From: an uncultured Candidatus Saccharibacteria bacterium
Lineage (GTDB): Bacteria > Patescibacteriota > Minisyncoccia > Minisyncoccales > RBG-13-42-11
NCBI GenBank assembly: GCA_964481125.1
Contig: CAYZSL010000001.1
Location: forward strand, 98,468 to 162,467
Direction: 5' to 3'
DNA length: 64,000 nucleotides
The notes beneath the pieces are model-generated. The model was not told where the DNA came from. It searched no databases and saw only the letters and a list, made by a program, of their open reading frames with translations. The stretch's first letter is position 1. Each line of letters starts with the position of its first letter. Position numbers and translations under genes: made by a program. Below, in pieces: positions 1-64,000 of this stretch.

Positions 1-92
1 AAAATTAAACCAAGCAAACAGCGTGCCTAAAAGTAAAATTATAAATTGCGTTAAGATTATTTTTTTTATATTCATTGATCTTAAAATCTCTA

Positions 93-863
93 TTATTGTT
101 GCGATACGCAAATTTCTCCGTTAAAGCATTTTCCATATCCACAATTGCAAATCTTGACGTAATGGCTATCGTCCGGATGGCAACTGCAGGAACCGATAAG
201 ACACATATTCGGGAAATCACCATTAGATTTGCAACACAGCATTTCTCCTACCTCTCCTCCGGAATCCAGACATGCCTGCTCTGAAAGTGACTTTTCTATT
301 TCCAAAAACTTGAAACTAGTAATTATTCCATTAAAAACATTCACGCATTTCTGGTCAATCTCAGCCGTAGATCCCCAGCTTCTGGTAATTCTGTAAAAAT
401 TACCCTGATTCTCAAAATAGATGAAAACTGGCATGGCGTTGGCTTCTGTAGTTGTTAATTGGATAGCATCAATACCTGCTAATTTAACATTAGTTTCTGC
501 GTAATCTTTGGTCCTCAAGTTGTCTATTTCGCTATCAAAAGAAAAACTCGACGCCTCAACGGCCATTCTGCAGAAATTGTCAGCATCTAGGGAGAAAAAT
601 TCTATTCCTTCCGGAGGTCCAGGATAAGGAGGCTCACCCGGCTTCTGTTCATCCCAGCCTTCGGGATATTGCAGTTCATAAGCGTATTTTTCGTTGGTGT
701 AGTTTTTCCAATTTGTAGTCTCTTCTTGGACTGACATAGTCGTTGTCACCTCGCTTTTCGGCAGCCACCAGCGTTGGTAAACTAAAATTCCTCCAGCCAA
801 TACGACAACGATGATTAAAATCGCTATCGGCATAGCAATTCCCCTGCTTGAAAGTTTAAACAT
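93..863 (-). CDS. Hypothetical membrane-anchored exported protein with a Cys-rich C-terminus
   Basis: 256-aa ORF. N-terminal hydrophobic anchor PIAILIIVVVLAGGILVY. The motif WKNYTNEKYAYELQYPEGW is shared with ORF 3058-3867. The last ~60 aa are Cys-dense (CLDSGGEVGEMLCC..CLIGSCSCHPDD..CNCGYGKCFNGEIC). No family recognised. Confidence 0.6.
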   Translation of the reverse strand: MFKLSSRGIAMPIAILIIVVVLAGGILVYQRWWLPKSEVTTTMSVQEETTNWKNYTNEKYAYELQYPEGWDEQKPGEPPYPGPPEGIEFFSLDADNFCRMAVEASSFSFDSEIDNLRTKDYAETNVKLAGIDAIQLTTTEANAMPVFIYFENQGNFYRITRSWGSTAEIDQKCVNVFNGIITSFKFLEIEKSLSEQACLDSGGEVGEMLCCKSNGDFPNMCLIGSCSCHPDDSHYVKICNCGYGKCFNGEICVSQQ

Positions 864-919
864 AATTATATTATTTAATTATTATTTATTCTAAAAATCT
901 CTTTTTTAAAATAATCAGG

Positions 920-1477
920 TTATCTATTAAATAACTTTAACAGCCAACCGAATAAACTGAATTGGCCCTCCTGCGTTTCTATGAAATTATCAATTCTCGC
1001 TTGCTCCTGTTCTAGTGTCTGAATTTGGTTTTGAAGTTCCGTCCCCTCTGCTTCATTCTGGACATTTTCCATTAATCTATTCAACTGTTCCAATCTGTTT
1101 CTGGTTTGAACAACCTCGCTTCTTAACGCTCCTAAATTCTTGTAGTCTGTACCCATCAAGAATGTCTTTATTCTGCTTCTTGTTTGAATCCTTTCCATCG
1201 CCCGGATCGTTGTGCTTGCCGATTGGTTCTGTTCTTGGGCAATGGTTCTCACCTGCTGGCCAATGCCTCCCTCTCTGTCAGCAACCTGTAAGAGGCTTTG
1301 GACAAAGTTTGCCACGGCGCTTTGATGCTCTTCAGCATTAAGCTGTCCTTGCTGATTTTGTTTTTGACTAGCATTCTGATTTTGTGCCGCTTTTGCATTT
1401 GCAAAAAAGGCAAAAGAAAAAATAAGCATTATTGCTAAAATAGATACGAATAATAGATTGTTTTTTGTTTTAAACAT
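920..1477 (-). CDS. Hypothetical secreted Q/N-rich coiled-coil protein
   Basis: 185-aa ORF with a signal-like N-terminus (LLFVSILAIMLIFSFAFFANA|KAA). The remainder is Gln/Asn/Glu-rich and heptad-like. No family recognised. Confidence 0.55.
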   Translation of the reverse strand: MFKTKNNLLFVSILAIMLIFSFAFFANAKAAQNQNASQKQNQQGQLNAEEHQSAVANFVQSLLQVADREGGIGQQVRTIAQEQNQSASTTIRAMERIQTRSRIKTFLMGTDYKNLGALRSEVVQTRNRLEQLNRLMENVQNEAEGTELQNQIQTLEQEQARIDNFIETQEGQFSLFGWLLKLFNR

Positions 1478-1515
1478 ATTTGATTTATTTTTTAATAATA
1501 ATGCGACCTTTATTT

Positions 1516-1524
1516 ATCTTACCA
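1516..1524 (-). promoter_or_regulatory. Extended -10-like box (TGGTAAGAT) preceded by a T6 tract
   Basis: The minus strand reads CGGTTTTTTGGTAAGAT about 38 nt upstream of the ATG at 1477. The same CGGTTTTTTGGTA[AG][AG]AT motif recurs at 2954-2962 and 3874-3882. Confidence 0.35.
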
Positions 1525-1564
1525 AAAAACCGACTGATTGGCGATTTCTCTAAAACCACAAAAA

Positions 1565-2023
1565 TTAAAATTCTTTATTAAAAATAACCTTATCTCCAAC
1601 TTCTAAACCAATCTTATCCGTTATTCCTCCGTTTAATTCTAAAACGTAACGCGTTTTAACGCCAGAATTAATAATAGAACAAGTATCGGAATTGCATGGT
1701 TGAGTATTTTTACTGATAAAAACTACTTCTTTGTCATTATTAATCCAGATTATATCCAAAGCTATTAAAGTGTTTTTCATCCAAAAAGAAGACTCTTCTC
1801 CGTTTTCAAAAATAAAAAGCATGCCCTTATCTGAATCCAAGCTTTCTCTAAACATCAAGCCTTGAGCTTGCTCTTGGGGGGTTATCGCCAACTCAACGAA
1901 AAAACAATTATCTTCAAAACAAACTTGATCTTGGTTTTCCGGACAAAAATAAAATAAAATTATTATAAATATTAATAATAAAATTGCAGATAAAAGAACA
2001 ATTATTAGGAATTCCTTTTTCAT
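1565..2023 (-). CDS. DUF192-family protein (membrane-anchored)
   Basis: 152 aa with an N-terminal TM segment. GLMFRESLDSDKGMLFIF...MKNTLIALDIIWIN...VLELNGG matches the DUF192/COG1430 pattern as I recall it. Confidence 0.6.
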   Translation of the reverse strand: MKKEFLIIVLLSAILLLIFIIILFYFCPENQDQVCFEDNCFFVELAITPQEQAQGLMFRESLDSDKGMLFIFENGEESSFWMKNTLIALDIIWINNDKEVVFISKNTQPCNSDTCSIINSGVKTRYVLELNGGITDKIGLEVGDKVIFNKEF

Positions 2024-2053
2024 TAAAATTATCCTATCAAAAAAAACGCCTTC

Positions 2054-2329
2054 TTATGCAAATAAGCTCATAATTCCCTTTATGCTTAATAAAACTATAG
2101 CGACAATCAAAATCGTTTGGGATATTACCATAAACAAGGTCAGAATAAGCAAAATACCTGCCATTAAATCAAAAAAGCTTCCTATGTCAGGCAGGAAGGG
2201 AATTGCTTTTATCAGCAGAATCACTGCAAATAAGATTATTACTCCTTTAGGAAAATCGACTTCAGTAACAACTGACAACAATAAGAAAGCGACAAACAAA
2301 TCTAGTAATCCTAAGATTTTAACCATCAA
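2054..2329 (-). CDS. Small integral membrane protein (about 3 TM)
   Basis: 91-aa ORF, almost entirely hydrophobic, lying 1 nt downstream of the stop of gene 2331-2945. Confidence 0.5.
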   Translation of the reverse strand: MMVKILGLLDLFVAFLLLSVVTEVDFPKGVIILFAVILLIKAIPFLPDIGSFFDLMAGILLILTLFMVISQTILIVAIVLLSIKGIMSLFA

Positions 2330-2330
2330 A

Positions 2331-2945
2331 TCACCACTTTATTAAAAATTCATGATATTCGTCACCTTTATAAACACACTTTGTTTCCTCACCTATTGCC
2401 TCTTTTCCAGTTATCACCTGGATTATACTGCAATAATATCCGGCTAGAAAATAACAGTACATGCGGGGCGAATTAATCGGATAAACAGGATAATCTTTAA
2501 GTCTGAGAACTGCGTATTTTTTTTCTTGACTGTATTCTGGCACCGTCAAATCTCCGACTGTAAAGTACATTCTGTGCATCCTTGAACTTGATTTGGCGGC
2601 CTTTTCAATAGAAATAAGATATTTTGCCCAAATCATTATAATATTAGGAAACTTGAAACAAAACCTTCCCATTTCTTGAAATTTTTGTTCATCATAATGG
2701 AAAAGTTCTATAAGAAGCGCAAAAGTAAGGATACTCCACCATAAAGGATAGAAAACCATTGCTTTTAGCTTTTCGTATTGGATCGGACAATCAAAACTTA
2801 ACATCGCTTCTTCTAGCCTCTTTAATCCTTCTTTTTTATTCTCCCGAAGAATGTATTTCCCGTAGTTCTTCAATGCCAATCCTCTTATCTCTCCCTGGAC
2901 ATTCATTATTTTTTCTAATTGTTTTTTTGATATTGTTGGTTCCAT
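2331..2945 (-). CDS. V4R-like (4-vinyl-reductase-type) domain protein
   Basis: 204 aa. The C-terminal YCYFLAGYYCSIIQVITGKEAIGEETKCVYKGDEYHEFLIKW resembles the V4R C..G....G...tG.....E..C...G...C.F pattern. Assigned from memory only. Confidence 0.45.
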   Translation of the reverse strand: MEPTISKKQLEKIMNVQGEIRGLALKNYGKYILRENKKEGLKRLEEAMLSFDCPIQYEKLKAMVFYPLWWSILTFALLIELFHYDEQKFQEMGRFCFKFPNIIMIWAKYLISIEKAAKSSSRMHRMYFTVGDLTVPEYSQEKKYAVLRLKDYPVYPINSPRMYCYFLAGYYCSIIQVITGKEAIGEETKCVYKGDEYHEFLIKW

Positions 2946-2953
2946 ATTGTCTT

Positions 2954-2962
2954 ATTCTACCA
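2954..2962 (-). promoter_or_regulatory. Extended -10 promoter box TGGTAGAAT, 8 nt upstream of the ATG (leaderless-type spacing)
   Basis: The minus strand reads TTTTTTGGTAGAATaagacaatATG. TGnTAnAAT fits an extended -10. Only 8 nt separate the hexamer from the start codon at 2945. Confidence 0.45.
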
Positions 2963-2987
2963 AAAAACCGCCCAAAACAATAGGCGG
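2962..2987 (-). terminator. Rho-independent terminator-like hairpin downstream of gene 3058-3867
   Basis: The minus strand reads CCGCC-tattgttttg-GGCGG followed by TTTTTT, 70 nt after the stop at 3058. Confidence 0.45.
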
Positions 2988-3057
2988 AAATTGGGGCTCC
3001 CCTGGTTGGACGATGTTAGAACCTGTTTTAGGTAGAAATTTAAAAGTGAAAATTACC

Positions 3058-3867
3058 CTATTTGAAATACAATTCTAAAATCTGTTTAATTTGTTTTTGC
3101 ACCTCTTCTGATTTAACGTCGTAATAAAAATTATCACCCAACGATTTCCCTTGTCTATCGGGAACAAAATACCTATAAATAAGTGTGGGTAAATCCCATT
3201 GGTCTTCTTCACTAGTATAGTCTTTATACCTTTTTTCTTTTAATTGTTCTGATGATAATTTTAAAATATCATTTAAAGCAACGATTATACTTTCTTTTTG
3301 AATTTCTGTTTCATATTGCAACTCAATACCTTTAAGATATTCCGTAACTGGATTAATAAATTTAAAAGTAGAAAGTATTCGGTTAGCTATTAAGTCATTA
3401 CCACTCACGGAAGAATAAAGGTAATAATAATTTTTCTTAAGAGGATCTTGTCCTAAATAATGGTAGGCTAAATTATTTGGTTTTGGGTCGTTGGTATAGC
3501 TAAATAAATAAATCATCCCATCTTCGTATTGAGGTTTTGAAGCCTCTTCTTTCAATTTACAGATAGTTTCTCCAGCATGAACTTCTGTTAAATTAAGTGG
3601 GCAGAAAACTAAATCTGGTTTAAGACTAAAAACGTTTTGCTCATACATCCAATCTTTAGGATATTTTATCTCAAATCTATACTCCTCATTCGTGTAAGTA
3701 TTCCAATCAGCAGTTTCATCTATGGGTTTCTCGGGAATAATCATCTCTGGTTGATTGGATAATTCTTCTTGAAAGCTGGAATACCGCCAATAAATAAATC
3801 CGCCAGCTAAAATGGCTGAGATTAATATAATACCTATAGCTATGGCTGTGGGTATTTTTTTATTCAT
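3058..3867 (-). CDS. Hypothetical membrane-anchored exported protein
   Basis: 269 aa with an N-terminal TM segment (IPTAIAIGIILISAILAGGFIYW). The motif WNTYTNEEYRFEIKYPKDW is paralogous to ORF 93-863. Confidence 0.6.
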   Translation of the reverse strand: MNKKIPTAIAIGIILISAILAGGFIYWRYSSFQEELSNQPEMIIPEKPIDETADWNTYTNEEYRFEIKYPKDWMYEQNVFSLKPDLVFCPLNLTEVHAGETICKLKEEASKPQYEDGMIYLFSYTNDPKPNNLAYHYLGQDPLKKNYYYLYSSVSGNDLIANRILSTFKFINPVTEYLKGIELQYETEIQKESIIVALNDILKLSSEQLKEKRYKDYTSEEDQWDLPTLIYRYFVPDRQGKSLGDNFYYDVKSEEVQKQIKQILELYFK

Positions 3868-3873
3868 TAACCT

Positions 3874-3882
3874 ATTCTACCA
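3874..3882 (-). promoter_or_regulatory. Extended -10 promoter box TGGTAGAAT, 6 nt upstream of the ATG (leaderless-type spacing)
   Basis: The minus strand reads CGGTTTTTTGGTAGAATaggttaATG. A 35-nt block (3873-3907) matches 2953-2987 at 31 of 35 positions. Confidence 0.45.
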
Positions 3883-3917
3883 AAAAACCGTCTGAAACAA
3901 TAGGTGGAATTTTCAGC

Positions 3918-3989
3918 TCCGGAGGTAGGACTCGAACCTACAACCCACTCGTTAACAGCGAGGCGCTCTGCCATTGAGCTACTCCGGAA
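3918..3989 (-). tRNA. tRNA-Asn (anticodon GTT)
   Basis: The reverse complement folds as a cloverleaf. Acceptor TCCGGAG/CTCCGGA, D arm GCTC-AATGGCA-GAGC, anticodon loop CTGTTAA, T arm GTAGG-TTCGAGT-CCTAC, discriminator G. No encoded CCA. Confidence 0.9.
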
Positions 3990-4027
3990 TATCTTTTATT
4001 ATATTCAATTTTAATAATTTTTCAAGT

Positions 4028-4414
4028 TTAACGAACCAGCAAAAAATACTGCAAGCTAACAATAACGAAAACGGTTAGGGTAAAACAGGTTATGAATTTA
4101 TGAGGCAAATGTATGTGGAATTTTCCGAAAAACTCCTTGGCAAAAGAATGGCTATAATTTTTTTCGTCTGATATGGACTTACCTCTTAAAAGCTGATGTA
4201 TTGTTGTTAAAAAACAAACCATGCGATATCTTTTAGTCCAAGGCATGATAATTAAACCCCAAATAAACTGATTAAACACAATTATTAAGGTTAAATAGAA
4301 ATGAAATACTATTTTTCCTGGCCACCAACTTTCCGGAACAAGCAGGAGTCCTAGCCAAAAAACGACAATAGCAGAATGAATCAAGAAAATAATTTTTCCT
4401 AAAAAGTCTTTCAT
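4028..4414 (-). CDS. Integral membrane protein (possibly DUF2784-like)
   Basis: 128 aa with four hydrophobic segments. The family guess rests only on weak recall of the W..G..C.LT....LRG pattern. Confidence 0.45.
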   Translation of the reverse strand: MKDFLGKIIFLIHSAIVVFWLGLLLVPESWWPGKIVFHFYLTLIIVFNQFIWGLIIMPWTKRYRMVCFLTTIHQLLRGKSISDEKNYSHSFAKEFFGKFHIHLPHKFITCFTLTVFVIVSLQYFLLVR

Positions 4415-4416
4415 AA

Positions 4417-5658
4417 TCAGTAGCCTTTCAGCTTTTTAAGAGAACCATGCTCCCTGATTCTTTCCAAAGCTTTAGCTTCAATCTGACGGATTCTCTCCCT
4501 GGTTACGCCAAACTCGTTTCCCACTTCTTCTAAAGTGTGGGTTACGCCGTCCTGCAAACCGAATCTCATTGCAAGGATTTTCTGTTCTCTTGGAGTTAAA
4601 TCAACCAAAATTTCTTTCAATCTTTCTTTTAATAAGGTTCTGCCCGCTTCCAAAGAGGGAGAAATTGACTTTTCGTCTTCAATAAACTCAGCTAAAACAG
4701 AGTCTTCTTCGTCTTCGCCAACAGGAGTTTCGAGAGAAACAGTATCCTGAGAGATTTTCATAATATGATAGACCTTTTCCAATTCAATACCCATTTCAGC
4801 TGCAATTTCTTCCGGCAAAGGTTCCCTGCCCAAATCCTGCAGCAGCCTTCTTCTTACCTGGGTGTATTTGGAAATCGTTTCCACCATATGAACCGGAATT
4901 CTGATGGTCCTTGCCTGATCAGCCAAGGCTCTGGTAATTGCCTGGCGAATCCACCAGGTAGCGTAAGTTGAAAACTTATAACCTCTTCTCCAGTCAAACT
5001 TTTCAACTGCCCGGAAAAGCCCCAAATTTCCTTCCTGAATCAAATCCAACAAAGTCAGATTAGGAGAACGACCAACATATCTTTTAGCAATGGAAACGAC
5101 CAATCTCAAATTAGCTTTGGCTAATTTTTTCTTTGCTTCAAGGTCACCTTTCTCTATCTTTTTTGCCAGTTCTTTTTCTTCGGCCGCTGTAACAAAGGAA
5201 AGTTTGCCTATCTCCTTCAAATACATTTGAATCGGGTCTATCCTGCTCTCGCTTGCTTTTGGTTTTTTAACTTTTTCTCCGATTGTAATCAATTCTTTGA
5301 CCTCCTGCACTTCGATCCCAGCCTTTTCAAAATCATCGTAAAGCCTTTCCAGCCCCTTTATATCCCTTTCTATTGCTGGAAAATAATAAAGGATTTCAGA
5401 ATAAGTGACGAATCCCCTTTCTTTTCCCTTTTCAAGAAGCTGCTGGAATTTTTCCTCAGTGAAAACCTTTTTCGGCCTGCCCAACTTTATCGTTATTCTT
5501 TTCTTTCTCTTCGCCTTTTTCCTTAACTTAACTCTGGCTTTCTTTTTAATTATTTTCTTGGATTTGGGCTTTTTCTTAGCAACAATCCTTTTCTTCTTTG
5601 GCGCTCTTTTCTTTTTAGCTGATCTTTTCTTCTTTTTTACTTTTTTTGATTTTGGCAT
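4417..5658 (-). CDS. rpoD: RNA polymerase sigma-70 factor RpoD with a polybasic N-terminal extension
   Basis: 413 aa. Region 2 ([38 protein letters not shown]), region 3 and region 4 ([24 protein letters not shown]) are present. The first ~65 aa are almost pure Lys/Arg. Lies downstream of dnaG as in the MMS operon. Confidence 0.95.
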
Positions 5659-8552
5659 TTTTGTTGAAGTATTTGGTTAAAGTCTTTGGTTAATTCCCCA
5701 ACTCTTTCCCAATTTTTTTCTTCTTCTGCCCTTTTAATTTCCTGGGATATCTGATCCAATTCGTTCTTGGCTTTTATCAGGACGGTTTCAGACAAGCAAT
5801 ACTGTATTTCAGATTCAATATCCTTTTCTTCGATTTCCTCTATTTCCGACTTTAAGGCAAGCTGATTGAATAATTCCGAATCGATCTTCAAACCATTTTT
5901 CATCTTTAGCATAATCTCCTTGATTTGGGGAGAGAAATCTTCCAGGCATTCGTCTTTGATAATTTCTATACTTTTTGGAAATTTTAAAAATAAGATGACC
6001 AATCTTTCTTCCAGAAGCTCATTTCTTGATTTTACGGGCAAATTCTTAATCTCCTCTGGCTCCATACCCAAATAATCAGAATATTCTTCCAGTTTGATTT
6101 TTTTCAATTCTTCTTCAATATTTTCTTCTTTTGTCTTAAGCCTCTTTGCCAGATCACTAATCCAATGAGACTGGACTATTCTATTGGAAATTCTTTTAAT
6201 GATCGGCAGCAATATTTTTGAAATTTCTTTTTTGCCTTCGGGAGTATCTTTGTCAAATTTTGAAAAAGCGCTTTCAAAATAGAAATCCATGATTGATTTT
6301 GCTTCCTTCGCCTTCTCTCCCCAAGCTTTCGGATCTTTAAAAATTAAGTCTGCCGGATCCAGGCCCTCTGGCAAAACAATAACTTTAACATCAAAACCGT
6401 GAAGCTGTGCCAGACCAATTCCCCTCTTGGTGGCTGCTTCCCCTGCTATATCCATATCAAAAGCAGTCAATAAATTATCAGAATACCTCTTTAAGGTTTT
6501 AAGCTGCAAAGGAGTCAAAGCAGTGCCTGAAGTAGCCACGACATTTTCAAAACCAGCCTGAGAAACCATTATTAAGTCAACGTAACCTTCCACTAAAATG
6601 CAGAAATCATTTTTCCGTATTTCCACTTTCGCTTTGTCCAAGCCGTAAAGAATGCGGCTTTTATCGTAAAGAATGGTCTGGGGAGTATTTACATATTTGG
6701 CGATTTCCTTTTTGTCTTTTTCCTTAAAAACCCGGCCACCAAATCCAACCACCTGAGAATTCAAATCAAAAATGGGAAATATAATCCTACCCCTGAATCT
6801 GTCGTAAAAAGAACCTTTTTCAGAAGACAAGCCTACCCCAGCTTTCTTAATTTCCTCCTGCGAATAATTCCTGGAACTCAAAAAATCAGCTAAGCCCTGC
6901 CAGACATCGGGCGCATAACCGACTCTCCACTTTTCCAAACTTTCCTTTGCAATGCCCCTATCTAAAAGGTACTGCTTAGCTTCCTTGCCTGTTTTGCTTT
7001 CTGCCAGCTGCTTTTCAAAGAATCTTGTTGCCAAATCGCAAATTTCGTAAAGACGCTCTCTTTCTGTTTGAAATTCTTTGTATTCTTTGGTTTGCCTTTT
7101 TAGTTCCACGCCCGCTCTCTGAGCAAGAATGCGCAAAGCGTCGCCAAACTCAACCCCTTCAATCTCTTTAACAAAGCCGAACATGTCCCCTCCCTTCCCA
7201 CAATTTCCAACTACAAAATTTGGAGTCATAAAAGAATGGTCCTTGGCAACAGTCAGATTATAAACATCTCCCTTAAAGGGTCTTTTTTTGATTTCTCTAA
7301 TTGGACATAACCAATATAAAACTTTACTTTTTTGGTCTTGATAGAATTGAGAGAAATTTAAGATATAATCCTCTTGCCAATGCACAGTGAAAGCTGTTTT
7401 GTGATGAACATCATTTTTGTCAATTTTTTCTTTTTCTACATAAAATCCAGGTGATTTGCCTAATCTTAATAAAATATCCCTTAATTGTTCAGCTAAAATT
7501 AATGAAATTGTAGTAATGGTTCTATATCTTCTATCTTTTTTACATTTTGCAACTTTACCGCTGAAACCGTCACCTCTATAAATTGCTTCTAAAATTATTC
7601 TCTGTTTTACTAAAGGAAGCTGTTGAAATTCAAAAGGGATATGTTTATTCTCAGCATGCAAACCACATAAATTTTCAAAAATATTTGACAACTTAGAATT
7701 GCACGCACTAACCTCTATCCCAGTTTTTTGCTCTTTTTTTCGCAAGTGAATTCCAGCTTTTATCCCAAAAATTTCCTTTATTAAATTTTTAATTTCTATG
7801 GCAAATTTCTTTTCGTGATTACCTAAACTAAATCTTATATAAGCTCGATGATTACTGCCTTCGGCAATATAATATCCGATTAATTTTAAAAATTTTTCAT
7901 CAACTTTTACAATAGTAGAAATTTCATTAATATCCGGACCGTAATTACTAACTCTCCTATTGTAATATTGATTTAAATTGATAACTTCTATGTCTTTTAC
8001 TTTTTGATCAATTGGGTAAAGTAGATAATCGTTTACAGAAAGACGATTTGCAGGCAATTTCTCTATTTTATATTTTAAATAAAACTGTGGACAATATTTT
8101 TTGTCACATCTCCATTGACAGATTCTTGTGTTACGACCTTTATAAGGACAATTTTTTGTCTTCATCACATATACTTCATGCTCGGCAGTTAAAGAAACAA
8201 TCTGATTTGACTTTCTTGTTTTAATATCAACCATCTCTCCTTTGTAAGGCCTCCAAAGGGTTCTAACTACCGGCATAAATCTTCCCCTATGAGTTAAAAC
8301 CATTTGCCCAACTCCGATATCTTCAATGTTATGAAATCCTTTTTCCGTTTTAATTAAAGATTTAGCCGGAAAACAACCAAAACAATGCCAAATCTGACGC
8401 GCAGGAGAAACAAAAAAAGAAGGTTTTTTCTCAGAATGAAAAGGACAGACAGCCCGATAATTGGCTCCTGCTTTTTGAAGCTTGATATAGCTGCCGATTA
8501 CCTCGATTATATCGAGCCTGCTCTTGATTTCATCAATAGGCGAAGAAATCAT
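5637..8552 (-). CDS. dnaG: DNA primase DnaG interrupted by an intein
   Basis: Zn-ribbon [18 protein letters not shown][intein][16 protein letters not shown] region ([39 protein letters not shown]). The start is set at the ATG at 8552 ([10 protein letters not shown]), 4 nt after the mscS stop; the ORF-track start at 8612 would overlap mscS. Overlaps rpoD by 22 nt. Confidence 0.9.
7203..8375 (-). mobile_element. Intein (391 aa) with a LAGLIDADG homing-endonuclease domain, inserted in the DnaG zinc ribbon
   Basis: Begins with Cys ([10 protein letters not shown]). Block B is [17 protein letters not shown] motifs are [12 protein letters not shown] and [10 protein letters not shown]. Ends [21 protein letters not shown] followed by a +1 Cys. 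Removing it restores the canonical [15 protein letters not shown]. Confidence 0.85.
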
Positions 8553-8556
8553 ATGC

Positions 8557-9414
8557 TTATTTTTTCCATTTATCCCTTGGCCAGACCGATATCTGCGGGA
8601 AAGGAATTTCAATGTTTTCTTTGTCGAAAGCGATCTTTAACCTTCTCCTGAATTCTCTCATTATATCCCACTGCTGGAAAGGCTTGGTATCGCCAAGCAA
8701 CTTAATTGATATGCCAGAATCGTCAAAACTATCGGGCCCAGTTCCCAAAACTTGAATAGGTTTGATAATGTTTTCCTTCCAAGGAGACTCTTCTGCCATA
8801 TTCTTGCCGACTTTATTTATTAAAGCTATCACTTTATCCAAATCTTCTTTATAAGCTACGCTGATATTCATATGGGCGCGGGAATAATCATGGGTCATAT
8901 TAGCTACCTTGCTGAAAGAACCGTTGGGAACATGATGGACTTTGCCGTCCAAATCCCTTAAAACAGTTTTCCTGATACTGATATCTTCAACTATGCCGCA
9001 AGTATTGTCCAGACAAATCACATCTCCTATCCTATATTGGTTTTCAAGGATTATAAAAAGGCCGGCCAAGAAATCCTTTATCATCCATTGGGCGCCAAAA
9101 CCCAAAGCCACTCCCAGAATTCCGGCTCCAGCCAGAATCGGACCGATATTCAAGCCCAGTTCGGAGATAATCATGATACCGGCAGCCAACCAGACAACAA
9201 CGCTCAAAATACCGTTAAGAATCCTGATTAAGGTCTTTTCCCTTTTGCTTTCAGCTGTTGCATCTTCACAATTCACCGCTTTCCTGACCGCTTTCTTGAT
9301 TAATTTTTTGACGAAGAAATTGATAAAATAAGCAACAATTAGAATCAAAACAATCTTAATTCCCTGGACCAAAAACCAACTTATTAAAATTTGAAGAATA
9401 TTTTGAAAAGTCAT
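8557..9414 (-). CDS. mscS: Small-conductance mechanosensitive channel (MscS family)
   Basis: 285 aa with three N-terminal TM segments. The MscS core is FIILENQYRIGDVICLDNTCGIVEDISIRKTVLRDLDGKVHHVPNGSF. Confidence 0.85.
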   Translation of the reverse strand: MTFQNILQILISWFLVQGIKIVLILIVAYFINFFVKKLIKKAVRKAVNCEDATAESKREKTLIRILNGILSVVVWLAAGIMIISELGLNIGPILAGAGILGVALGFGAQWMIKDFLAGLFIILENQYRIGDVICLDNTCGIVEDISIRKTVLRDLDGKVHHVPNGSFSKVANMTHDYSRAHMNISVAYKEDLDKVIALINKVGKNMAEESPWKENIIKPIQVLGTGPDSFDDSGISIKLLGDTKPFQQWDIMREFRRRLKIAFDKENIEIPFPQISVWPRDKWKK

Positions 9415-9428
9415 AATTTCTTAAATAA

Positions 9429-9893
9429 TTATTTTTTAATAATTTTATCTACCATTTCAAGTTCTTCCCAAATCCCGCCTATCAAATCATAATTCTTAGC
9501 TTCTTCAAGGTTTACCCATTTATAATCAACGTTTTCTTCGTTCATTTTCACTTCGCCTGACTGCCAATCGCAGTAATAGCTTAAAGTGATAACCGGAATA
9601 TTGTCAGGACGTAAAAAAGTCAAATCCAAAAGGTATTTCAGTTCACCAACCTCCAAATTCGTCTCTTCCTTAATCTCCCGTTTTAAAGAATTAGTCAGGG
9701 GAAAATACCAGGCATCAGGATTGGTTTTGGGCGTATTAATGTAATCTCTGAGTTCTAAACCGCCGCCTGGAACGCTCCACCTTAAAGGAAAAGCTTTTTT
9801 ATCCGGACTACGCTGCAAAATAAGATACTTTCCGTCTTTTTGAATGATTGCCGTAGCTGTAACCCTATGAAGTTCTAAGTTCTGATTTTCCAT
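9429..9893 (-). CDS. NUDIX hydrolase
   Basis: 154 aa. A Nudix-box-like stretch GGGLE...(insert)...LKREIKEETNLEV; the spacing is longer than the canonical GX5EX7REUXEEXGU. Confidence 0.7.
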   Translation of the reverse strand: MENQNLELHRVTATAIIQKDGKYLILQRSPDKKAFPLRWSVPGGGLELRDYINTPKTNPDAWYFPLTNSLKREIKEETNLEVGELKYLLDLTFLRPDNIPVITLSYYCDWQSGEVKMNEENVDYKWVNLEEAKNYDLIGGIWEELEMVDKIIKK

Positions 9894-9898
9894 AATTT

Positions 9899-10255
9899 TT
9901 ACTTCTCGTTCCAGTCTATTCCCTGTCTTTTGGCATGCTTTTTTGAAAAACCTTCAGGATACCTTTTTTTGAGTTTAGCAATGTTTTCTTCCAAAACTTC
10001 ATCCAAGTCCCAATCAAAGAAATTGCAGATCATAGCTGCATACCACAAAGTATCTCCGATGTTTTCCCTGATACCGGCAATCTGGTCGTTTTTATGCGAG
10101 AAAGTTTTTTTAATGCAGCCTGCCGCATCCCCTGCTTCGCCGACAATGCCCAAACCCCAGGTCAATATCTCTTTTTCTTTGTCTTGGAATTTCTGGGCTG
10201 TGTTTTTACAAAGCTTTTGATATTCTTTTAAGTTTTTAATTTTATTTTTTGCCAT
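9899..10255 (-). CDS. MazG-like nucleotide pyrophosphohydrolase
   Basis: 118 aa. GLGIVGEAGDAAGCIKK...ENIGDTLWYAAMICNFFDWDLDEVLEENIAKLKKRY fits the MazG helical-bundle motifs (E..E and E..D pairs). Confidence 0.7.
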   Translation of the reverse strand: MAKNKIKNLKEYQKLCKNTAQKFQDKEKEILTWGLGIVGEAGDAAGCIKKTFSHKNDQIAGIRENIGDTLWYAAMICNFFDWDLDEVLEENIAKLKKRYPEGFSKKHAKRQGIDWNEK

Positions 10256-10257
10256 TT

Positions 10258-10644
10258 TTATTTTTTAATCTTGCAAAAAGAACTTAATATTCTCTTCGCT
10301 TTATTAAAATTCTTGTCTTCCACCAAAAGATAATTGGTTTCGTAGGTTGAAACATTGAAAATGCTAATGCCGGCTTTAGCTAAAGGTTGTGATAAAGCAA
10401 CAATAACGCCGACAGAACTTATATCCAAATCTCCCTCAAGCCTGAAAGCCCTCCAATCTTTCTCAAACATGACTCCTGCCGGAATCTTCATCTGAGGGCA
10501 AACAATAGAAAGCTCTGTTCTCGTTCTCGTAATAGAACAAAAAAAGGTTTTCCCCGCCCACTCTGGAATGGGAATGTTTTTGGATAAATGACAAATGCCT
10601 AATTTTTCAGGCAATATGGAAAGCGTAAACTTTTTGTTTTTCAT
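10258..10644 (-). CDS. ACT-domain protein (ACT_7/COG3603-like)
   Basis: 128 aa. LSILPEKLGICHL...ELSIVCPQ...WRAFRLEGDLDISSVGVIVALSQPLAKAGISIFNVSTYETNYLLV matches this small ACT family as I recall it. Confidence 0.6.
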   Translation of the reverse strand: MKNKKFTLSILPEKLGICHLSKNIPIPEWAGKTFFCSITRTRTELSIVCPQMKIPAGVMFEKDWRAFRLEGDLDISSVGVIVALSQPLAKAGISIFNVSTYETNYLLVEDKNFNKAKRILSSFCKIKK

Positions 10645-10671
10645 ATGTTTTAAGGTTAATAATAATCCGAG

Positions 10672-10756
10672 CGGAGGAGGTGGGATTCGAACCCACGGGC
10701 CCCTTGCGGGGCACGGCTTTCCAAGCCGTTGGAATAAACCGCTATCCGACTCCTCC
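10672..10756 (-). tRNA. tRNA-Ser (anticodon GGA)
   Basis: On the reverse complement: acceptor GGAGGAG/CTCCTCC, anticodon stem ACGGC/GCCGT with loop TTGGAAA, long variable arm GCCCCGCAAGGGGCC, T arm GTGGG-TTCGAAT-CCCAC. Abuts the htpX stop codon. Confidence 0.9.
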
Positions 10757-11653
10757 CTAAATACTCATTCCCCTTAAAGCTTTGACCCTCTCTTCCATCG
10801 GAGGATGAGTCATGAATAACTTATGGAACCAGGATTTCTTTTCTTTCCCCCGGAAAGGATTGGCAATGTAAAGATGGGAAGTTGTGTCATTTGCCACTTT
10901 CAAAGGGCTTGGGTCAACGGAAATCTTTTCCAAAGCGCGAGCTAATCCTTCAGGATATCTGGTTAAAAGAGAGCCTGAAGCATCAGCCAAGAATTCCCTT
11001 TTTCTGGAAATTGCCAATCGGATCAAACTGGCAGCAATAGGAGCCAGAATGGCAGCAGCTATTCCTGCCAAAATCAAAAGACCACCACCTGAACTCTTTG
11101 AGCTACGTCCTCCTCCAAAAAAACTGATTCTTAAAAAGAAATGGGACAATATGGCAATAACCCCAGCCATAATAACAACTACTGTCTGCAATAACATGTC
11201 TTTGTTGCCAATGTGCGATAACTCATGAGCAATCACCCCTTCCAGTTCAGTTTTCTCAAGCTTGTCTAAAAGACCTCTGGTTACAGCAACAACAGCATGC
11301 CTGGCATCCCTGCCTGTGGCAAAAGCATTGGGCTGGGCTTCTTCAATAATGTAGATTTTAGGCAGAGGAAGGCCAGCAGTAATGCAAAGATTTTCAACCA
11401 ACCTGCACAACTCAGGATTATCTTTCTTTTCAATTGGCTTTGCTTTGGCAGTTGCCAAAACAATCTTGTCAGAATACCAATAGCTGGAAATACTGGTTAA
11501 GACGCTAAAACCAACAGCAATCAATAAAATCATTTGGCTTTCAAATATATTGCCGAACAGCCAGCCCAAAGCAATAATCAATATCAAAAAACCAGTCATT
11601 AACAACCAAGTCTTTCGGATATTAGACCCGGCATGCGTATATATTGTCGCCAT
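10757..11653 (-). CDS. htpX: Zinc metalloprotease HtpX (peptidase M48)
   Basis: 298 aa with four TM segments. HELSHIGNKD zinc motif and downstream EFLADASG. Confidence 0.9.
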   Translation of the reverse strand: MATIYTHAGSNIRKTWLLMTGFLILIIALGWLFGNIFESQMILLIAVGFSVLTSISSYWYSDKIVLATAKAKPIEKKDNPELCRLVENLCITAGLPLPKIYIIEEAQPNAFATGRDARHAVVAVTRGLLDKLEKTELEGVIAHELSHIGNKDMLLQTVVVIMAGVIAILSHFFLRISFFGGGRSSKSSGGGLLILAGIAAAILAPIAASLIRLAISRKREFLADASGSLLTRYPEGLARALEKISVDPSPLKVANDTTSHLYIANPFRGKEKKSWFHKLFMTHPPMEERVKALRGMSI

Positions 11654-11655
11654 AC

Positions 11656-12210
11656 TTAAAACTTGACTTTGACCGCCTCTTTTTCTTCTGGAGCGCCAGT
11701 TTCAAAGAAATCCATTTTCTTGAATCTGAAAATAGCTGCAATAATGTTTGCCGGAAAGGTTTCAATCTGAATATTCATATCCCTGACATTGCCATTGTAA
11801 AACCTTCTGGCAGCTTGAATCTTATCTTCAGTATCAGTCAATTCATCCTGGAATTTCTGGAAGTTTTCCGAAGCCCTTAGATTGGGATAATTCTCAGCCA
11901 CGGCAAAAAGGGACTTTAAAGTTTGAGAAAGGGCATTTTCTGCTTCTCCCTTTTCTTTCAAACCCTTGGCTCCCATTGCGTTGGCTCTAGCTTGAGTCAC
12001 TCTCTCGAAAACTCCGCTTTCATGGGCAGCATATCCTTTGACCGCTTCCACCAAATTAGGTATTAAGTCATACCTTCTCTTCAGCTGGACCTCAATATCT
12101 GACCAAGCTTCTTTCACCCTGTTTTTAAAGGCAATAAGCCGGTTGTAAACTAAAACCACCCAAAGAACGATAGCAACGCCTATTATTATAAGAATTTTAT
12201 TAAAATCCAT
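11656..12210 (-). CDS. lemA: LemA family protein
   Basis: 184 aa with an N-terminal TM segment. AWSDIEVQLKRRYDLIPNLVEAVKGYAAHE...RRFYNGNVRDMN is typical LemA. Sits 2 nt upstream of htpX. Confidence 0.85.
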   Translation of the reverse strand: MDFNKILIIIGVAIVLWVVLVYNRLIAFKNRVKEAWSDIEVQLKRRYDLIPNLVEAVKGYAAHESGVFERVTQARANAMGAKGLKEKGEAENALSQTLKSLFAVAENYPNLRASENFQKFQDELTDTEDKIQAARRFYNGNVRDMNIQIETFPANIIAAIFRFKKMDFFETGAPEEKEAVKVKF

Positions 12211-12261
12211 AATAGATTTACAAATTAAAAATTGGTATATCGACCTATTACCAGTATAACT

Positions 12262-12296
12262 AAAAACTCCTCCAGTTTCAACCAGGAAGAGTTTTT
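12262..12296 (-). terminator. Rho-independent terminator after groEL
   Basis: The minus strand reads AAAAACTCTTCCTGG-ttgaaa-CTGGAGGAGTTTTTAG. The stem is about 8 bp with one G-U pair, followed by T5, 10 nt after the groEL stop. Confidence 0.6.
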
Positions 12297-12305
12297 AAGT
12301 TTTAA

Positions 12306-14223
<1,918 letters not shown>

Positions 14224-14241
14224 AATTCTTCTTTCTTAATT

Positions 14242-14268
14242 TTAGCAAACATGACCTTTGAGTGCTAA
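14242..14268 (-). promoter_or_regulatory. CIRCE (HrcA operator) inverted repeat upstream of groES
   Basis: The minus strand reads TTAGCACTC-aaaggtcat-GTTTGCTAA against the consensus TTAGCACTC-N9-GAGTGCTAA. The left half is perfect and the right half matches 7 of 9. Lies 18 nt upstream of the groES ATG. Confidence 0.8.
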
Positions 14269-14273
14269 TATTC

Positions 14274-14301
14274 AGTTTAATGAATAAGAAAAATTTGTCA
14301 A
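14274..14301 (-). promoter_or_regulatory. Sigma-70-type promoter of groES-groEL (TTGACA-16 nt-TAAACT)
   Basis: Perfect -35 TTGACA (plus strand 14296-14301). The -10 TAAACT (14274-14279) is 16 nt downstream. CIRCE begins 5 nt after the -10. Confidence 0.55.
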
Positions 14302-14309
14302 GAAGTTTC

Positions 14310-14343
14310 AAAAGAGAACGGAGCACATCTTACGATATGCTCC
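14310..14343 (-). terminator. Terminator-like hairpin after ORF 14376-14804
   Basis: The minus strand reads GGAGCA-tatcgtaagatg-TGCTCC followed by gttctctttt. The 12-nt loop makes this a weak call. Confidence 0.35.
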
Positions 14344-14375
14344 GGTAATTAAAATTGTGTTCCCCTCCTCTCTTT

Positions 14376-14804
14376 TTATCGTTTTATGGAAAGACACTCA
14401 TCAAGTGCATTAAGGGCTATTTGTGTTACATCCCGTTGACCCATTCGTTCAGAAATTACCATTAAACATCTGCTTCCTCCACGCAACTTGCTTTGTATTT
14501 CAATGTCCTTCTGATTCTTCACATAGACAAACACTATCCTATCATATTGGAATACCACCTTGATAGATATGTCAATCTTATGTTTAGGACTAGAATAAAC
14601 CCTCGAAATAACCTCGACAATTCTTCCGAATCTACCAAACTCCATCTTTTTATGCTGAAGATCTTCCAAGGATCGGCAAGCTTTTTCTTCCAAAATCAAT
14701 CTAATTTTTCTGGCATTAGAGATTTTCTTCCCTTTCCTTATCGCGTGGCGTTTATTCCGGACCGTTTTGCAAAGTCGAATTTTTTTTCTATTTTTTTTAC
14801 CCAA
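14376..14804 (-). CDS. Hypothetical protein with a strongly basic N-terminus
   Basis: 142-aa ORF between uvrA and groES. The N-terminal 35 aa are Lys/Arg-rich (MGKKNRKKIRLCKTVRNKRHAIRKGKK). No family recognised. Confidence 0.45.
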   Translation of the reverse strand: MGKKNRKKIRLCKTVRNKRHAIRKGKKISNARKIRLILEEKACRSLEDLQHKKMEFGRFGRIVEVISRVYSSPKHKIDISIKVVFQYDRIVFVYVKNQKDIEIQSKLRGGSRCLMVISERMGQRDVTQIALNALDECLSIKR

Positions 14805-14892
14805 TTTCTATCGTCTCCTTTCATTCTATAAATTTGGCGAAAACCAAGGAACTAAGTCAACCCTAACTCTTTCCATATATAAAATCAAGGAA

Positions 14893-17709
14893 CTATTTCT
14901 GTTTTAAGTATTTTCCAGTATAGCTCTTTTTACTCTTGGTAATTTCAGAAGGAATACCCTCAGCAATGATGTATCCTCCTTTTTCCCCTCCTTCTGGCCC
15001 CAAATCAATAATCCAGTCAGCATTCTTAATAAAATCCAGATTGTGCTCAATAGTGACAACTGTATTGCCCTTATCAACCAAACCCTTCAAAACCTGTATC
15101 AGCTTTTTAATATCGTCAAAATGAAGACCGGTGGTCGGTTCGTCCAGAATATACAAACTCTTGCCTGTTGCTTTTCTGGAAAGTTCTGTGGCCAGTTTCA
15201 CTCTCTGTGCTTCTCCACCAGAGAGCGAAGGAGCTGGCTGTCCCAATTGAATGTATCCCAAACCAACTTCATGCAAAGTTTTAAGTTTCTCATAAAGACC
15301 AACGATATTTTTAAAAAAATCCAAAGCTTCCTCTACTGTCATCTCAAGAACCTGGGCAATGTTTTTTCCTTTGTATTCAACCGACAAAGTTTCCTTATTG
15401 AACCTCATGCCTTTGCAATCCGAACACTGTATATATATGTCAGGCAAAAAGTACATTTCTATTTTCTTAACTCCCTGGCCTTCGCAGCTTTCGCATCTTC
15501 CTCCCTTAACGTTAAAGCTGAAACGGCCTGGTCTGTACCCCCTGATTCTTGCTTCCTTAGTCTTGGTAAATAAATCACGGATGTATGAAAAAGCGCCTGT
15601 GTAAGTGGCAGGATTTGACCTAGGGGTCCTGCCTATCGGCGACTGGTCAACTAAAACTACTTTATTTAAAAACTCTGTTCCCAGAATTTCTTTGTGCTGG
15701 CCTGGCTCTTCTTTAGCCCTATAAAACTTCTTTAACAGGGCGCGGGCCAGAACATCGTTCATCAAACTGCTTTTGCCGGATCCTGAAACTCCGGTAATGC
15801 AAACGAACTTAGCCAAAGGCATTTTCACGTCAATATTCTTTAAATTATGCTCTGTTGCGTTTTTAACTGTCAGATAATTCTGAACATTATCCTGTTTTAG
15901 AGATTTAGTTTTTTTAGAATCAATGTAAACTTTCTTCCTTCCGGAAAGATACTCACCGGTCAAAGAACGTGATTTCAATAATTGCTTTGGCGTGCCCTGG
16001 AAAACGATCTTGCCGCCGTGTTTGCCGGCCCCAGGCCCAATATCAACCACCCAGTCGCTATGCAAAATAGTCTGGCGGTCGTGTTCGACAATAATAATCG
16101 TATTGCCCAAATCCTTGAGCTTTTCCAAGGTTTGGATTAAGCGGCCCTGGTCTCTGGCATGGAGCCCGATTGAAGGCTCGTCTAATATGTAAAGGACTCC
16201 TGTCAATTTTGAACCTATTTGCGTGGCCAGCCTTATCCTCTGTTCTTCTCCACCAGCCAAAGTGTCTGATTTCCTGTCCAAAGTAAGATAATCCAAACCA
16301 ACATCAATCAAAAACTGCAACCGGTTTAAAACCTCTTTAATAATGGGAGAAGCGATTTTCAATTCGCTGTTTTTTAATTTAGAATTGCGGCTTTTGATTA
16401 AACTTTCAAAAAACTCCTGGACTTTATTAATCGGCATGCCAACAATCTTATCAAGAGACAAACCAGCTACTGTAACAGCCAAGATTTCCGGCTTCAATCT
16501 CTTGCCCTGGCATATTTCGCACTGCTTTTCAACCATGTACTGTTCTATTTCGCTTCTGGTGTAATCGGAATCCGTTGCATGATATCTCCTTTCCAAATTA
16601 GGAATCACTCCTTCAAAGTCAGCATTGCCCTGCAATATCAAATCAATGATTTTCTTTGGCAGTTCTTTGACCGAAACATCCAAAGAGAATTTATGCGTTT
16701 CTGCCAGCTTTTGCAGCTGGGACCAGAAATACCCCTGCCTGCCGATTTTATGGGAAGCAAAGGCCCAAGGAAATATAGCGCCTTCGGCAATCGTTAAGTT
16801 TTGGTTTGGTATGACGAGCTTTGGATCAACTTCCAGTCTTTCTCCCAACCCCTGGCAAGAAGGGCAAGCGCCGAAAGGAGAATTAAAAGAAAACAATCTC
16901 GGCTCAAGTTCTGGCAAAGAAAGCCCGCATTCTTCACAGGCAAAATGCTCGGAAAAAATAAAATCATTGTCTTTTCGGCTTACCATTACCATGCCTTTCC
17001 CCAATTTCAAACCTGTTTCCAAAGAATCAATTAATCTTGACTTATCCAAACTTTTGTCTAAAACCAATCTATCAACAACCACCTCAATATTATGCTTTTT
17101 ATTTTTGTCCAAGGTTTTATCGATAATCTCTTCAATACGATGGACAATGCCATCTACCCTAACCCTGACAAAGCCTGCTCTCTGCGCCTCTTCCAGAACT
17201 CCCCTATGCTCTCCTTTCTTGCCCCTGACCAAAGGACCAAGAATACTGATCTCGCTTTTCTTTGGCAGATTTAAGACTTGATCAGTAATTTGATCTATTG
17301 TCTGCCGGCTGATAGGTTTGCCGCATTTTGGACAGTGAGGTTTACCTATTCTGGCGAACAAAAGCCGGAGATAGTCATATATCTCTGTTATTGTACCGAC
17401 AGTCGAACGAGGATTGTGAGAAGCTTTTCTCTGGTCGATTGAAATTGCCGGACTTATTCCTTCGATGTAATCGACATCCGGCTTATCCATAACTCCCAAA
17501 AACTGCCTGGCATAAGCAGAAAGAGATTCAACATATCTTCTCTGACCTTCAGCATATAGAGTATCAAAAGCCAAAGAAGACTTACCAGAACCCGAAATAC
17601 CGGTGATGACCACCAGTTTGTCTTTCGGGATATCAAGGCTGATATCTTTCAGATTGTGCACTCTTGCCCCACGTATTTTAATAAAGTTGTCAGCCATAAG
17701 AGTAGTCAA
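14893..17709 (-). CDS. uvrA: Excinuclease ABC subunit UvrA
   Basis: 938 aa. Two ABC ATPase modules ([10 protein letters not shown] and [10 protein letters not shown] Walker A; LSGGEEQR and LSGGEAQR signatures). Zinc-finger Cys pairs (CEECG..CPSCQG; CESCEG..CSDCKG). Confidence 0.98.
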
Positions 17710-17766
17710 TTATACTGCAAATTTAAAAAAAATTCAACAATAGCTAGAGATAAAGGTATAATATAT

Positions 17767-18774
17767 ATGATGGCTTGTAAAAGAGCAAAACTGATCTTTT
17801 TGGTTATTGTTATTGCAACGATAGTCTTTTTTATTGCTGCTATTTTTCTAATTAATACAAAAACGACTGAAATCTACCGTTCCCAAGTTCCAGAACAAAC
17901 AAAAACAGAAACAGTAAATATAATATTAACTGGAGATCTTATGCTGGACCGCGGAGTGGAATATATGATAGAAAAACAAGGAAAAGGAGATTTCAAATTC
18001 CCCTTCCTGAAAATCGCTGATTACTTCAAAAAAGCTGATATTGTTTTCGGCAACCTGGAAGGCGTTATTTCTGACAAAGGAACGAAAATAGGCAGCATAT
18101 ATTCTTTCAGAGTTAATCCTAAAGCAATAGAAGGATTGGTTTCTGCTAACTTTAACGTCTTGTCTTTAGCCAACAACCATGCTCTAGATTACGGGAAAGA
18201 TGCACTACAAGACTGCTTAACCAGATTAAAAGATTATGGCATCAGCTATGTTGGCGCAGGTTCTAACAGAACAGAAGCTTTTTCTTTGATTATTAAGGAA
18301 GTAAATAACACTAAAATAGGTTTTCTAGCTTACACTGATTTAGGGCCCGAAGTCTGGAAAGCCAAAGAAGAAAGTTCCGGCATTGCCTGGATTCAAGATT
18401 ATGATTTGGAAGAAATTAAAAAAGTTATTCAGGAAGCAAAAAACAAAGTTGATGTTCTAATTGTTTCGCTACATTCGGGAAAGGAATATGTCCAGGAATT
18501 AACACTCTTCCAAGTAAACTTTGTTAAAATAGCGACTGAATCTGGGGCGGATATAATAGCTGGCCATCATCCTCATGTTATTCAGAAAGATGAAAAACAA
18601 GGACAGAAATACATATTTTACAGTTTGGGCAATTTCGTTTTTGACCAAAGCTTTTCGGAACAAACTATGCAAGGAGAAATAGTTGAAATTAAAATAGAAG
18701 ATAAAAAGATAACAGAAGTAATAAAAAAACAAATAAAAATAAACGAATTCTTCCAACCAGAAATATATGAATAA
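17767..18774 (+). CDS. CapA/PgsA-family metallophosphoesterase-like protein (membrane-anchored)
   Basis: Motifs GDLMLDRG, FGNLEG, LSLANNHALDYG, SLHSGKEY and AGHHPHVIQ. The start is moved to the ATG at 17767 (MMACKRAKLIF + TM); the ORF-track start at 17656 overlaps uvrA. TATAAT at 17757-17762. Confidence 0.8.
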   Translation: MMACKRAKLIFLVIVIATIVFFIAAIFLINTKTTEIYRSQVPEQTKTETVNIILTGDLMLDRGVEYMIEKQGKGDFKFPFLKIADYFKKADIVFGNLEGVISDKGTKIGSIYSFRVNPKAIEGLVSANFNVLSLANNHALDYGKDALQDCLTRLKDYGISYVGAGSNRTEAFSLIIKEVNNTKIGFLAYTDLGPEVWKAKEESSGIAWIQDYDLEEIKKVIQEAKNKVDVLIVSLHSGKEYVQELTLFQVNFVKIATESGADIIAGHHPHVIQKDEKQGQKYIFYSLGNFVFDQSFSEQTMQGEIVEIKIEDKKITEVIKKQIKINEFFQPEIYE

Positions 18775-19963
18775 ATTCAAGTTTTCAAACAAAACCAACC
18801 AACTACCCAAAACCCCCGGCGTTTACGCTTTCAAGAAAGGAAAGCAGATTATTTACATTGGCAAAGCAGCCAATATTAAAGTAAGAGTAAAAAACCATCA
18901 AAAACTGCTGAGCCAAACTGAAAAAATAGGATACATCAAAACCGATTCTGAAATCGAGGCTTTGATTTTAGAAGCGATCCTTATTAAAAAATATAAGCCA
19001 AAATACAATACAGCCTGGAAAGACGATAAGAACTATTTTTTTATTGCCCTAACGAAAGAGAAATTTCCCAGAATTCTCATAACCCACCAAACAAAACAGA
19101 AAAACAATTATCTCGGGCCTTTTGTCGACGGCTCTTCCCTAAAACAGGTTCTTACGATTCTTAGAAAGGTTTTCCCTTTTCGAACTTGTACAACCCTGCC
19201 AAAGAAGCCCTGTCTTTGGCATCAACTTAACCTCTGCCCTGCTCCATGCCTGATAAAAACAAAAAACGTATGCCAAAAAAACGCCAAGAATATTTTAAAA
19301 ATACTAAAAGGAGAAAAAAACCAGGTTCTAAATAATTTTAAAAAAGAAATGAAAATAGCTTCAAAAAAACAGGATTATGAAAAAGCAGCCAAGATAAGAA
19401 ACAAAATACTTTACTTTGAAAGAATAATGAAAAATACCAACATTTTCGAGGCCGGTAAAACCGAGTCAACGCTTCAATCATTATTAAAAGCTAAAAAACC
19501 GATTTTAAGGATAGAAGCTTACGATGTATCCAATATCCAGGAACAGGAAGCAACAGGCTCCATGGTAACTTTTATTCAAGGAAAACCAAACAAAAGCTTT
19601 TACCGCAAATTCAAAATAAAGCTCCAGGCCAAGCCCAATGACGTGGCCATGATAAAAGAAGTCTTATCCCGTAGATTGAAACATAAAGAATGGCCATATC
19701 CTGACTTAATCTTGATTGACGGCGGCATCGCCCAATTGAATACTGCCATTAAAGTGAAAAATGAAATAAACAAAAATATAAAAGCAGTGAGTTTGGCGAA
19801 AAAACAAAACAAATTATTCATTGAAGGAAGGAAAAAGCCAATCCTATTGAAAACTTTGCCGAAAGAAATCTTTAATCTTATACTGCATTTGCGCGACGAG
19901 GCTCACAGGTTTGCCATAACCTACCACCGCAAATTAAGGACCAGGGCCTTGCTTCCCAGATGA
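18767..19963 (+). CDS. uvrC: Excinuclease ABC subunit UvrC (short form lacking the C-terminal HhH region)
   Basis: 398 aa. GIY-YIG (GVYAFKKGKQIIYIGKAANIKVRV), a UVR-like helix (QDYEKAAKIRNKILYFERI) and an endonuclease V-like domain (RIEAYDVSNIQEQEATGSMVTF..YRKFKI..LILIDGGIAQL). Ends about 200 aa short of typical UvrC. Confidence 0.85.
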   Translation: MNKFKFSNKTNQLPKTPGVYAFKKGKQIIYIGKAANIKVRVKNHQKLLSQTEKIGYIKTDSEIEALILEAILIKKYKPKYNTAWKDDKNYFFIALTKEKFPRILITHQTKQKNNYLGPFVDGSSLKQVLTILRKVFPFRTCTTLPKKPCLWHQLNLCPAPCLIKTKNVCQKNAKNILKILKGEKNQVLNNFKKEMKIASKKQDYEKAAKIRNKILYFERIMKNTNIFEAGKTESTLQSLLKAKKPILRIEAYDVSNIQEQEATGSMVTFIQGKPNKSFYRKFKIKLQAKPNDVAMIKEVLSRRLKHKEWPYPDLILIDGGIAQLNTAIKVKNEINKNIKAVSLAKKQNKLFIEGRKKPILLKTLPKEIFNLILHLRDEAHRFAITYHRKLRTRALLPR

Positions 19964-19983
19964 ATCTCTGATATCATGGATTT

Positions 19984-20343
19984 ATGATTAAACTAATCTT
20001 TCAGGTCGCCGGTGGCGTATTAAGCTTTTGGCTAGCTGTCAGATTCGTTCCTAACGTTGAATTCATCGGAGAAACCAAATATCTGGTGATGGCCGGCGCT
20101 TTCTTGGGGCTGATTAATTTCTTCATTAAGCCGATTATAAGAATCATTACTCTGCCTTTAAGAATCTTGACACTCGGGCTTTTCGGCCTGATAATCAACA
20201 TGGCCATAATTTGGTTCATTGATATCATTTTCCCGGAACTGGTTATCCCCGGCATCATTCCCCTTTTCTGGACGACATTCATTGTTTGGCTGGTCAGTTA
20301 TTTCCTGGGGCTCAGTTCTCCAAGTAAAAAAACTAATAACTAA
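19984..20343 (+). CDS. DUF360/YvlD (holin family IV-like) membrane protein
   Basis: 119 aa with four TM segments. LINFFIKPIIRIITLPLRILTLGLFGLIINMAIIWFIDIIFP matches the family pattern. Confidence 0.6.
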   Translation: MIKLIFQVAGGVLSFWLAVRFVPNVEFIGETKYLVMAGAFLGLINFFIKPIIRIITLPLRILTLGLFGLIINMAIIWFIDIIFPELVIPGIIPLFWTTFIVWLVSYFLGLSSPSKKTNN

Positions 20344-20348
20344 GCAAT

Positions 20349-20564
20349 ATGCAGCAATACTTACCTTTAATTCAAATCATCGTATCTGTGTTATTAATCG
20401 TTTTCATTCTCCTGCAGCAAAGAGGAACTGCTTTAGGTTCTGCCTTTGGCCAGGAAGGAGGCTTTTACGCTACCAGACGTGGCGTACAGCAAAAAATCCT
20501 TTGGGCAACAGTAGTCTGCGGAGTTTTATTCATCGGTTTGGCTCTGTTAAATCTCATTCTTTAA
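20349..20564 (+). CDS. secG: Preprotein translocase subunit SecG
   Basis: 71 aa with two TM segments. VFILLQQRGTALGSAFG is the conserved SecG core. Confidence 0.8.
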   Translation: MQQYLPLIQIIVSVLLIVFILLQQRGTALGSAFGQEGGFYATRRGVQQKILWATVVCGVLFIGLALLNLIL

Positions 20565-22547
20565 ATGCCTTTTCTGATTTCCAAATGGCCTTCCAGGTCC
20601 CAATGGAGGCAATTTTTTAAAGTTTTCAGCAAAAGAGAAAAGACCGTCTTCTTTGTTTTTTCGTTTTTCGTTTTGGTTAGCTTACTTTTCCTTTCTGTCA
20701 GTTTTTATCTGACCCATACGGAAATCCAGCCAGCCAATGGAGGAAACTACGTTGAGGGTGTAGTCGGCTCTCCAAGGCTGATCAACCCGCTTTATCCGTC
20801 CCGCGATGTTGACAGGGATTTAATTGAATTGATTTATTCTGGCTTGATGAAATATGACGGAGAAAGCCAACTGGCCACTGATTTGGCAGAGGATTACAAA
20901 ATTCTTGATAACGGGAAAGCATTTGAATTCTATTTAAAAGAGAACCTTCTCTGGTCAGACAACCGACCTTTAACAGCTGACGATATCATTTTCACGGTCA
21001 AAGCTGTCCAAAACCAGTCCCTACACAGCTCAATCAGGGCAAAATGGCTGGGAGTAAAAGTGGAAAAAATATCTGATTTGGCAGTCCGCTTTGAACTGAG
21101 CAATCCCTCTGCCGTCTTCTTGGAAAACTGCACCCTGAAAATCATACCAAAGCATATCTGGGAAAACATTTCCGAGCAAAACTTTTCCCTTTCAATATAT
21201 AACTTAAAACCGATCGGCTCAGGCCCATATAAAATAAAGGAACTGCAGCAAGACAAAAAAGGTGCTGTCAGATCAGCCAAATTGACGATAAACGGCAACT
21301 ACCAGGGAAACTTGCCCAATATCCGGGAGATAACTTTACTTTTCTTTAATAACGAAGACGAACTGATTTCCGCTTTCAATTCCGGAAAAATAAAAGGATT
21401 TGCCCTAAGCTCTCCGCAAAAGTATGAAAAGATAAAAAGGAATTCTTTTTTCGACTATCAGCTTATGGTGCCAAGCTATTTTGCCATTTTCTTTAATAAT
21501 GAACAATCTAAGGTCTTGGCTGACCAAAACATAAGGGAAGCTTTAAACTACGGCACCAACAAAGAAGAGATTATCAACGAACTTCTGGCAGGGCAAGGAA
21601 GAATAGCTGATTCGCCGATCCTGCCTGACGTTTTCGGCTTTGAAAGTCCTTCAAGCATTTACAGCTTTGATTTGGAAAAAGCAAAAGAGCTCCTGGAAAC
21701 AGCTGGCTTTACTGCAGGAAAATCAGGCATCAGGGAAAAAACAACTAAAAAAGAATCGTCTTTCCAATTCAAAAGCAATCTTCAATCAGGCTCCCAGGGA
21801 ATTGAAGTCCAGGAACTGCAAAAATGCCTGGCTAAAGATTCTGAGGTTTATCCTGAAGGAGAAATAACAGGCCATTTCGGAGATAAAACAAAAGAAGCAG
21901 TAATAAGATTCCAGGAAAAATATAAAGAAGACATTCTGGTGCCGAACAATTTAACCGAAGGCAACGGAAAAGTTTTGGGAAGCACCAAAGAAAAACTGAA
22001 TGAACTCTGCGCCGCCCCTTCAGAACAAACCGCTTCCCTTTCTTTCACTTTAACGACAGCTGACCAGCCGATTATGAAAAACTTGGCTGCCCTTTTAAAA
22101 AAGCAATGGCAGGCAATGGGAGTAGAAATAAACATCAATGCTTTAGACACATCAACTCTCGAACAAGAAGTAATAAAACCAAGATCCTATGAACTGCTTT
22201 TATTCGGCCAGGGACTGGAACTCTTCCTGGATCCCTTCCCCTACTGGCATTCTTCACAAATCAAGGACCCGGGATTCAACCTTTCCAACTACGAAAACAA
22301 AGAAGCTGACAATCTTTTGGCTCAAGCGCGACAAACTTTAGACCAAGAAGAAAGAAAAATGCTTCTGGAAGAATTCCAAAATGTCCTTATTGAAGACGCC
22401 CCGGCAGTCTTTCTTTACAGCCCGGATTATATTTATTTGGTCTCAGAGAAAATAAAAGGAATCTCAGATAAAGTAATTACCAACCCTTCCAAAAGATTCT
22501 CTGATGTAGAAGATTGGTATATAAAAACAAAAAGAGTATGGAAATAA
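20565..22547 (+). CDS. Family-5 (peptide/nickel-type) ABC substrate-binding protein with an inserted peptidoglycan-binding domain
   Basis: 660 aa with an N-terminal TM anchor. SBP_bac_5-like core (GGNYVEGVVGSPRLINPLY...LMKYDGESQLATDLAEDYKILDNGKAFEFYLKENLLWSD). Residues ~402-482 (nt 21768-22010) read as PG_binding_1: GSQGIEVQELQKCLA...ITGHFGDKTKEAVIRFQEKY. Confidence 0.8.
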   Translation: MPFLISKWPSRSQWRQFFKVFSKREKTVFFVFSFFVLVSLLFLSVSFYLTHTEIQPANGGNYVEGVVGSPRLINPLYPSRDVDRDLIELIYSGLMKYDGESQLATDLAEDYKILDNGKAFEFYLKENLLWSDNRPLTADDIIFTVKAVQNQSLHSSIRAKWLGVKVEKISDLAVRFELSNPSAVFLENCTLKIIPKHIWENISEQNFSLSIYNLKPIGSGPYKIKELQQDKKGAVRSAKLTINGNYQGNLPNIREITLLFFNNEDELISAFNSGKIKGFALSSPQKYEKIKRNSFFDYQLMVPSYFAIFFNNEQSKVLADQNIREALNYGTNKEEIINELLAGQGRIADSPILPDVFGFESPSSIYSFDLEKAKELLETAGFTAGKSGIREKTTKKESSFQFKSNLQSGSQGIEVQELQKCLAKDSEVYPEGEITGHFGDKTKEAVIRFQEKYKEDILVPNNLTEGNGKVLGSTKEKLNELCAAPSEQTASLSFTLTTADQPIMKNLAALLKKQWQAMGVEININALDTSTLEQEVIKPRSYELLLFGQGLELFLDPFPYWHSSQIKDPGFNLSNYENKEADNLLAQARQTLDQEERKMLLEEFQNVLIEDAPAVFLYSPDYIYLVSEKIKGISDKVITNPSKRFSDVEDWYIKTKRVWK

Positions 22548-23107
22548 AAAAACCCGATATCCGCTATTTGAACGACATGAAAAATGTGCTGCAAGATAAA
22601 GAATGGGCAAAAAAAGCTCCGAATTATGAACTGTACTATATGTATCGGGGAGTAAAAAAAGAAAAAGGGTTCAGATACAATATTACTGTGATTCCGCCAA
22701 GGATGCTTGGAAAAGAATTCGTAAAAACAAAAGGACATGACCACATTGGAAAATTCAAGGAAATCTATACTATTTTGAACGGAGAAGCAATCTATCTTTT
22801 CCAGAAATGCAAAAACAAAATGGTTTTAGACGTTTATGCGATAAGGGCAAAGAAAAACGAGTCCGTATTAATCCCCGCAGGATACGGCCACATAACAATC
22901 AATCCTTCTAAAAAAATCTTGAAAGAAGCTGACTGGGCAGTAGAAAATTGTAAAAATGATTATAGCTTTATTGAAAAAATGGCTGGCATGTGCTATTACT
23001 ATACGAAATCTGGCTGGATAAAAAATGAGAATTATAAATCCGTGCCAAAGCTAAAGTTTAAAAAACCTCTCAAAAAAATTCCAAAAGACTTAAGCTTTCT
23101 AATATGA
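22538..23107 (+). CDS. Cupin-type glucose-6-phosphate isomerase (archaeal cPGI family)
   Basis: Aligns by eye to Pyrococcus cPGI: LNDM..., TVIPPRMLGKEFVKTKGHDH versus TVLYPGKVGKEFFFTKGHFH, and VLIPAGYGHITIN versus VYVPPYWAHRTVN. The start is set at the ATG at 22538 (MEIKKPDIRY). Confidence 0.75.
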   Translation: MEIKKPDIRYLNDMKNVLQDKEWAKKAPNYELYYMYRGVKKEKGFRYNITVIPPRMLGKEFVKTKGHDHIGKFKEIYTILNGEAIYLFQKCKNKMVLDVYAIRAKKNESVLIPAGYGHITINPSKKILKEADWAVENCKNDYSFIEKMAGMCYYYTKSGWIKNENYKSVPKLKFKKPLKKIPKDLSFLI

Positions 23108-23970
23108 TTAAAAAAGCTATTATTCCAATTGCCGGCTTAGGATCAAGATTCCTGCCATTAACCAAAACAGTGCCCAAAGAACTCTGGCCTTTGGTTGACA
23201 GACCGGTTTTACAATATATTATTGAGGAAGCTTATGAATCAGGAATTAAAGAAATCATTTTCGTTAACAAACCTGGCAACCAGCTGGTTAATAATTACTT
23301 TGAAAAAAAATTAAAAGAAAAGAAAACTTCTTTTTCCAAATACAAGAGCCATTTCTCAAACGAACTTGAAAGACTGGAAAAGATTTCAAAGAATCTTTCT
23401 TTCTATCATGTTTTTCAAAAAAGGCCTCTGGGAAACGCCCAGGCTGTATTACAAACGGAAAAGCTAATCGGCAAAAACCCTTGCGCTGTTTTGTGGGCAG
23501 ATGACGTAGTTGAAGCAAAAGTCCCCTGTCTTAAACAACTGATCAAAGTTTTTACAAAATATAAAAAGCCAATAATCGCTTTATATAAAGTGCCAAAAAC
23601 AAGCTTTCAGTTTTACGGAATGATAAAAGGAAAGAAAATAGCAAAAAGAACCTATAAAATTGAAGGCTTCATCGAAAAGCCCTCGATTAAAGAATCTCCT
23701 TCTGATTTGGCTATTGTCGGAAAATACATTATCACTCCTCAGGTTTTTGAATACCTTAAAAAAACTAAGTTTGATTTGAAAAGCGACATAACATTAAGCA
23801 CTACTCTGGCTGATATGGCCAAAGACAAAAAAGACGTTTACGGTTATGAATTTGAAGGTAAATGGCTGGAATGCGGCAACAAACTGGCGTATTTGAAATC
23901 AAACTTCTATCTTTCTTTAAAAGACCCGAGATTCGGCAAGGAACTCAAAAAATTCATTAAAATGCGCTAA
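23104..23970 (+). CDS. galU: UTP--glucose-1-phosphate uridylyltransferase
   Basis: 288 aa. AIIPIAGLGSRFLPLTKTVPKELWPLVDRPVLQYIIEEA and VEKP-like FIEKPS. ATGA overlap with the PGI gene. Confidence 0.9.
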   Translation: MIKKAIIPIAGLGSRFLPLTKTVPKELWPLVDRPVLQYIIEEAYESGIKEIIFVNKPGNQLVNNYFEKKLKEKKTSFSKYKSHFSNELERLEKISKNLSFYHVFQKRPLGNAQAVLQTEKLIGKNPCAVLWADDVVEAKVPCLKQLIKVFTKYKKPIIALYKVPKTSFQFYGMIKGKKIAKRTYKIEGFIEKPSIKESPSDLAIVGKYIITPQVFEYLKKTKFDLKSDITLSTTLADMAKDKKDVYGYEFEGKWLECGNKLAYLKSNFYLSLKDPRFGKELKKFIKMR

Positions 23971-24057
23971 GCGGACGTGGTGGAACTGGAAGACACGATA
24001 GCTTCAGGAGCTATTGGGAGCAATCTCTTGTGGGTTCGAATCCCACCGTCCGCACCA
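23971..24057 (+). tRNA. tRNA-Leu (anticodon CAG), CCA encoded
   Basis: Acceptor GCGGACG/CGTCCGC, anticodon stem ATAGC/GCTAT with loop TTCAGGA, long variable arm, T arm GTGGG-TTCGAAT-CCCAC, then A-CCA. Starts 1 nt after the galU stop. Confidence 0.9.
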
Positions 24058-24103
24058 AAAAAAGTTCTCAAGTTTTAAACAATTATTTTTAATTAGAAAA
24101 AAT

Positions 24104-25792
24104 ATGATAACACAAACGAAACAGGAAAATCTCCGCCTTATTCCTTTGGGCGGACTAGGAGAAGTAGGAAGAAACATGATGCTTTTGGAGTATAAAAGCA
24201 GTATTTTGATTATTGATATGGGCTTTCGCATGCCAGGAGAAGATATGCCCGGCATTGATTACATTGTCCCTAATATCAATTATCTGAAAGACAAAAAGAA
24301 AAACGTTGTCGGAATCGTTTTCACGCATGGACACTACGACCACATCGGCGCTGTCCCCTATTTGATTGAAAAAATCTGGCACCCTAAATTAGAAATCTTC
24401 GCCTCTCCCCTGACTCGCGGGATAATTATAAGAAGACAGGAAGATTTTCCGAACCAGCCGCCTCTTAATATTAACGAGGTGAAAAACGGCTCCAAAATCA
24501 AATTGGGCCCGTTTAAGATTGAGTTCTTCAGACAGAATCACAACATTCCTGACAATCTCGGCCTTTTTATTGAAACGCCTGTCGGCAATATCCTGCATAC
24601 TTCTGATTTTAAGTTTGACCCAACGCCGATAAACGACCTGCCCACAGATTTCAATAAATTAAAAACAATGGCTAACAGAAAAATCCTGCTCATGCTTTCC
24701 GATTCTACCGGCGCCGAAGAAGAAAACCATTCTCTTTCTGAAAAAACAATTGAAAAGAATCTGGAGGAAATTTTCGAGAAAGCGACAGGTAGGATTATTG
24801 CAGCCACTTTTGCTTCTTTAATCAACAGAGTCCAGCAGATAATCGCTCTGTCTGAAAAATACGGCAGAAAAGTGATAATTGAGGGATACTCGATGAAAAC
24901 CAACGTGGAAATTTGTAAAGTTTTAGGATTTATCAAATCAAAAAAAGGAACGATTATTAAAGCGAAAGACGCCCACCGCTATCCTGATTCGAAAATAACC
25001 ATTTTGTGCACCGGCGCCCAGGGAGAGGGTTCAGCCGTCTTAATGAGAATGGCCACCAGAGAACACCGCTTTATCCGCTTAAAAAAAGGAGACAATATCA
25101 TTCTTTCCTCATCTGTCATCCCGGGAAACGAAAGAACGGTCCAAAACTTGAAAGACGACATTCTGCGCCAGGGCTGCCGCGTATTCCATTATAAAATGAT
25201 GGATATCCATGCTGGAGGCCACGCCCAGAAAGAGGAACTGATGGAAATGATAAAAATCATAAAGCCGACTTTCTTCATTCCGATCCACGGACAATATTCA
25301 ATGCTTGTCAGCCACGCTGAAATTGCCAAGGAAGCTGGCATTCCTGAGAAAAATATAGTGGTAGCAGAAAACGGCCAGATTATCGACTTAACCCAAAAGA
25401 AAATCTCTGTTGAAAAATCATGGGTACCCTCAAACTACATTATGGTTGACGGCCTGGGCATCGGAGATGTCGGCGAAATCGTCTTAAGAGATAGGCAAAT
25501 GTTGTCCGAAGACGGCATGTTCGTCATTGTCGTGGTGGTGGATAAACAGACTGGCAAAGTAAAGGGCTCTCCTGATATAATATCAAGAGGATTCGTTTAT
25601 CTCAGGGAATCGAAAGAATTACTGAAAGATACAAGGAAAAAAGTAGTCGAAATTATCCACCATGCAACAGATTCCGGAGGGGCGGTCAACTGGAGCTATA
25701 TTAAAGACGAAATGAGGAACAAAATCGGCCAGTTTTTCTACACCAAAACCAAGAGAAGGCCGATGATCCTGCCCGTAGTTATTGAAGTATAA
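24104..25792 (+). CDS. rnj: Ribonuclease J (metallo-beta-lactamase/beta-CASP)
   Basis: MITQTKQENLRLIPLGGLGEVGRNMMLLEY, THGHYDHIG (HxHxDH) and a downstream beta-CASP region. The start is set at the ATG at 24104; the ORF-track TTG at 24014 lies inside tRNA-Leu. Confidence 0.9.
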   Translation: MITQTKQENLRLIPLGGLGEVGRNMMLLEYKSSILIIDMGFRMPGEDMPGIDYIVPNINYLKDKKKNVVGIVFTHGHYDHIGAVPYLIEKIWHPKLEIFASPLTRGIIIRRQEDFPNQPPLNINEVKNGSKIKLGPFKIEFFRQNHNIPDNLGLFIETPVGNILHTSDFKFDPTPINDLPTDFNKLKTMANRKILLMLSDSTGAEEENHSLSEKTIEKNLEEIFEKATGRIIAATFASLINRVQQIIALSEKYGRKVIIEGYSMKTNVEICKVLGFIKSKKGTIIKAKDAHRYPDSKITILCTGAQGEGSAVLMRMATREHRFIRLKKGDNIILSSSVIPGNERTVQNLKDDILRQGCRVFHYKMMDIHAGGHAQKEELMEMIKIIKPTFFIPIHGQYSMLVSHAEIAKEAGIPEKNIVVAENGQIIDLTQKKISVEKSWVPSNYIMVDGLGIGDVGEIVLRDRQMLSEDGMFVIVVVVDKQTGKVKGSPDIISRGFVYLRESKELLKDTRKKVVEIIHHATDSGGAVNWSYIKDEMRNKIGQFFYTKTKRRPMILPVVIEV

Positions 25793-25796
25793 TTAT

Positions 25797-26774
25797 ATGA
25801 GAATTTTCAGCGGCATCCAGCCGACAGGCGCAATACATATTGGCAATTACTTGGGAGCGATAAAGCAATGGCTTGAGCTTCAGGAAAAAAATGAATGCAT
25901 CTTTTGCGTTGTCGATCTACATGCTTTGACAATCCCCTACGACACTAAAACTCTTCAAGAATTAATCCTGGAAAAAACAATAGCTTATCTGGCTGCCGGC
26001 ATAAATCCTGAAAAATCAAACATTTTTGTCCAATCACAAGTAAAAGAACATTCAGAACTTGCCTGGATGTTAAACACGGTAACGCCTGTCGGAGACCTTT
26101 TAAGAATGACTCAATATAAAGAAAAAGCAAAGAAATTCCAAAAGAATCTCAATGCCGGGCTTTTAAACTATCCCATTTTAATGGCTTCTGACATCCTTTT
26201 ATATAAAACAGACTTTGTTCCCGTAGGAGAAGACCAGAAACAGCACGTTGAATTGGCCAGAACAATCGCTAAAAAATTCAACCAGCGCTTCGGAGAAGTT
26301 TTCAAACTACCCGAAGTGAAAATGATGAAAATAGGCTCGAAGATAATGAGCTTGACTGAACCAACAAAGAAAATGTCAAAAAGCGATTCTTCAGAAAGCT
26401 ATATCGGCCTCTTTGACGAACCAGAAGAGATAAAAAGGAAAATAATGGCAGCGGTCACTGACACAGGAAAAATAATAAAATACAACCAGAAACTAAAGCC
26501 CGGTATTTCCAATCTGCTGACAATATATTCTTTATTTTCTGAAAAAAGCGTAAAGGACCTGGAAAAGAAATTCAAAGGAAAAGGATATGCTGATTTCAAG
26601 AAAGCTTTAGCAGAACTTCTAATTAATTCTCTGGAGCCTTTCCGCAAAAAAAGAAAAGAGCTTCTTCAGAGAGAAGTCTATGTCAAAGAAATTCTAGAAC
26701 AAGGCAGAAAAAAAGCTAAAACTATCGCCCAGTCCACCATTCAGGAAGTGAAGGAAAAAATGGGATTAGCTTAA
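25797..26774 (+). CDS. trpS: Tryptophan--tRNA ligase
   Basis: MRIFSGIQPTGAIHIGNYLGAI (HIGH-type) and KMSKS (KKMSKSD). The start is set at the ATG at 25797, just after the rnj stop. Confidence 0.95.
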   Translation: MRIFSGIQPTGAIHIGNYLGAIKQWLELQEKNECIFCVVDLHALTIPYDTKTLQELILEKTIAYLAAGINPEKSNIFVQSQVKEHSELAWMLNTVTPVGDLLRMTQYKEKAKKFQKNLNAGLLNYPILMASDILLYKTDFVPVGEDQKQHVELARTIAKKFNQRFGEVFKLPEVKMMKIGSKIMSLTEPTKKMSKSDSSESYIGLFDEPEEIKRKIMAAVTDTGKIIKYNQKLKPGISNLLTIYSLFSEKSVKDLEKKFKGKGYADFKKALAELLINSLEPFRKKRKELLQREVYVKEILEQGRKKAKTIAQSTIQEVKEKMGLA

Positions 26775-26847
26775 TGCTTCGGTTCTTGATAAATTTTCCC
26801 TATCATTAGCATTCCCACTTTCTAAAAATATTCAAGCTTTTTCCCCT

Positions 26848-26875
26848 CAACCCAAATAACTGGGTTGATTTTAAT
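26848..26875 (+). terminator. Possible rho-independent terminator after trpS
   Basis: CAACCCA-aataac-TGGGTTG (7-bp stem) followed by ATTTTAATAATATTTT, about 75 nt after the trpS stop. Confidence 0.4.
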
Positions 26876-26899
26876 AATATTTTATTATATCATATTAGT

Positions 26900-27919
26900 A
26901 TGTCTTTTTCAGTGGGCATAATCGGCCTTCCCAACGTCGGGAAATCAACCCTATTCAAAGCGCTTACCAAGATCCCGGTTGATATAGCAAACTATCCTTT
27001 TACGACAATCCACCCCAATGTCGGAGTGGTCCACGTACCAGATAAAAGATTGGAAGAAATCGCTAAGGTTATCAAGCCGGAAAAAACCACTCCTACAATA
27101 ATCGAGTTTGTCGATATTGCCGGCCTAGTCAAAGGAGCGCACAAAGGCGAAGGGTTGGGCAACCAATTTCTGGCTCACATAAGGAACTGCGACGCCTTAG
27201 TTGAGATTGTCAGGGAATTTGAAAACGATAAGGTTGAACACGTTGACGGAGCAATTAATCCGAAAAAAGACATTGAAACAGTAAGAATTGAGCTTTTGAT
27301 GAAAGACTTGGAGACCCTGGAAGGACTACTTTCAAAAACTGAAAAAGACAAAAGCTTATCGAAAAAAACAGAGCTCTTGCAAAAGATCAAAGACTGGATT
27401 TCCCAGGACAGACTAATCTCGGAATTGGATTTAACAGAGGAAGAAAAATTAGAAACCAAAGAATACCAGTTCCTGACCCAAAAACCTCTACTTTACATCC
27501 TGAATACCGACGGAAAAGCTGAGGCAATTTCCTCCATAAAATACCTGGCAATGAATTTAAAAGACGAACAAGATTTTTCAGAACTGTCGCCAGAAGAAAG
27601 ACAAGAGCTAAGTCTCAAATCAAACCTTGACCAATTAATCACTGACTGCTACAATATTCTTGATTTAATCACTTTTTTTACAGTAGCCGGTTTAAAAGAA
27701 ACGCGGGCCTGGACGCTTAAAAAAGGACTGACAGCCTATCTTGCCGGAGGAGTCGTTCATTCCGACTTCCAGGAAAAGTTCATCAAAGCGGAAGTGATCA
27801 ACTGGCAAAAACTGATGGAAAGCGAGAACTGGCACAAGGCAAGAGAATTAGGCTGGTTAAAGACAGCTGGTAAAGATTACATTGTCCAGGACGGCGACGT
27901 AATTGAATTTAAAATATGA
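26900..27919 (+). CDS. ychF: Ribosome-binding ATPase YchF
   Basis: 339 aa. GIIGLPNVGKSTLF (G1), DIAGLVKGA (G3) and a C-terminal TGS-like end DYIVQDGDVIEFK. Confidence 0.9.
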   Translation: MSFSVGIIGLPNVGKSTLFKALTKIPVDIANYPFTTIHPNVGVVHVPDKRLEEIAKVIKPEKTTPTIIEFVDIAGLVKGAHKGEGLGNQFLAHIRNCDALVEIVREFENDKVEHVDGAINPKKDIETVRIELLMKDLETLEGLLSKTEKDKSLSKKTELLQKIKDWISQDRLISELDLTEEEKLETKEYQFLTQKPLLYILNTDGKAEAISSIKYLAMNLKDEQDFSELSPEERQELSLKSNLDQLITDCYNILDLITFFTVAGLKETRAWTLKKGLTAYLAGGVVHSDFQEKFIKAEVINWQKLMESENWHKARELGWLKTAGKDYIVQDGDVIEFKI

Positions 27920-28329
27920 AAAAATACGAATTAACATATTTAATATCATCTGAAATTTCTGAGGCAGAAACACAGCAATTGCAAGCCCAGGTTGTTTCTT
28001 TAATACAAACAGAGGGCGGCATTATATTAGAAGAAAGGATGCCCTTTGGAAGAAAATTAGCTTATCCTGTCAAAAAACAATCACAAGCCTATTTGAGTTG
28101 TCTGGTTTTTCAGCTAGAACCGGAAAAACTGAAAGATTTGGAGAAAAAACTGAAAGAAATTAATCAAATTCTCCGCTATTTGCTTTTAGTCAAATACCCG
28201 GCTAAAGAACAAAAAACCACTGCTTTCGTCAGAAAACCGAAACCGCTAAAAACGGAAAAAGAGAAAAAAGTCGACATAAAAGATATTGAAAAAAAATTAG
28301 ACGAAATACTCGAAAATGAACCTGAATAA
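27916..28329 (+). CDS. rpsF: 30S ribosomal protein S6
   Basis: 137 aa. MKKYELTYLIS...GRKLAYPVKK. Followed by ssb as in the conserved rpsF-ssb-rpsR cluster. Has a basic/acidic C-terminal extension. Confidence 0.85.
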   Translation: MKKYELTYLISSEISEAETQQLQAQVVSLIQTEGGIILEERMPFGRKLAYPVKKQSQAYLSCLVFQLEPEKLKDLEKKLKEINQILRYLLLVKYPAKEQKTTAFVRKPKPLKTEKEKKVDIKDIEKKLDEILENEPE

Positions 28330-28741
28330 AGTTTTTTTAATCGGCCGGCTGACCAGAGACCCTGAAAAAAGGGCCCTGCCTTCCGGTCAATCAGTGACCT
28401 CTTTCGGCATGGCCACTGGCCGTTTTTACACCGATAAAACCGGTCAAAAACAGCAACAGACAGAATTCCACAACATTGTCATGTTCGGCAAATTAGCTGA
28501 CATTGCCGCCCAATATTTAAACAAAGGTTCCTTGACTCTGATTGAGGGTAGGCTGCAAACAAGAACCTGGCAAGATGCTTCAGGTAATCAAAAATCAAGA
28601 ACAGAAATTGTTGCAGAAAGAATGCAATTAGGTCCAAGATCAGCCAAACAAACAATAAAACCACAAAAGTCAAATCAAGAAGAAGAAATTCCCATCATCG
28701 AAGAAGATGGAGAAATAGATATTTCACAGATACCCTTTTAA
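28316..28741 (+). CDS. ssb: Single-stranded DNA-binding protein
   Basis: 141 aa. MNLNKVFLIGRLTRDPEKRALPSGQSVTSF..TEFHNIVMFGKLA..GSLTLIEGRLQTRTW. The acidic tail ends in IPF. Confidence 0.95.
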   Translation: MNLNKVFLIGRLTRDPEKRALPSGQSVTSFGMATGRFYTDKTGQKQQQTEFHNIVMFGKLADIAAQYLNKGSLTLIEGRLQTRTWQDASGNQKSRTEIVAERMQLGPRSAKQTIKPQKSNQEEEIPIIEEDGEIDISQIPF

Positions 28742-28810
28742 AAAGTTAAAGGGCCTTAATTTAAAAATAGATATTTCTATTTTTCTTAATTTTCAATTTT
28801 TACTAGAATT

Positions 28811-29482
28811 ATGGTTTATAAAGATAAACAGAAAGAACAAAAGAGAAAAAAAGAATATTATTTAAAGAATAAAGAAAAAATATTAAGGAGAACACGAGTA
28901 TATGGTAAAAAATGGTATCAAAAAAATAAAAAAAGGATACAGCTACAACATAGAAAATACGCTAGAAAAAATAAAAAAAGGTTTATTAAATATCATCAAG
29001 AATGGTATTTAAAGCATAAGGAAAGAATATTACAAGAATCTAGGGTCTATTATAAAAAAAATAGAAAAAATATACTACAACGTTACAGAAATTATAATTA
29101 TAAAAATAAAGAAAAATTATTAAAGTATAAAACAGAGTGGCAAAAAAATAGAAGAAAAACAAACCCAAAGTATCGTCTCGATGAAAATATGGGCTCAGCA
29201 ATTGCTAGATTTCTAAGGGGAAAAAAGAATAATCAACCATGGGAAACACTAGTCAACTATACCTTGAAAGAATTAATGAAACATTTAGAAAAACAGTTTG
29301 ACAATAAAATGAATTGGAATAATTACGGAAATTATTGGGCGGTTGATCATATAAAAGCTAAAAGTTTATTTAATTATACCTCTCCGAATAACTATGAATT
29401 TAAGAATTGTTGGAGTTTAAAGAATTTACAACCATTAGAAAATATAAAAAATATAAAAAAGAGAAATTATTATTTTGCCTAA
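28811..29482 (+). CDS. Free-standing HNH-type homing endonuclease-like protein with a Lys/Tyr-rich repeat N-terminus
   Basis: 223 aa. The C-terminal YWAVDHIKAKSLFNYTSPNNYEFKNCWSLKNLQPLENIKNIKK fits the HNH pattern W.vDHI.p.s......NLqPL...N..K. The N-terminus has at least 5 copies of a Y..KNKEKIL-like unit. Inserted between ssb and rpsR. Confidence 0.65.
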   Translation: MVYKDKQKEQKRKKEYYLKNKEKILRRTRVYGKKWYQKNKKRIQLQHRKYARKNKKRFIKYHQEWYLKHKERILQESRVYYKKNRKNILQRYRNYNYKNKEKLLKYKTEWQKNRRKTNPKYRLDENMGSAIARFLRGKKNNQPWETLVNYTLKELMKHLEKQFDNKMNWNNYGNYWAVDHIKAKSLFNYTSPNNYEFKNCWSLKNLQPLENIKNIKKRNYYFA

Positions 29483-29493
29483 ATAAATTTATT

Positions 29494-29691
29494 ATGGAGT
29501 GCTATTTTTGCCAAAGAAATATTAAAAATATAGATTTTAAAGATACGCAAATTTTGTGGAGATTTATCTCAGCTTCGGGAAAAATCAAACCAAAAAAAAG
29601 AACCGGAGTTTGTTCCGGCCACCAGAGAAAATTAACTCAGGCGATAAAAAGAGCCAGATACTTAGCTCTTCTCTCGCCAACTTCTAAGTAG
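29494..29691 (+). CDS. rpsR: 30S ribosomal protein S18
   Basis: [60 protein letters not shown]. The start is set at the ATG at 29494; the ORF-track start at 29407 overlaps the HNH gene. Confidence 0.9.
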
Positions 29692-30663
29692 CAATTCTTT
29701 AATTTTCTCGGTAATTTTAGGATTCGCTCTCAGGAATTCCTTGCTTGCCTCTACTCCCTGACCGAGCTTATCGTTTTCAAACTGAAGCCAAGAACCGGCT
29801 TTTTTTATTATCTCTGCTTTTACCCCGGCCGACAAAACGTCGCCGTAATATGAAATACCTTCGTTGTAGAAAATATCGAATTCCGCTATCTTAAACGGCG
29901 GAGCAACCTTATTTTTAACTATCTTTGCTTTAACTCTTGAGCCGATAACTTCATCTTTTTGCTTAATTTGGGCGATTCTTCTTAGATCTATTCTGACAGA
30001 AGCATAGAATTTCAAAGCTAAGCCTCCTGGCGTTGTCTCGGGATTGCCGAACATTATGCCTATCTTCATCCTTGTCTGATTAAGGAAAATCAAAACAGTC
30101 TTGGTTTTAGCAAGTATGCCAGACAATTTTCTCAGTGCCTGGCTCATCAATCTCGCTTGCAGGCCTATCTGGAATTCTCCCATTTCTCCGGCAATTTCAG
30201 CTCGAGGAACTAAAGCAGCAACAGAATCAACGACAATCACGTCGATCTCCCCTGATTTAATCAAGCTTTCAACTATCTGCAAAGCTTGTTCTCCTGAATC
30301 TGGCTGGGAAATTAAAAGATCGTCAATATTGACTCCGATTCTCTTTGAATAGTCAGGATCCAAAGCGTGCTCAGCGTCAATAAAAGCGCCTACTCCCCCT
30401 TTTTTCTGAGCTTCAGCTAAAATATGTAGTGCCAAGGTGGTTTTGCCAGAGCTTTCCGGGCCGAAAATCTCAACCACTCTTCCCCGTGGCACTCCCCCAA
30501 CCCCTAAAGCCAAATCCAAAGAAAGAGAACCTGTTGGAACAACGTCGACATCAACTGCTCTTGCATCTCTCAGTTTCATAATCGCTCCTTCTCCGAAGCG
30601 CTGTTTTATTTCATCGACTGCTTCCTGCAAATCGTTTGATTGTTGAGTTTTTTTCTTTACCAT
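29662..30663 (-). CDS. recA: Recombinase RecA
   Basis: 333 aa. [12 protein letters not shown] (Walker A), [10 protein letters not shown], and L1/L2 regions ([14 protein letters not shown]; [10 protein letters not shown]). Confidence 0.98.
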
Positions 30664-30685
30664 ATATTGTTATTTTATCAATAAA

Positions 30686-32845
30686 TTAAATTTTTTCCCA
30701 GCCCTCATCTACTTCCTCGTTTTGCGCTTCCTGCTTTGAAAAGACTTCTCTTGGCTTTGCTCCCTCTCCAGGCCCGATAATCCCTTTTTCTTCAAGTATG
30801 TCCAGCAATCTGGCAGCTCTGGCATAACCGATTCTCAGCCTTCTTTGTAAAAAAGAAGCAGAAGCTTTTCTTGTTTCAATCACTATTTTTTTCGCTTCTT
30901 CATACAAAGGATCTTCACCTCCGGCATAGCCGTCAAAACTTTCCCCGTTTTTTGTCTCCTCCAAGATTTTTTCTAAATCCTCTGCCAAATGGTTTTCAAA
31001 CAAAGCTGGTTCCTGGACGTCTAAAGCCTCTTCCCTTTGGTTTTTAACGTAGTCTATTACTTTTTTTACTTCTTTTTCTGAAGTGTAAGCGCCTTGTATC
31101 CTTTTCGGTTTTGAAACTTCTGCTGAAATGAAAAGTAAATCTCCAGCCCCTAAAAGTTTTTCAGCGCCAGCCATGTCCAAAACAGTACGGCTATCAACTT
31201 GCGAGGCAACTTGGAAAGTGACTCTTGAGGTAATATTGGCTTTTATCAGGCCGGTAATCACTTCTACTGACGGCCTCTGGGTGGCAACAACCAAATGAAT
31301 GCCCACTGCCCTTGCCATTTGAGCTAACCTGACAATACCAACTTCCATTTCCCTGCCTTTGGCTGCCATCAAATCAGCCAGTTCGTCAATAATCAAAACA
31401 ATGTAGGGCAAAGGCTTTTCCCCCTCTTTCATAATCTTCATATTATAACTGTCTATATTTCTTGAGCCATTGTTGGATAAAATATTAAATCTTTTCTCCA
31501 TTTCCATAATCAGCCACTTTAAGGCATTGATCGTTCTCTGGGGATCGAAAATAACCGGGGTCAAAAGATGGGGAAGGTCTTTATATGCTGAAAATTCAAC
31601 CCTTTTCGGATCTGCCAGTATAAGACGCAGAGTTTCCGGAGAATTCTGATAAAGCAGACTCAAAATCAGAGAGTTCAAAAAAATAGTCTTGCCGGTACCG
31701 GTTGCTCCAGCTACCAAAAGATGAGGCATTCTGGCCAGATCAGCATAGCAATAATTTCCTGAAACATCCTTGCCTAGAACAATGTTTAAGCCTGAAACAG
31801 CGCTTTGGAACTGGGGACTAGCCACCAAATCCCTCATTCTGATCTGACATCTTGTCTTATTGGGCACTTCAATACCGACCAATGATTTTCCTGGAATCGG
31901 CGCTTCAATCCTGATCGGATGGCTGGCCAAAGCTAAAGAAAGATTATTTGAAAGGGCGGTAATTTTTGAAAGTTTTATACCTTCAGCCGGCTTTAGACTG
32001 TATTGAGTGACTGTCGGGCCAATATTGATTTCTGACATTTCTACTGATACGCCAAAGTTTTCTAAAGTCTTTTTAATGATTGCTGAATTGGTCACCGTAT
32101 CGCCGGCAGTCGGTTTTCCCTTGTCTGTTTCCAATAATTCCAAAGGCGGAGTCTTATACTGCGCTCCTGCCAAAACATTAGACAGTTTTTTTGTTTCAAG
32201 ATCCAAAATCGGCGCCTCTGGCTTGAAAGGAGTTTCTTTTACTTTTGGTTCAACCTCCTTGACCCTGAATTGCGGCAGGAATATTTTCTTTATTAAAGAA
32301 GGTTCTTTTTCTATTTCCTGCTTGTCTTGTTTGGGAGTTTCTTTAAGGTCAGGCCTTTTTATCAAATACCAAAAAATCAAAAGCCCTATAAGGATTATTC
32401 CGCCAAAAACTATCTTGGTTACTAAAAGCCCGAAGAACTTCAAAAGAGGCCAGTTCAAGATGTACCCCAGCCAGCCGCCCTGCTTTACCACGGAAGCAAA
32501 GCTCTCAATAATTCCGGATGTTCCGACAATCAAGATGAAAATCGCCAGGATTGTCGGGCCGAAAAACTTCTTGTATTTTGTATTAAAAAAGACAATGCCC
32601 GCTAAAACCAAAATTAAAGGAATAAGGAAAATGGCACTACCGATTAAGAAAGTAAGCCCTTTAATCAAAGCATTCCCAGCTACGCCAGCCAAACCAAAAA
32701 AACTCAAAGCAATAATTATCGCCAGGATGAAAATTATTACGCCGGAAATCCATTTCTTGGTTTCTCCCGGCAGATAAAAAATGCCTGGCCTTCTCTGTTT
32801 TGCCAAAAATCTTTTGTTATTTTTGTGTTTTTTCTTTTTTCCCAC
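30686..32845 (-). CDS. ftsK: DNA translocase FtsK/SpoIIIE
   Basis: 719 aa with four or five N-terminal TM segments. Motor domain LLVAGATGTGKT, IVLIIDELADLM, a RecA-like fold and a C-terminal gamma (winged-helix) region SASFLQRRLRIGYARAARLLDILEEKGIIGP. Confidence 0.95.
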   Translation of the reverse strand: MGKKKKHKNNKRFLAKQRRPGIFYLPGETKKWISGVIIFILAIIIALSFFGLAGVAGNALIKGLTFLIGSAIFLIPLILVLAGIVFFNTKYKKFFGPTILAIFILIVGTSGIIESFASVVKQGGWLGYILNWPLLKFFGLLVTKIVFGGIILIGLLIFWYLIKRPDLKETPKQDKQEIEKEPSLIKKIFLPQFRVKEVEPKVKETPFKPEAPILDLETKKLSNVLAGAQYKTPPLELLETDKGKPTAGDTVTNSAIIKKTLENFGVSVEMSEINIGPTVTQYSLKPAEGIKLSKITALSNNLSLALASHPIRIEAPIPGKSLVGIEVPNKTRCQIRMRDLVASPQFQSAVSGLNIVLGKDVSGNYCYADLARMPHLLVAGATGTGKTIFLNSLILSLLYQNSPETLRLILADPKRVEFSAYKDLPHLLTPVIFDPQRTINALKWLIMEMEKRFNILSNNGSRNIDSYNMKIMKEGEKPLPYIVLIIDELADLMAAKGREMEVGIVRLAQMARAVGIHLVVATQRPSVEVITGLIKANITSRVTFQVASQVDSRTVLDMAGAEKLLGAGDLLFISAEVSKPKRIQGAYTSEKEVKKVIDYVKNQREEALDVQEPALFENHLAEDLEKILEETKNGESFDGYAGGEDPLYEEAKKIVIETRKASASFLQRRLRIGYARAARLLDILEEKGIIGPGEGAKPREVFSKQEAQNEEVDEGWEKI

Positions 32846-32943
32846 AGGTAAAGATTTAATTTACTGATTCCATTCTATTATATCACTTCTTTGCCTAATT
32901 AAAAATCCCTGCAACTTTATTTACATCTGGATTTTTGAGATCT

Positions 32944-35900
32944 TTACTTTTTCTTAAAGCCGGTGCCAGCCGGGATCAGTTTACCGATAATTACGTTCTC
33001 CTTTAATCCTCTCAATCTGTCTTCCTTGCCCTCAAGAGAGGCTTTTATAAGAACCCTGGAAGTTTCCTGGAAAGAAGCTGCTGAAAGGAAACTGTCTGTG
33101 GTCAAGGCAACCCTGGAAATGCCAAGTAAAACGGAAGCACCCTTGGCCGGCTTTTTCTTTGCTTTTTTGAGTTGGTTGTTTTCTTCCAAGAATTTTGTTT
33201 TCTCAATAATTTCTCCTGGAGAAAACGAAGAATCTTCAGATTCTTTGATCTTTATCCTTGAAAACATCTGCCGGCAAATTATTTCAATGTGTTTATCGTG
33301 GATCAAAGCGCCCTGGGAAACGTAAATTTTCTGGATTTCCTTGATAATGTACTTTTGTGCTTCTTCTTCTCCGGCTAATTTGAACAATTCTTTTAATTCC
33401 AAGCTTCCCTCGCAAAGCTGCTGGCCTTTTTTAACTTCCTGGCCAATCTCCACCCAAATTGCTGATTTTGCCGGAATTTGGTATTCAAGCACTTCTGATT
33501 TTTTAGATTTTGATTTGCCGCTTTCCGCTTTTGATTTTATCTTTATCACCTTGTCTTGAGTTATTTCCAAAACTTTTCCGTCAGTACGGGATATTTCCGC
33601 TTTTCCGCCAGGCACCCTTGCTTCAAAAACCTCCTGAACTCTCGGCAAACCCATGGTAATATCTCCTCCGCCTGCTACTCCTCCAGTATGGAAAGTTCTC
33701 ATTGTCAGCTGGGTTCCTGGTTCTCCGATTGACTGGGCAGCCACCACTCCGACTGCTTCTCCTAATTGTATCGGCTTGTTTTTACCGACATCCCAGCCGT
33801 AGCACTTCTGGCAAACGCCCCTGATTGACTTGCAACTTAAAGGAGACCTTATTTTTACTCCTTCAATACCAGCCTTGGCTATTTTCTCAGCTTTTTCCCA
33901 ATCAATAACATCTCCCTGCTTGCAGATTTTCTTTACGTTTTCAAGGCAAATCCTGCCCAAAAGCTTAAAAACAAAGTTCTGGCCGATTTCATCAGCATCT
34001 TTTTTCAATACAGTTACTCCTTCTTTCTCTCCGCAGTCTTCTTCAGTAATTATCGCCTCATGGGCAACGTCAACCAACCTTCTTGTCAAATAGCCGGCTG
34101 TGGAGGTTCTGAGAGCAGTGTCAGCTGTTCCCTTTCTGGCTCCATGAGTGGAAATAAAGTATTCCAAAACGTCAAACCCTTCTTTAAAAGAGCTTTTCAC
34201 GGGCAATTCAATAATCTGGCCCGCTGGATTGATCACCAAGCCTTTCATACCAGCCATTTGCACTGGCTGGCCCCAGGAACCCTTTGCTCCAGAATCAATA
34301 ATCTGGAAAACCGAGCCGTCTTTCGGTAAAGCTTTTGGCACTAATTCTTCTATTTTGGTCTTGACCCTGCTCCAAACCTCGATGACTTTAGAGCTTTTTT
34401 CTTCTTTTGAAAGCAAACCTTTTTTAAAATGCGCTTCAATTCCTTCTATTTCTTTTTCCGCTTCAGCGACAATCTTTTCTTTTTCCGGGGGAACGACTAA
34501 ATCATCCATCCCCCAAGAAACTCCAGACCAGGTTGAATATTCAAAGCCCAGTTCTTTTATTTTATCCAAAGCTTCCTCTGTTTTTTCAGAGTCGTATTTT
34601 TCAATAATGTCCCTGGTTATAGTTTCCAGATCCTTGATTTTTATTAAAGAGTTCTGGAAAGGATAGTTTTCTGGTAAAGCTTCGTTGAAAATAATCCTGC
34701 CAACGCTGGTTTCAATTAAAGACGAAGTCTGAGAAAATCTGACTTTCATTTTTGCCTGTATGTCAATGTCGCCTAACTCAAAAGCAAGAATAGCTTCGTC
34801 TTTGCTGCAGAATATCTTTCCTTCGCCTTTTGCTCCTTCTTTTAATCTCGTCATCCAGCTGCAACCAAGAATAATATCCTGATTAATGCTGATGACCGGA
34901 GTACCGGTAGCTGGCTTTAAAAGATTATGGGTAAAAAGCATGATTTCCTTGGCTTCTTTCTGGGCTTTATCAGACAAAGGCAAATGAACTGCCATCTGGT
35001 CTCCGTCAAAATCAGCATTAAAGGACTTGCAAACCATGGGATGGATCCTAAGTGCTTCGCCCTCAATTAATATCGGGTAAAAAGCCTGAATTCCCAATCG
35101 GTGAAGAGTAGGGGCTCTATTAAGTAAAACAAGCTTATCTTTAACCACCTCTTCCAAACTGGCCCAAACTTCATCGGTTTCCTGCTCGATTAATCTGGCT
35201 GCGCTTCTAACGTTATAGGTCAGTTCTTTGTCCAATAATTTCTTAATAATAAAAGGTTTGAAAAGCTCCAGGGCCATTTTCTTGGGAATACCCACCTGAT
35301 TAAGCTTCAATTCAGGGCCAACGACAATGACTGATCTTCCGGAATAATCCACTCTTTTGCCCAAAAGGTTCTGCCTGAACCGTCCCTGTTTTCCCTTGAG
35401 TATGTCAGCTAAAGACTTCAAGAGTCTTTTGCCTCCGGTAGTGGCTGTAGTCATGGTTCCTTTTCTCATACTGTTGTCAATCAAAGCGTCAACCGCTTCC
35501 TGGAGCATTCTTTTCTCATTTCTGACAATAACTTCCGGAGATCCTATTTCCAAAAGGTATTTCAAACGGTTGTTCCTGTTAATGACTCTTCTATAAAGAT
35601 CGTTTAAATCAGAAGAAGCGTAGCGGCCGCCGTCCAATTGAACCATTGGCCTTAAGTCAGGCGGCAACACAGGCAAACAGGTCAAAAACATCCATTCTGG
35701 CCTCATGTTGGCCTTAACCATTCCCTGAAGAAGCTTTAATCTGACCAGCATTTTTCTCTTGGAAACGGGCTGGGCAGATTCTATTGCTTTTTTCAACTCT
35801 GTAATCTTTTTCTTTAAATCAATCTTTTCGAAAATCTTTCTCAGAACTTCAGCTCCGGTACTTGCTTCGAAAATCTCTCCGTATTTCAAAGAAAGACGGT

Positions 35901-36525
35901 GGTAGTCAATTTCCGACAAAGTCTTAAAGGGCTTTAAATTCAAAACCTCTTCTCTGGCTGCGTCTTTAGCTGATTTCAAATCGCTCAATTTTATCTTTTC
36001 TTTTTTCGGGCCTTTTGTTTTTTTAACAGTTTTGGATGGCTTCTGCTCTTTCAGCTTTGATTTATATTCTTTCTCGATTTCTTCTAAAACCTTTTTCTTG
36101 GCTTCCTCGTCAATACTAATAACAATGTAAGAAGAAAAGTAAATTACCTTTTCAATTTGCTGCATCGGAATATCAAAAATCATGCCCATTCTGGAGGGCA
36201 CTCCCCTCAAAAACCAGATATGCGAACAGGGACTGGCCAAGCTGATATGGCCCATTCTTTCCCTCCTGGTCTGGGCTTTTGTCACTTCTACTCCACATCT
36301 GTCGCAGACCATGGCTTTGTAGCGAATTCCCTTGTACTTGCCACAATAGCATTCGTAATCTTTAACCGGACCGAAAATCTTCTCGCAAAAAAGCCCGTCT
36401 TTTTCAGCGCGCTGGGTCCTGTAGTTGATGGTTTCTGGCTTTGTCACTTCTCCACGTGACCAAGTCAAAATATCATCTGGCGAGGCAAGCTTTATTCTTA
36501 TTGATTCTAAGTCTTGTACTCTCAT
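32944..36525 (-). CDS. rpoC: DNA-directed RNA polymerase subunit beta-prime
   Basis: 1193 aa. Zn finger [20 protein letters not shown], catalytic [12 protein letters not shown], and bridge helix/trigger loop regions. Confidence 0.98.
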
Positions 36526-36531
36526 ATATTT

Positions 36532-39500
36532 TTAGAAAATTTCTCTTGGCTTTTCTTTAACTTCAACGCTTAATCCCAATGATTTCAATTCAGCCACCAA
36601 AAGATTAAAGGAAGCTGGTATGTTTGGAGCTTTTATCTCCTCTCCTTTCAGTATCGCTTCGTAAGTGGCTGCTCTGCCCGGCATATCATCTGATTTAATG
36701 GTCAGCATCTCCTGAAGCGTATTAGCTGCGCCGTATCCTTCCAATGCCCAAACTTCCATTTCTCCAAATCTCTGCCCGCCAAATTGCGCCTTACCTCCCA
36801 AAGGCTGCTGGGTAATCAAAGAATACGGACCTATTGACCTCATGTGGATTTTGTCTTCAACCATATGAATCAGCTTCATCATGTATATGTAACCGACAGT
36901 AACAGGCTTTAGAAAAGAAACGCCTGTTATACCGTCGTACAACATAATCTTTCCGTCTTCTGGAAGGTTAGCTGTTTTCAATTCTTTCTTTATGTCTGCT
37001 TCTGTCGCTCCAGCTAATGCCGGAGAAACTGCCTGATATCCCAAAACCTTGGCTGCCCATCCTAAATGAGTTTCCAGAATCTGGCCCAAGTTCATTCTGG
37101 AAGCCACGCTCATCGGATTAAGAATAATATCAACCGGAGTGCCGTCTGCCATAAAAGGCATTTCTTCAACCGGCATAATCTTAGAAACTACTCCTTTGTT
37201 TCCGTGGCGGCCGGCCAATTTATCGCCAGCCTTAATTTCTCTTAGTTGGGCCACTTCCACTTCAATCCTCTTGATTACTCCAGGCTCTAATTTGTGTCCC
37301 AGTTCTCTGGAAAATATTTTAACCCCGATCACTCTTCCTCTTTTACCGTGCTGCATTAAAAGAGAGCTGTCTTTTATTTCTCTTGCTTTTTCTCCGAAAA
37401 TAGCTCTTAACAATCTTTCTTCGGCAGTCAAATCAGCTTCGCCTTTCGGTGAAATCTTGCCTACCAAAATATCGTTGGGTCCAACTTCAGCTCCAATTAT
37501 AATAATTCCTTCCTCGTCTAAGTCCTTCAGTTTTTCTTCGGAAACATTGGGAATATCTGATGTCGTCAGTTCCGGTCCAAGTTTGGTTTCCCTGACATCG
37601 CAGGAAAAACTTTCAACGTGGATTGAAGTATAGACATCGTCTTTGACTAGTCTCTCTGAAATAATAATCGAGTCTTCAAAGTTACCTCCTCTCCAAGGCA
37701 TAAAAGCAACCAAGATATTCTGGCCCAAAGCCAAAGACCCCTGGGCAATTGAACCGCCGTCAGTCAAGATATCGCCCTTTCTCACTTTTTGGCCCTTTTT
37801 AACAATGGGCTTTTGGTGGAAACAGGTATATTGATTTGTTCTGATAAAAGTTTTTAAATGGTGAGTCTTTGATTTTGATCCGCCCTTTAGCCTGATAACA
37901 ATATGATTGGCGTCAACTTCGGAAATAGTGCCGTCTTCTTCAGCAACTATTGCCTGGCCTGAATCCAAAGCTACCTTCTTTTCAACACCCGTAGCAACTA
38001 AGGGAGCTGCCGGGTTGAGTAAAGGAACTGACTGCCTTTGCATATTAGAACCCATCAAAGCCCTATTTGCGTCATCATTCTGTAAAAATGGAATACAGGA
38101 AGTGGCAATTGAAACTGACTGTTCCGAAGAGACATCAATAAAATCAATCTTGTCCCTGTCCATAACTCCGGGCTCTCCTTTTATCCTAGCTTCCACTTTT
38201 TCCGGAATAATGTAGCCTTTATTGTCAATCGGCACGGCTCCTGAAGCAATATTGTATTTTTCTTCCTGATAAGCGTTAAGATAATGTATTTCCGAAGTCA
38301 CTTTTCTTTTATCAACTTTAAAATACGGCGTTTCCAAAAAGCCGTACTGGTTGACTCTGGAAAAAGAAGCCATATGCCCGACCAGTCCGATGTTCGGCCC
38401 TTCCGGAGTTTGAATGGGGCAGATTCTGCCATAGTGCGACGGCTGAACGTCCCTGACTTCGAAACCAGCTCTTTCTCTGGTCAAACCGCCAGGCCCTGTA
38501 GAAGACAACCTTCTCTTGTGCTCCAATTCAGCTAAAGGGTTTTCATTATCCATGAATTGTGACAGCTGAGAAGAGGTAAAGAATTCCTTAACCACTGCCA
38601 TAAAAGGCCTGGGATTTATTAGTTGGGCCGGAGTAAGAGTAAAAACATCAAGAGTGGACATTCTGTCTTTGATGATTCTTTCCATCCTCATTAGACCCAC
38701 CCTTAATCTGTTTTGTAATAATTCATTCAAAGTTCTGACCCTTCTGTTGCCCAAGTGGTCAATCTGGTCAGGCTGGGATCCTGGCGTATTATTCAGCCTG
38801 ATTATTTCCTTAATCACAGTTACTACATCTTCCAACTTCAAAACTCTGTCTTCAACCTTAATATCTCCTTCTGTTTTTTTGCCTTTTTGACTTTGGGACG
38901 GTAATCTTTGAGACATCCTCCATCTGCCTACTTTTGATAGATCATATCTTTCAAAATTAAAAAACATGTTTTCAATCAGCTCCCTGGCAGTATCAGGGGT
39001 AGCCAAATCTCCTGGCCTCAGTCTCTGGTAAATTTCGACAAATGCTTCTGCCTGAGTATGAGTGGTATCCCTTTTTAAGGTTTCTTCAATGTATTTTATC
39101 TCTCCCCTGTCAACGTCCTGAAAAGTTTCCTTAATTGATTCGTCTTTTTCAATGCCAAAAGCCCTTAATAGGGTGGTAGCCATTATTTTCCTTCTCCTAT
39201 CTATCTTAAGTCCGATTGCTCCCGAAGATTCTGTTTCAAATTCAAGCCAAGCGCCTCTGTTGGGAATGATTTTTGCGCCGAAAGCTCCTTTGCCTGGAAC
39301 TTTTTGACCGGTGAAAAAAGCGCCAGGAGAACGAATCAGCTGGGAAATAGTTACTCTTTCCACTCCGTTGACAATAAAAGTTCCCCTTTCTGTCATTAAG
39401 GGGAAATCAGTTAGAAAAACTTCCTGTTCTTTGATCTCTTTGGTTTTTAAGTTGACCAGTTTTGTTTTTGCTCTCAAAGAAGCTTCATAAGAATCATTGT

Positions 39501-39723
39501 TCTGCTTGGCTTCCAGGTCAGTCTTGTATTTTGGTTCGTCTAACTTAAAATCGGAAAACCAAAGCTCAAGTTCTTTGCCGGTATAATCCCTGATCGGAGA
39601 AATTTCCCGAAAAAGTTCCTTTAAGTCCCTGTCCCAAAACAGCTGCCAATTGTCTTTCTGTATTGAAATCAAATAAGGCAGGGAAAGAGAAACCTTTGCT
39701 TTTGTGAAGTTTTTAGTTTCCAT
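36532..39723 (-). CDS. rpoB: DNA-directed RNA polymerase subunit beta
   Basis: 1063 aa. The rifampicin-cluster region FFTSSQLSQFMDNENPLAELEHKRRLS, plus GEMEVWALEGYGAA. Lies 6 nt upstream of rpoC. Confidence 0.98.
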   Translation of the reverse strand: METKNFTKAKVSLSLPYLISIQKDNWQLFWDRDLKELFREISPIRDYTGKELELWFSDFKLDEPKYKTDLEAKQNNDSYEASLRAKTKLVNLKTKEIKEQEVFLTDFPLMTERGTFIVNGVERVTISQLIRSPGAFFTGQKVPGKGAFGAKIIPNRGAWLEFETESSGAIGLKIDRRRKIMATTLLRAFGIEKDESIKETFQDVDRGEIKYIEETLKRDTTHTQAEAFVEIYQRLRPGDLATPDTARELIENMFFNFERYDLSKVGRWRMSQRLPSQSQKGKKTEGDIKVEDRVLKLEDVVTVIKEIIRLNNTPGSQPDQIDHLGNRRVRTLNELLQNRLRVGLMRMERIIKDRMSTLDVFTLTPAQLINPRPFMAVVKEFFTSSQLSQFMDNENPLAELEHKRRLSSTGPGGLTRERAGFEVRDVQPSHYGRICPIQTPEGPNIGLVGHMASFSRVNQYGFLETPYFKVDKRKVTSEIHYLNAYQEEKYNIASGAVPIDNKGYIIPEKVEARIKGEPGVMDRDKIDFIDVSSEQSVSIATSCIPFLQNDDANRALMGSNMQRQSVPLLNPAAPLVATGVEKKVALDSGQAIVAEEDGTISEVDANHIVIRLKGGSKSKTHHLKTFIRTNQYTCFHQKPIVKKGQKVRKGDILTDGGSIAQGSLALGQNILVAFMPWRGGNFEDSIIISERLVKDDVYTSIHVESFSCDVRETKLGPELTTSDIPNVSEEKLKDLDEEGIIIIGAEVGPNDILVGKISPKGEADLTAEERLLRAIFGEKAREIKDSSLLMQHGKRGRVIGVKIFSRELGHKLEPGVIKRIEVEVAQLREIKAGDKLAGRHGNKGVVSKIMPVEEMPFMADGTPVDIILNPMSVASRMNLGQILETHLGWAAKVLGYQAVSPALAGATEADIKKELKTANLPEDGKIMLYDGITGVSFLKPVTVGYIYMMKLIHMVEDKIHMRSIGPYSLITQQPLGGKAQFGGQRFGEMEVWALEGYGAANTLQEMLTIKSDDMPGRAATYEAILKGEEIKAPNIPASFNLLVAELKSLGLSVEVKEKPREIF

Positions 39724-39889
39724 GGAATATAAAACACCAAAAATACCCCAAACAAAAAAAATTCTGGGGCAAAAAATTATTTTGATTTTTTACAATAAGG
39801 AGGGAACCAAGATAATATTGAAAAACTTTAATTTATTCGTATTTTGCCTAGAAACAAAATCGCAGTTTCTATAGTAAACAGTAAATTTA

Positions 39890-39918
39890 ATATTACTCTT
39901 ATCACAAAGAGCTGTCAA
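39890..39918 (-). promoter_or_regulatory. Sigma-70 promoter for rpoBC (TTGACA-17 nt-TAATAT)
   Basis: The minus strand reads cTTGACAgctctttgtgataagagTAATATt. Perfect -35 and 17-nt spacer. Implies a 5-prime UTR of about 160 nt before the rpoB ATG at 39723. Confidence 0.6.
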
Positions 39919-39939
39919 GGGCTTTTTGGTTTTGGCCCG

Positions 39940-42159
39940 TTATTCTGTAGGTAAGGTCAAACTGCTTATTTTTGATATAACGTCTGCATCACCCGGGTTC
40001 AATTCAAGCACCCTGTTATAGTAGGTTAAAGCTTTGCTTGTCTGCCCATTTTCCTGATAGGCTAAACCCAAAAAATAAAGAGAATTGGAGTGGTCCGGAA
40101 AAATCTGAATAGCTGTTTCAAACTGAGCAATCGCCTTGTCTATTTGGTTATCATTAAGATAAAGGCGACCCATCTCGAAGAAAGCTTCAAAATAATCAGG
40201 CTTTACCTCTATTGCCTTGTTAAAACTTTCTTCTGCCTTTTTGATATCACCAGAAAGAAAATAAAGTTTTCCTAGCTCTGTTCTTAGTATAGGGTTTATC
40301 GGCTCCAAATTTACTGCTTTTTCAAAGTGCTGTATGCCCAATTTTAAAGCTTCCTGTTCATTCGCCTTCACCCTGAAATCGCGATAAATCATTCCCAGAG
40401 TTTCCTGAACAAAGACCTTGTTCGGACTTATTTTTTCAGCTCCCTTTATCGTGATCAAACTGTTAGGATCAGCGTTCTGATTCAAGCATATTTCAGATAC
40501 CTCTCCGCCTTTTACATAAGCTAATGCCAAGGAAGCGTTGCAAATCAGCTGGTTTCCGTCAAACGCCTCTTCTTCAATAATCATATTGGTTTCTTGCAGA
40601 TAATACCTTGCCGCAACAATCCCATATTGAGATTGATATGGATTGAGCCTTACCGCTTTTTCCACCAATTCAATACTGGCTTTTTCTATCCCTTTCTTAT
40701 AATTGACATCAGCTAAATAGAATTGTACGGCAAAGAAATATGCTCCCAGAAATAGTAAAACAACAACTATGAGTAAAATGGAAAAGACCAATGACATTTC
40801 GGGAAAATCCTTGAAAGAAATTGTCTTTTCTTTTACTGATTCGCTGTGCCAGCTAGCTGCTGATAGTCCCAAAACCAGCCAAAAAGTAAAAGCTAATACT
40901 GCATTCTGATAATAAAAGAATTGGCTTACTAATATGGCCAAAAAGAGCATTAATAAAAGCATGCCTTTCTTGCTCTTTCCTAAAAAGAGAAAGCTAATTA
41001 ATAAAGACAGTCCAATTAAGAGTAAGTAAGAAATAATACCCAAGAATCCTGTTGTCCCCAATACTTCGGCAAAATAATTGCCCGGCCTATCAATCCTTAT
41101 CTGCCAGAGAACATTTTGGTTAAAGCTTAAAGGTTTGAATTTTGCAAAGTCATAATGAAAAGTACCTATACCAGATCCCAAGAATACGGATTTTACATTT
41201 TCAGTCGCTGCTTTTAATCCGACAAACCAGGAATCTCCCTGGCTCAAGAATTGTTCCTGCGGCAAATTGTCTTCCCCGAATAATCCTTGAATACCAGAAG
41301 TATTGATAAAAATAAAAGCAACGGCCAAAATAACAAACAATATTGGCAGTAAGAGTTTGTTAACATTTTTTTTAAACATTCTTTTCCAGAAAACAAAGAC
41401 TAAAAATATGATTAAGCTCAAAAATACTATCAACCAAGTTGCGTTAAAATCAATAATTACCATTAAAAACGTAATGGCAATGAACAGCAAATAATCAAAG
41501 ATTTGTTTTCCTTTATCAAAAATGAGAATTCTTCCGATTAAAAAGACTAAAATTATGCTTAAAAACACAGCTAATCCTTCCATACTGGCCGTAACAGTAT
41601 TAAAGCCAGATTGCAGCATCATTGTCGGAAAGATATTGAACAAGCTGTTTATTTTTTCAAAAACGCCAAAGATTGAAAAATAGCTAATTAAAACGACAAA
41701 GAAAACAGACCAAGAGAATACTTTTATTAGTGACTGAACATTTATTACGCTTTCTTTTTTATTGCCAACATTATTGGTTATTAAGAAATAAAGCAAACAA
41801 AAACTGAATAAGCCTATTAGGCTATTTGAAAACCTTCCATAAAATCCAAACAAGCTTGAAAACTTATCGACTGAAAATATTACACTTAGTGCGGCAATAA
41901 AGAAAAATGCTAAAACAAAAACATCTAAGGGCGATTTCTTAAATCTGACCTGCTTTTCAAAAATAATCATTTTTGCCAACCAAGCCAGAAACGCTAAAGA
42001 AACCAAAAAGAACAAAAGATATGCTTTATTCAATTCAAACTTTTCAAAGGAAAAAGGTAGGAAAAACAAAGGCAATAAAAAAACCAACAAATAGATAGCC
42101 CACTTTATAGCCTTGTTTAACATATATATAATATTATACAATCTTTCTAGACTATACAC
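39940..42159 (-). CDS. Polytopic membrane protein (O-antigen ligase/Wzy-like) fused to C-terminal TPR repeats
   Basis: 739 aa. The first ~480 aa have at least 10 hydrophobic segments. The C-terminal ~230 aa contain TPR-like units (AEESFNKAIEVKPDYFEAFFEMGRLY; AIAQFETAIQIFPDHSNSLYFLGLAY; ALTYYNRVLELNPGD). The Wzy assignment rests on architecture only. Confidence 0.5.
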   Translation of the reverse strand: MYSLERLYNIIYMLNKAIKWAIYLLVFLLPLFFLPFSFEKFELNKAYLLFFLVSLAFLAWLAKMIIFEKQVRFKKSPLDVFVLAFFFIAALSVIFSVDKFSSLFGFYGRFSNSLIGLFSFCLLYFLITNNVGNKKESVINVQSLIKVFSWSVFFVVLISYFSIFGVFEKINSLFNIFPTMMLQSGFNTVTASMEGLAVFLSIILVFLIGRILIFDKGKQIFDYLLFIAITFLMVIIDFNATWLIVFLSLIIFLVFVFWKRMFKKNVNKLLLPILFVILAVAFIFINTSGIQGLFGEDNLPQEQFLSQGDSWFVGLKAATENVKSVFLGSGIGTFHYDFAKFKPLSFNQNVLWQIRIDRPGNYFAEVLGTTGFLGIISYLLLIGLSLLISFLFLGKSKKGMLLLMLFLAILVSQFFYYQNAVLAFTFWLVLGLSAASWHSESVKEKTISFKDFPEMSLVFSILLIVVVLLFLGAYFFAVQFYLADVNYKKGIEKASIELVEKAVRLNPYQSQYGIVAARYYLQETNMIIEEEAFDGNQLICNASLALAYVKGGEVSEICLNQNADPNSLITIKGAEKISPNKVFVQETLGMIYRDFRVKANEQEALKLGIQHFEKAVNLEPINPILRTELGKLYFLSGDIKKAEESFNKAIEVKPDYFEAFFEMGRLYLNDNQIDKAIAQFETAIQIFPDHSNSLYFLGLAYQENGQTSKALTYYNRVLELNPGDADVISKISSLTLPTE

Positions 42160-42277
42160 TAATCTGATTGATTAACAAAATTAGCTTATAATATTCATTA
42201 CTTATAATAGTTTATTAACTCTTTTGTTTCTAGTATAATAAGTTAATCTCAACAAAGTTTCTGGATTAAAAATTAAA

Positions 42278-43324
42278 ATGTTTATAAGAAACCGTTTTTA
42301 TATAAAAATAATTTTACTAATCGTTCTTGGTATAATTATCACTGGTTTTTATTTCGGGTGGTGGCAATGGTGTTTTAATGTTTTTAATAATATAGGACGA
42401 TCCCAAAATAACACAGAAAGGGTAATTATAGATAGTTCGGAATTCCCAAAAGAAGAAGGAGAACATCCAAATCTTAAGTTAGAATGGTGGTATTTTGCTG
42501 GACATTTAGAGGAAGAAAAAAACCCTAAAAATAAATTTGGCGTGACTCTAATATTTGATAAAAACCCAGCTCACATTAAAGCAAATTTAATCAACGGAAT
42601 TCTTAAAGAAAACTTTTCTTCAGTAATAAAAATAGATAATTATGACATCCTTTCAAAAGACAACTTAACTATTCAAAAGGGAAATAATTTTTGGATAGAA
42701 ACAGAACTTTTTAAATATAAAATTCATTATGAATTTGATGATAAAGAAATTGATCTTATTTTAAATTCAGTCAAACCTCCCTTCATAACAAATATCGGCT
42801 CTACTGCTTTTTATTGTCAACAAACCAGAGTAACAATTAGTGGTTTTTTATCCTTTTCGCAACAAAAATATAAAGTAAAGGGTTGGGGATGGATTGATCA
42901 TCAGGGGTTCGAAGATTCTTTTCCTTTTTATAGCTGGAATTGGCATGCTATCCAATTGGATAATAATATTGAGATTGTTTTTATGACCTATCCCGATGAC
43001 CAATCGGGCCAAATATTTAAATCAAGTTTATTTGTATATAAAGATACCCAAATAGAAACGATTAATAATGATAATTATTCAATAGAATATATTAATTACT
43101 GGATTGATCCGAAAACTAAATATCGTTATCCAACGAAATTAAGGTTAAAAATCCCCCAAAAAAATGCTAATCTAGACATTGAAGCTATTCTTGAAAATCA
43201 GGTGATAGAAACAATTTATAAAATATATGAAGGAAGTACGGAAGTAACGGGCATTTGGCAGGGAGAAAAAATTTCCGGCAGGGCTCAAATTGAAACAATA
43301 AATCTTGAAGGAATAGCAAATTAA
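42278..43324 (+). CDS. CrtC/AttH-like lipocalin-fold (carotenoid 1,2-hydratase family) protein, membrane-anchored
   Basis: 348 aa with an N-terminal TM segment. FPKEEGEHPNLKLEWWYFAGHL and C-terminal YRYPTKLRLKIPQKNANLDIEAILENQ...YEGSTEVTGIWQGEKISGRAQIE fit the AttH/CrtC pattern (DHG.H...EWWY..GhL; YP..w.l.iP...l.l....dqE...YWEG...v.G...G.gYvE). Confidence 0.65.
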   Translation: MFIRNRFYIKIILLIVLGIIITGFYFGWWQWCFNVFNNIGRSQNNTERVIIDSSEFPKEEGEHPNLKLEWWYFAGHLEEEKNPKNKFGVTLIFDKNPAHIKANLINGILKENFSSVIKIDNYDILSKDNLTIQKGNNFWIETELFKYKIHYEFDDKEIDLILNSVKPPFITNIGSTAFYCQQTRVTISGFLSFSQQKYKVKGWGWIDHQGFEDSFPFYSWNWHAIQLDNNIEIVFMTYPDDQSGQIFKSSLFVYKDTQIETINNDNYSIEYINYWIDPKTKYRYPTKLRLKIPQKNANLDIEAILENQVIETIYKIYEGSTEVTGIWQGEKISGRAQIETINLEGIAN

Positions 43325-43397
43325 AATTTTGACTTTTTACAATATATTTGCGCATTGTAAAAATATTCCCAAAAATTAATTTTAAATCGATAAAAAT

Positions 43398-45026
43398 ATG
43401 CTAAAAATTTATAAAAAGATTGAAGAATTTGTCCTAAAAATCATTGGGAAATTGGAAAACCAAAAAATAAGCTTATACGGCTGGTTAATCAGTATTTTTG
43501 CCATTGTTTTTCTAAGAAATTTTTTGGAAAGTTATTCAACCAGAAGAAATTATTTTAATTTAGAATTACATCCTTTTATTTTTTTCCACGCTCCTGCTTT
43601 TTATCTTTTTTATGTCCTGTTTTTTATTGTATTTTTATATTTTTTTACCAAAGAAAGAATTGAAAAAATAAGCAAGATCGCCCTATTCGCCTTTCTTATA
43701 ATCTTACTGCCGCCGATTATTGACCTTGTGCTAACCAATGGAGCAGGGGGATTAAGCATGCAATATATGGAAAATTCTAATCCTCCAGAAAATTTTTCAG
43801 ATTTTTTCCAAATATTCTCAAGAGCTTTTATTTATAGTAGTCAAGGTATATTATTTTTCGCTAAAGACAATATTCCCAATTTGATGACAGCATTGTTTAG
43901 GTTTAATTATGGGATAAGAATCCAGTGCGGTATTCTACTTTTGGGATTTGTTTGGTATATCTTTTTGAAAACAAAAAATATTCTGAAAGTATTGCTAGGG
44001 TTGCTCTCTTTATATTCTATAATGGTTTTAAGGTTTATCTTCCCCCTACCATTATATGTCTGGAGACTTGCTTCTTCGTTAAATCCTTCTTTTAAATATG
44101 AATATACTATTGCTGCTTTTTATTTTATCGGTATTTGTATTTTATCATTCATTTGGTTTTTTGTTTTTAATAAAGAAAAATTCTTTGCTTTTTTAAAAAA
44201 TGCTAGATTAACAAGAGTTTTTAATAATATCGCCTTACTCGGTCTCGGTCTTTATCTGGCCAAAGTACCAATTTTCAATCCTCTTAGCATAAGTCCTGCT
44301 GATTGGTTATTGATTATTATGGCTGTCATTTCTCTTTTGCTTTATTGGTTTTCGGCGATAGGTTATGACGACCTTGCTGATGAAAAAATAGACAGGATAT
44401 CCAATCAACACCGCCCCCTACCCCAAAATAAATTCACCAGAGAAGAATTCAAAACGCTTACTAACTTATCAAGAATAGCTTCTTATGTTGCTGCTTTTAT
44501 TGTTGGCTACGCCTTCTTTATATTTATCTTATTAAGAAGCCTTGTCGGTTATCTTTATTCTTGTTTCCCGCTCCGTTTAAAACGATTCCCGGTTTTAGCT
44601 ACTTTTACCAATGGTTTTGCTCTTCTTTTGGCAATTTATGCCGGTTTTCTTATAAAAACGACTAATTCAATATTTGATTTTCCTTGGAAATTAGCCATTT
44701 TTGTTTTAATCGCATTTACGCTTGGAGTTACGGCAAAAGATATCAAGGATTATCAAGGCGATAAGGCAGGGGGAATTTATACCATTCCAGTGCTTTTCGG
44801 ATTGGAAAGGGGGAAAAAGATAATCGGCCTCCTTGCTTTTATTGTTTTCATGCTATGTCCCATATTTTTCTTTGATCATTTCAATGTCTTGATATTACCC
44901 TCTCTTTTTGCCGGAATTTTAAGCTTTTTGTTGATTAATAGAAAAAAGCACGGCGCTCAAGAATTAATTTGCCTATTTTCAATCTATTTTTCTTTCGGAG
45001 TTTTTTTTATCCTAACTTGTTTCTAA
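43398..45026 (+). CDS. UbiA-family prenyltransferase fused to an N-terminal ~300-aa polytopic domain of unknown function
   Basis: 542 aa, highly hydrophobic throughout. The C-terminal half carries both UbiA Asp-rich motifs: GYDDLADEKIDRISNQHRPLP and AKDIKDYQGDKAGGIYTIPVLFG. Confidence 0.75.
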   Translation: MLKIYKKIEEFVLKIIGKLENQKISLYGWLISIFAIVFLRNFLESYSTRRNYFNLELHPFIFFHAPAFYLFYVLFFIVFLYFFTKERIEKISKIALFAFLIILLPPIIDLVLTNGAGGLSMQYMENSNPPENFSDFFQIFSRAFIYSSQGILFFAKDNIPNLMTALFRFNYGIRIQCGILLLGFVWYIFLKTKNILKVLLGLLSLYSIMVLRFIFPLPLYVWRLASSLNPSFKYEYTIAAFYFIGICILSFIWFFVFNKEKFFAFLKNARLTRVFNNIALLGLGLYLAKVPIFNPLSISPADWLLIIMAVISLLLYWFSAIGYDDLADEKIDRISNQHRPLPQNKFTREEFKTLTNLSRIASYVAAFIVGYAFFIFILLRSLVGYLYSCFPLRLKRFPVLATFTNGFALLLAIYAGFLIKTTNSIFDFPWKLAIFVLIAFTLGVTAKDIKDYQGDKAGGIYTIPVLFGLERGKKIIGLLAFIVFMLCPIFFFDHFNVLILPSLFAGILSFLLINRKKHGAQELICLFSIYFSFGVFFILTCF

Positions 45027-45113
45027 ATTCTTTCCGTAATACAAAAAAATATAAACGATAAATGCATCTGTTTGTTAATGTCGACGGGTTTATTCAGAAA
45101 ATTAAAAAGTGAT

Positions 45114-46448
45114 TCAAATTAACGGTGTTTTATTGTATAAATCAAGTAATTCGTAACAACGAGGAATATTATTTTTAACGCCAAGGTTGAAAGAACGATC
45201 ATTGCAATCTCGTTGAATATTTTCAATATCAAAGGTTGCAACATTGTTAATGGTGTTTATTAATAACGTATAGTAATTTTTAAAGGGGGGTGGATCGCAT
45301 GAGCCAGCCTTTGTTTTTTTAAGTGTTCGATAAAGATAATATAAATCGGGAGCAGTTAATAACCTAGAAAGGCATTTTAATAAAAGATATTTTCTGGCCC
45401 TCTTCTGGTCTTCTTGCCAGATTTTTTCAAACTCATCTAAAACAATTGAAAATTTATCAAATCTAAAAATATGATGGAGTAATTTTTCCTTTTTTTTGGG
45501 AATAAAAACAACAGCACATTGACGACAAGAAGGAGCTTTACCAACTATAGCCTTCAGGGAAAGAAACAACTTTTGGCTGTAATAAATATCTTCTAATGTA
45601 AATAAATTGCGACTTTGGTTAGCAACTGACTCGACTAATTCGTCTATTAAAAATTCTTGATTTGACGAAAAACCGCATTTTCCTAAATAATTGTAGCCTC
45701 GGAAAAAAAGAAAGTTAATAATTTCCTCTTTTTTTGCAAATTCCATTAGATCATTAATCTCAGATTCGTTAATTCCTTTTGCTACTACCGCAAGAATTCG
45801 TAAGGGAAGATTTATTTTTTTTACATTCTCTATAACTTTCATTTTCAAGTCTGTAAAATCTTTTCCCCGCATCTTTTTATAAATTTCGGGGTTTTTTATC
45901 GTATCCATCCAAAGATATATCGTACTTAAACCACATTTTTTTAATAGCTTTAAATATTCTAAATCTTGAGCTATTTTTACTCCATTAGTAAATATGGCAG
46001 ATTTATTCCCCGATTCTCTTACCTCTTTAATTAATTCGGGTAAATCTTCTTTCATGGTTGGTTCGCCGCCTGAAAAATGAACGCCTAATCCTCTGTTTTT
46101 TATTTTTTTAAGTTGATCTTTAAAAAAATTAATCGTTATATCTTCTGACTCTAACTGTTGATTATCGGCAAAACAAATGGGACAATTTAAATTACATCTT
46201 GAGGTAATGGAGGTCGTATAAATTTTTGTAGGATTATTTTTTTTATAGAAATTTTCACCGAATAAATTATCAGTGTAACTGTCTAGTCCCTTATAATACC
46301 AAGCGTATTTTGCTATTTTAATTTCAAATTTTCCGTGCTGAGGACATGTTTTTTCCATCCACATAGAACCTCCTTTTTCTATAATATTAGTATCTAAAAT
46401 CTTTCTACAAGACGGACAAAAACTTTTTGTTTTTTTGTATAAATTCAT
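45114..46448 (-). CDS. Radical-SAM enzyme with an N-terminal zinc ribbon (COG1964 / class-D methylase / Tes-GDGT-MAS-like architecture)
   Basis: 444 aa. N-terminal KKTKSFCPSCRKILDTNIIEKGGSMWMEKTCPQHGKF, radical-SAM CNLNCPICF, GGEPTM and later Cys pairs (SCRQC). The family-level call comes from recalled N-terminal pattern, not from a search. Confidence 0.7.
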   Translation of the reverse strand: MNLYKKTKSFCPSCRKILDTNIIEKGGSMWMEKTCPQHGKFEIKIAKYAWYYKGLDSYTDNLFGENFYKKNNPTKIYTTSITSRCNLNCPICFADNQQLESEDITINFFKDQLKKIKNRGLGVHFSGGEPTMKEDLPELIKEVRESGNKSAIFTNGVKIAQDLEYLKLLKKCGLSTIYLWMDTIKNPEIYKKMRGKDFTDLKMKVIENVKKINLPLRILAVVAKGINESEINDLMEFAKKEEIINFLFFRGYNYLGKCGFSSNQEFLIDELVESVANQSRNLFTLEDIYYSQKLFLSLKAIVGKAPSCRQCAVVFIPKKKEKLLHHIFRFDKFSIVLDEFEKIWQEDQKRARKYLLLKCLSRLLTAPDLYYLYRTLKKTKAGSCDPPPFKNYYTLLINTINNVATFDIENIQRDCNDRSFNLGVKNNIPRCYELLDLYNKTPLI

Positions 46449-46468
46449 TTTTAAATATTAATCTAATT

Positions 46469-47311
46469 TTATTTTTTATTTCTTGTTATTTTTTTATTAT
46501 TGACAAACCAAGGACATTTGCTACACCCCTTACCGATTGAAAACGTATAAATGATTGGTTGAGAAATAATTAAATTATTAATTTCGGGATAAGTATAGCT
46601 TAGAAAAATTTCATTCGGATAAAATTTTTCATATAGTATTGAAGTGAATATCCTGAAAAAAATATATCTTTTTGTCGCTTCTTTAACCGTTAAAAACTTG
46701 TTTTTTACCAAAAGCGAATGCGCTTTTGTTAATGGATTAATTGTTTTGAAATAAGAACTCTTACAAATAGCATCTGTTTTTCTTTTTGCTCTCTTAAAAA
46801 GATCTACCGCTTTCATCTTTTCTGAAATTTCTTTTAGGGTGATATTTTCATTCCCATTCAGCTTAAATATATTCGGGTAAAGTTTTTCACTAATTTTAAA
46901 TAATTTAAAATTTTTACCAGAAAAATGAACAATTTTTTTTAATGTTTTCCAGTACAAATTGATTCTTTTTTTATTATAACCATCAAGATAGGAAGCGTTT
47001 GTGTCTCCAAATAATATCTTCACTATAACGTTTTTAACGCCCTTTTGTAATAATTTTTCAACGATATTTTTCCTAAGAAAAGAAATTGCTAGCTTATCGG
47101 CATTGTCGGCTTTTCCGGAACCAACCGTTTTCACCCCTAGCCACTCAACGGCAATTACTAACCGCTGATTCGTCTTTAAAGAGTTCTTTATATGGTTTTT
47201 AATTCTTCGCTGGCTTTTCGGCCAGGCCCTTCTTACCCTTCTTTGAGTCAGAATTTTATATATTTCTTCTGTTAATTCTTTCATAAAGAAAATTACCGCT
47301 TTCTCATTCAA
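46469..47311 (-). CDS. Hypothetical protein (orphan) co-transcribed with the Zn-ribbon radical-SAM gene
   Basis: 280-aa basic protein lying 20 nt upstream of gene 45114-46448 on the same strand. The C-terminus has GKGCSKCPWF. No motif recognised. Confidence 0.5.
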   Translation of the reverse strand: MNEKAVIFFMKELTEEIYKILTQRRVRRAWPKSQRRIKNHIKNSLKTNQRLVIAVEWLGVKTVGSGKADNADKLAISFLRKNIVEKLLQKGVKNVIVKILFGDTNASYLDGYNKKRINLYWKTLKKIVHFSGKNFKLFKISEKLYPNIFKLNGNENITLKEISEKMKAVDLFKRAKRKTDAICKSSYFKTINPLTKAHSLLVKNKFLTVKEATKRYIFFRIFTSILYEKFYPNEIFLSYTYPEINNLIISQPIIYTFSIGKGCSKCPWFVNNKKITRNKK

Positions 47312-47437
47312 AATTATTATTAAACGACTTTGTTAATTATACAAAAAAAACATTCTTGAAACAATCGCAATGATCTTTAATTTTGTTTTAATTTTTAGTA
47401 TAATAAAATATCAATAACTTCTGCCATTAAATGAAAA

Positions 47438-48394
47438 ATGAAATTAAAACCTAAGCGCCTATTAACCTGGTTCAAACATTTTGTTTACCGTTGTGACCCT
47501 CGGGCTACTGCCATGATTGGGGTAACTTATTTTTGCCAATGTAATTGTCTCCACTGCGCGATGGCCAATTATCCCAAAGACAAAGAAAGGGAATTAAGCA
47601 AAAATGAATTAATAGAAATAATAAATAAGTTTCCGAGAAATAAAATAAAAGGTGTTTATTTTTTTGGCGGAGAACCCCTTCTTAGAAATGACATATTTGA
47701 GCTAATAAGCTCCGCACGCAAAAGGGGGTTTCGCACCATACTTGATACTAATGCCTGTCTTCTTGATCAAGAAACTGCTAAAAAATTGAAAAAAGCCGGA
47801 TTAAAAATAATAAGCGTAAGCATTGATAGCCCATATTCTCAAATTCATAACGCCTTAAGAAAGAAAAAAAACTTGTTTGAAAAAGCAATAAATGGAATTA
47901 AATATTGTTTAACTGAAAAAATTACTTGTGGTTTATCTACTTATGCCACCAAAGAAAATCTTAAAAATGGGGATTTGAAAAAAATAATATCACTGGGAAA
48001 GAAATTGGGGGTAAACTATATAAGAATTCTCCCTCCGCTTCCTTTGGGCAAATGGTGCAATAAACGAGAAATAGAATTGAGTGATCAAGAAAATCTCTTA
48101 TTTGAAAAATTTCGCCAATTAGGTTTTGTGGAACTGGAAGGAGACAAGTGCCCGACTATAAAAAAAAGATACTTTTATATTTCTCCCTATGGAGAAATCC
48201 AACCCTGTTGCTATATTCCTTTTAGCTTCGGGAATATAAAAAGAGAGTTAATGGAAAAAATTTTAAAAAGAATGTGGAAACATCCAATGCTTAATATGAA
48301 AATTAAAAAAGCGTGTCTTGCAGATAACAAAGAATTTCAAAAGAAATATTTTTCCCAAATTACTCCTTCAACAAAACTACCAATAGAGCTATGA
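47438..48394 (+). CDS. Radical-SAM enzyme with a SPASM/twitch-like C-terminal domain
   Basis: 318 aa. CQCNCLHCAM (CX3CX2C), FFGGEPLL and C-terminal GDKCPTIKKRYFYISPYGEIQPCCYIPFSFGNI. Confidence 0.8.
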   Translation: MKLKPKRLLTWFKHFVYRCDPRATAMIGVTYFCQCNCLHCAMANYPKDKERELSKNELIEIINKFPRNKIKGVYFFGGEPLLRNDIFELISSARKRGFRTILDTNACLLDQETAKKLKKAGLKIISVSIDSPYSQIHNALRKKKNLFEKAINGIKYCLTEKITCGLSTYATKENLKNGDLKKIISLGKKLGVNYIRILPPLPLGKWCNKREIELSDQENLLFEKFRQLGFVELEGDKCPTIKKRYFYISPYGEIQPCCYIPFSFGNIKRELMEKILKRMWKHPMLNMKIKKACLADNKEFQKKYFSQITPSTKLPIEL

Positions 48395-49845
48395 ATATAA
48401 AGAAAATAATGCTTATTCGACCCGGAGTCCGTTTTCCTCGCCAAAGATTTTCTCAACCCTTGGGACTTCTTTATTTAATTTCCACCTTGCGCCAAAATTT
48501 CCCTGGCCAGTTTGAAATAGATTTAGTTGAGCAAGCTCTTTATAATCTTAATTCCGAACAGATGCGCGAAAGAATCAAAAAGTTCAATCCTGATTTAGTC
48601 GGCTTTAGCTGTTTAAGTATGGAAGCTGACATTATGACTGAAATTACTAATATTGTTAAAGAAATAAATCCGAATTGTTTTACTTTATTGGGAGGGCCTC
48701 ACGCTTCTGTTTTTTACGACCAAGTATTAAAAAAAACCAATATTGATGTTGTTCTTATCGGCGAAGGCGAAATCACACTTGTTGAATTAATTAAAAAATT
48801 AATTGCCTCCCAACCCATTGATAATGTTGAAGGAATTGCCTTTAGAAAAAACGATAAAATAGTGCTTACTCCCCTCAGGGAACCGATTGAGAACCTAGAC
48901 AACTTACCTTTTCCCGCCTGGGATATGATAGATTTTGAACGATATTCTAAAGTAACCGGTATGAATGTTTATTATAAATCCATTCCTTGGTCAGCTATCT
49001 TTACCAGCCGTGGCTGTCCTTTTCATTGCGCTTATTGCCACAAGATTTTTGGAAAAAGAACTCGTTTCCGTAGTGCAGAAAATGTAATAGCTGAAATTGA
49101 GCTGTTAACTAAAAAGTACGGCGTAAAAGAGATACATATTATAGACGATATTTTCAATCTTGATCTTGCGAGGGCAAAAAGAATATGCGATTTGATTATT
49201 GAAAAAGGTATTAAGATAAGCATTGCCTTCCCCAATGCGTTAAGGGGAGATATGATGGACAGAGAGCTTATTCATAAATTAAAACAAGCTGGTTGTTATT
49301 CTCTTGCTTATGCTGTTGAAACTGCTTCTCCTAGAATTCAGAAATTAATCAACAAAAATCTCAATTTTGATAGAGTCCGTCAAGCTATTAATTGGACTTT
49401 TGAAGAAAAGATTAATACCCATGGTTATTTTATGCTTGGCTTTCCTAGCGAGACTAAAGAAGAAATAGAAAAAACAATAAAATGGGCTTGTGATTCTAGA
49501 CTTTTGATTGCTACGTTTTTTTCGGTGGTTATTTACCCTCGTATTCCGTTAATGGATATCGCCAAAAATACTTATCCTAATTTTAATTTCTCTAAATGGA
49601 ATATGTCTGATCTTAGATATTGGGCAGAAACGCCCTTTTATACAAAAGCTACCGGTATTGATCTTTTCAAAATTCAACGTAATGCTTATCGTCGATTTTA
49701 TCTAAATCCAAAAAGGGTTATTTTTATCTTGTTGCGTTTTCCCAAAAATATCTTTTTCGTTCGCAATGGCATATGGTGGCTGTTGCGCATACTCTTTATT
49801 TCCTTATCAAAAATAGAAAAGTTTCTTTTTTATCGAAAAAAATAA
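48391..49845 (+). CDS. B12-binding-domain radical-SAM enzyme (class B, methyltransferase-like)
   Basis: 484 aa. N-terminal cobalamin-binding-like domain (LVGFSCLSMEADIM..LLGGPHASVF..VVLIGEGE), then FTSRGCPFHCAYCHK. ATGA overlap with the upstream SPASM radical-SAM gene. Confidence 0.8.
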   Translation: MNIKKIMLIRPGVRFPRQRFSQPLGLLYLISTLRQNFPGQFEIDLVEQALYNLNSEQMRERIKKFNPDLVGFSCLSMEADIMTEITNIVKEINPNCFTLLGGPHASVFYDQVLKKTNIDVVLIGEGEITLVELIKKLIASQPIDNVEGIAFRKNDKIVLTPLREPIENLDNLPFPAWDMIDFERYSKVTGMNVYYKSIPWSAIFTSRGCPFHCAYCHKIFGKRTRFRSAENVIAEIELLTKKYGVKEIHIIDDIFNLDLARAKRICDLIIEKGIKISIAFPNALRGDMMDRELIHKLKQAGCYSLAYAVETASPRIQKLINKNLNFDRVRQAINWTFEEKINTHGYFMLGFPSETKEEIEKTIKWACDSRLLIATFFSVVIYPRIPLMDIAKNTYPNFNFSKWNMSDLRYWAETPFYTKATGIDLFKIQRNAYRRFYLNPKRVIFILLRFPKNIFFVRNGIWWLLRILFISLSKIEKFLFYRKK

Positions 49846-49855
49846 ACCAAAAAAC

Positions 49856-49966
49856 ATGAACACAAAAACTAAAGAAATAATCTCACTTATAATAATGATT
49901 ATTTTAACAGTGATATTTATCAAAAATGTCATTTTTAACGTATTAACTTATTACTATTACCATTAA
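49856..49966 (+). CDS. Unlisted 36-codon ORF: small hydrophobic peptide ending YYYYH
   Basis: Hand translation gives MNTKTKEIISLIIMIILTVIFIKNVIFNVLTYYYYH*. It fills the gap between the B12 radical-SAM gene and the dehydrogenase gene on the same strand. No RBS is seen, but neighbouring genes lack one too. Confidence 0.25.
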   Translation: MNTKTKEIISLIIMIILTVIFIKNVIFNVLTYYYYH

Positions 49967-49971
49967 TTTTA

Positions 49972-50973
49972 ATGAAAGCTCTATTTTATAATTTTTCTAA
50001 AAAGAAATTTCTGTTTAAAGAAATTGCCATTCCAAAAATAAAACCAGATGAACTGTTGGTTAAAGTTAAAGCATCGGCCCTGTGCGGAACTGATCTGCAT
50101 ATAATGAATGGTCCTTTGACTCCAAAGGTTTACAATAAAAAAGAAATTATTTTAGGTCATTCTTTTACTGGAGTTATTGTAGAAGTCGGGAACAATGTTA
50201 AAAATTTCAAGAAAGAAGATAGAATATTTGCTTCAACTTTCATTTGGTGTGGTGTTTGTCAAAAATGTAAAGAAGGAAAACCAAATCTTTGCGATCATCG
50301 TTTCGTTCTCGGAATGGAAAAAGCAGGCTCTCACGCAGAATATATTTCTATTCCACAAAGAATTGCTTTCCATTTGCCAAAAAGAATTGATTTTATTAAT
50401 GGTTCTTTAATCACTGATATTTTGGCCCTAGACATCCATGCTATTGAAAAGGTAAATATACGGTCTTCGGATCGGATTTTGATTTTGGGAACAGGTCCAG
50501 TTGGTCTAATCCTTGGTATCCTACTTAAGTTACGCGGGTTAAAATCGGTTTTTATAATTGAACCGATAAAATACCGACAGAGCTTAGCTAAAAAATTGTT
50601 TAGGGCTAATATAATTTCCAAAGAAAACATTAAAAAATTAAAAAATCGCTTCGATATAATTTTTGAAACAAGCGGCGATATTAAGATTTTAAATTATAGC
50701 CAAAAGCTCCTTAAAAGAGGAGGTAGTATTATAATGATTGGCGTGCAAAGCAAAAAATTTAATTTAAATGCTTTAAAATTAATTTCTCGAGAACTTTCTT
50801 TGTTTGGGGTTTTTGTGTTTCGCACTCAAGATATTAAAAATAGCTTGAAATTATTAAGTAGAAAAAAAAATATCCTTAAAAAAGTAATTACTCATAAACT
50901 TCCGTTTAAAAATGGAAAGAAAGCTTACGAACTTTTAAAGAAGAAAAATGTTGGAAGAATAATACTTTTTTAA
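49972..50973 (+). CDS. Zinc-type medium-chain dehydrogenase/reductase (threonine/sorbitol dehydrogenase-like)
   Basis: 333 aa. CGTDLHI, GHSFTGVIVEVG (Ser where Glu is usual), structural-Zn lobe CGVCQKCKEGKPNLC and a Rossmann motif GTGPVG. Confidence 0.8.
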   Translation: MKALFYNFSKKKFLFKEIAIPKIKPDELLVKVKASALCGTDLHIMNGPLTPKVYNKKEIILGHSFTGVIVEVGNNVKNFKKEDRIFASTFIWCGVCQKCKEGKPNLCDHRFVLGMEKAGSHAEYISIPQRIAFHLPKRIDFINGSLITDILALDIHAIEKVNIRSSDRILILGTGPVGLILGILLKLRGLKSVFIIEPIKYRQSLAKKLFRANIISKENIKKLKNRFDIIFETSGDIKILNYSQKLLKRGGSIIMIGVQSKKFNLNALKLISRELSLFGVFVFRTQDIKNSLKLLSRKKNILKKVITHKLPFKNGKKAYELLKKKNVGRIILF

Positions 50974-50984
50974 ATCTCAATTTA

Positions 50985-52079
50985 TTATCTCTTTCTCTCA
51001 AACATAAAACTAGCTAAAAACTCAAAAAAACTGTAAGAATTATTTATCTTCCCCTTTAATTTTCTTAAAATCATTAGAGCTTTTTTTGATTTCTTTAGGG
51101 CAATTCTCTCGCAAAAATCAACCGCGCCAGACTCATAATAAAAATCTATAATCTTTTTAATTTCTTTTTTAGAGGCTTTTTCGTTACCAATAATTTTAAG
51201 TATTTCTGCTTTTTTATTTTTATCCGCCTTTTTAAGAGAATAAATCAAAAGAAGAGTTTTTTTGCCATTTTTAATGTCTGATCCTTTTTCTCTACCCTTC
51301 TCTCCCCCTATGGATAAATCCAATAAATCATCTTTTATTTGGAAAATATAGGCTAAGTTTTCAGCAAAAGATTCTAGAATTTTTATTTCTTTTTTCTTAA
51401 CGTTAGCTAAAATTCCGGCTAAACGCACTGAGGTTTTAAAAAGTTCTCCTGTTTTCAACCTTACCATTCTGAAATAATCTTCTTTATTGATATTTTCCTC
51501 TTTTTCAAAAAAAAGATCTTCTGCTTGCCCAAAATTATCGGAAAAATCTTGTTTATTAAAAAGTTCTAAAATTTCAACTTTCTTTTTTGTGTTGATTTTC
51601 GATTGTAAAACTGCTAAATCTACCAAAGCTCTTAATATTTTCCCGCCAATAAATCCAGATACCGCACCAAATCTCGAAGTACTATTTTTGTAAATCTTTC
51701 CGAAATAAGAAAATTTTTTATATCTTCTGTCAAACCATTCTTCAAACAAAAAATGAATGGTCGATTTTCCCCTTCTAACTGTATCTTCATCGTAAATGTC
51801 GTCGTGGATAAGAGTATAGCTATGATAGAGTTCTAAAGGAAGAATTGCGTGATAAAATTTCTTTAGATTCTTATTTGAAAAAGATTGGAAGGTTTTTATC
51901 GCCAGAATAGGTCTTAGTCTTTTTCCCGAATAAAGACAAAATTTTTCCAAAAAATTAATCTCTTTTCCCACTAAAAGATTTTCTTTTTCTGTAAAAGATA
52001 TCTGATTGAAAAGCTTTCTTAATTCTTGGTTAATAATATTTTGGTAAAACTTTAATTCTTTCTCGAAATTCATGTTCAA
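50985..52079 (-). CDS. trans-Polyprenyl diphosphate synthase (short-chain, FPP/GGPP-synthase-like)
   Basis: 364 aa. First Asp-rich motif LIHDDIYDEDTVRRG, second FQIKDDLLD. Tyr lies 5 residues before the first motif. Confidence 0.85.
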   Translation of the reverse strand: MNMNFEKELKFYQNIINQELRKLFNQISFTEKENLLVGKEINFLEKFCLYSGKRLRPILAIKTFQSFSNKNLKKFYHAILPLELYHSYTLIHDDIYDEDTVRRGKSTIHFLFEEWFDRRYKKFSYFGKIYKNSTSRFGAVSGFIGGKILRALVDLAVLQSKINTKKKVEILELFNKQDFSDNFGQAEDLFFEKEENINKEDYFRMVRLKTGELFKTSVRLAGILANVKKKEIKILESFAENLAYIFQIKDDLLDLSIGGEKGREKGSDIKNGKKTLLLIYSLKKADKNKKAEILKIIGNEKASKKEIKKIIDFYYESGAVDFCERIALKKSKKALMILRKLKGKINNSYSFFEFLASFMFERKR

Positions 52080-52164
52080 TAATATTAAATTCTTTTAAAA
52101 ATTAATCAAGGCTTATTCTTCTTATCCTAACATAAATAGCACTCAGTCTCAATTGTTTATTTTT

Positions 52165-53321
52165 ATGAATAAAAACAATCTTCCTTATTTTACGCGGAAA
52201 AACCGTCTTGATTCTTATCTTTTAACGTCTTTCTTACGTAGAAAATTTTTACCGTCATTGAGAAAAACTTTTCCTGTACATTATCTTATCAGTCAAAATT
52301 AATACCAATATTTAAAATTTATCAAAACAACCGCCAAGAAATACCCCGTTTTTCTTCGTTTTGACATTGAAAAATACTTTCCTTCTATTAATCACCAAAC
52401 TCTCTTGGAAGAAATAACTCTATCGTACCAACGGTTAACCAATAGATTGGTTTCACGACGATTCAAAAAGTTATTAAAAATGACTTGCCGGAATTTCTAA
52501 AAATCTCTCCTTTTACAAATCAGGGGCTAGCATTGGGCAATAACTTATCTCATATTTTAGCTGGTATTTATTTGTTAAAACTGGATTTGAAGCTAAAACT
52601 GCCTTTTTTGCGAGTCGTAGACGACTATCTTGTTTTTGGAAAAACATATAACGAATTAAAAGATCTCCTCGCTAAAACCATTGCTCCGGTCCTAGAAGAT
52701 TTAGAATTATCCTTGAACATCAAAAAGTTTAGTTCGGACAGATTTCATAAAGATAAATTAACTTTTTTAGGTTTTGAATTTCATGCTGGGTATATCAAAA
52801 TATCTAAAGAAAAAATTGAAAATTTCAAACAAAGAATTAAAGAAATAACTTATTTAACAAGAAAAAAAACGACGGTAGCCGTAATTAAACAATTAAATAA
52901 CCAAATCCAAGGATTCGGGAATTATTATAAGTTATCCAGTGCAAAACAAGTTTTCGAAGAACTTGATAGTTTTATACGAGCACGGTTAAGACGCCAGATT
53001 AACCGAAATAAGGACAGCCATGATAAACAAAGCAATTTAATTCTAACTAATCCCATGATTAGATCTCTAGGGTTAAAATCATTAGGAGAAATTTATCAAA
53101 AATATAGGCAGAAAAAACAATATAAATTGCGGAAAATAAAGAAATTTAAGACTAAATTTAGCAAATCATCTGGGAGATACACTTATCCAGAATTAGAAAA
53201 AATCAAAGCTAAATATCAACAAAAAATCATCTTAAATCAATTGGAAAAATTAACCGCTTTAATAAAGAATATGAATAAAAAGATAATGAAAATAGAAAAG
53301 AGACTGAAAAACCAGAATTAA
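52165..53321 (+). pseudogene. Decayed reverse transcriptase (DGR-like / group-II-intron-like lineage)
   Basis: RT motifs FLRFDIEKYFPSINH (domain 2), GLALGNNLSHILAGIYL (domain 4), FLRVVDDYLVF (domain 5; VVDD rather than YxDD), LTFLGFEF (domain 7) and a GFGNYYKL thumb. Interrupted by an in-frame TAA at 52300-52302 and a 1-nt frameshift at the A5 run 52476-52480. The fingers motif 1 is not recognisable. Confidence 0.65.
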
Positions 53322-53450
53322 AGAAATTTAATCTTAATTTTCATCTTTAAAATTGTATTTTCTGTCTTTTAATTATCAAGGATATCCAACGGTTAACCTT
53401 TAATCAAACAATAATTAATAAAATGTACAAAATGCGTATTAGTGGACGGA

Positions 53451-54407
53451 TTAAATGCATTTACAGTTAATCCAGTTGGTCATTTTGCCGCTGCCGGGGG
53501 GGCACTCCATGGAGTAAAAGCATATGGCGGAGGTATTTGCGCAGGTGGCGGTCATGGTGATACAAGACCATGGAGACCCGAGGTAAGTTAAGTACTGGAG
53601 CATGTTTGTTGCACCAGCATCGTAGCCGACGCTTGCACAAGCGCAGGCAACATTTGATGCACAAGCACCACTCACGCAAAACCCACTATTCTTTGTTTGG
53701 GTGGCGCAATACGCCGTGCAATTTGATCCTGTTTTACAAGCGAGATATTGTACCGCCCCACAAGTCTTCGGGGCACAATCGCCGAACAGATCTTCGCCAT
53801 CTTGGTCTATACAGGAACCACCGCTACACTTTTGACAATCGGCACTGCATGTGTTCGCGTCCCAAATATCCTGAGCGTCGTTGGGCGTACTAACGCAAGC
53901 TCCATTCGAGCAACCAGTACAAGCTGCAGTACAACCTGTTACTTCTTCATAATTTGTTGTACAGAGAAATTCATCATCCCCATCTGCCGTTGTGATCGTT
54001 GTCATGTCGTGCCGCCTCCTGGCATTCGCCGGTTTGTTGTCATCGGTATATTGTGTTGTTGCCGCAGGGTAATTGTCTGAATCCGCGTCAACCATCCAAA
54101 GATTGGTCTTTTTAAGCGTTCCATTCACATTTATTGCGATATTTGCTGCAGGTTTCTCAATGGTTACTGTATAATTTTGATTCCAGGCTACTGTTTGGCC
54201 CGCATTTATAGTCAAAGTATATCCAGATTTGATTGTTAAGTTACCCTCATCAACGCCATCTACGGTGTAAGCAAAAGTACAGTTAGCCGCAACATCATAA
54301 TCTCCACCAGGCAAAACACCTGCACACGAAGCAGCCAAAGCCAAGCCTGATTCAATAAAAAATATAAAAGTAATGGACAAAATTATAAAAAATAATGTTT
54401 TTTTCAT
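53451..54407 (-). CDS. Secreted, extremely Cys-rich protein (GC-rich gene)
   Basis: 318 aa. Signal peptide MKKTLFFIILSITFIFFIESGLALA|AS. The N-terminal half is beta-rich (GNLTIKSGYTLTINAGQTV). The C-terminal ~170 aa have roughly 30 Cys (CTAACTGCSNGAC..CSADCQKCSGGSC..). The three overlapping ORFs in other frames are by-products of stop-poor composition. Confidence 0.75.
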   Translation of the reverse strand: MKKTLFFIILSITFIFFIESGLALAASCAGVLPGGDYDVAANCTFAYTVDGVDEGNLTIKSGYTLTINAGQTVAWNQNYTVTIEKPAANIAINVNGTLKKTNLWMVDADSDNYPAATTQYTDDNKPANARRRHDMTTITTADGDDEFLCTTNYEEVTGCTAACTGCSNGACVSTPNDAQDIWDANTCSADCQKCSGGSCIDQDGEDLFGDCAPKTCGAVQYLACKTGSNCTAYCATQTKNSGFCVSGACASNVACACASVGYDAGATNMLQYLTYLGSPWSCITMTATCANTSAICFYSMECPPGSGKMTNWINCKCI

Positions 54408-54506
54408 ACCTTATTAAGTATCTGCTATTATTTAGCGCTGGCCCATTTGTAGCAGATAATATTTATTTATTATAACTCATTATTATGATAGGAATAAGTG
54501 CTTAAT

Positions 54507-55019
54507 TCACCTAAAGGTTATTTCCACAGAATTCTCGCCGCTAGTGTTCTTAGCTTCAATACGTAATCGATAATCATAATCAACGCTATCGTCTCTATTC
54601 CATATTCCATGCCATAAAGTCAAAAGAGCCCCTTGTCCTTCGGCTTTCATGAGCTCTAGTGGAATTACAACCGATTTATTGTCAGTAATAACTTTGACTA
54701 TAACAGAATCATATCCTGTTATCGAATCAACCTCATCATCTTGAAGTTTTACTAAAATAGTCTGATTTTGATCGATTTCTACATCTAACGGATCTATTTC
54801 AACTTCAAGAATCTGGGGATTTTTCTTTTCTCCAGCAATTATTTGATAAACTTGTTTTCCCTGAGCAATTGGCTGTGTTGATGGTGTTCTAGGCGATTCT
54901 TCTTGTGTCACCGTAGAAGTTTCGCGGTTCTCACTATTTTTTGAAATAAATATAAAAATTATCAACGCCAAAATAAGCAAAATGATGATTATTCCAAAAA
55001 TTAAAAATTTCCTAGACAT
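54507..55019 (-). CDS. Membrane-anchored exported protein, paralog A (shared DPLD...ITF[RK] C-terminal domain)
   Basis: 170 aa with an N-terminal TM segment. The C-terminal domain VEIDPLDVEIDQNQTILVKL...WHGIWNRDD...IEAKNTSGENSVEITFR aligns with the C-terminus of ORF 55021-55791. Confidence 0.6.
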   Translation of the reverse strand: MSRKFLIFGIIIILLILALIIFIFISKNSENRETSTVTQEESPRTPSTQPIAQGKQVYQIIAGEKKNPQILEVEIDPLDVEIDQNQTILVKLQDDEVDSITGYDSVIVKVITDNKSVVIPLELMKAEGQGALLTLWHGIWNRDDSVDYDYRLRIEAKNTSGENSVEITFR

Positions 55020-55020
55020 G

Positions 55021-55791
55021 TTACTTGAAAGTTAAAGTAACCTTGGACGTCCCACTAATGCTTGACGCTGTAATTTCCACTGTGAAATTACTGCATATGG
55101 AGTCTTTCAAAGACCAAGAACCCTGCCAGGTGCCGTTGGTTTCAGTTCCACTTATCAAACTTAATGTGAAAGAAACCGTTTTTGTATCAGTGCCGGCAAG
55201 ACCCGTTACTGAAGTAATCGGATTGTCGTTCGTATCGTTAATATTCACTATTACATCCTGAGCTGAATTAAATGTTAAATCCAAAGGATCAACTATTATT
55301 TGGGTTATTGCAGGAACATTCTTTGTCGAAACATTATATGTTTGCCTTCCGTAGGCCACGGGATCACAAACAATAGAAGGCGCTTGGGGTTCAGAGACAG
55401 AACCTTGGCCGTAAGAAGAAATTTGATCAACTTCTTCTGTCGTTGTTGCGGTTGTCGTTGCAGTAGTAGTTGCCGTAGTTGTCGCAACTTCTAATTCTTC
55501 TTCAACCTCAGGAATAATGTTAAAATAATCATTAAAATTTATTGTTATCTCTCCCAACGCCTCAGTCATCAAACTTACTATTCCACTCATTATATTTATC
55601 ATTTCAGCTTTAACTTTTTCTATCTCTAAAAGAAGTTTTGTTTCTTCCATTTTAAGAGCGTCTGCTGTTTGCTCTGAGCTTATATACTGTGCTTGAGCTT
55701 TTGCGAAAAAAACAGGCAAAACGAATAAAGCTACAAAAAGACATACTATCAAACAAATATTTAAGGATAAAAACAGATCTCTTCTATTCAT
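55021..55791 (-). CDS. Exported protein, paralog B, with a coiled-coil and an (ATTT)4 linker
   Basis: 256 aa. Signal/TM LSLNICLIVCLFVALFVLPVFFAKA, a coiled segment and the VATTTATTTATTTATTTEE linker. The C-terminal domain is IIVDPLDLTFNSAQDVIVNI...WQGSWSLKD...ITASSISGTSKVTLTFK. Confidence 0.6.
   Translation of the reverse strand: MNRRDLFLSLNICLIVCLFVALFVLPVFFAKAQAQYISSEQTADALKMEETKLLLEIEKVKAEMINIMSGIVSLMTEALGEITINFNDYFNIIPEVEEELEVATTTATTTATTTATTTEEVDQISSYGQGSVSEPQAPSIVCDPVAYGRQTYNVSTKNVPAITQIIVDPLDLTFNSAQDVIVNINDTNDNPITSVTGLAGTDTKTVSFTLSLISGTETNGTWQGSWSLKDSICSNFTVEITASSISGTSKVTLTFK
55438..55485 (-). repeat. Four tandem 12-nt units encoding (Ala-Thr-Thr-Thr)x4
   Basis: The minus strand reads GCG ACA ACT ACG / GCA ACT ACT ACT / GCA ACG ACA ACC / GCA ACA ACG ACA. 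The units differ at synonymous positions. Confidence 0.8.
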
Positions 55792-55853
55792 ATTACTATA
55801 TTTTATAATTTTTCAAAAATAAAGACAATATTCTATGAAATTTATCCGAAATA

Positions 55854-57113
55854 TCACTCTCCTAAGTTATTCGAATCGGTTATCTGAACACATTCTCCCT
55901 GCACTTTAACCCATTCTCCATTTTCAAGCCAAATACAATAGGTTTGTCCAGTAGTTTTATCTATTGTTTGGAATTGCCCCACCTCAGCTGTATCAACTTT
56001 AATTCTACTGGCTATAATCTCTTTAACTTTAGCAATACCGTTTTCAACAATTAAGCCGATTGAAGATAAAGCTTCTTTTATCTGTTGCGTAAAATCTCCT
56101 TCTGTTCGACCCGATTCAGATACAATTCTTTCTTGATTTTGATTATATTTATTATTCACAATCTCATCTACCAGTAAACCTTGAACATCGCCGTCATCAG
56201 ACAGGTTAAGCCATTGCTGCCAGTCAAACCTTGAAGCTGATAGACGGTAAGAAACTGAGTCAGCTGTTTGGCTGTAAATAATAAGTCTGTTGTTCTGAGG
56301 GTCTTTCTTGTACCAGACGCCTCCTGGTCCTTCAGATGACAAAAGTATTGTTAGTTTTGACCAGTTTTCTCCAAAATCAGTAATTCGGTAAAAGATATAT
56401 AAGTCTGAGTGTTCTTCCAGGCTATTGAAATCGATAATATATTCTCCGTTGGTCAGTTGTATGGTACCTGTGGTTTCTTCTTTTACTCCCAGCATACCAC
56501 TAATATAGGTGGCATATTTGGTGCCTTGTACGTTGTAAACAGGGTCAATCGTACCCACGGTTAGCTTACCTTGGCCAGCACTACCAATTGTCACTTTATT
56601 TGTACCATCGTTTAAAAGCACACTGCTAGCTAACCAAGTGGTACCATCATATCTTAATGTCTGACCAGCCATTGTTCCAGCCGGTAAGCCAGTAGTCTGC
56701 CAATTCAATATTCCTGCGCCATTATTGGTTAGAACTGTACCAACCGCACCTTGAGCTGACGGCCATGTGTAACCTATACCTTTTATCACTTTCATATCTC
56801 CTGTCTGATCAATACGGAATATGTCAACAGAACTGTTTCTAATATTTAACGGACTATAGTTGCTGGCCGTCACTATTCTCAATCCTTCAGTACCTAAAGC
56901 AGGATTGATTTGTAGTTTAGCGCCAGGCGAAGTACTACCGATACCGACTCGACTAGTTGTTGTAGCAATACATAAATTAGTATCACATTCTATTTCAGAT
57001 GCTGAATGTCCTGGATTTGGCGCATCCGGATTAGCTTTAATAATCTGAATAACCGAGAAAGTAATTCCGACAAACAGCATAGCGATTAAGACAAATAAAT
57101 GTATTTTTTTCAT
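55854..57113 (-). CDS. Exported tail-fibre-like protein
   Basis: 419 aa. Signal MKKIHLFVLIAMLFVGITFSVIQIIKA. RVGIGSTSPGAKLQI, YTWPSAQGAVGTVLTNNGAGILNWQ and GQTLRYDGTTWL resemble motifs I associate with phage tail-fibre-like proteins. Recollection only. Confidence 0.55.
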   Translation of the reverse strand: MKKIHLFVLIAMLFVGITFSVIQIIKANPDAPNPGHSASEIECDTNLCIATTTSRVGIGSTSPGAKLQINPALGTEGLRIVTASNYSPLNIRNSSVDIFRIDQTGDMKVIKGIGYTWPSAQGAVGTVLTNNGAGILNWQTTGLPAGTMAGQTLRYDGTTWLASSVLLNDGTNKVTIGSAGQGKLTVGTIDPVYNVQGTKYATYISGMLGVKEETTGTIQLTNGEYIIDFNSLEEHSDLYIFYRITDFGENWSKLTILLSSEGPGGVWYKKDPQNNRLIIYSQTADSVSYRLSASRFDWQQWLNLSDDGDVQGLLVDEIVNNKYNQNQERIVSESGRTEGDFTQQIKEALSSIGLIVENGIAKVKEIIASRIKVDTAEVGQFQTIDKTTGQTYCIWLENGEWVKVQGECVQITDSNNLGE

Positions 57114-57204
57114 ATTTTTAGCTGTTTTAAACGTTGAGCCAACGTCCTGAGCAGCTATTAATTAATTATATCATTTTTTTACGACTGTTTAATGTATATA
57201 CGAA

Positions 57205-59118
57205 TTAAGGACAAATATTGGCACAGCAAATTTTAGTCGGATAGGCATTACACTCTCCGATATGAGAATTGGTATCTTTGTAGATTGAACCTAAACAAGT
57301 GTATAATTCGCCCAAATCAGAGCAATTACTAGGCGCATTAACATAGCTGCAGGCTATAGTGCTGGGATACGGCGTCTCAGTGCCAAAAGTGGTTGATAAA
57401 CAGCCAGATAGCGGATAATCCACCAGGTCTTTTTTCTCAACGTGAGAATTGGTTACTTTAGCCAGTTTTAAATAGGTATCATATTTTCCTTCGCAAACAA
57501 TGCCCAAATTATTACCGCTACAACAGATATAATTGTTGTAAAAAGCCTGGTCTACCATTTCAGCGTGAGCATTGGTCAAACTTGATATTTTCAAAATTGC
57601 GGTTTCTCCTCCGAGACAACTTCCCTCTCTTACCAAACAGCTCAATGGTATACCTCCAGGATCGCCTCCGAATCCAGCGTTAATACAGTAACCAATAGTT
57701 TCAAAAATTTCAACTTCTCCGTAACCTGTACCAATATTATTAGTGGCATAAGCACGGACAAAATAAGTAACTCCTGGCTCAAGATCAGTCATATAGCTGA
57801 CAAAAGAACCAATGCCTGTTCCATTTGTAGTACATTCATCAGCAATAGTCGGAGTACCAAAACTGCTCCAACAAACTCCTCTGGCTGTGACTGGAGTTCC
57901 TCCATCGTCAGTAACAATACCTCCTGAGGTTGCTGAATTATATGTAATATCAGTAGTGCTGGTAGTGGTTACGACTGGCTTAGTATAGTAGGCAGTGAAG
58001 CTTTTTTGAGTTCCGCAGTGTACACCGCTAGTATTTGCGCCGCAAGCCCTAAAATAATATGTCTGCTCGACTACTAGATTAGTAAGATTAGCTGAAAAAA
58101 CACCCACTCCTCCTATCCCGGTAGATGTTGTATTGCCATAGTCTGTTGTTGTTCCCCATTCAAAATATCTATCAGGATTATTTGTACCCACACAGGTAAT
58201 TTCTCCCCTAATAGTAGCCCCATTATAGCTGACATTAATAGCATCTAAAGTGTTGGTTCTTGGCTGAAGTGTACAAGTAAGGAATTCTCTCCTGTTACCG
58301 TATCCTTCGCCGATATCATTTATTCCGTAAGCGCGGACAGAATAGTAAGTGTTCGGCTTAAGACCGGTTATATTAAGACTAAATTGTGTCCCAAGATCAT
58401 CAATTATTTTATTGTCTAAAATCGTAGGATATTCTGAGATTGAAGAAGTGGCCCAAACCAGACCTTGTTCAAAAATATCCGTATCTCCTTCCTGGAGAAT
58501 CTCCCCACCTGATACTGCTGAATTATAGGTGATATTAGTTACCTCTGCGGTGCTAAGCGTAGGAACGCTGAAAACCCAGTATTCCTCCGGACCGACGACA
58601 ATTTCCTTTTCTTCTTTGACGTAAATAATGCTTATATTCTTATTGTACGGATTCTGCCATATCTGGTATTTGGTATCATCTATACTCCCCTCTGCCGGGT
58701 CAAAAAGCGCTTTACTCAAATAAACAGGAACAAGACACTGATACAAATCGTAAAAACCATCTTCATCTTTAGTGCCTATAGTTTTGAAAATCGGGAAAGC
58801 TTCTTCATCTATTTCCTGGGGCAGGTCTTCGCACGGAGGAAACCAACCTCTTTCCACATTTATCCTCAACTCTATGGTATTAAGTATGGTTTTCAAATGT
58901 ATTTCCCTTTGCCTGTCCCTTGCTTCTTCAAACCTTTTGGCAGGATTTACGGTAATGATAACAGCCACTGCCAATATGGTGATTATGGCAACCACCACCA
59001 ATACTTCGACAAAAGTGAAACCGGCACCGCTTTTAAAAAATCGGGAAAATTGCCTTAACGAAAAAGGATTAATGAATTTTTCTTTAAAATACGAGAAAAA
59101 CTTTTTTAAAATATTCAT
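57205..59118 (-). CDS. Type IV pilin-like protein fused to three FN3-like repeats and a Cys-rich C-terminal domain
   Basis: 637 aa. Class III signal ...FFKSGAG|FTFVEVLVVVAIITILAV (Gly -1, Phe +1, Glu +5) after an unusually long 33-aa leader. Three ~95-aa repeats (residues 186-473). A 160-aa C-terminus with 20 Cys. ATGA overlap with the upstream gene. Confidence 0.8.
   Translation of the reverse strand: MNILKKFFSYFKEKFINPFSLRQFSRFFKSGAGFTFVEVLVVVAIITILAVAVIITVNPAKRFEEARDRQREIHLKTILNTIELRINVERGWFPPCEDLPQEIDEEAFPIFKTIGTKDEDGFYDLYQCLVPVYLSKALFDPAEGSIDDTKYQIWQNPYNKNISIIYVKEEKEIVVGPEEYWVFSVPTLSTAEVTNITYNSAVSGGEILQEGDTDIFEQGLVWATSSISEYPTILDNKIIDDLGTQFSLNITGLKPNTYYSVRAYGINDIGEGYGNRREFLTCTLQPRTNTLDAINVSYNGATIRGEITCVGTNNPDRYFEWGTTTDYGNTTSTGIGGVGVFSANLTNLVVEQTYYFRACGANTSGVHCGTQKSFTAYYTKPVVTTTSTTDITYNSATSGGIVTDDGGTPVTARGVCWSSFGTPTIADECTTNGTGIGSFVSYMTDLEPGVTYFVRAYATNNIGTGYGEVEIFETIGYCINAGFGGDPGGIPLSCLVREGSCLGGETAILKISSLTNAHAEMVDQAFYNNYICCSGNNLGIVCEGKYDTYLKLAKVTNSHVEKKDLVDYPLSGCLSTTFGTETPYPSTIACSYVNAPSNCSDLGELYTCLGSIYKDTNSHIGECNAYPTKICCANICP
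57700..58563 (-). repeat. Three tandem FN3-like domain repeats (protein level)
   Basis: The units share ITYNSA.SGG......G.......G..W.........L.P.T.Y..RAY..N..G.GYG, e.g. VTNITYNSAVSGGEIL..YYSVRAYGINDIGEGYG and TDITYNSATSGGIVT..YFVRAYATNNIGTGYG. The middle unit is more diverged. Confidence 0.6.
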
Positions 59119-60329
59119 TTAACTTCAATGAAAATATTAATATTATTTAAACTGGGATAGGTTTCAGGTCCTCCGGCAAAAGTGGCTCTTGTCTGGATGA
59201 GGGCTGCTGTTAAATCTGTTCCTCTGGATAAATCCGGAATCTCTCTACCGTTTTCCGCTATTTGCCAGTCGGCCCAATCATTGCCGTCATAAAATCTCGT
59301 TTCAAGGATAATCGAATCGCTAGAACGAGTATTGGTTTGCCAAAAAATCTGGGAGTCTCTAACTGTTCCTTCGCCTGAAATATCCAGTTCAGAAGAAATG
59401 CGATAGCCTTCTGTTTCTACAGGCACTATTTCTATCTGCATGATTGTTTCTGTTAAACTGTGCAATCTTGGCGTGGAAATATCATCTGTTTTTAATTCCT
59501 GTTTTACCCAAAGCCAATGATTAGTCATATCAGAACCTTGTTCTATTTCTGGAATTAGCTGACCATTAGTTACTAATTGCCACTCTTCTTCTCCTGGCGC
59601 TTCAGTAGGCATTCCTTCGCTCTCTACCACTTTGGTATAAATGTTTATTTCCGTATCTGCGGGAATAGTTTCTATCCATTCTATTATACTGCTGCCTGCA
59701 TGTTCTATCCCATTCAAGGAAAGAGGGTTTGATATGCGATAACCTTCAGTCTGAATCTCTCCCAGAATCAGATCATCACCATCTGTATCCAAATTATTAA
59801 TATAAGCTTCGCCAGTCCACTCTGCAGCAAGACTGGTTGTTCTTGTTATACCCTCTGTTTCCTCGCCTTCACCTAAATATTCTGAAAGCTTCAAAGAATC
59901 ACCGACAATCTCAAGGTTTTCTATCTCGCATTCCTCGCATTCCCAATCTGCTGCTTTGGATTCAACAACGTATCTTATCTCCTGTTCCTGTCTTTTATAA
60001 TGAGGCTGTTCGCCGACTGTAGCATAGGTTGATATTTTTTTGGTAGACGTGCTAATGTTTTCTATCGGATTTATCACGCAGCTCATTCCATTCATCTCAA
60101 TAGTTTCATCGCCAGCATAATTAATGTCTTGTTTGATGTTTTGAAAAGCTTCTCTGGCGCAAAAGTCAGCCAAAAGAGAAGCTTCCTGCCCCTTATCAAA
60201 AGCCGAGCTCATTGCCTGGTCTTCCAAAGAATTATGGAACATGCTAATGCCTAAAACCAGAACCAAAGCGCTGACTATCAAAACAGAAGTGATAGCAACG
60301 AAACCTTCTTGTTTTTTTGTCCTTTCCAT
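59115..60329 (-). CDS. PilX/GspK-like minor pseudopilin with two ~100-aa internal repeats
   Basis: 404 aa. The N-terminus KKQEGFVAITSVLIVSALVLVLGISMF is pilin-like without Glu +5, as in PilX_N. Repeats begin at TEGYRISNPLSLNG and TEGYRISSELDISG. Confidence 0.6.
   Translation of the reverse strand: MERTKKQEGFVAITSVLIVSALVLVLGISMFHNSLEDQAMSSAFDKGQEASLLADFCAREAFQNIKQDINYAGDETIEMNGMSCVINPIENISTSTKKISTYATVGEQPHYKRQEQEIRYVVESKAADWECEECEIENLEIVGDSLKLSEYLGEGEETEGITRTTSLAAEWTGEAYINNLDTDGDDLILGEIQTEGYRISNPLSLNGIEHAGSSIIEWIETIPADTEINIYTKVVESEGMPTEAPGEEEWQLVTNGQLIPEIEQGSDMTNHWLWVKQELKTDDISTPRLHSLTETIMQIEIVPVETEGYRISSELDISGEGTVRDSQIFWQTNTRSSDSIILETRFYDGNDWADWQIAENGREIPDLSRGTDLTAALIQTRATFAGGPETYPSLNNINIFIEVK
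59127..59750 (-). repeat. Two tandem ~100-aa domain repeats (residues 194-296 and 306-401)
   Basis: Shared pattern TEGYRIS..L...G.......I.W.........I......W......NG..IP....G.D.T...........P.L, seen by direct alignment of the translation. Confidence 0.6.
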
Positions 60330-60352
60330 ATTAAAAGACTGATGTGAAACTT

Positions 60353-61141
60353 TTAATCTTTAATACAGCGGACGCTGAAGCCGCTGGATTTCATACTTTC
60401 AAGCTGCCGCACTTTTTGGTTCTCAGCGTCCAGCATCCGGCTATCGGCAAATTCTTCGGAAGCATTAGACGCCCACCAAAAGCCTTTTTCTTCCAAATAA
60501 GAAAAGGGACCGCTAGCGTTGCGAAAACCCCCAAGCAAAGCAGAAAAGCCAAAAGCGTCTGACCCGTTATAAGTTTTTGATTTTAAATTTCTCCCTTCGT
60601 CTGTTCCCCTCCAACCAGCAAGACTATCGTAAGCAAACTCAGTCTGGCAATTATTATTCCCGAGTTTTTCGCATACGCTTCTTTCTAAATCCGTCCACTG
60701 ATCATTGCTCGGAATACTCCATCCTTCAGGACAAAGGCCGACAGGATTACTAATTGCATACCAATTATATAAAGCTCCGTAAGTATCGCAGTTTTCTTCA
60801 AGGTTTTGGTAACAAGAATAAGCTCCTATCGTATCATTGGACCATCTGCTATTGGTTTCAAAATTGGTAATAGGCGTCTCATTCCTGTATTTTGTTGCTT
60901 TGAGGTTTTCTCTCATCCAACACTGCTCTTCTATCTGTATTGTTTTATAGGTTTCGCCCTGATAGGCTATCTTGTCTCCGCATTTAAAGACAGACGTGGC
61001 TATCTCGTCTTTTTTAATTAAAAAGAATATAGAAACAGCCATTAACAAAACTGAACATCCTATGATAATGATCAATCTCTTTTTTGAATCCATGATTTTC
61101 CCGTTATTATTTTCTTCTTTAATTATATCGCTATTTTCCAT
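60353..61141 (-). CDS. Membrane-anchored FISUMP (Fibrobacter succinogenes major paralogous, TIGR02145-like) domain protein
   Basis: 262 aa with an N-terminal TM segment. YGALYNWYAI..LCPEGWSIPSNDQWTDL, AGWRGTDEGRNLKS, FGFSALLGGFRN, GFWWAS and a terminal GFSVRCIKD match the FISUMP pattern. Confidence 0.7.
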   Translation of the reverse strand: MENSDIIKEENNNGKIMDSKKRLIIIIGCSVLLMAVSIFFLIKKDEIATSVFKCGDKIAYQGETYKTIQIEEQCWMRENLKATKYRNETPITNFETNSRWSNDTIGAYSCYQNLEENCDTYGALYNWYAISNPVGLCPEGWSIPSNDQWTDLERSVCEKLGNNNCQTEFAYDSLAGWRGTDEGRNLKSKTYNGSDAFGFSALLGGFRNASGPFSYLEEKGFWWASNASEEFADSRMLDAENQKVRQLESMKSSGFSVRCIKD

Positions 61142-61162
61142 TTTAAATAAGAAACTGATTGA

Positions 61163-62767
61163 TTATTTAATCGGCAACGTATAATAATTGACGTCCCCCA
61201 AATACAGCGACATTATTTCGTTTCCTGGCAAGGCATGATTATAAATTCTTACATCATCAATCATCCCCTCGAATTTATTGCTCCCGTCAGCTGCCTGTCC
61301 GATATAAAGATCGGAATCAGGCCCGTTATTGACCAAACTGGAATCAGCAGTATCGTCAATCAGATTACTGTCCACATAAAGTTTTCTACCAGCGCCACCA
61401 AAAGTGACGACAATATGCTGCCACTCTCCGACCAAAGCAGTGCTTGTTGACTGGATATAATCTAAAGCTCCTGAATTTCCCGGAGATATAGCCCAGCCGT
61501 ATCCTTCAGTTTCCTGGTCAAAAACAATGGCAAATGAATAATCTTCAGAATAAGCTGCTCTTTTGTGCAGTATTGTCATATTACTGTCAGGCAAAATATC
61601 AGGAAGCTTTACCCAAGCAGATACAGTAATTTCATTTTCAATCTGTAATGAAGAATTATCAGGAATATTAATGAAATCATTTTGTCCGTCAAACTCTAAA
61701 GCTTTTCCCTGTTCCTCGTACCTATCTTCTGTCCATATATCGCACTCTGGCTCTAATATTCCATGATTATTATTGTTGCTATTGTCATGAGAAATACATC
61801 CTTCTCCTTCATTAAAATTCCAGTAACCGACCAATCCTTCACTAACATCTGCCACCACAAGCTTCCTGCCGTATTTATCGCTGTAGCTGCTGTAAAGCCC
61901 TGAAATTTCATTGGAGGTTAAAGCCCTGTTATAAACTCTGACATCGGCAATTGAACCATCCCAAAAATTTGTTTTGTCCTCATTTGTGCCGATAAAAAAT
62001 TCTGTTCCTGGCGTTGGATTAATCGAAGAAATAGTTGTGTCTTGGGATTCTTTAAGCACTCCGTCTATATACAAGTAAAGAGCTGGTTTCCCGGGGTCAT
62101 AAACGCCAACGACATGTTCCCATTCCCATGGAAAATGATCGCTTGCCGCTGATACGGAATCCTGACCATCCGAACCAGCAATTTGAAAACTGTATGAAGA
62201 ATCTATTTTAGACAAAAGATAGCTGTTATATCTCCCAGCTATGGATCTTGTACCCACGTTTGTCCCCAAAACCCAGACAGAAACAGTTAAGGGGCCTGTT
62301 ATTTGCAGAGAAGAAGCGCCTTCTGTTTGAATATAGCTGTTAGAACCGTTAAAGCTTCCAGCGCCGTATCTTTTATTTCTCCTGTCAACGCTAAAGGTCA
62401 TATTATGTATAGTTCCGTCATTGCCGTATCCGCTAAAGTCATTAGCGTCATTTGCCAGTAAAAAGTGTCCTATCAGCCCTGCTCTTGGTATCAAAACCCA
62501 TTGGTTGGCAGCGTTGATCCCTACTTCATATTCTCCCGGGAATAAATCATTTTTATTACTACTAACAATGGAATCAGCCGCTTCCATTGCTTCAATAGAA
62601 AGAAAAGAGGAATTAGTCTGCTCTAAACTGAAAATTGCTCCCTTGGTAACGTTTATAAAAAGAACAAAAATAGTCATTACTCCAAGGGCAAAGATAACCA
62701 TGGCAGCCAGAAGCTCTATTAGAATAAGCCCTTTTTGGTTGCTGTCTGTTTTTATAATATTTATCAT
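61163..62767 (-). CDS. Type IV pilin-like protein fused to two LamG/concanavalin-A-like lectin domains
   Basis: 534 aa. Class III signal NQKG|LILIELLAAMVIFALG (Glu +5). Two LamG-like units end in FWDGSIADVRVYNRALTSNEISGLY and FEGMIDDVRIYNHALPGNEIMSLY. Confidence 0.8.
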   Translation of the reverse strand: MINIIKTDSNQKGLILIELLAAMVIFALGVMTIFVLFINVTKGAIFSLEQTNSSFLSIEAMEAADSIVSSNKNDLFPGEYEVGINAANQWVLIPRAGLIGHFLLANDANDFSGYGNDGTIHNMTFSVDRRNKRYGAGSFNGSNSYIQTEGASSLQITGPLTVSVWVLGTNVGTRSIAGRYNSYLLSKIDSSYSFQIAGSDGQDSVSAASDHFPWEWEHVVGVYDPGKPALYLYIDGVLKESQDTTISSINPTPGTEFFIGTNEDKTNFWDGSIADVRVYNRALTSNEISGLYSSYSDKYGRKLVVADVSEGLVGYWNFNEGEGCISHDNSNNNNHGILEPECDIWTEDRYEEQGKALEFDGQNDFINIPDNSSLQIENEITVSAWVKLPDILPDSNMTILHKRAAYSEDYSFAIVFDQETEGYGWAISPGNSGALDYIQSTSTALVGEWQHIVVTFGGAGRKLYVDSNLIDDTADSSLVNNGPDSDLYIGQAADGSNKFEGMIDDVRIYNHALPGNEIMSLYLGDVNYYTLPIK

Positions 62768-63801
62768 TTGTCAATTGCCTCTATTTTGCCTTGGGAATTA
62801 ATAATTATATATTCTCTGTTTTGTTCTGACCTCAGAATAACTGCCACATCGTCTGTCCATGCCAAATAATTGGCTTTTGGGTCCTTGTCAGAAAAAGAAT
62901 ACTCATAAAGACGGACATCGTCTATTTTTCCGATAAAACTCTCTCCAATCATTAAATCTTCTTCTGACTCTTCAATAGAACCGTCAAATGCCATGGTTTC
63001 TGGCTGCAGTTCTCCGTTGACATACTGCTTCATGGTTTCACCATCCCAAACAGCAGCCAAATAAACCCATTCGTCCAGCAGAGCTAATCTGTTGCTTATA
63101 CTCTGATAGGAAGAACCGTCACCGAGGCTGAAAACAAGATAATCTCCAGACAAAGAAAAACTGTAGCCATTTCCTCCGGCTGGATTTCCTTTTTTAATAA
63201 TTGTGCCTGCGCCAGCCGAAGAAACGTTTACCCATACAGAAATAGTAATTTCATCATCCGGATTAAAAATGTCACTGTTCCCCAAGTTAACTTGGGCGCT
63301 TCCGTTGAATTCCAGACAGCTGCCGTCTTTTCCTTCTGCTCTTGTATATGTGCCGAAAATAATTCCGTCATGATTCTGCTCAAGGTGGCAAGAATCATAA
63401 GCAATATCGCCTGTTTCTTCGTTAAAATCCCAATGACCGATCATCCCAGGGAAAATCGGCAGGCCAGTCGTCTTTTGGAATACAACTTCCTGCGCTCCTT
63501 CAACTGACATGACAATAGGAAAAACGACAACCATATCCTTTGATTCCCTCCTGTCCAAATAAGATTCTCCTTCAAAAACAGTATAGTCGGTTTGAGAGAA
63601 CTTTACCCCCGCACCACTGTCTCCTCTGCCGGTTATGGCAAGCATTTGGGCTTTTCTCAAAGAGCTTTCAACATTTCTTGCTTCGTCTGTTAGCGCAGAT
63701 TTATGGAAAAAAGTGTAAGTTACGGGAAAAGTGAGGCTTGAAAATAAAAAGATCAAAACAACCACAATCATTAATTCAATTAAGGTAAATCCTTTTTGCA
63801 T
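62764..63801 (-). CDS. Type IV pilin-like (GspH/FimT-like) protein fused to a LamG/concanavalin-A-like domain
   Basis: 345 aa. MQKG|FTLIELMIVVVLIFLF (Gly -1, Phe +1, Glu +5). LamG-like GHWDFNEETGDIAYDS...CLEFNGSAQVNLG...FIGKIDDVRLYEYSFSD. ATGA overlap with the next gene. Confidence 0.8.
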   Translation of the reverse strand: MQKGFTLIELMIVVVLIFLFSSLTFPVTYTFFHKSALTDEARNVESSLRKAQMLAITGRGDSGAGVKFSQTDYTVFEGESYLDRRESKDMVVVFPIVMSVEGAQEVVFQKTTGLPIFPGMIGHWDFNEETGDIAYDSCHLEQNHDGIIFGTYTRAEGKDGSCLEFNGSAQVNLGNSDIFNPDDEITISVWVNVSSAGAGTIIKKGNPAGGNGYSFSLSGDYLVFSLGDGSSYQSISNRLALLDEWVYLAAVWDGETMKQYVNGELQPETMAFDGSIEESEEDLMIGESFIGKIDDVRLYEYSFSDKDPKANYLAWTDDVAVILRSEQNREYIIINSQGKIEAIDK

Positions 63802-64000
63802 TGTGTCTTTTTTTTCGGTTAATTTTAGTTTATTATATCGTAATTAGAAGCACATTACTAGCAATATCGTATCTGGTTTTTGAACCTAGCCTAATATATG
63901 GTATAATTTAACAATATTAAGCGTTTTAATACCGTATTTTTTCTATTCTAAAGTGGAAAAACGGCAGAACAATAGAAGATTATTCTATGACGCAACAAAA

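Follow-up and report, generated by a model that had tools for sequence, protein, structure and literature searches.

A LAGLIDADG intein family inside the CHC2 zinc ribbon of the bacterial primase DnaG

How can a chromosomal primase work with 391 extra residues inside its zinc-binding domain, and how did these residues get there? The question is raised by the dnaG gene of a candidate-phyla-radiation bacterium, found in the window, the whole stretch of 64,000 nt analysed here, to which all coordinates refer. The gene spans 5640..8552 on the minus strand, as do all of its parts described below. Based on the list of open reading frames and on Pfam, it encodes a precursor of 971 codons, most likely starting at the ATG at 8552 and followed by a stop codon at 5637..5639. 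Pfam matches above the cut-offs to Zn_ribbon_DnaG, DNAG_N, Toprim_2, Toprim_4, Toprim and DnaB_bind reveal the CHC2 zinc ribbon, RNA polymerase core, Toprim domain and DnaB-binding domain of a bacterial DnaG primase. The gene rpoD (4417..5658) lies directly downstream, and the order NUDIX-dnaG-rpoD is also found in sister genomes. The window holds a single dnaG, with neither a second copy nor a further intein of the DnaG-site family elsewhere in it. A scan for promoters and terminators yielded nothing above the background of AT-rich DNA.

The insert comprises 1173 nt (7203..8375), corresponding to 391 codons in frame and free of stops, and splits dnaG between WHCFG and CGKGG. The DNA reads CAG ATT TGG CAT TGT TTT GGT / TGT TTT CCG GCT at the upstream junction (QIWHCFG / CFPA) and GTA GTT GGA AAT / TGT GGG AAG GGA GGG at the downstream junction (VVGN / CGKGG). 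The insert (CFPAK...FVVGN) begins with Cys1 (8373..8375) and ends with Asn391 (7203..7205), and the next codon, at 7200..7202, encodes Cys+1, the first residue of the C-extein and the putative splice nucleophile. The original prediction, a 391-residue insertion starting with Cys after WHCFG and ending with VVGN before another Cys, is exact on this reading of the DNA. Moreover, precisely this segment is missing, base for base, from the sister alleles L081 and L084.

The N-extein (residues 1-59, 8376..8552), identified by translation, contains three zinc ligands of the CHC2 ribbon, namely Cys36 and His39 in the CPFH motif (8436..8447) and Cys57 in the CFG motif (8376..8384). Cys57 is located at position -3 relative to the intein Cys1, and the Pfam match to the CHC2 zinc finger ends at the intein junction. 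The remainder of the C-extein (5640..7199) holds the end of the zinc-binding domain, the RNA polymerase core, the Toprim domain and the DnaB-binding domain as assigned by Pfam, and shares 97-98% identity with the intein-free primases P0022 and P0023. Removal of the intein in silico gives a primase of 580 residues, equal in length to these two proteins and 97-98% identical to them, and their genes and the spliced DNA are collinear (94.2-94.8% identity) and differ by no indel. The spliced zinc-binding domain aligns with the solved DnaG domain 1D0Q (E 1.1e-30) and with 2AU3, in both cases without a gap along the N-extein and across the junction. In both structures the final Cys of HCFGCG is the counterpart of Cys+1, which would become Cys60 once the primase is mature, supporting the predicted role of this nucleophile as the fourth zinc ligand after splicing. 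A literature search on the residue numbering of 1D0Q retrieved nothing, and we identify the ligands from the CHC2 family of Pfam, from the 1D0Q alignment and from Pan and Wigley 2000, who reportedly assigned Cys40, His43, Cys61 and Cys64 to the zinc. The further proposal that Cys1 mimics this ligand holds at the level of the sequence only, in which the precursor still reads CFGC.

To judge which residues of the intein are conserved, we compared the window intein with 77 loci (L001-L077) inspected at no less than 37% identity, all 77 of which occupy the same CFG|C site; together they form the set of 78 inteins used below. Block A (8337..8375) carries the nucleophile Cys1, and block B (8166..8204) carries the TxxH motif with Thr63 and His66; each of these three residues is kept in 78/78 members, and so is Cys+1. 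Block F (7227..7271) has Asn373 at position F:4, where the family shows Asn in 71 and Asp in 7 members, and His380, the block F His, which is present in 77 of the 78. Block G (7203..7220, NFVVGN) ends with the penultimate Gly390 and the terminal Asn391, the latter invariant in the set. Between blocks B and F lies a LAGLIDADG homing endonuclease domain (approximately residues 150-320, 7416..7928), recognised by Pfam LAGLIDADG_3 with 9.5e-10, above the curated cut-off, and by its fold. Both of its motifs are present as predicted: motif 1 (7854..7889) with the catalytic Glu172 and motif 2 (7566..7595) with the catalytic Asp269, making it a single-chain enzyme of the two-motif type. Both acidic residues are kept in all 78 inteins, although for Glu172 this is in part an outcome of the locus search, the pattern of which covered motif 1.

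The predicted structure agrees with this assignment. The AlphaFold model of the intein has a pLDDT of 85.5 and a pTM of 0.86, and a Foldseek search with it retrieved solved intein-endonucleases, the best being the TliVMA intein (E 7.6e-21), together with PI-SceI, PI-PkoII and PI-PfuI. The homing endonucleases I-DmoI and I-SceI were matched as well, I-DmoI over the endonuclease part. These matches suggest a Hint fold for the splicing part, and the matches to I-DmoI, I-SceI and PI-SceI, in addition to Pfam, identify the alpha-beta-beta-alpha-beta-beta-alpha fold of LAGLIDADG enzymes. By sequence, PI-PkoII (2CW7) is matched at 1.4e-6, and the Pfam families Intein_splicing, Hint and Hint_2 match the intein below their cut-offs. 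The matches to the LAGLIDADG motif and to inteins are far beyond chance. Sequence marks and predicted fold together support a LAGLIDADG intein placed after the Gly of the CFGC knuckle and before its second Cys.

The intein has the features of class 1: a host protein that can be restored, Cys1, Cys+1, TxxH and a C-terminal Asn at G:7. Class 2 inteins lack the nucleophile at residue 1 and class 3 inteins use Cys at F:4 as the branch nucleophile (PMC4031507); neither description fits, as Cys1 is present and F:4 is Asn. Two usual helper residues are absent, with Gly390 at G:6 instead of His and Asn373 at F:4 instead of the usual Asp (PMC4031507). These helpers are usual and not strictly required, and about 5% of working inteins do without the penultimate His (PMC4031507), hence their loss does not bar membership of class 1. 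The penultimate Gly noted at the outset is real and is a trait of the whole family, in which this position is G in 38, A in 22, S in 15, K in 2, N in 1 and never His. Among other inteins the penultimate residue is Ala in Ssp DnaE and Gly in Chlamydomonas ClpP. The latter is reported to have spliced in E. coli only after a change of the Gly to His (Wang and Liu 1997), and the two non-canonical helper positions do count against splicing in the present case.

We weighed what the mechanism would have to be. It is very probable, in our view, that the insert is a class 1 intein with a two-motif LAGLIDADG endonuclease in the primase CHC2 ribbon, which splices in the standard way and has homed recently. 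In this cycle, a thioester would form between Cys1 and Gly-1 (Gly59) and would be attacked by Cys+1, resulting in a branched intermediate. Cyclisation of Asn391 would free the intein, and an S-to-N shift would join the exteins to HCFG-CGKGG. The DnaG-site family would carry out these steps without the penultimate His and mostly with Asn in place of Asp at F:4. The freed intein would then cut intein-free dnaG at CFG|CG, and repair would copy the intein into the broken allele, a route by which the window copy was probably gained recently. We infer protein splicing from the purifying selection described below and from the essential, single-copy nature of the host gene; cleavage of the target is likewise deduced from the sequences.

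Because the fourth native ligand would enter the CxxC knuckle only after splicing, the zinc-binding domain is expected to be non-native in the precursor. With a structural zinc site cut in two by the intein, this precursor may contain a zinc trap. A conditional splicing switch, in which zinc capture or a CxxC disulfide blocks splicing, is compatible with standard splicing and homing, and we consider it unlikely. Cys36, His39 and Cys57, candidate ligands already present in the precursor sequence, could bind zinc with Cys1 or Cys+1 as a partner, or else Cys57 (position -3) could form a disulfide with Cys1. Similar cases have been described. In the MoaA intein of Pyrococcus abyssi, splicing is blocked when Cys1 is disulfide-bonded to a Cys of the N-extein (Callahan 2011, as summarised in PMC10663303), and zinc is a reversible inhibitor of inteins, including the mycobacterial DnaB intein in vivo (Mills and Paulus 2001; Woods 2020; both as summarised in PMC10663303). 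Similar to MoaA, the primase has an N-extein Cys near Cys1, here at -3, and similar to the zinc-sensitive DnaB intein of Mycobacterium smegmatis, the host is a replication protein, with zinc ligands here adjoining both nucleophiles. Unlike in those inteins, the neighbouring Cys and His residues belong to the structural zinc site of the host and are not a chance or engineered pair, as far as can be read from the primary sequence. In the precursor model both extein halves are predicted to fold (pLDDT 75-92), and the arrangement C57-F-G-C1 recurs throughout the family, with the Cys at -3 and Cys1 kept in 78/78. However, it is the primase that fixes Cys57, Phe and Gly, which makes their conservation uninformative on a switch, and any intein at CFG|C would show the same arrangement by accident. 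If the switch were true, the supply of mature primase, and with it the priming of replication, would follow the metal or redox state. The stronger proposal that the three-ligand trap and the Cys(-3)-x-x-Cys1 pair gate primase maturation by zinc or redox, with the four-cysteine insert and the family-wide loss of both helper residues (His at G:6, Asp at F:4) as possible adaptations to the metal site, appears quite improbable.

Is the endonuclease still in use? The intein might be competent in splicing and carry an inactive endonuclease, as a vertically inherited passenger in late decay, with the patterns at the junction left by ordinary recombination or by selection on the exteins. Relatives that have lost parts of the enzyme show that decay does occur in the family, as P0015 lacks motif 2 and P0036 is altered just after motif 1. 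The selection on the domain argues against it. The dN/dS ratio is 0.11-0.12 for the whole intein and 0.07-0.13 for the endonuclease domain, as low as for the splicing blocks, and 0.02-0.06 for the exteins. The endonuclease domain is therefore under purifying selection, with dN/dS about 0.1, and the invariant Glu172 and Asp269 speak against inactivity as well.

Signs of lateral transfer are also hard to reconcile with a vertical passenger. Compared to the closest intein-bearing allele, L085, the window intein shows 92% DNA identity and a dS of 0.31, whereas the exteins show 78-86% identity and a dS of 1.0-1.75. From locus to locus, the identity of the intein does not follow that of the exteins (63-65% versus 38% in Omnitrophota, for instance), and hosts with such discordant identities span Patescibacteria and Omnitrophota. 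At the same time, empty sites are found in close sisters: the genome around the locus is collinear with L081 at 91-96%, sister genomes with the empty site are approximately 91-96% identical in DNA across the locus, and their empty alleles are about 94% identical. The GC content at third codon positions is 21.5% in the intein and 36-39% in the exteins. Low GC by itself was rejected as proof of foreign origin: among stretches of the same size in the window, 11% reach values this low, which makes the low GC of the intein unexceptional.

The DNA directly after the junction bears a further mark. Over 42 nt (7161..7202), mismatches cluster, amounting to 16/42 against L081 and 9/42 against L084, compared to 4-5% over the 258 nt that follow (binomial P 3e-9 and 4e-4, respectively). 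The differences include changes of all three bases of a codon, such as GGG to TCA or TCT. In addition, a tract of 62 nt from the junction is identical in L081 and L086, although these genes are 15% diverged. We propose that this mosaic patch is probably part of the endonuclease target and of a conversion tract. Simple co-conversion from an L085-like donor is not supported, as the patch differs from L085 by 21%, about as much as the rest of the gene, and is no closer than the rest. No donor for the patch was identified, a point in favour of an inactive endonuclease, and the variant patch CSVGGGIFDF did not appear in metagenome scans with exact or degenerate patterns. Given the lack of a donor and the ordinary distance to L085, the mosaic may reflect escape or conversion in the empty alleles instead of co-conversion into the window allele. 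The consensus of dnaG DNA at empty sites reads CATTGTTTTGGT|TGTGGNAARGGNGGNGA. In protein terms the site occurs as the consensus CGKGGD, as CSKGSD in L084 and as CSVGGGIFDF in L081 and L086, and there are also alleles with CFGGC.

Taken together, the purifying selection, the intein dS below that of its host and the mosaic patch point to recent homing. The window copy looks active and recently acquired, and the active homing endonuclease suggested originally is supported indirectly by the conserved acidic residues, the dN/dS of about 0.1 and the signs of recent lateral transfer, so that we regard a decayed endonuclease as very unlikely. That the insert does not splice at all, being kept as an extra primase domain or marking dnaG as a pseudogene, is extremely improbable despite the penultimate Gly and the Asn at F:4, which depart from the canonical catalytic set: the 391 residues would part the fourth zinc ligand from the other three, all residues required for splicing are kept in 78/78, the frame is intact with extein dN/dS at the low values given above, the gene is the sole dnaG in the window and sits in the dnaG-rpoD arrangement, and the known minority of working inteins also dispenses with the penultimate His (PMC4031507).

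An additional element follows block B, a four-cysteine insert with the spacing Cys76-x9-Cys86-x3-Cys90-x4-Cys95 (8091..8150). All four Cys are kept in the 39 of 39 DnaG-site inteins that bear it (38 loci and the window), and the remaining 39 of the 78 have a basic, cysteine-poor insert (0-1 Cys) at that position. A similar cluster is found in 43 of 131 more distant inteins. The insert has a pLDDT below 50 in the models of both the intein and the precursor. We regard it as a candidate zinc knuckle or DNA-recognition module; our search found no published description of a recurrent four-cysteine insert after block B.

How widespread is the element? Relatives of the DnaG intein are carried by 148 species-level genomes, all of them represented by metagenome-assembled sequences, and the hosts of L001-L077 are mostly Patescibacteria and Omnitrophota. 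A survey of dnaG in related genomes, as proposed with the original prediction, turned up both empty and occupied sites; of the 120 nearest primase clusters, only 6 carry the intein. Such patchy occupancy is typical of a mobile element. In cultured phages no relative was found in a primase; matches occurred in polymerase, portal protein, ribonucleotide reductases and methylases. DnaG had been taken for an uncommon intein host. Such rarity is not supported by the 148 genomes, nor by the ranking in Novikova et al. 2016 (PMC4760082), which places DnaG among the top 15 intein-containing bacterial proteins with 14 inteins in Actinobacteria and Proteobacteria. The window intein thus belongs to a known kind, as DnaG is already listed as a host. 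To the extent of that ranking, the two groups share the host family (COG0358, DNA primase) and differ in their hosts, here Patescibacteria and Omnitrophota.

Structural comparison places the intein next to PI-SceI of yeast VMA1, TliVMA, PhoVMA, PI-PkoII and PI-PfuI, with which it shares the predicted Hint fold and an endonuclease between blocks B and F. Similar to solved class 1 inteins, it has two acidic LAGLIDADG motifs, Cys1 and a terminal Asn followed by Cys. It differs from them in its low identity (12-17%), the missing penultimate His, the Asn at F:4 and the host site, and in the four-cysteine insert, for which a sequence search retrieved no related solved structure. As in other His-less inteins (PMC4031507), G:6 is not His and G:7 is Asn; unlike in those, the trait is fixed across a family of at least 78 members and combined with mostly Asn at F:4. 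The nearest relatives outside DnaG are a DnaE (Pol III alpha) intein in Persephonella (L078) and two SufB inteins (L079 and L080), at 27-31% full-length identity, with hosts assigned from reading the flanking sequence. L078 shares the four-cysteine insert, and all three differ in keeping His-Asn and in residing in other host proteins. Inteins in P0165, P0166 and P0231 are likewise inserted at CFG|C, within the second zinc knuckle, and are about 30-34% identical; they differ in that the hosts are short or divergent primase-like proteins with CHC2 and Toprim, and two of the three keep the penultimate His.

The DnaG-site intein is predicted to work like ordinary inteins, and the general view of intein function is unchanged by it. 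It represents a large family for which our literature search found no description, either of a DnaG CFG|C intein family or of primase inteins in Patescibacteria (CPR), in a host protein already known to carry inteins. For annotation, many primase genes of Patescibacteria and Omnitrophota have about 390 surplus codons; labels such as hypothetical, 'LAGLIDADG endonuclease' or 'CHC2 zinc finger protein' are frequent in their records, with contigs often breaking there, and recognition of the intein corrects these records. The family offers a natural collection of at least 78 inteins whose splicing has to manage with no penultimate His and, in most cases, with Asn at F:4. Pairs of alleles with and without the intein, about 94% identical in DNA and mosaic at the target site, are well suited to the study of the homing cycle and of escape at the target site. 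The insertion inside a metal site makes control of a replication protein by zinc or redox directly testable. If such gating were true, replication priming would be under this control in small-genome bacteria, mostly Patescibacteria and also Omnitrophota.

The insert, CFPAK...FVVGN, occupies 8375..7203 on the minus strand (1173 nt, 391 codons), its limits being fixed by the codons at both junctions. Read on the minus strand, the DNA is TGG CAT TGT TTT GGT / TGT TTT CCG at the upstream junction and GTT GGA AAT / TGT GGG AAG at the downstream one, where the Cys+1 codon lies at 7200..7202 (-). The coordinates and residues of the original prediction were thus exact. The listed dnaG ORF spans 5637..8612 (-), and the ATG at 8552 is most likely the true start, since the insert-free length then equals that of the orthologues. 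The primase around the insert is complete, with the CHC2 zinc ribbon, DNAG_N, Toprim and DnaB_bind domains in Pfam, and the zinc-ribbon match is interrupted at the intein junction. Removal of the insert in silico yields a primase of 580 aa, whose residues 1-100 align with the solved zinc-binding domains 1D0Q (1.1e-30) and 2AU3 without a gap across HCFG-CGxGG. From the Pfam family, this alignment and, in part, the ligands reported for 1D0Q, we take the CHC2 ribbon ligands to be Cys36 and His39 (CPFH) and Cys57 and Cys60 (CFGC). Cys60 is the +1 residue of the intein, and therefore the predicted identity of the +1 nucleophile with the fourth zinc ligand stands.

This dnaG is the housekeeping primase gene; rpoD directly follows it, and no second dnaG was found in the 64-kb window. 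An MscS-type mechanosensitive channel gene (8557..9414, -) lies between a NUDIX gene and dnaG. It is missing at the intein-free sister locus L081, otherwise collinear and 91-96% identical, and at the intein-bearing locus L085, in both of which NUDIX abuts dnaG. Two further segments, 1514..2040 and 2367..3915, have no counterpart in the L081 genome, and the ORFs in them resemble small proteins, membrane-bound or secreted, with no assigned function.

Within the insert, LAGLIDADG_3 passes the Pfam cut-off, and the matches to Intein_splicing, Hint and Hint_2 fall short of theirs. An AlphaFold model of the intein, based on ten family members, has a pLDDT of 85.5 and a pTM of 0.86. By structure it comes closest to the homing-endonuclease inteins TliVMA (E 7.6e-21), PI-SceI, PI-PkoII, PhoVMA and PI-PfuI; its endonuclease part is also similar to I-DmoI, and by sequence the endonuclease domain matches PI-PkoII (1.4e-6). 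All the splicing marks are there: Cys1, TxxH (Thr63 and His66), block F His380, the terminal Asn391 and Cys+1. Judged by its sequence, the insert falls into class 1 as PMC4031507 defines it, because Cys1 is present and position 4 of block F is not Cys. Of the features that define a class 1 LAGLIDADG intein, all those open to testing here are found, apart from two non-essential helper residues, namely Asn373 for Asp at block F position 4 and, as predicted, Gly390 for the usual penultimate His of block G. Inteins without the penultimate His make up about 5% of working ones, and restoring it may help or harm (PMC4031507). Therefore, Gly at this position is unusual and not disqualifying for splicing.

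The protein search with the intein retrieved 19 relatives, each of them adjoining CHC2 zinc-ribbon sequence, and a scan limited to a single genome for every species detected relatives in 148 genomes, from which 80 loci were kept. In 77 of 77 loci (L001-L077, 37-81% identical) the intein lies at one place, ...CFG/C...N/CG...; their hosts are many Patescibacteria lineages and Omnitrophota, some organism names being taken from record titles only. The other three loci hold more distant inteins (27-31%) that keep His-Asn, and the flanks read as DnaE for L078 and SufB for L079 and L080. HMMER, run over all 1.84 billion representatives, returned 92 proteins at E <= 1e-30 and 5655 at E <= 1e-3; in about 25 clusters the intein starts at residue 58-61 of proteins of about 1000 aa, which is the DnaG site. 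Three divergent primase-like proteins with CHC2 and Toprim (P0165, P0166, P0231) carry inteins about 30-34% identical at the same CFG/C point, two of the three keeping His-Asn. In the occupied alleles L024, L025, L032, P0036 and P0095 one extra residue precedes the intein (CFGG/C or CFGS/C), and their zinc knuckle would be CxxxC, not CxxC, once spliced. The 3308-aa protein P0158 probably carries many inteins, since nine separate stretches match. Most database intein-bearing primases (P0001-P0019) end at contig ends near the intein, where assemblies seem to break, and go under the names hypothetical, 'LAGLIDADG endonuclease' or 'CHC2 zinc finger protein'.

Among the 78 DnaG-site inteins (L001-L077 and the window copy), Cys1, Thr63, His66, Glu172, Asp269, Asn391 and Cys+1 are invariant, the invariance of Glu172 being partly imposed by a locus search pattern that spans motif 1. 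The penultimate residue is G in 38, A in 22, S in 15, K in 2 and N in 1; block F position 4 is Asn in 71 and Asp in 7. Both catalytic acidic residues are kept in all 78. The endonuclease domain has a dN/dS of 0.07-0.13 in the four pairs, out of five, that allowed dS to be estimated, as low as the splicing blocks, which fits an enzyme still under selection. That purifying selection acts on the whole family, in a host gene that is essential and single-copy, argues for splicing.

Directly after block B, the window intein has a four-cysteine insert (8091..8150, -; Cys76, Cys86, Cys90 and Cys95, C-x9-C-x3-C-x4-C). All four cysteines are kept in the 39 of 39 DnaG-site inteins with this insert; the remaining 39 of the 78 have a basic, cysteine-poor insert (0-1 Cys) there, and P0004 has none whatever. 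Of 131 more distant LAGLIDADG inteins in other hosts, 43 have a similar cluster, often ...CKPTC.... Carriers are L001-L037, L068, L074, L078 and some of P0142-P0286. The insert is poorly modelled by AlphaFold, the sequence search found no solved counterpart, and the literature search no paper describing it. Our guess is a candidate zinc knuckle aiding DNA recognition.

A survey of dnaG in relatives found both occupied sites (L001-L077) and empty ones. The primases closest to the spliced product, P0022 (98%) and P0023 (97%, GCA_016782605.1), are both of 580 aa and intein-free, and only 6 of the 120 nearest primase clusters bear the intein. At the DNA level, the spliced window gene is collinear with both empty alleles (94.2% and 94.8%) without an indel, and the genome around dnaG is collinear with L081 at 91-96%. 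In the closest intein-bearing allele, L085, the intein DNA is 92% identical to that of the window (dS 0.31), whereas the exteins are only 78-86% identical (dS 1.0-1.75). Intein and extein identities are decoupled across loci, for example 67 vs 41%, 66 vs 37% and, in Omnitrophota, 63-65 vs 38%. The exteins have a GC3 of 36-39% and the intein one of 21.5%; in this window, though, low GC by itself is not exceptional. Taken together, the empty sister alleles, the dS contrast, the decoupled identities and GC3 show, at the sequence level, that the DnaG-site intein moves between lineages and arrived recently in that of the window.

The target site itself is a mosaic. In the first 42 nt after the junction, the spliced window gene differs from the empty alleles L081 and L084 at 16 and 9 positions (binomial P 3e-9 and 4e-4), against 4-5% in the following 258 nt and 1-4% upstream. 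Whole codons are replaced, e.g. GGG by TCA, and conserved residues are altered, the window version giving way to CSKGSDMFGF or CSVGGGIFDF in the empty alleles. Between these two alleles the difference is 40% within the patch and 3% outside it. The variant patch CSVGGGIFDFVMKI has identical DNA in two genomes, L081 and L086, that are 15% apart over the primase gene as a whole; their longest identical run, 62 nt, starts at the junction (rough P about 0.009). The patch is no nearer L085 than the remainder of the gene is, and simple co-conversion from a donor like L085 is therefore unsupported. We read the mosaic as the outcome of breaks repeatedly repaired and converted at the site that the endonuclease targets, to which a spread of resistant sites may have added. 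CFGCG beside the zinc ligand, normally fixed, varies in this clade: among 114 intein-free primases nearest the window (surveyed in P0022-P0141 and at L081, L084, L086 and L087), 55 have CFGCG, 38 have CFGC followed by S/Q/N/T and 21 have CFGGC with an extra Gly. Gly is at +2 in 69 of the 78 occupied alleles; as the samples were not matched by phylogeny, this contrast is only suggestive.

Splicing would most likely follow the standard class 1 pathway, with the steps described in PMC4031507. The zinc ribbon would then fold or be completed with Cys+1 as the fourth ligand, and the freed endonuclease would home into empty dnaG alleles. C57-F-G-C1 is retained in the precursor, so that a Cys sits at -3 relative to Cys1, close to the two remaining zinc ligands, and both extein halves are folded in the precursor model (pLDDT 75-92). 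As PMC10663303 describes, the Pyrococcus abyssi MoaA intein is blocked by a disulfide between an N-extein Cys and Cys1, and several inteins are inhibited by zinc, that of mycobacterial DnaB even in vivo. Given the Cys at -3 and, by analogy, these precedents, primase maturation might plausibly be gated by zinc or redox state. The primase alone accounts for the residue conservation.

The original prediction did not count DnaG among the common intein hosts, and PMC4760082 speaks otherwise: DnaG ranks in the top 15 of bacterial proteins that bear inteins, 14 being listed from Actinobacteria and Proteobacteria. The literature search found no paper on the CFG/C site of DnaG or on inteins of Patescibacteria primases, and no cultured phage was found to carry a DnaG-site intein. 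The DnaG-site inteins form a well-populated and apparently undescribed allele family with some variant traits.
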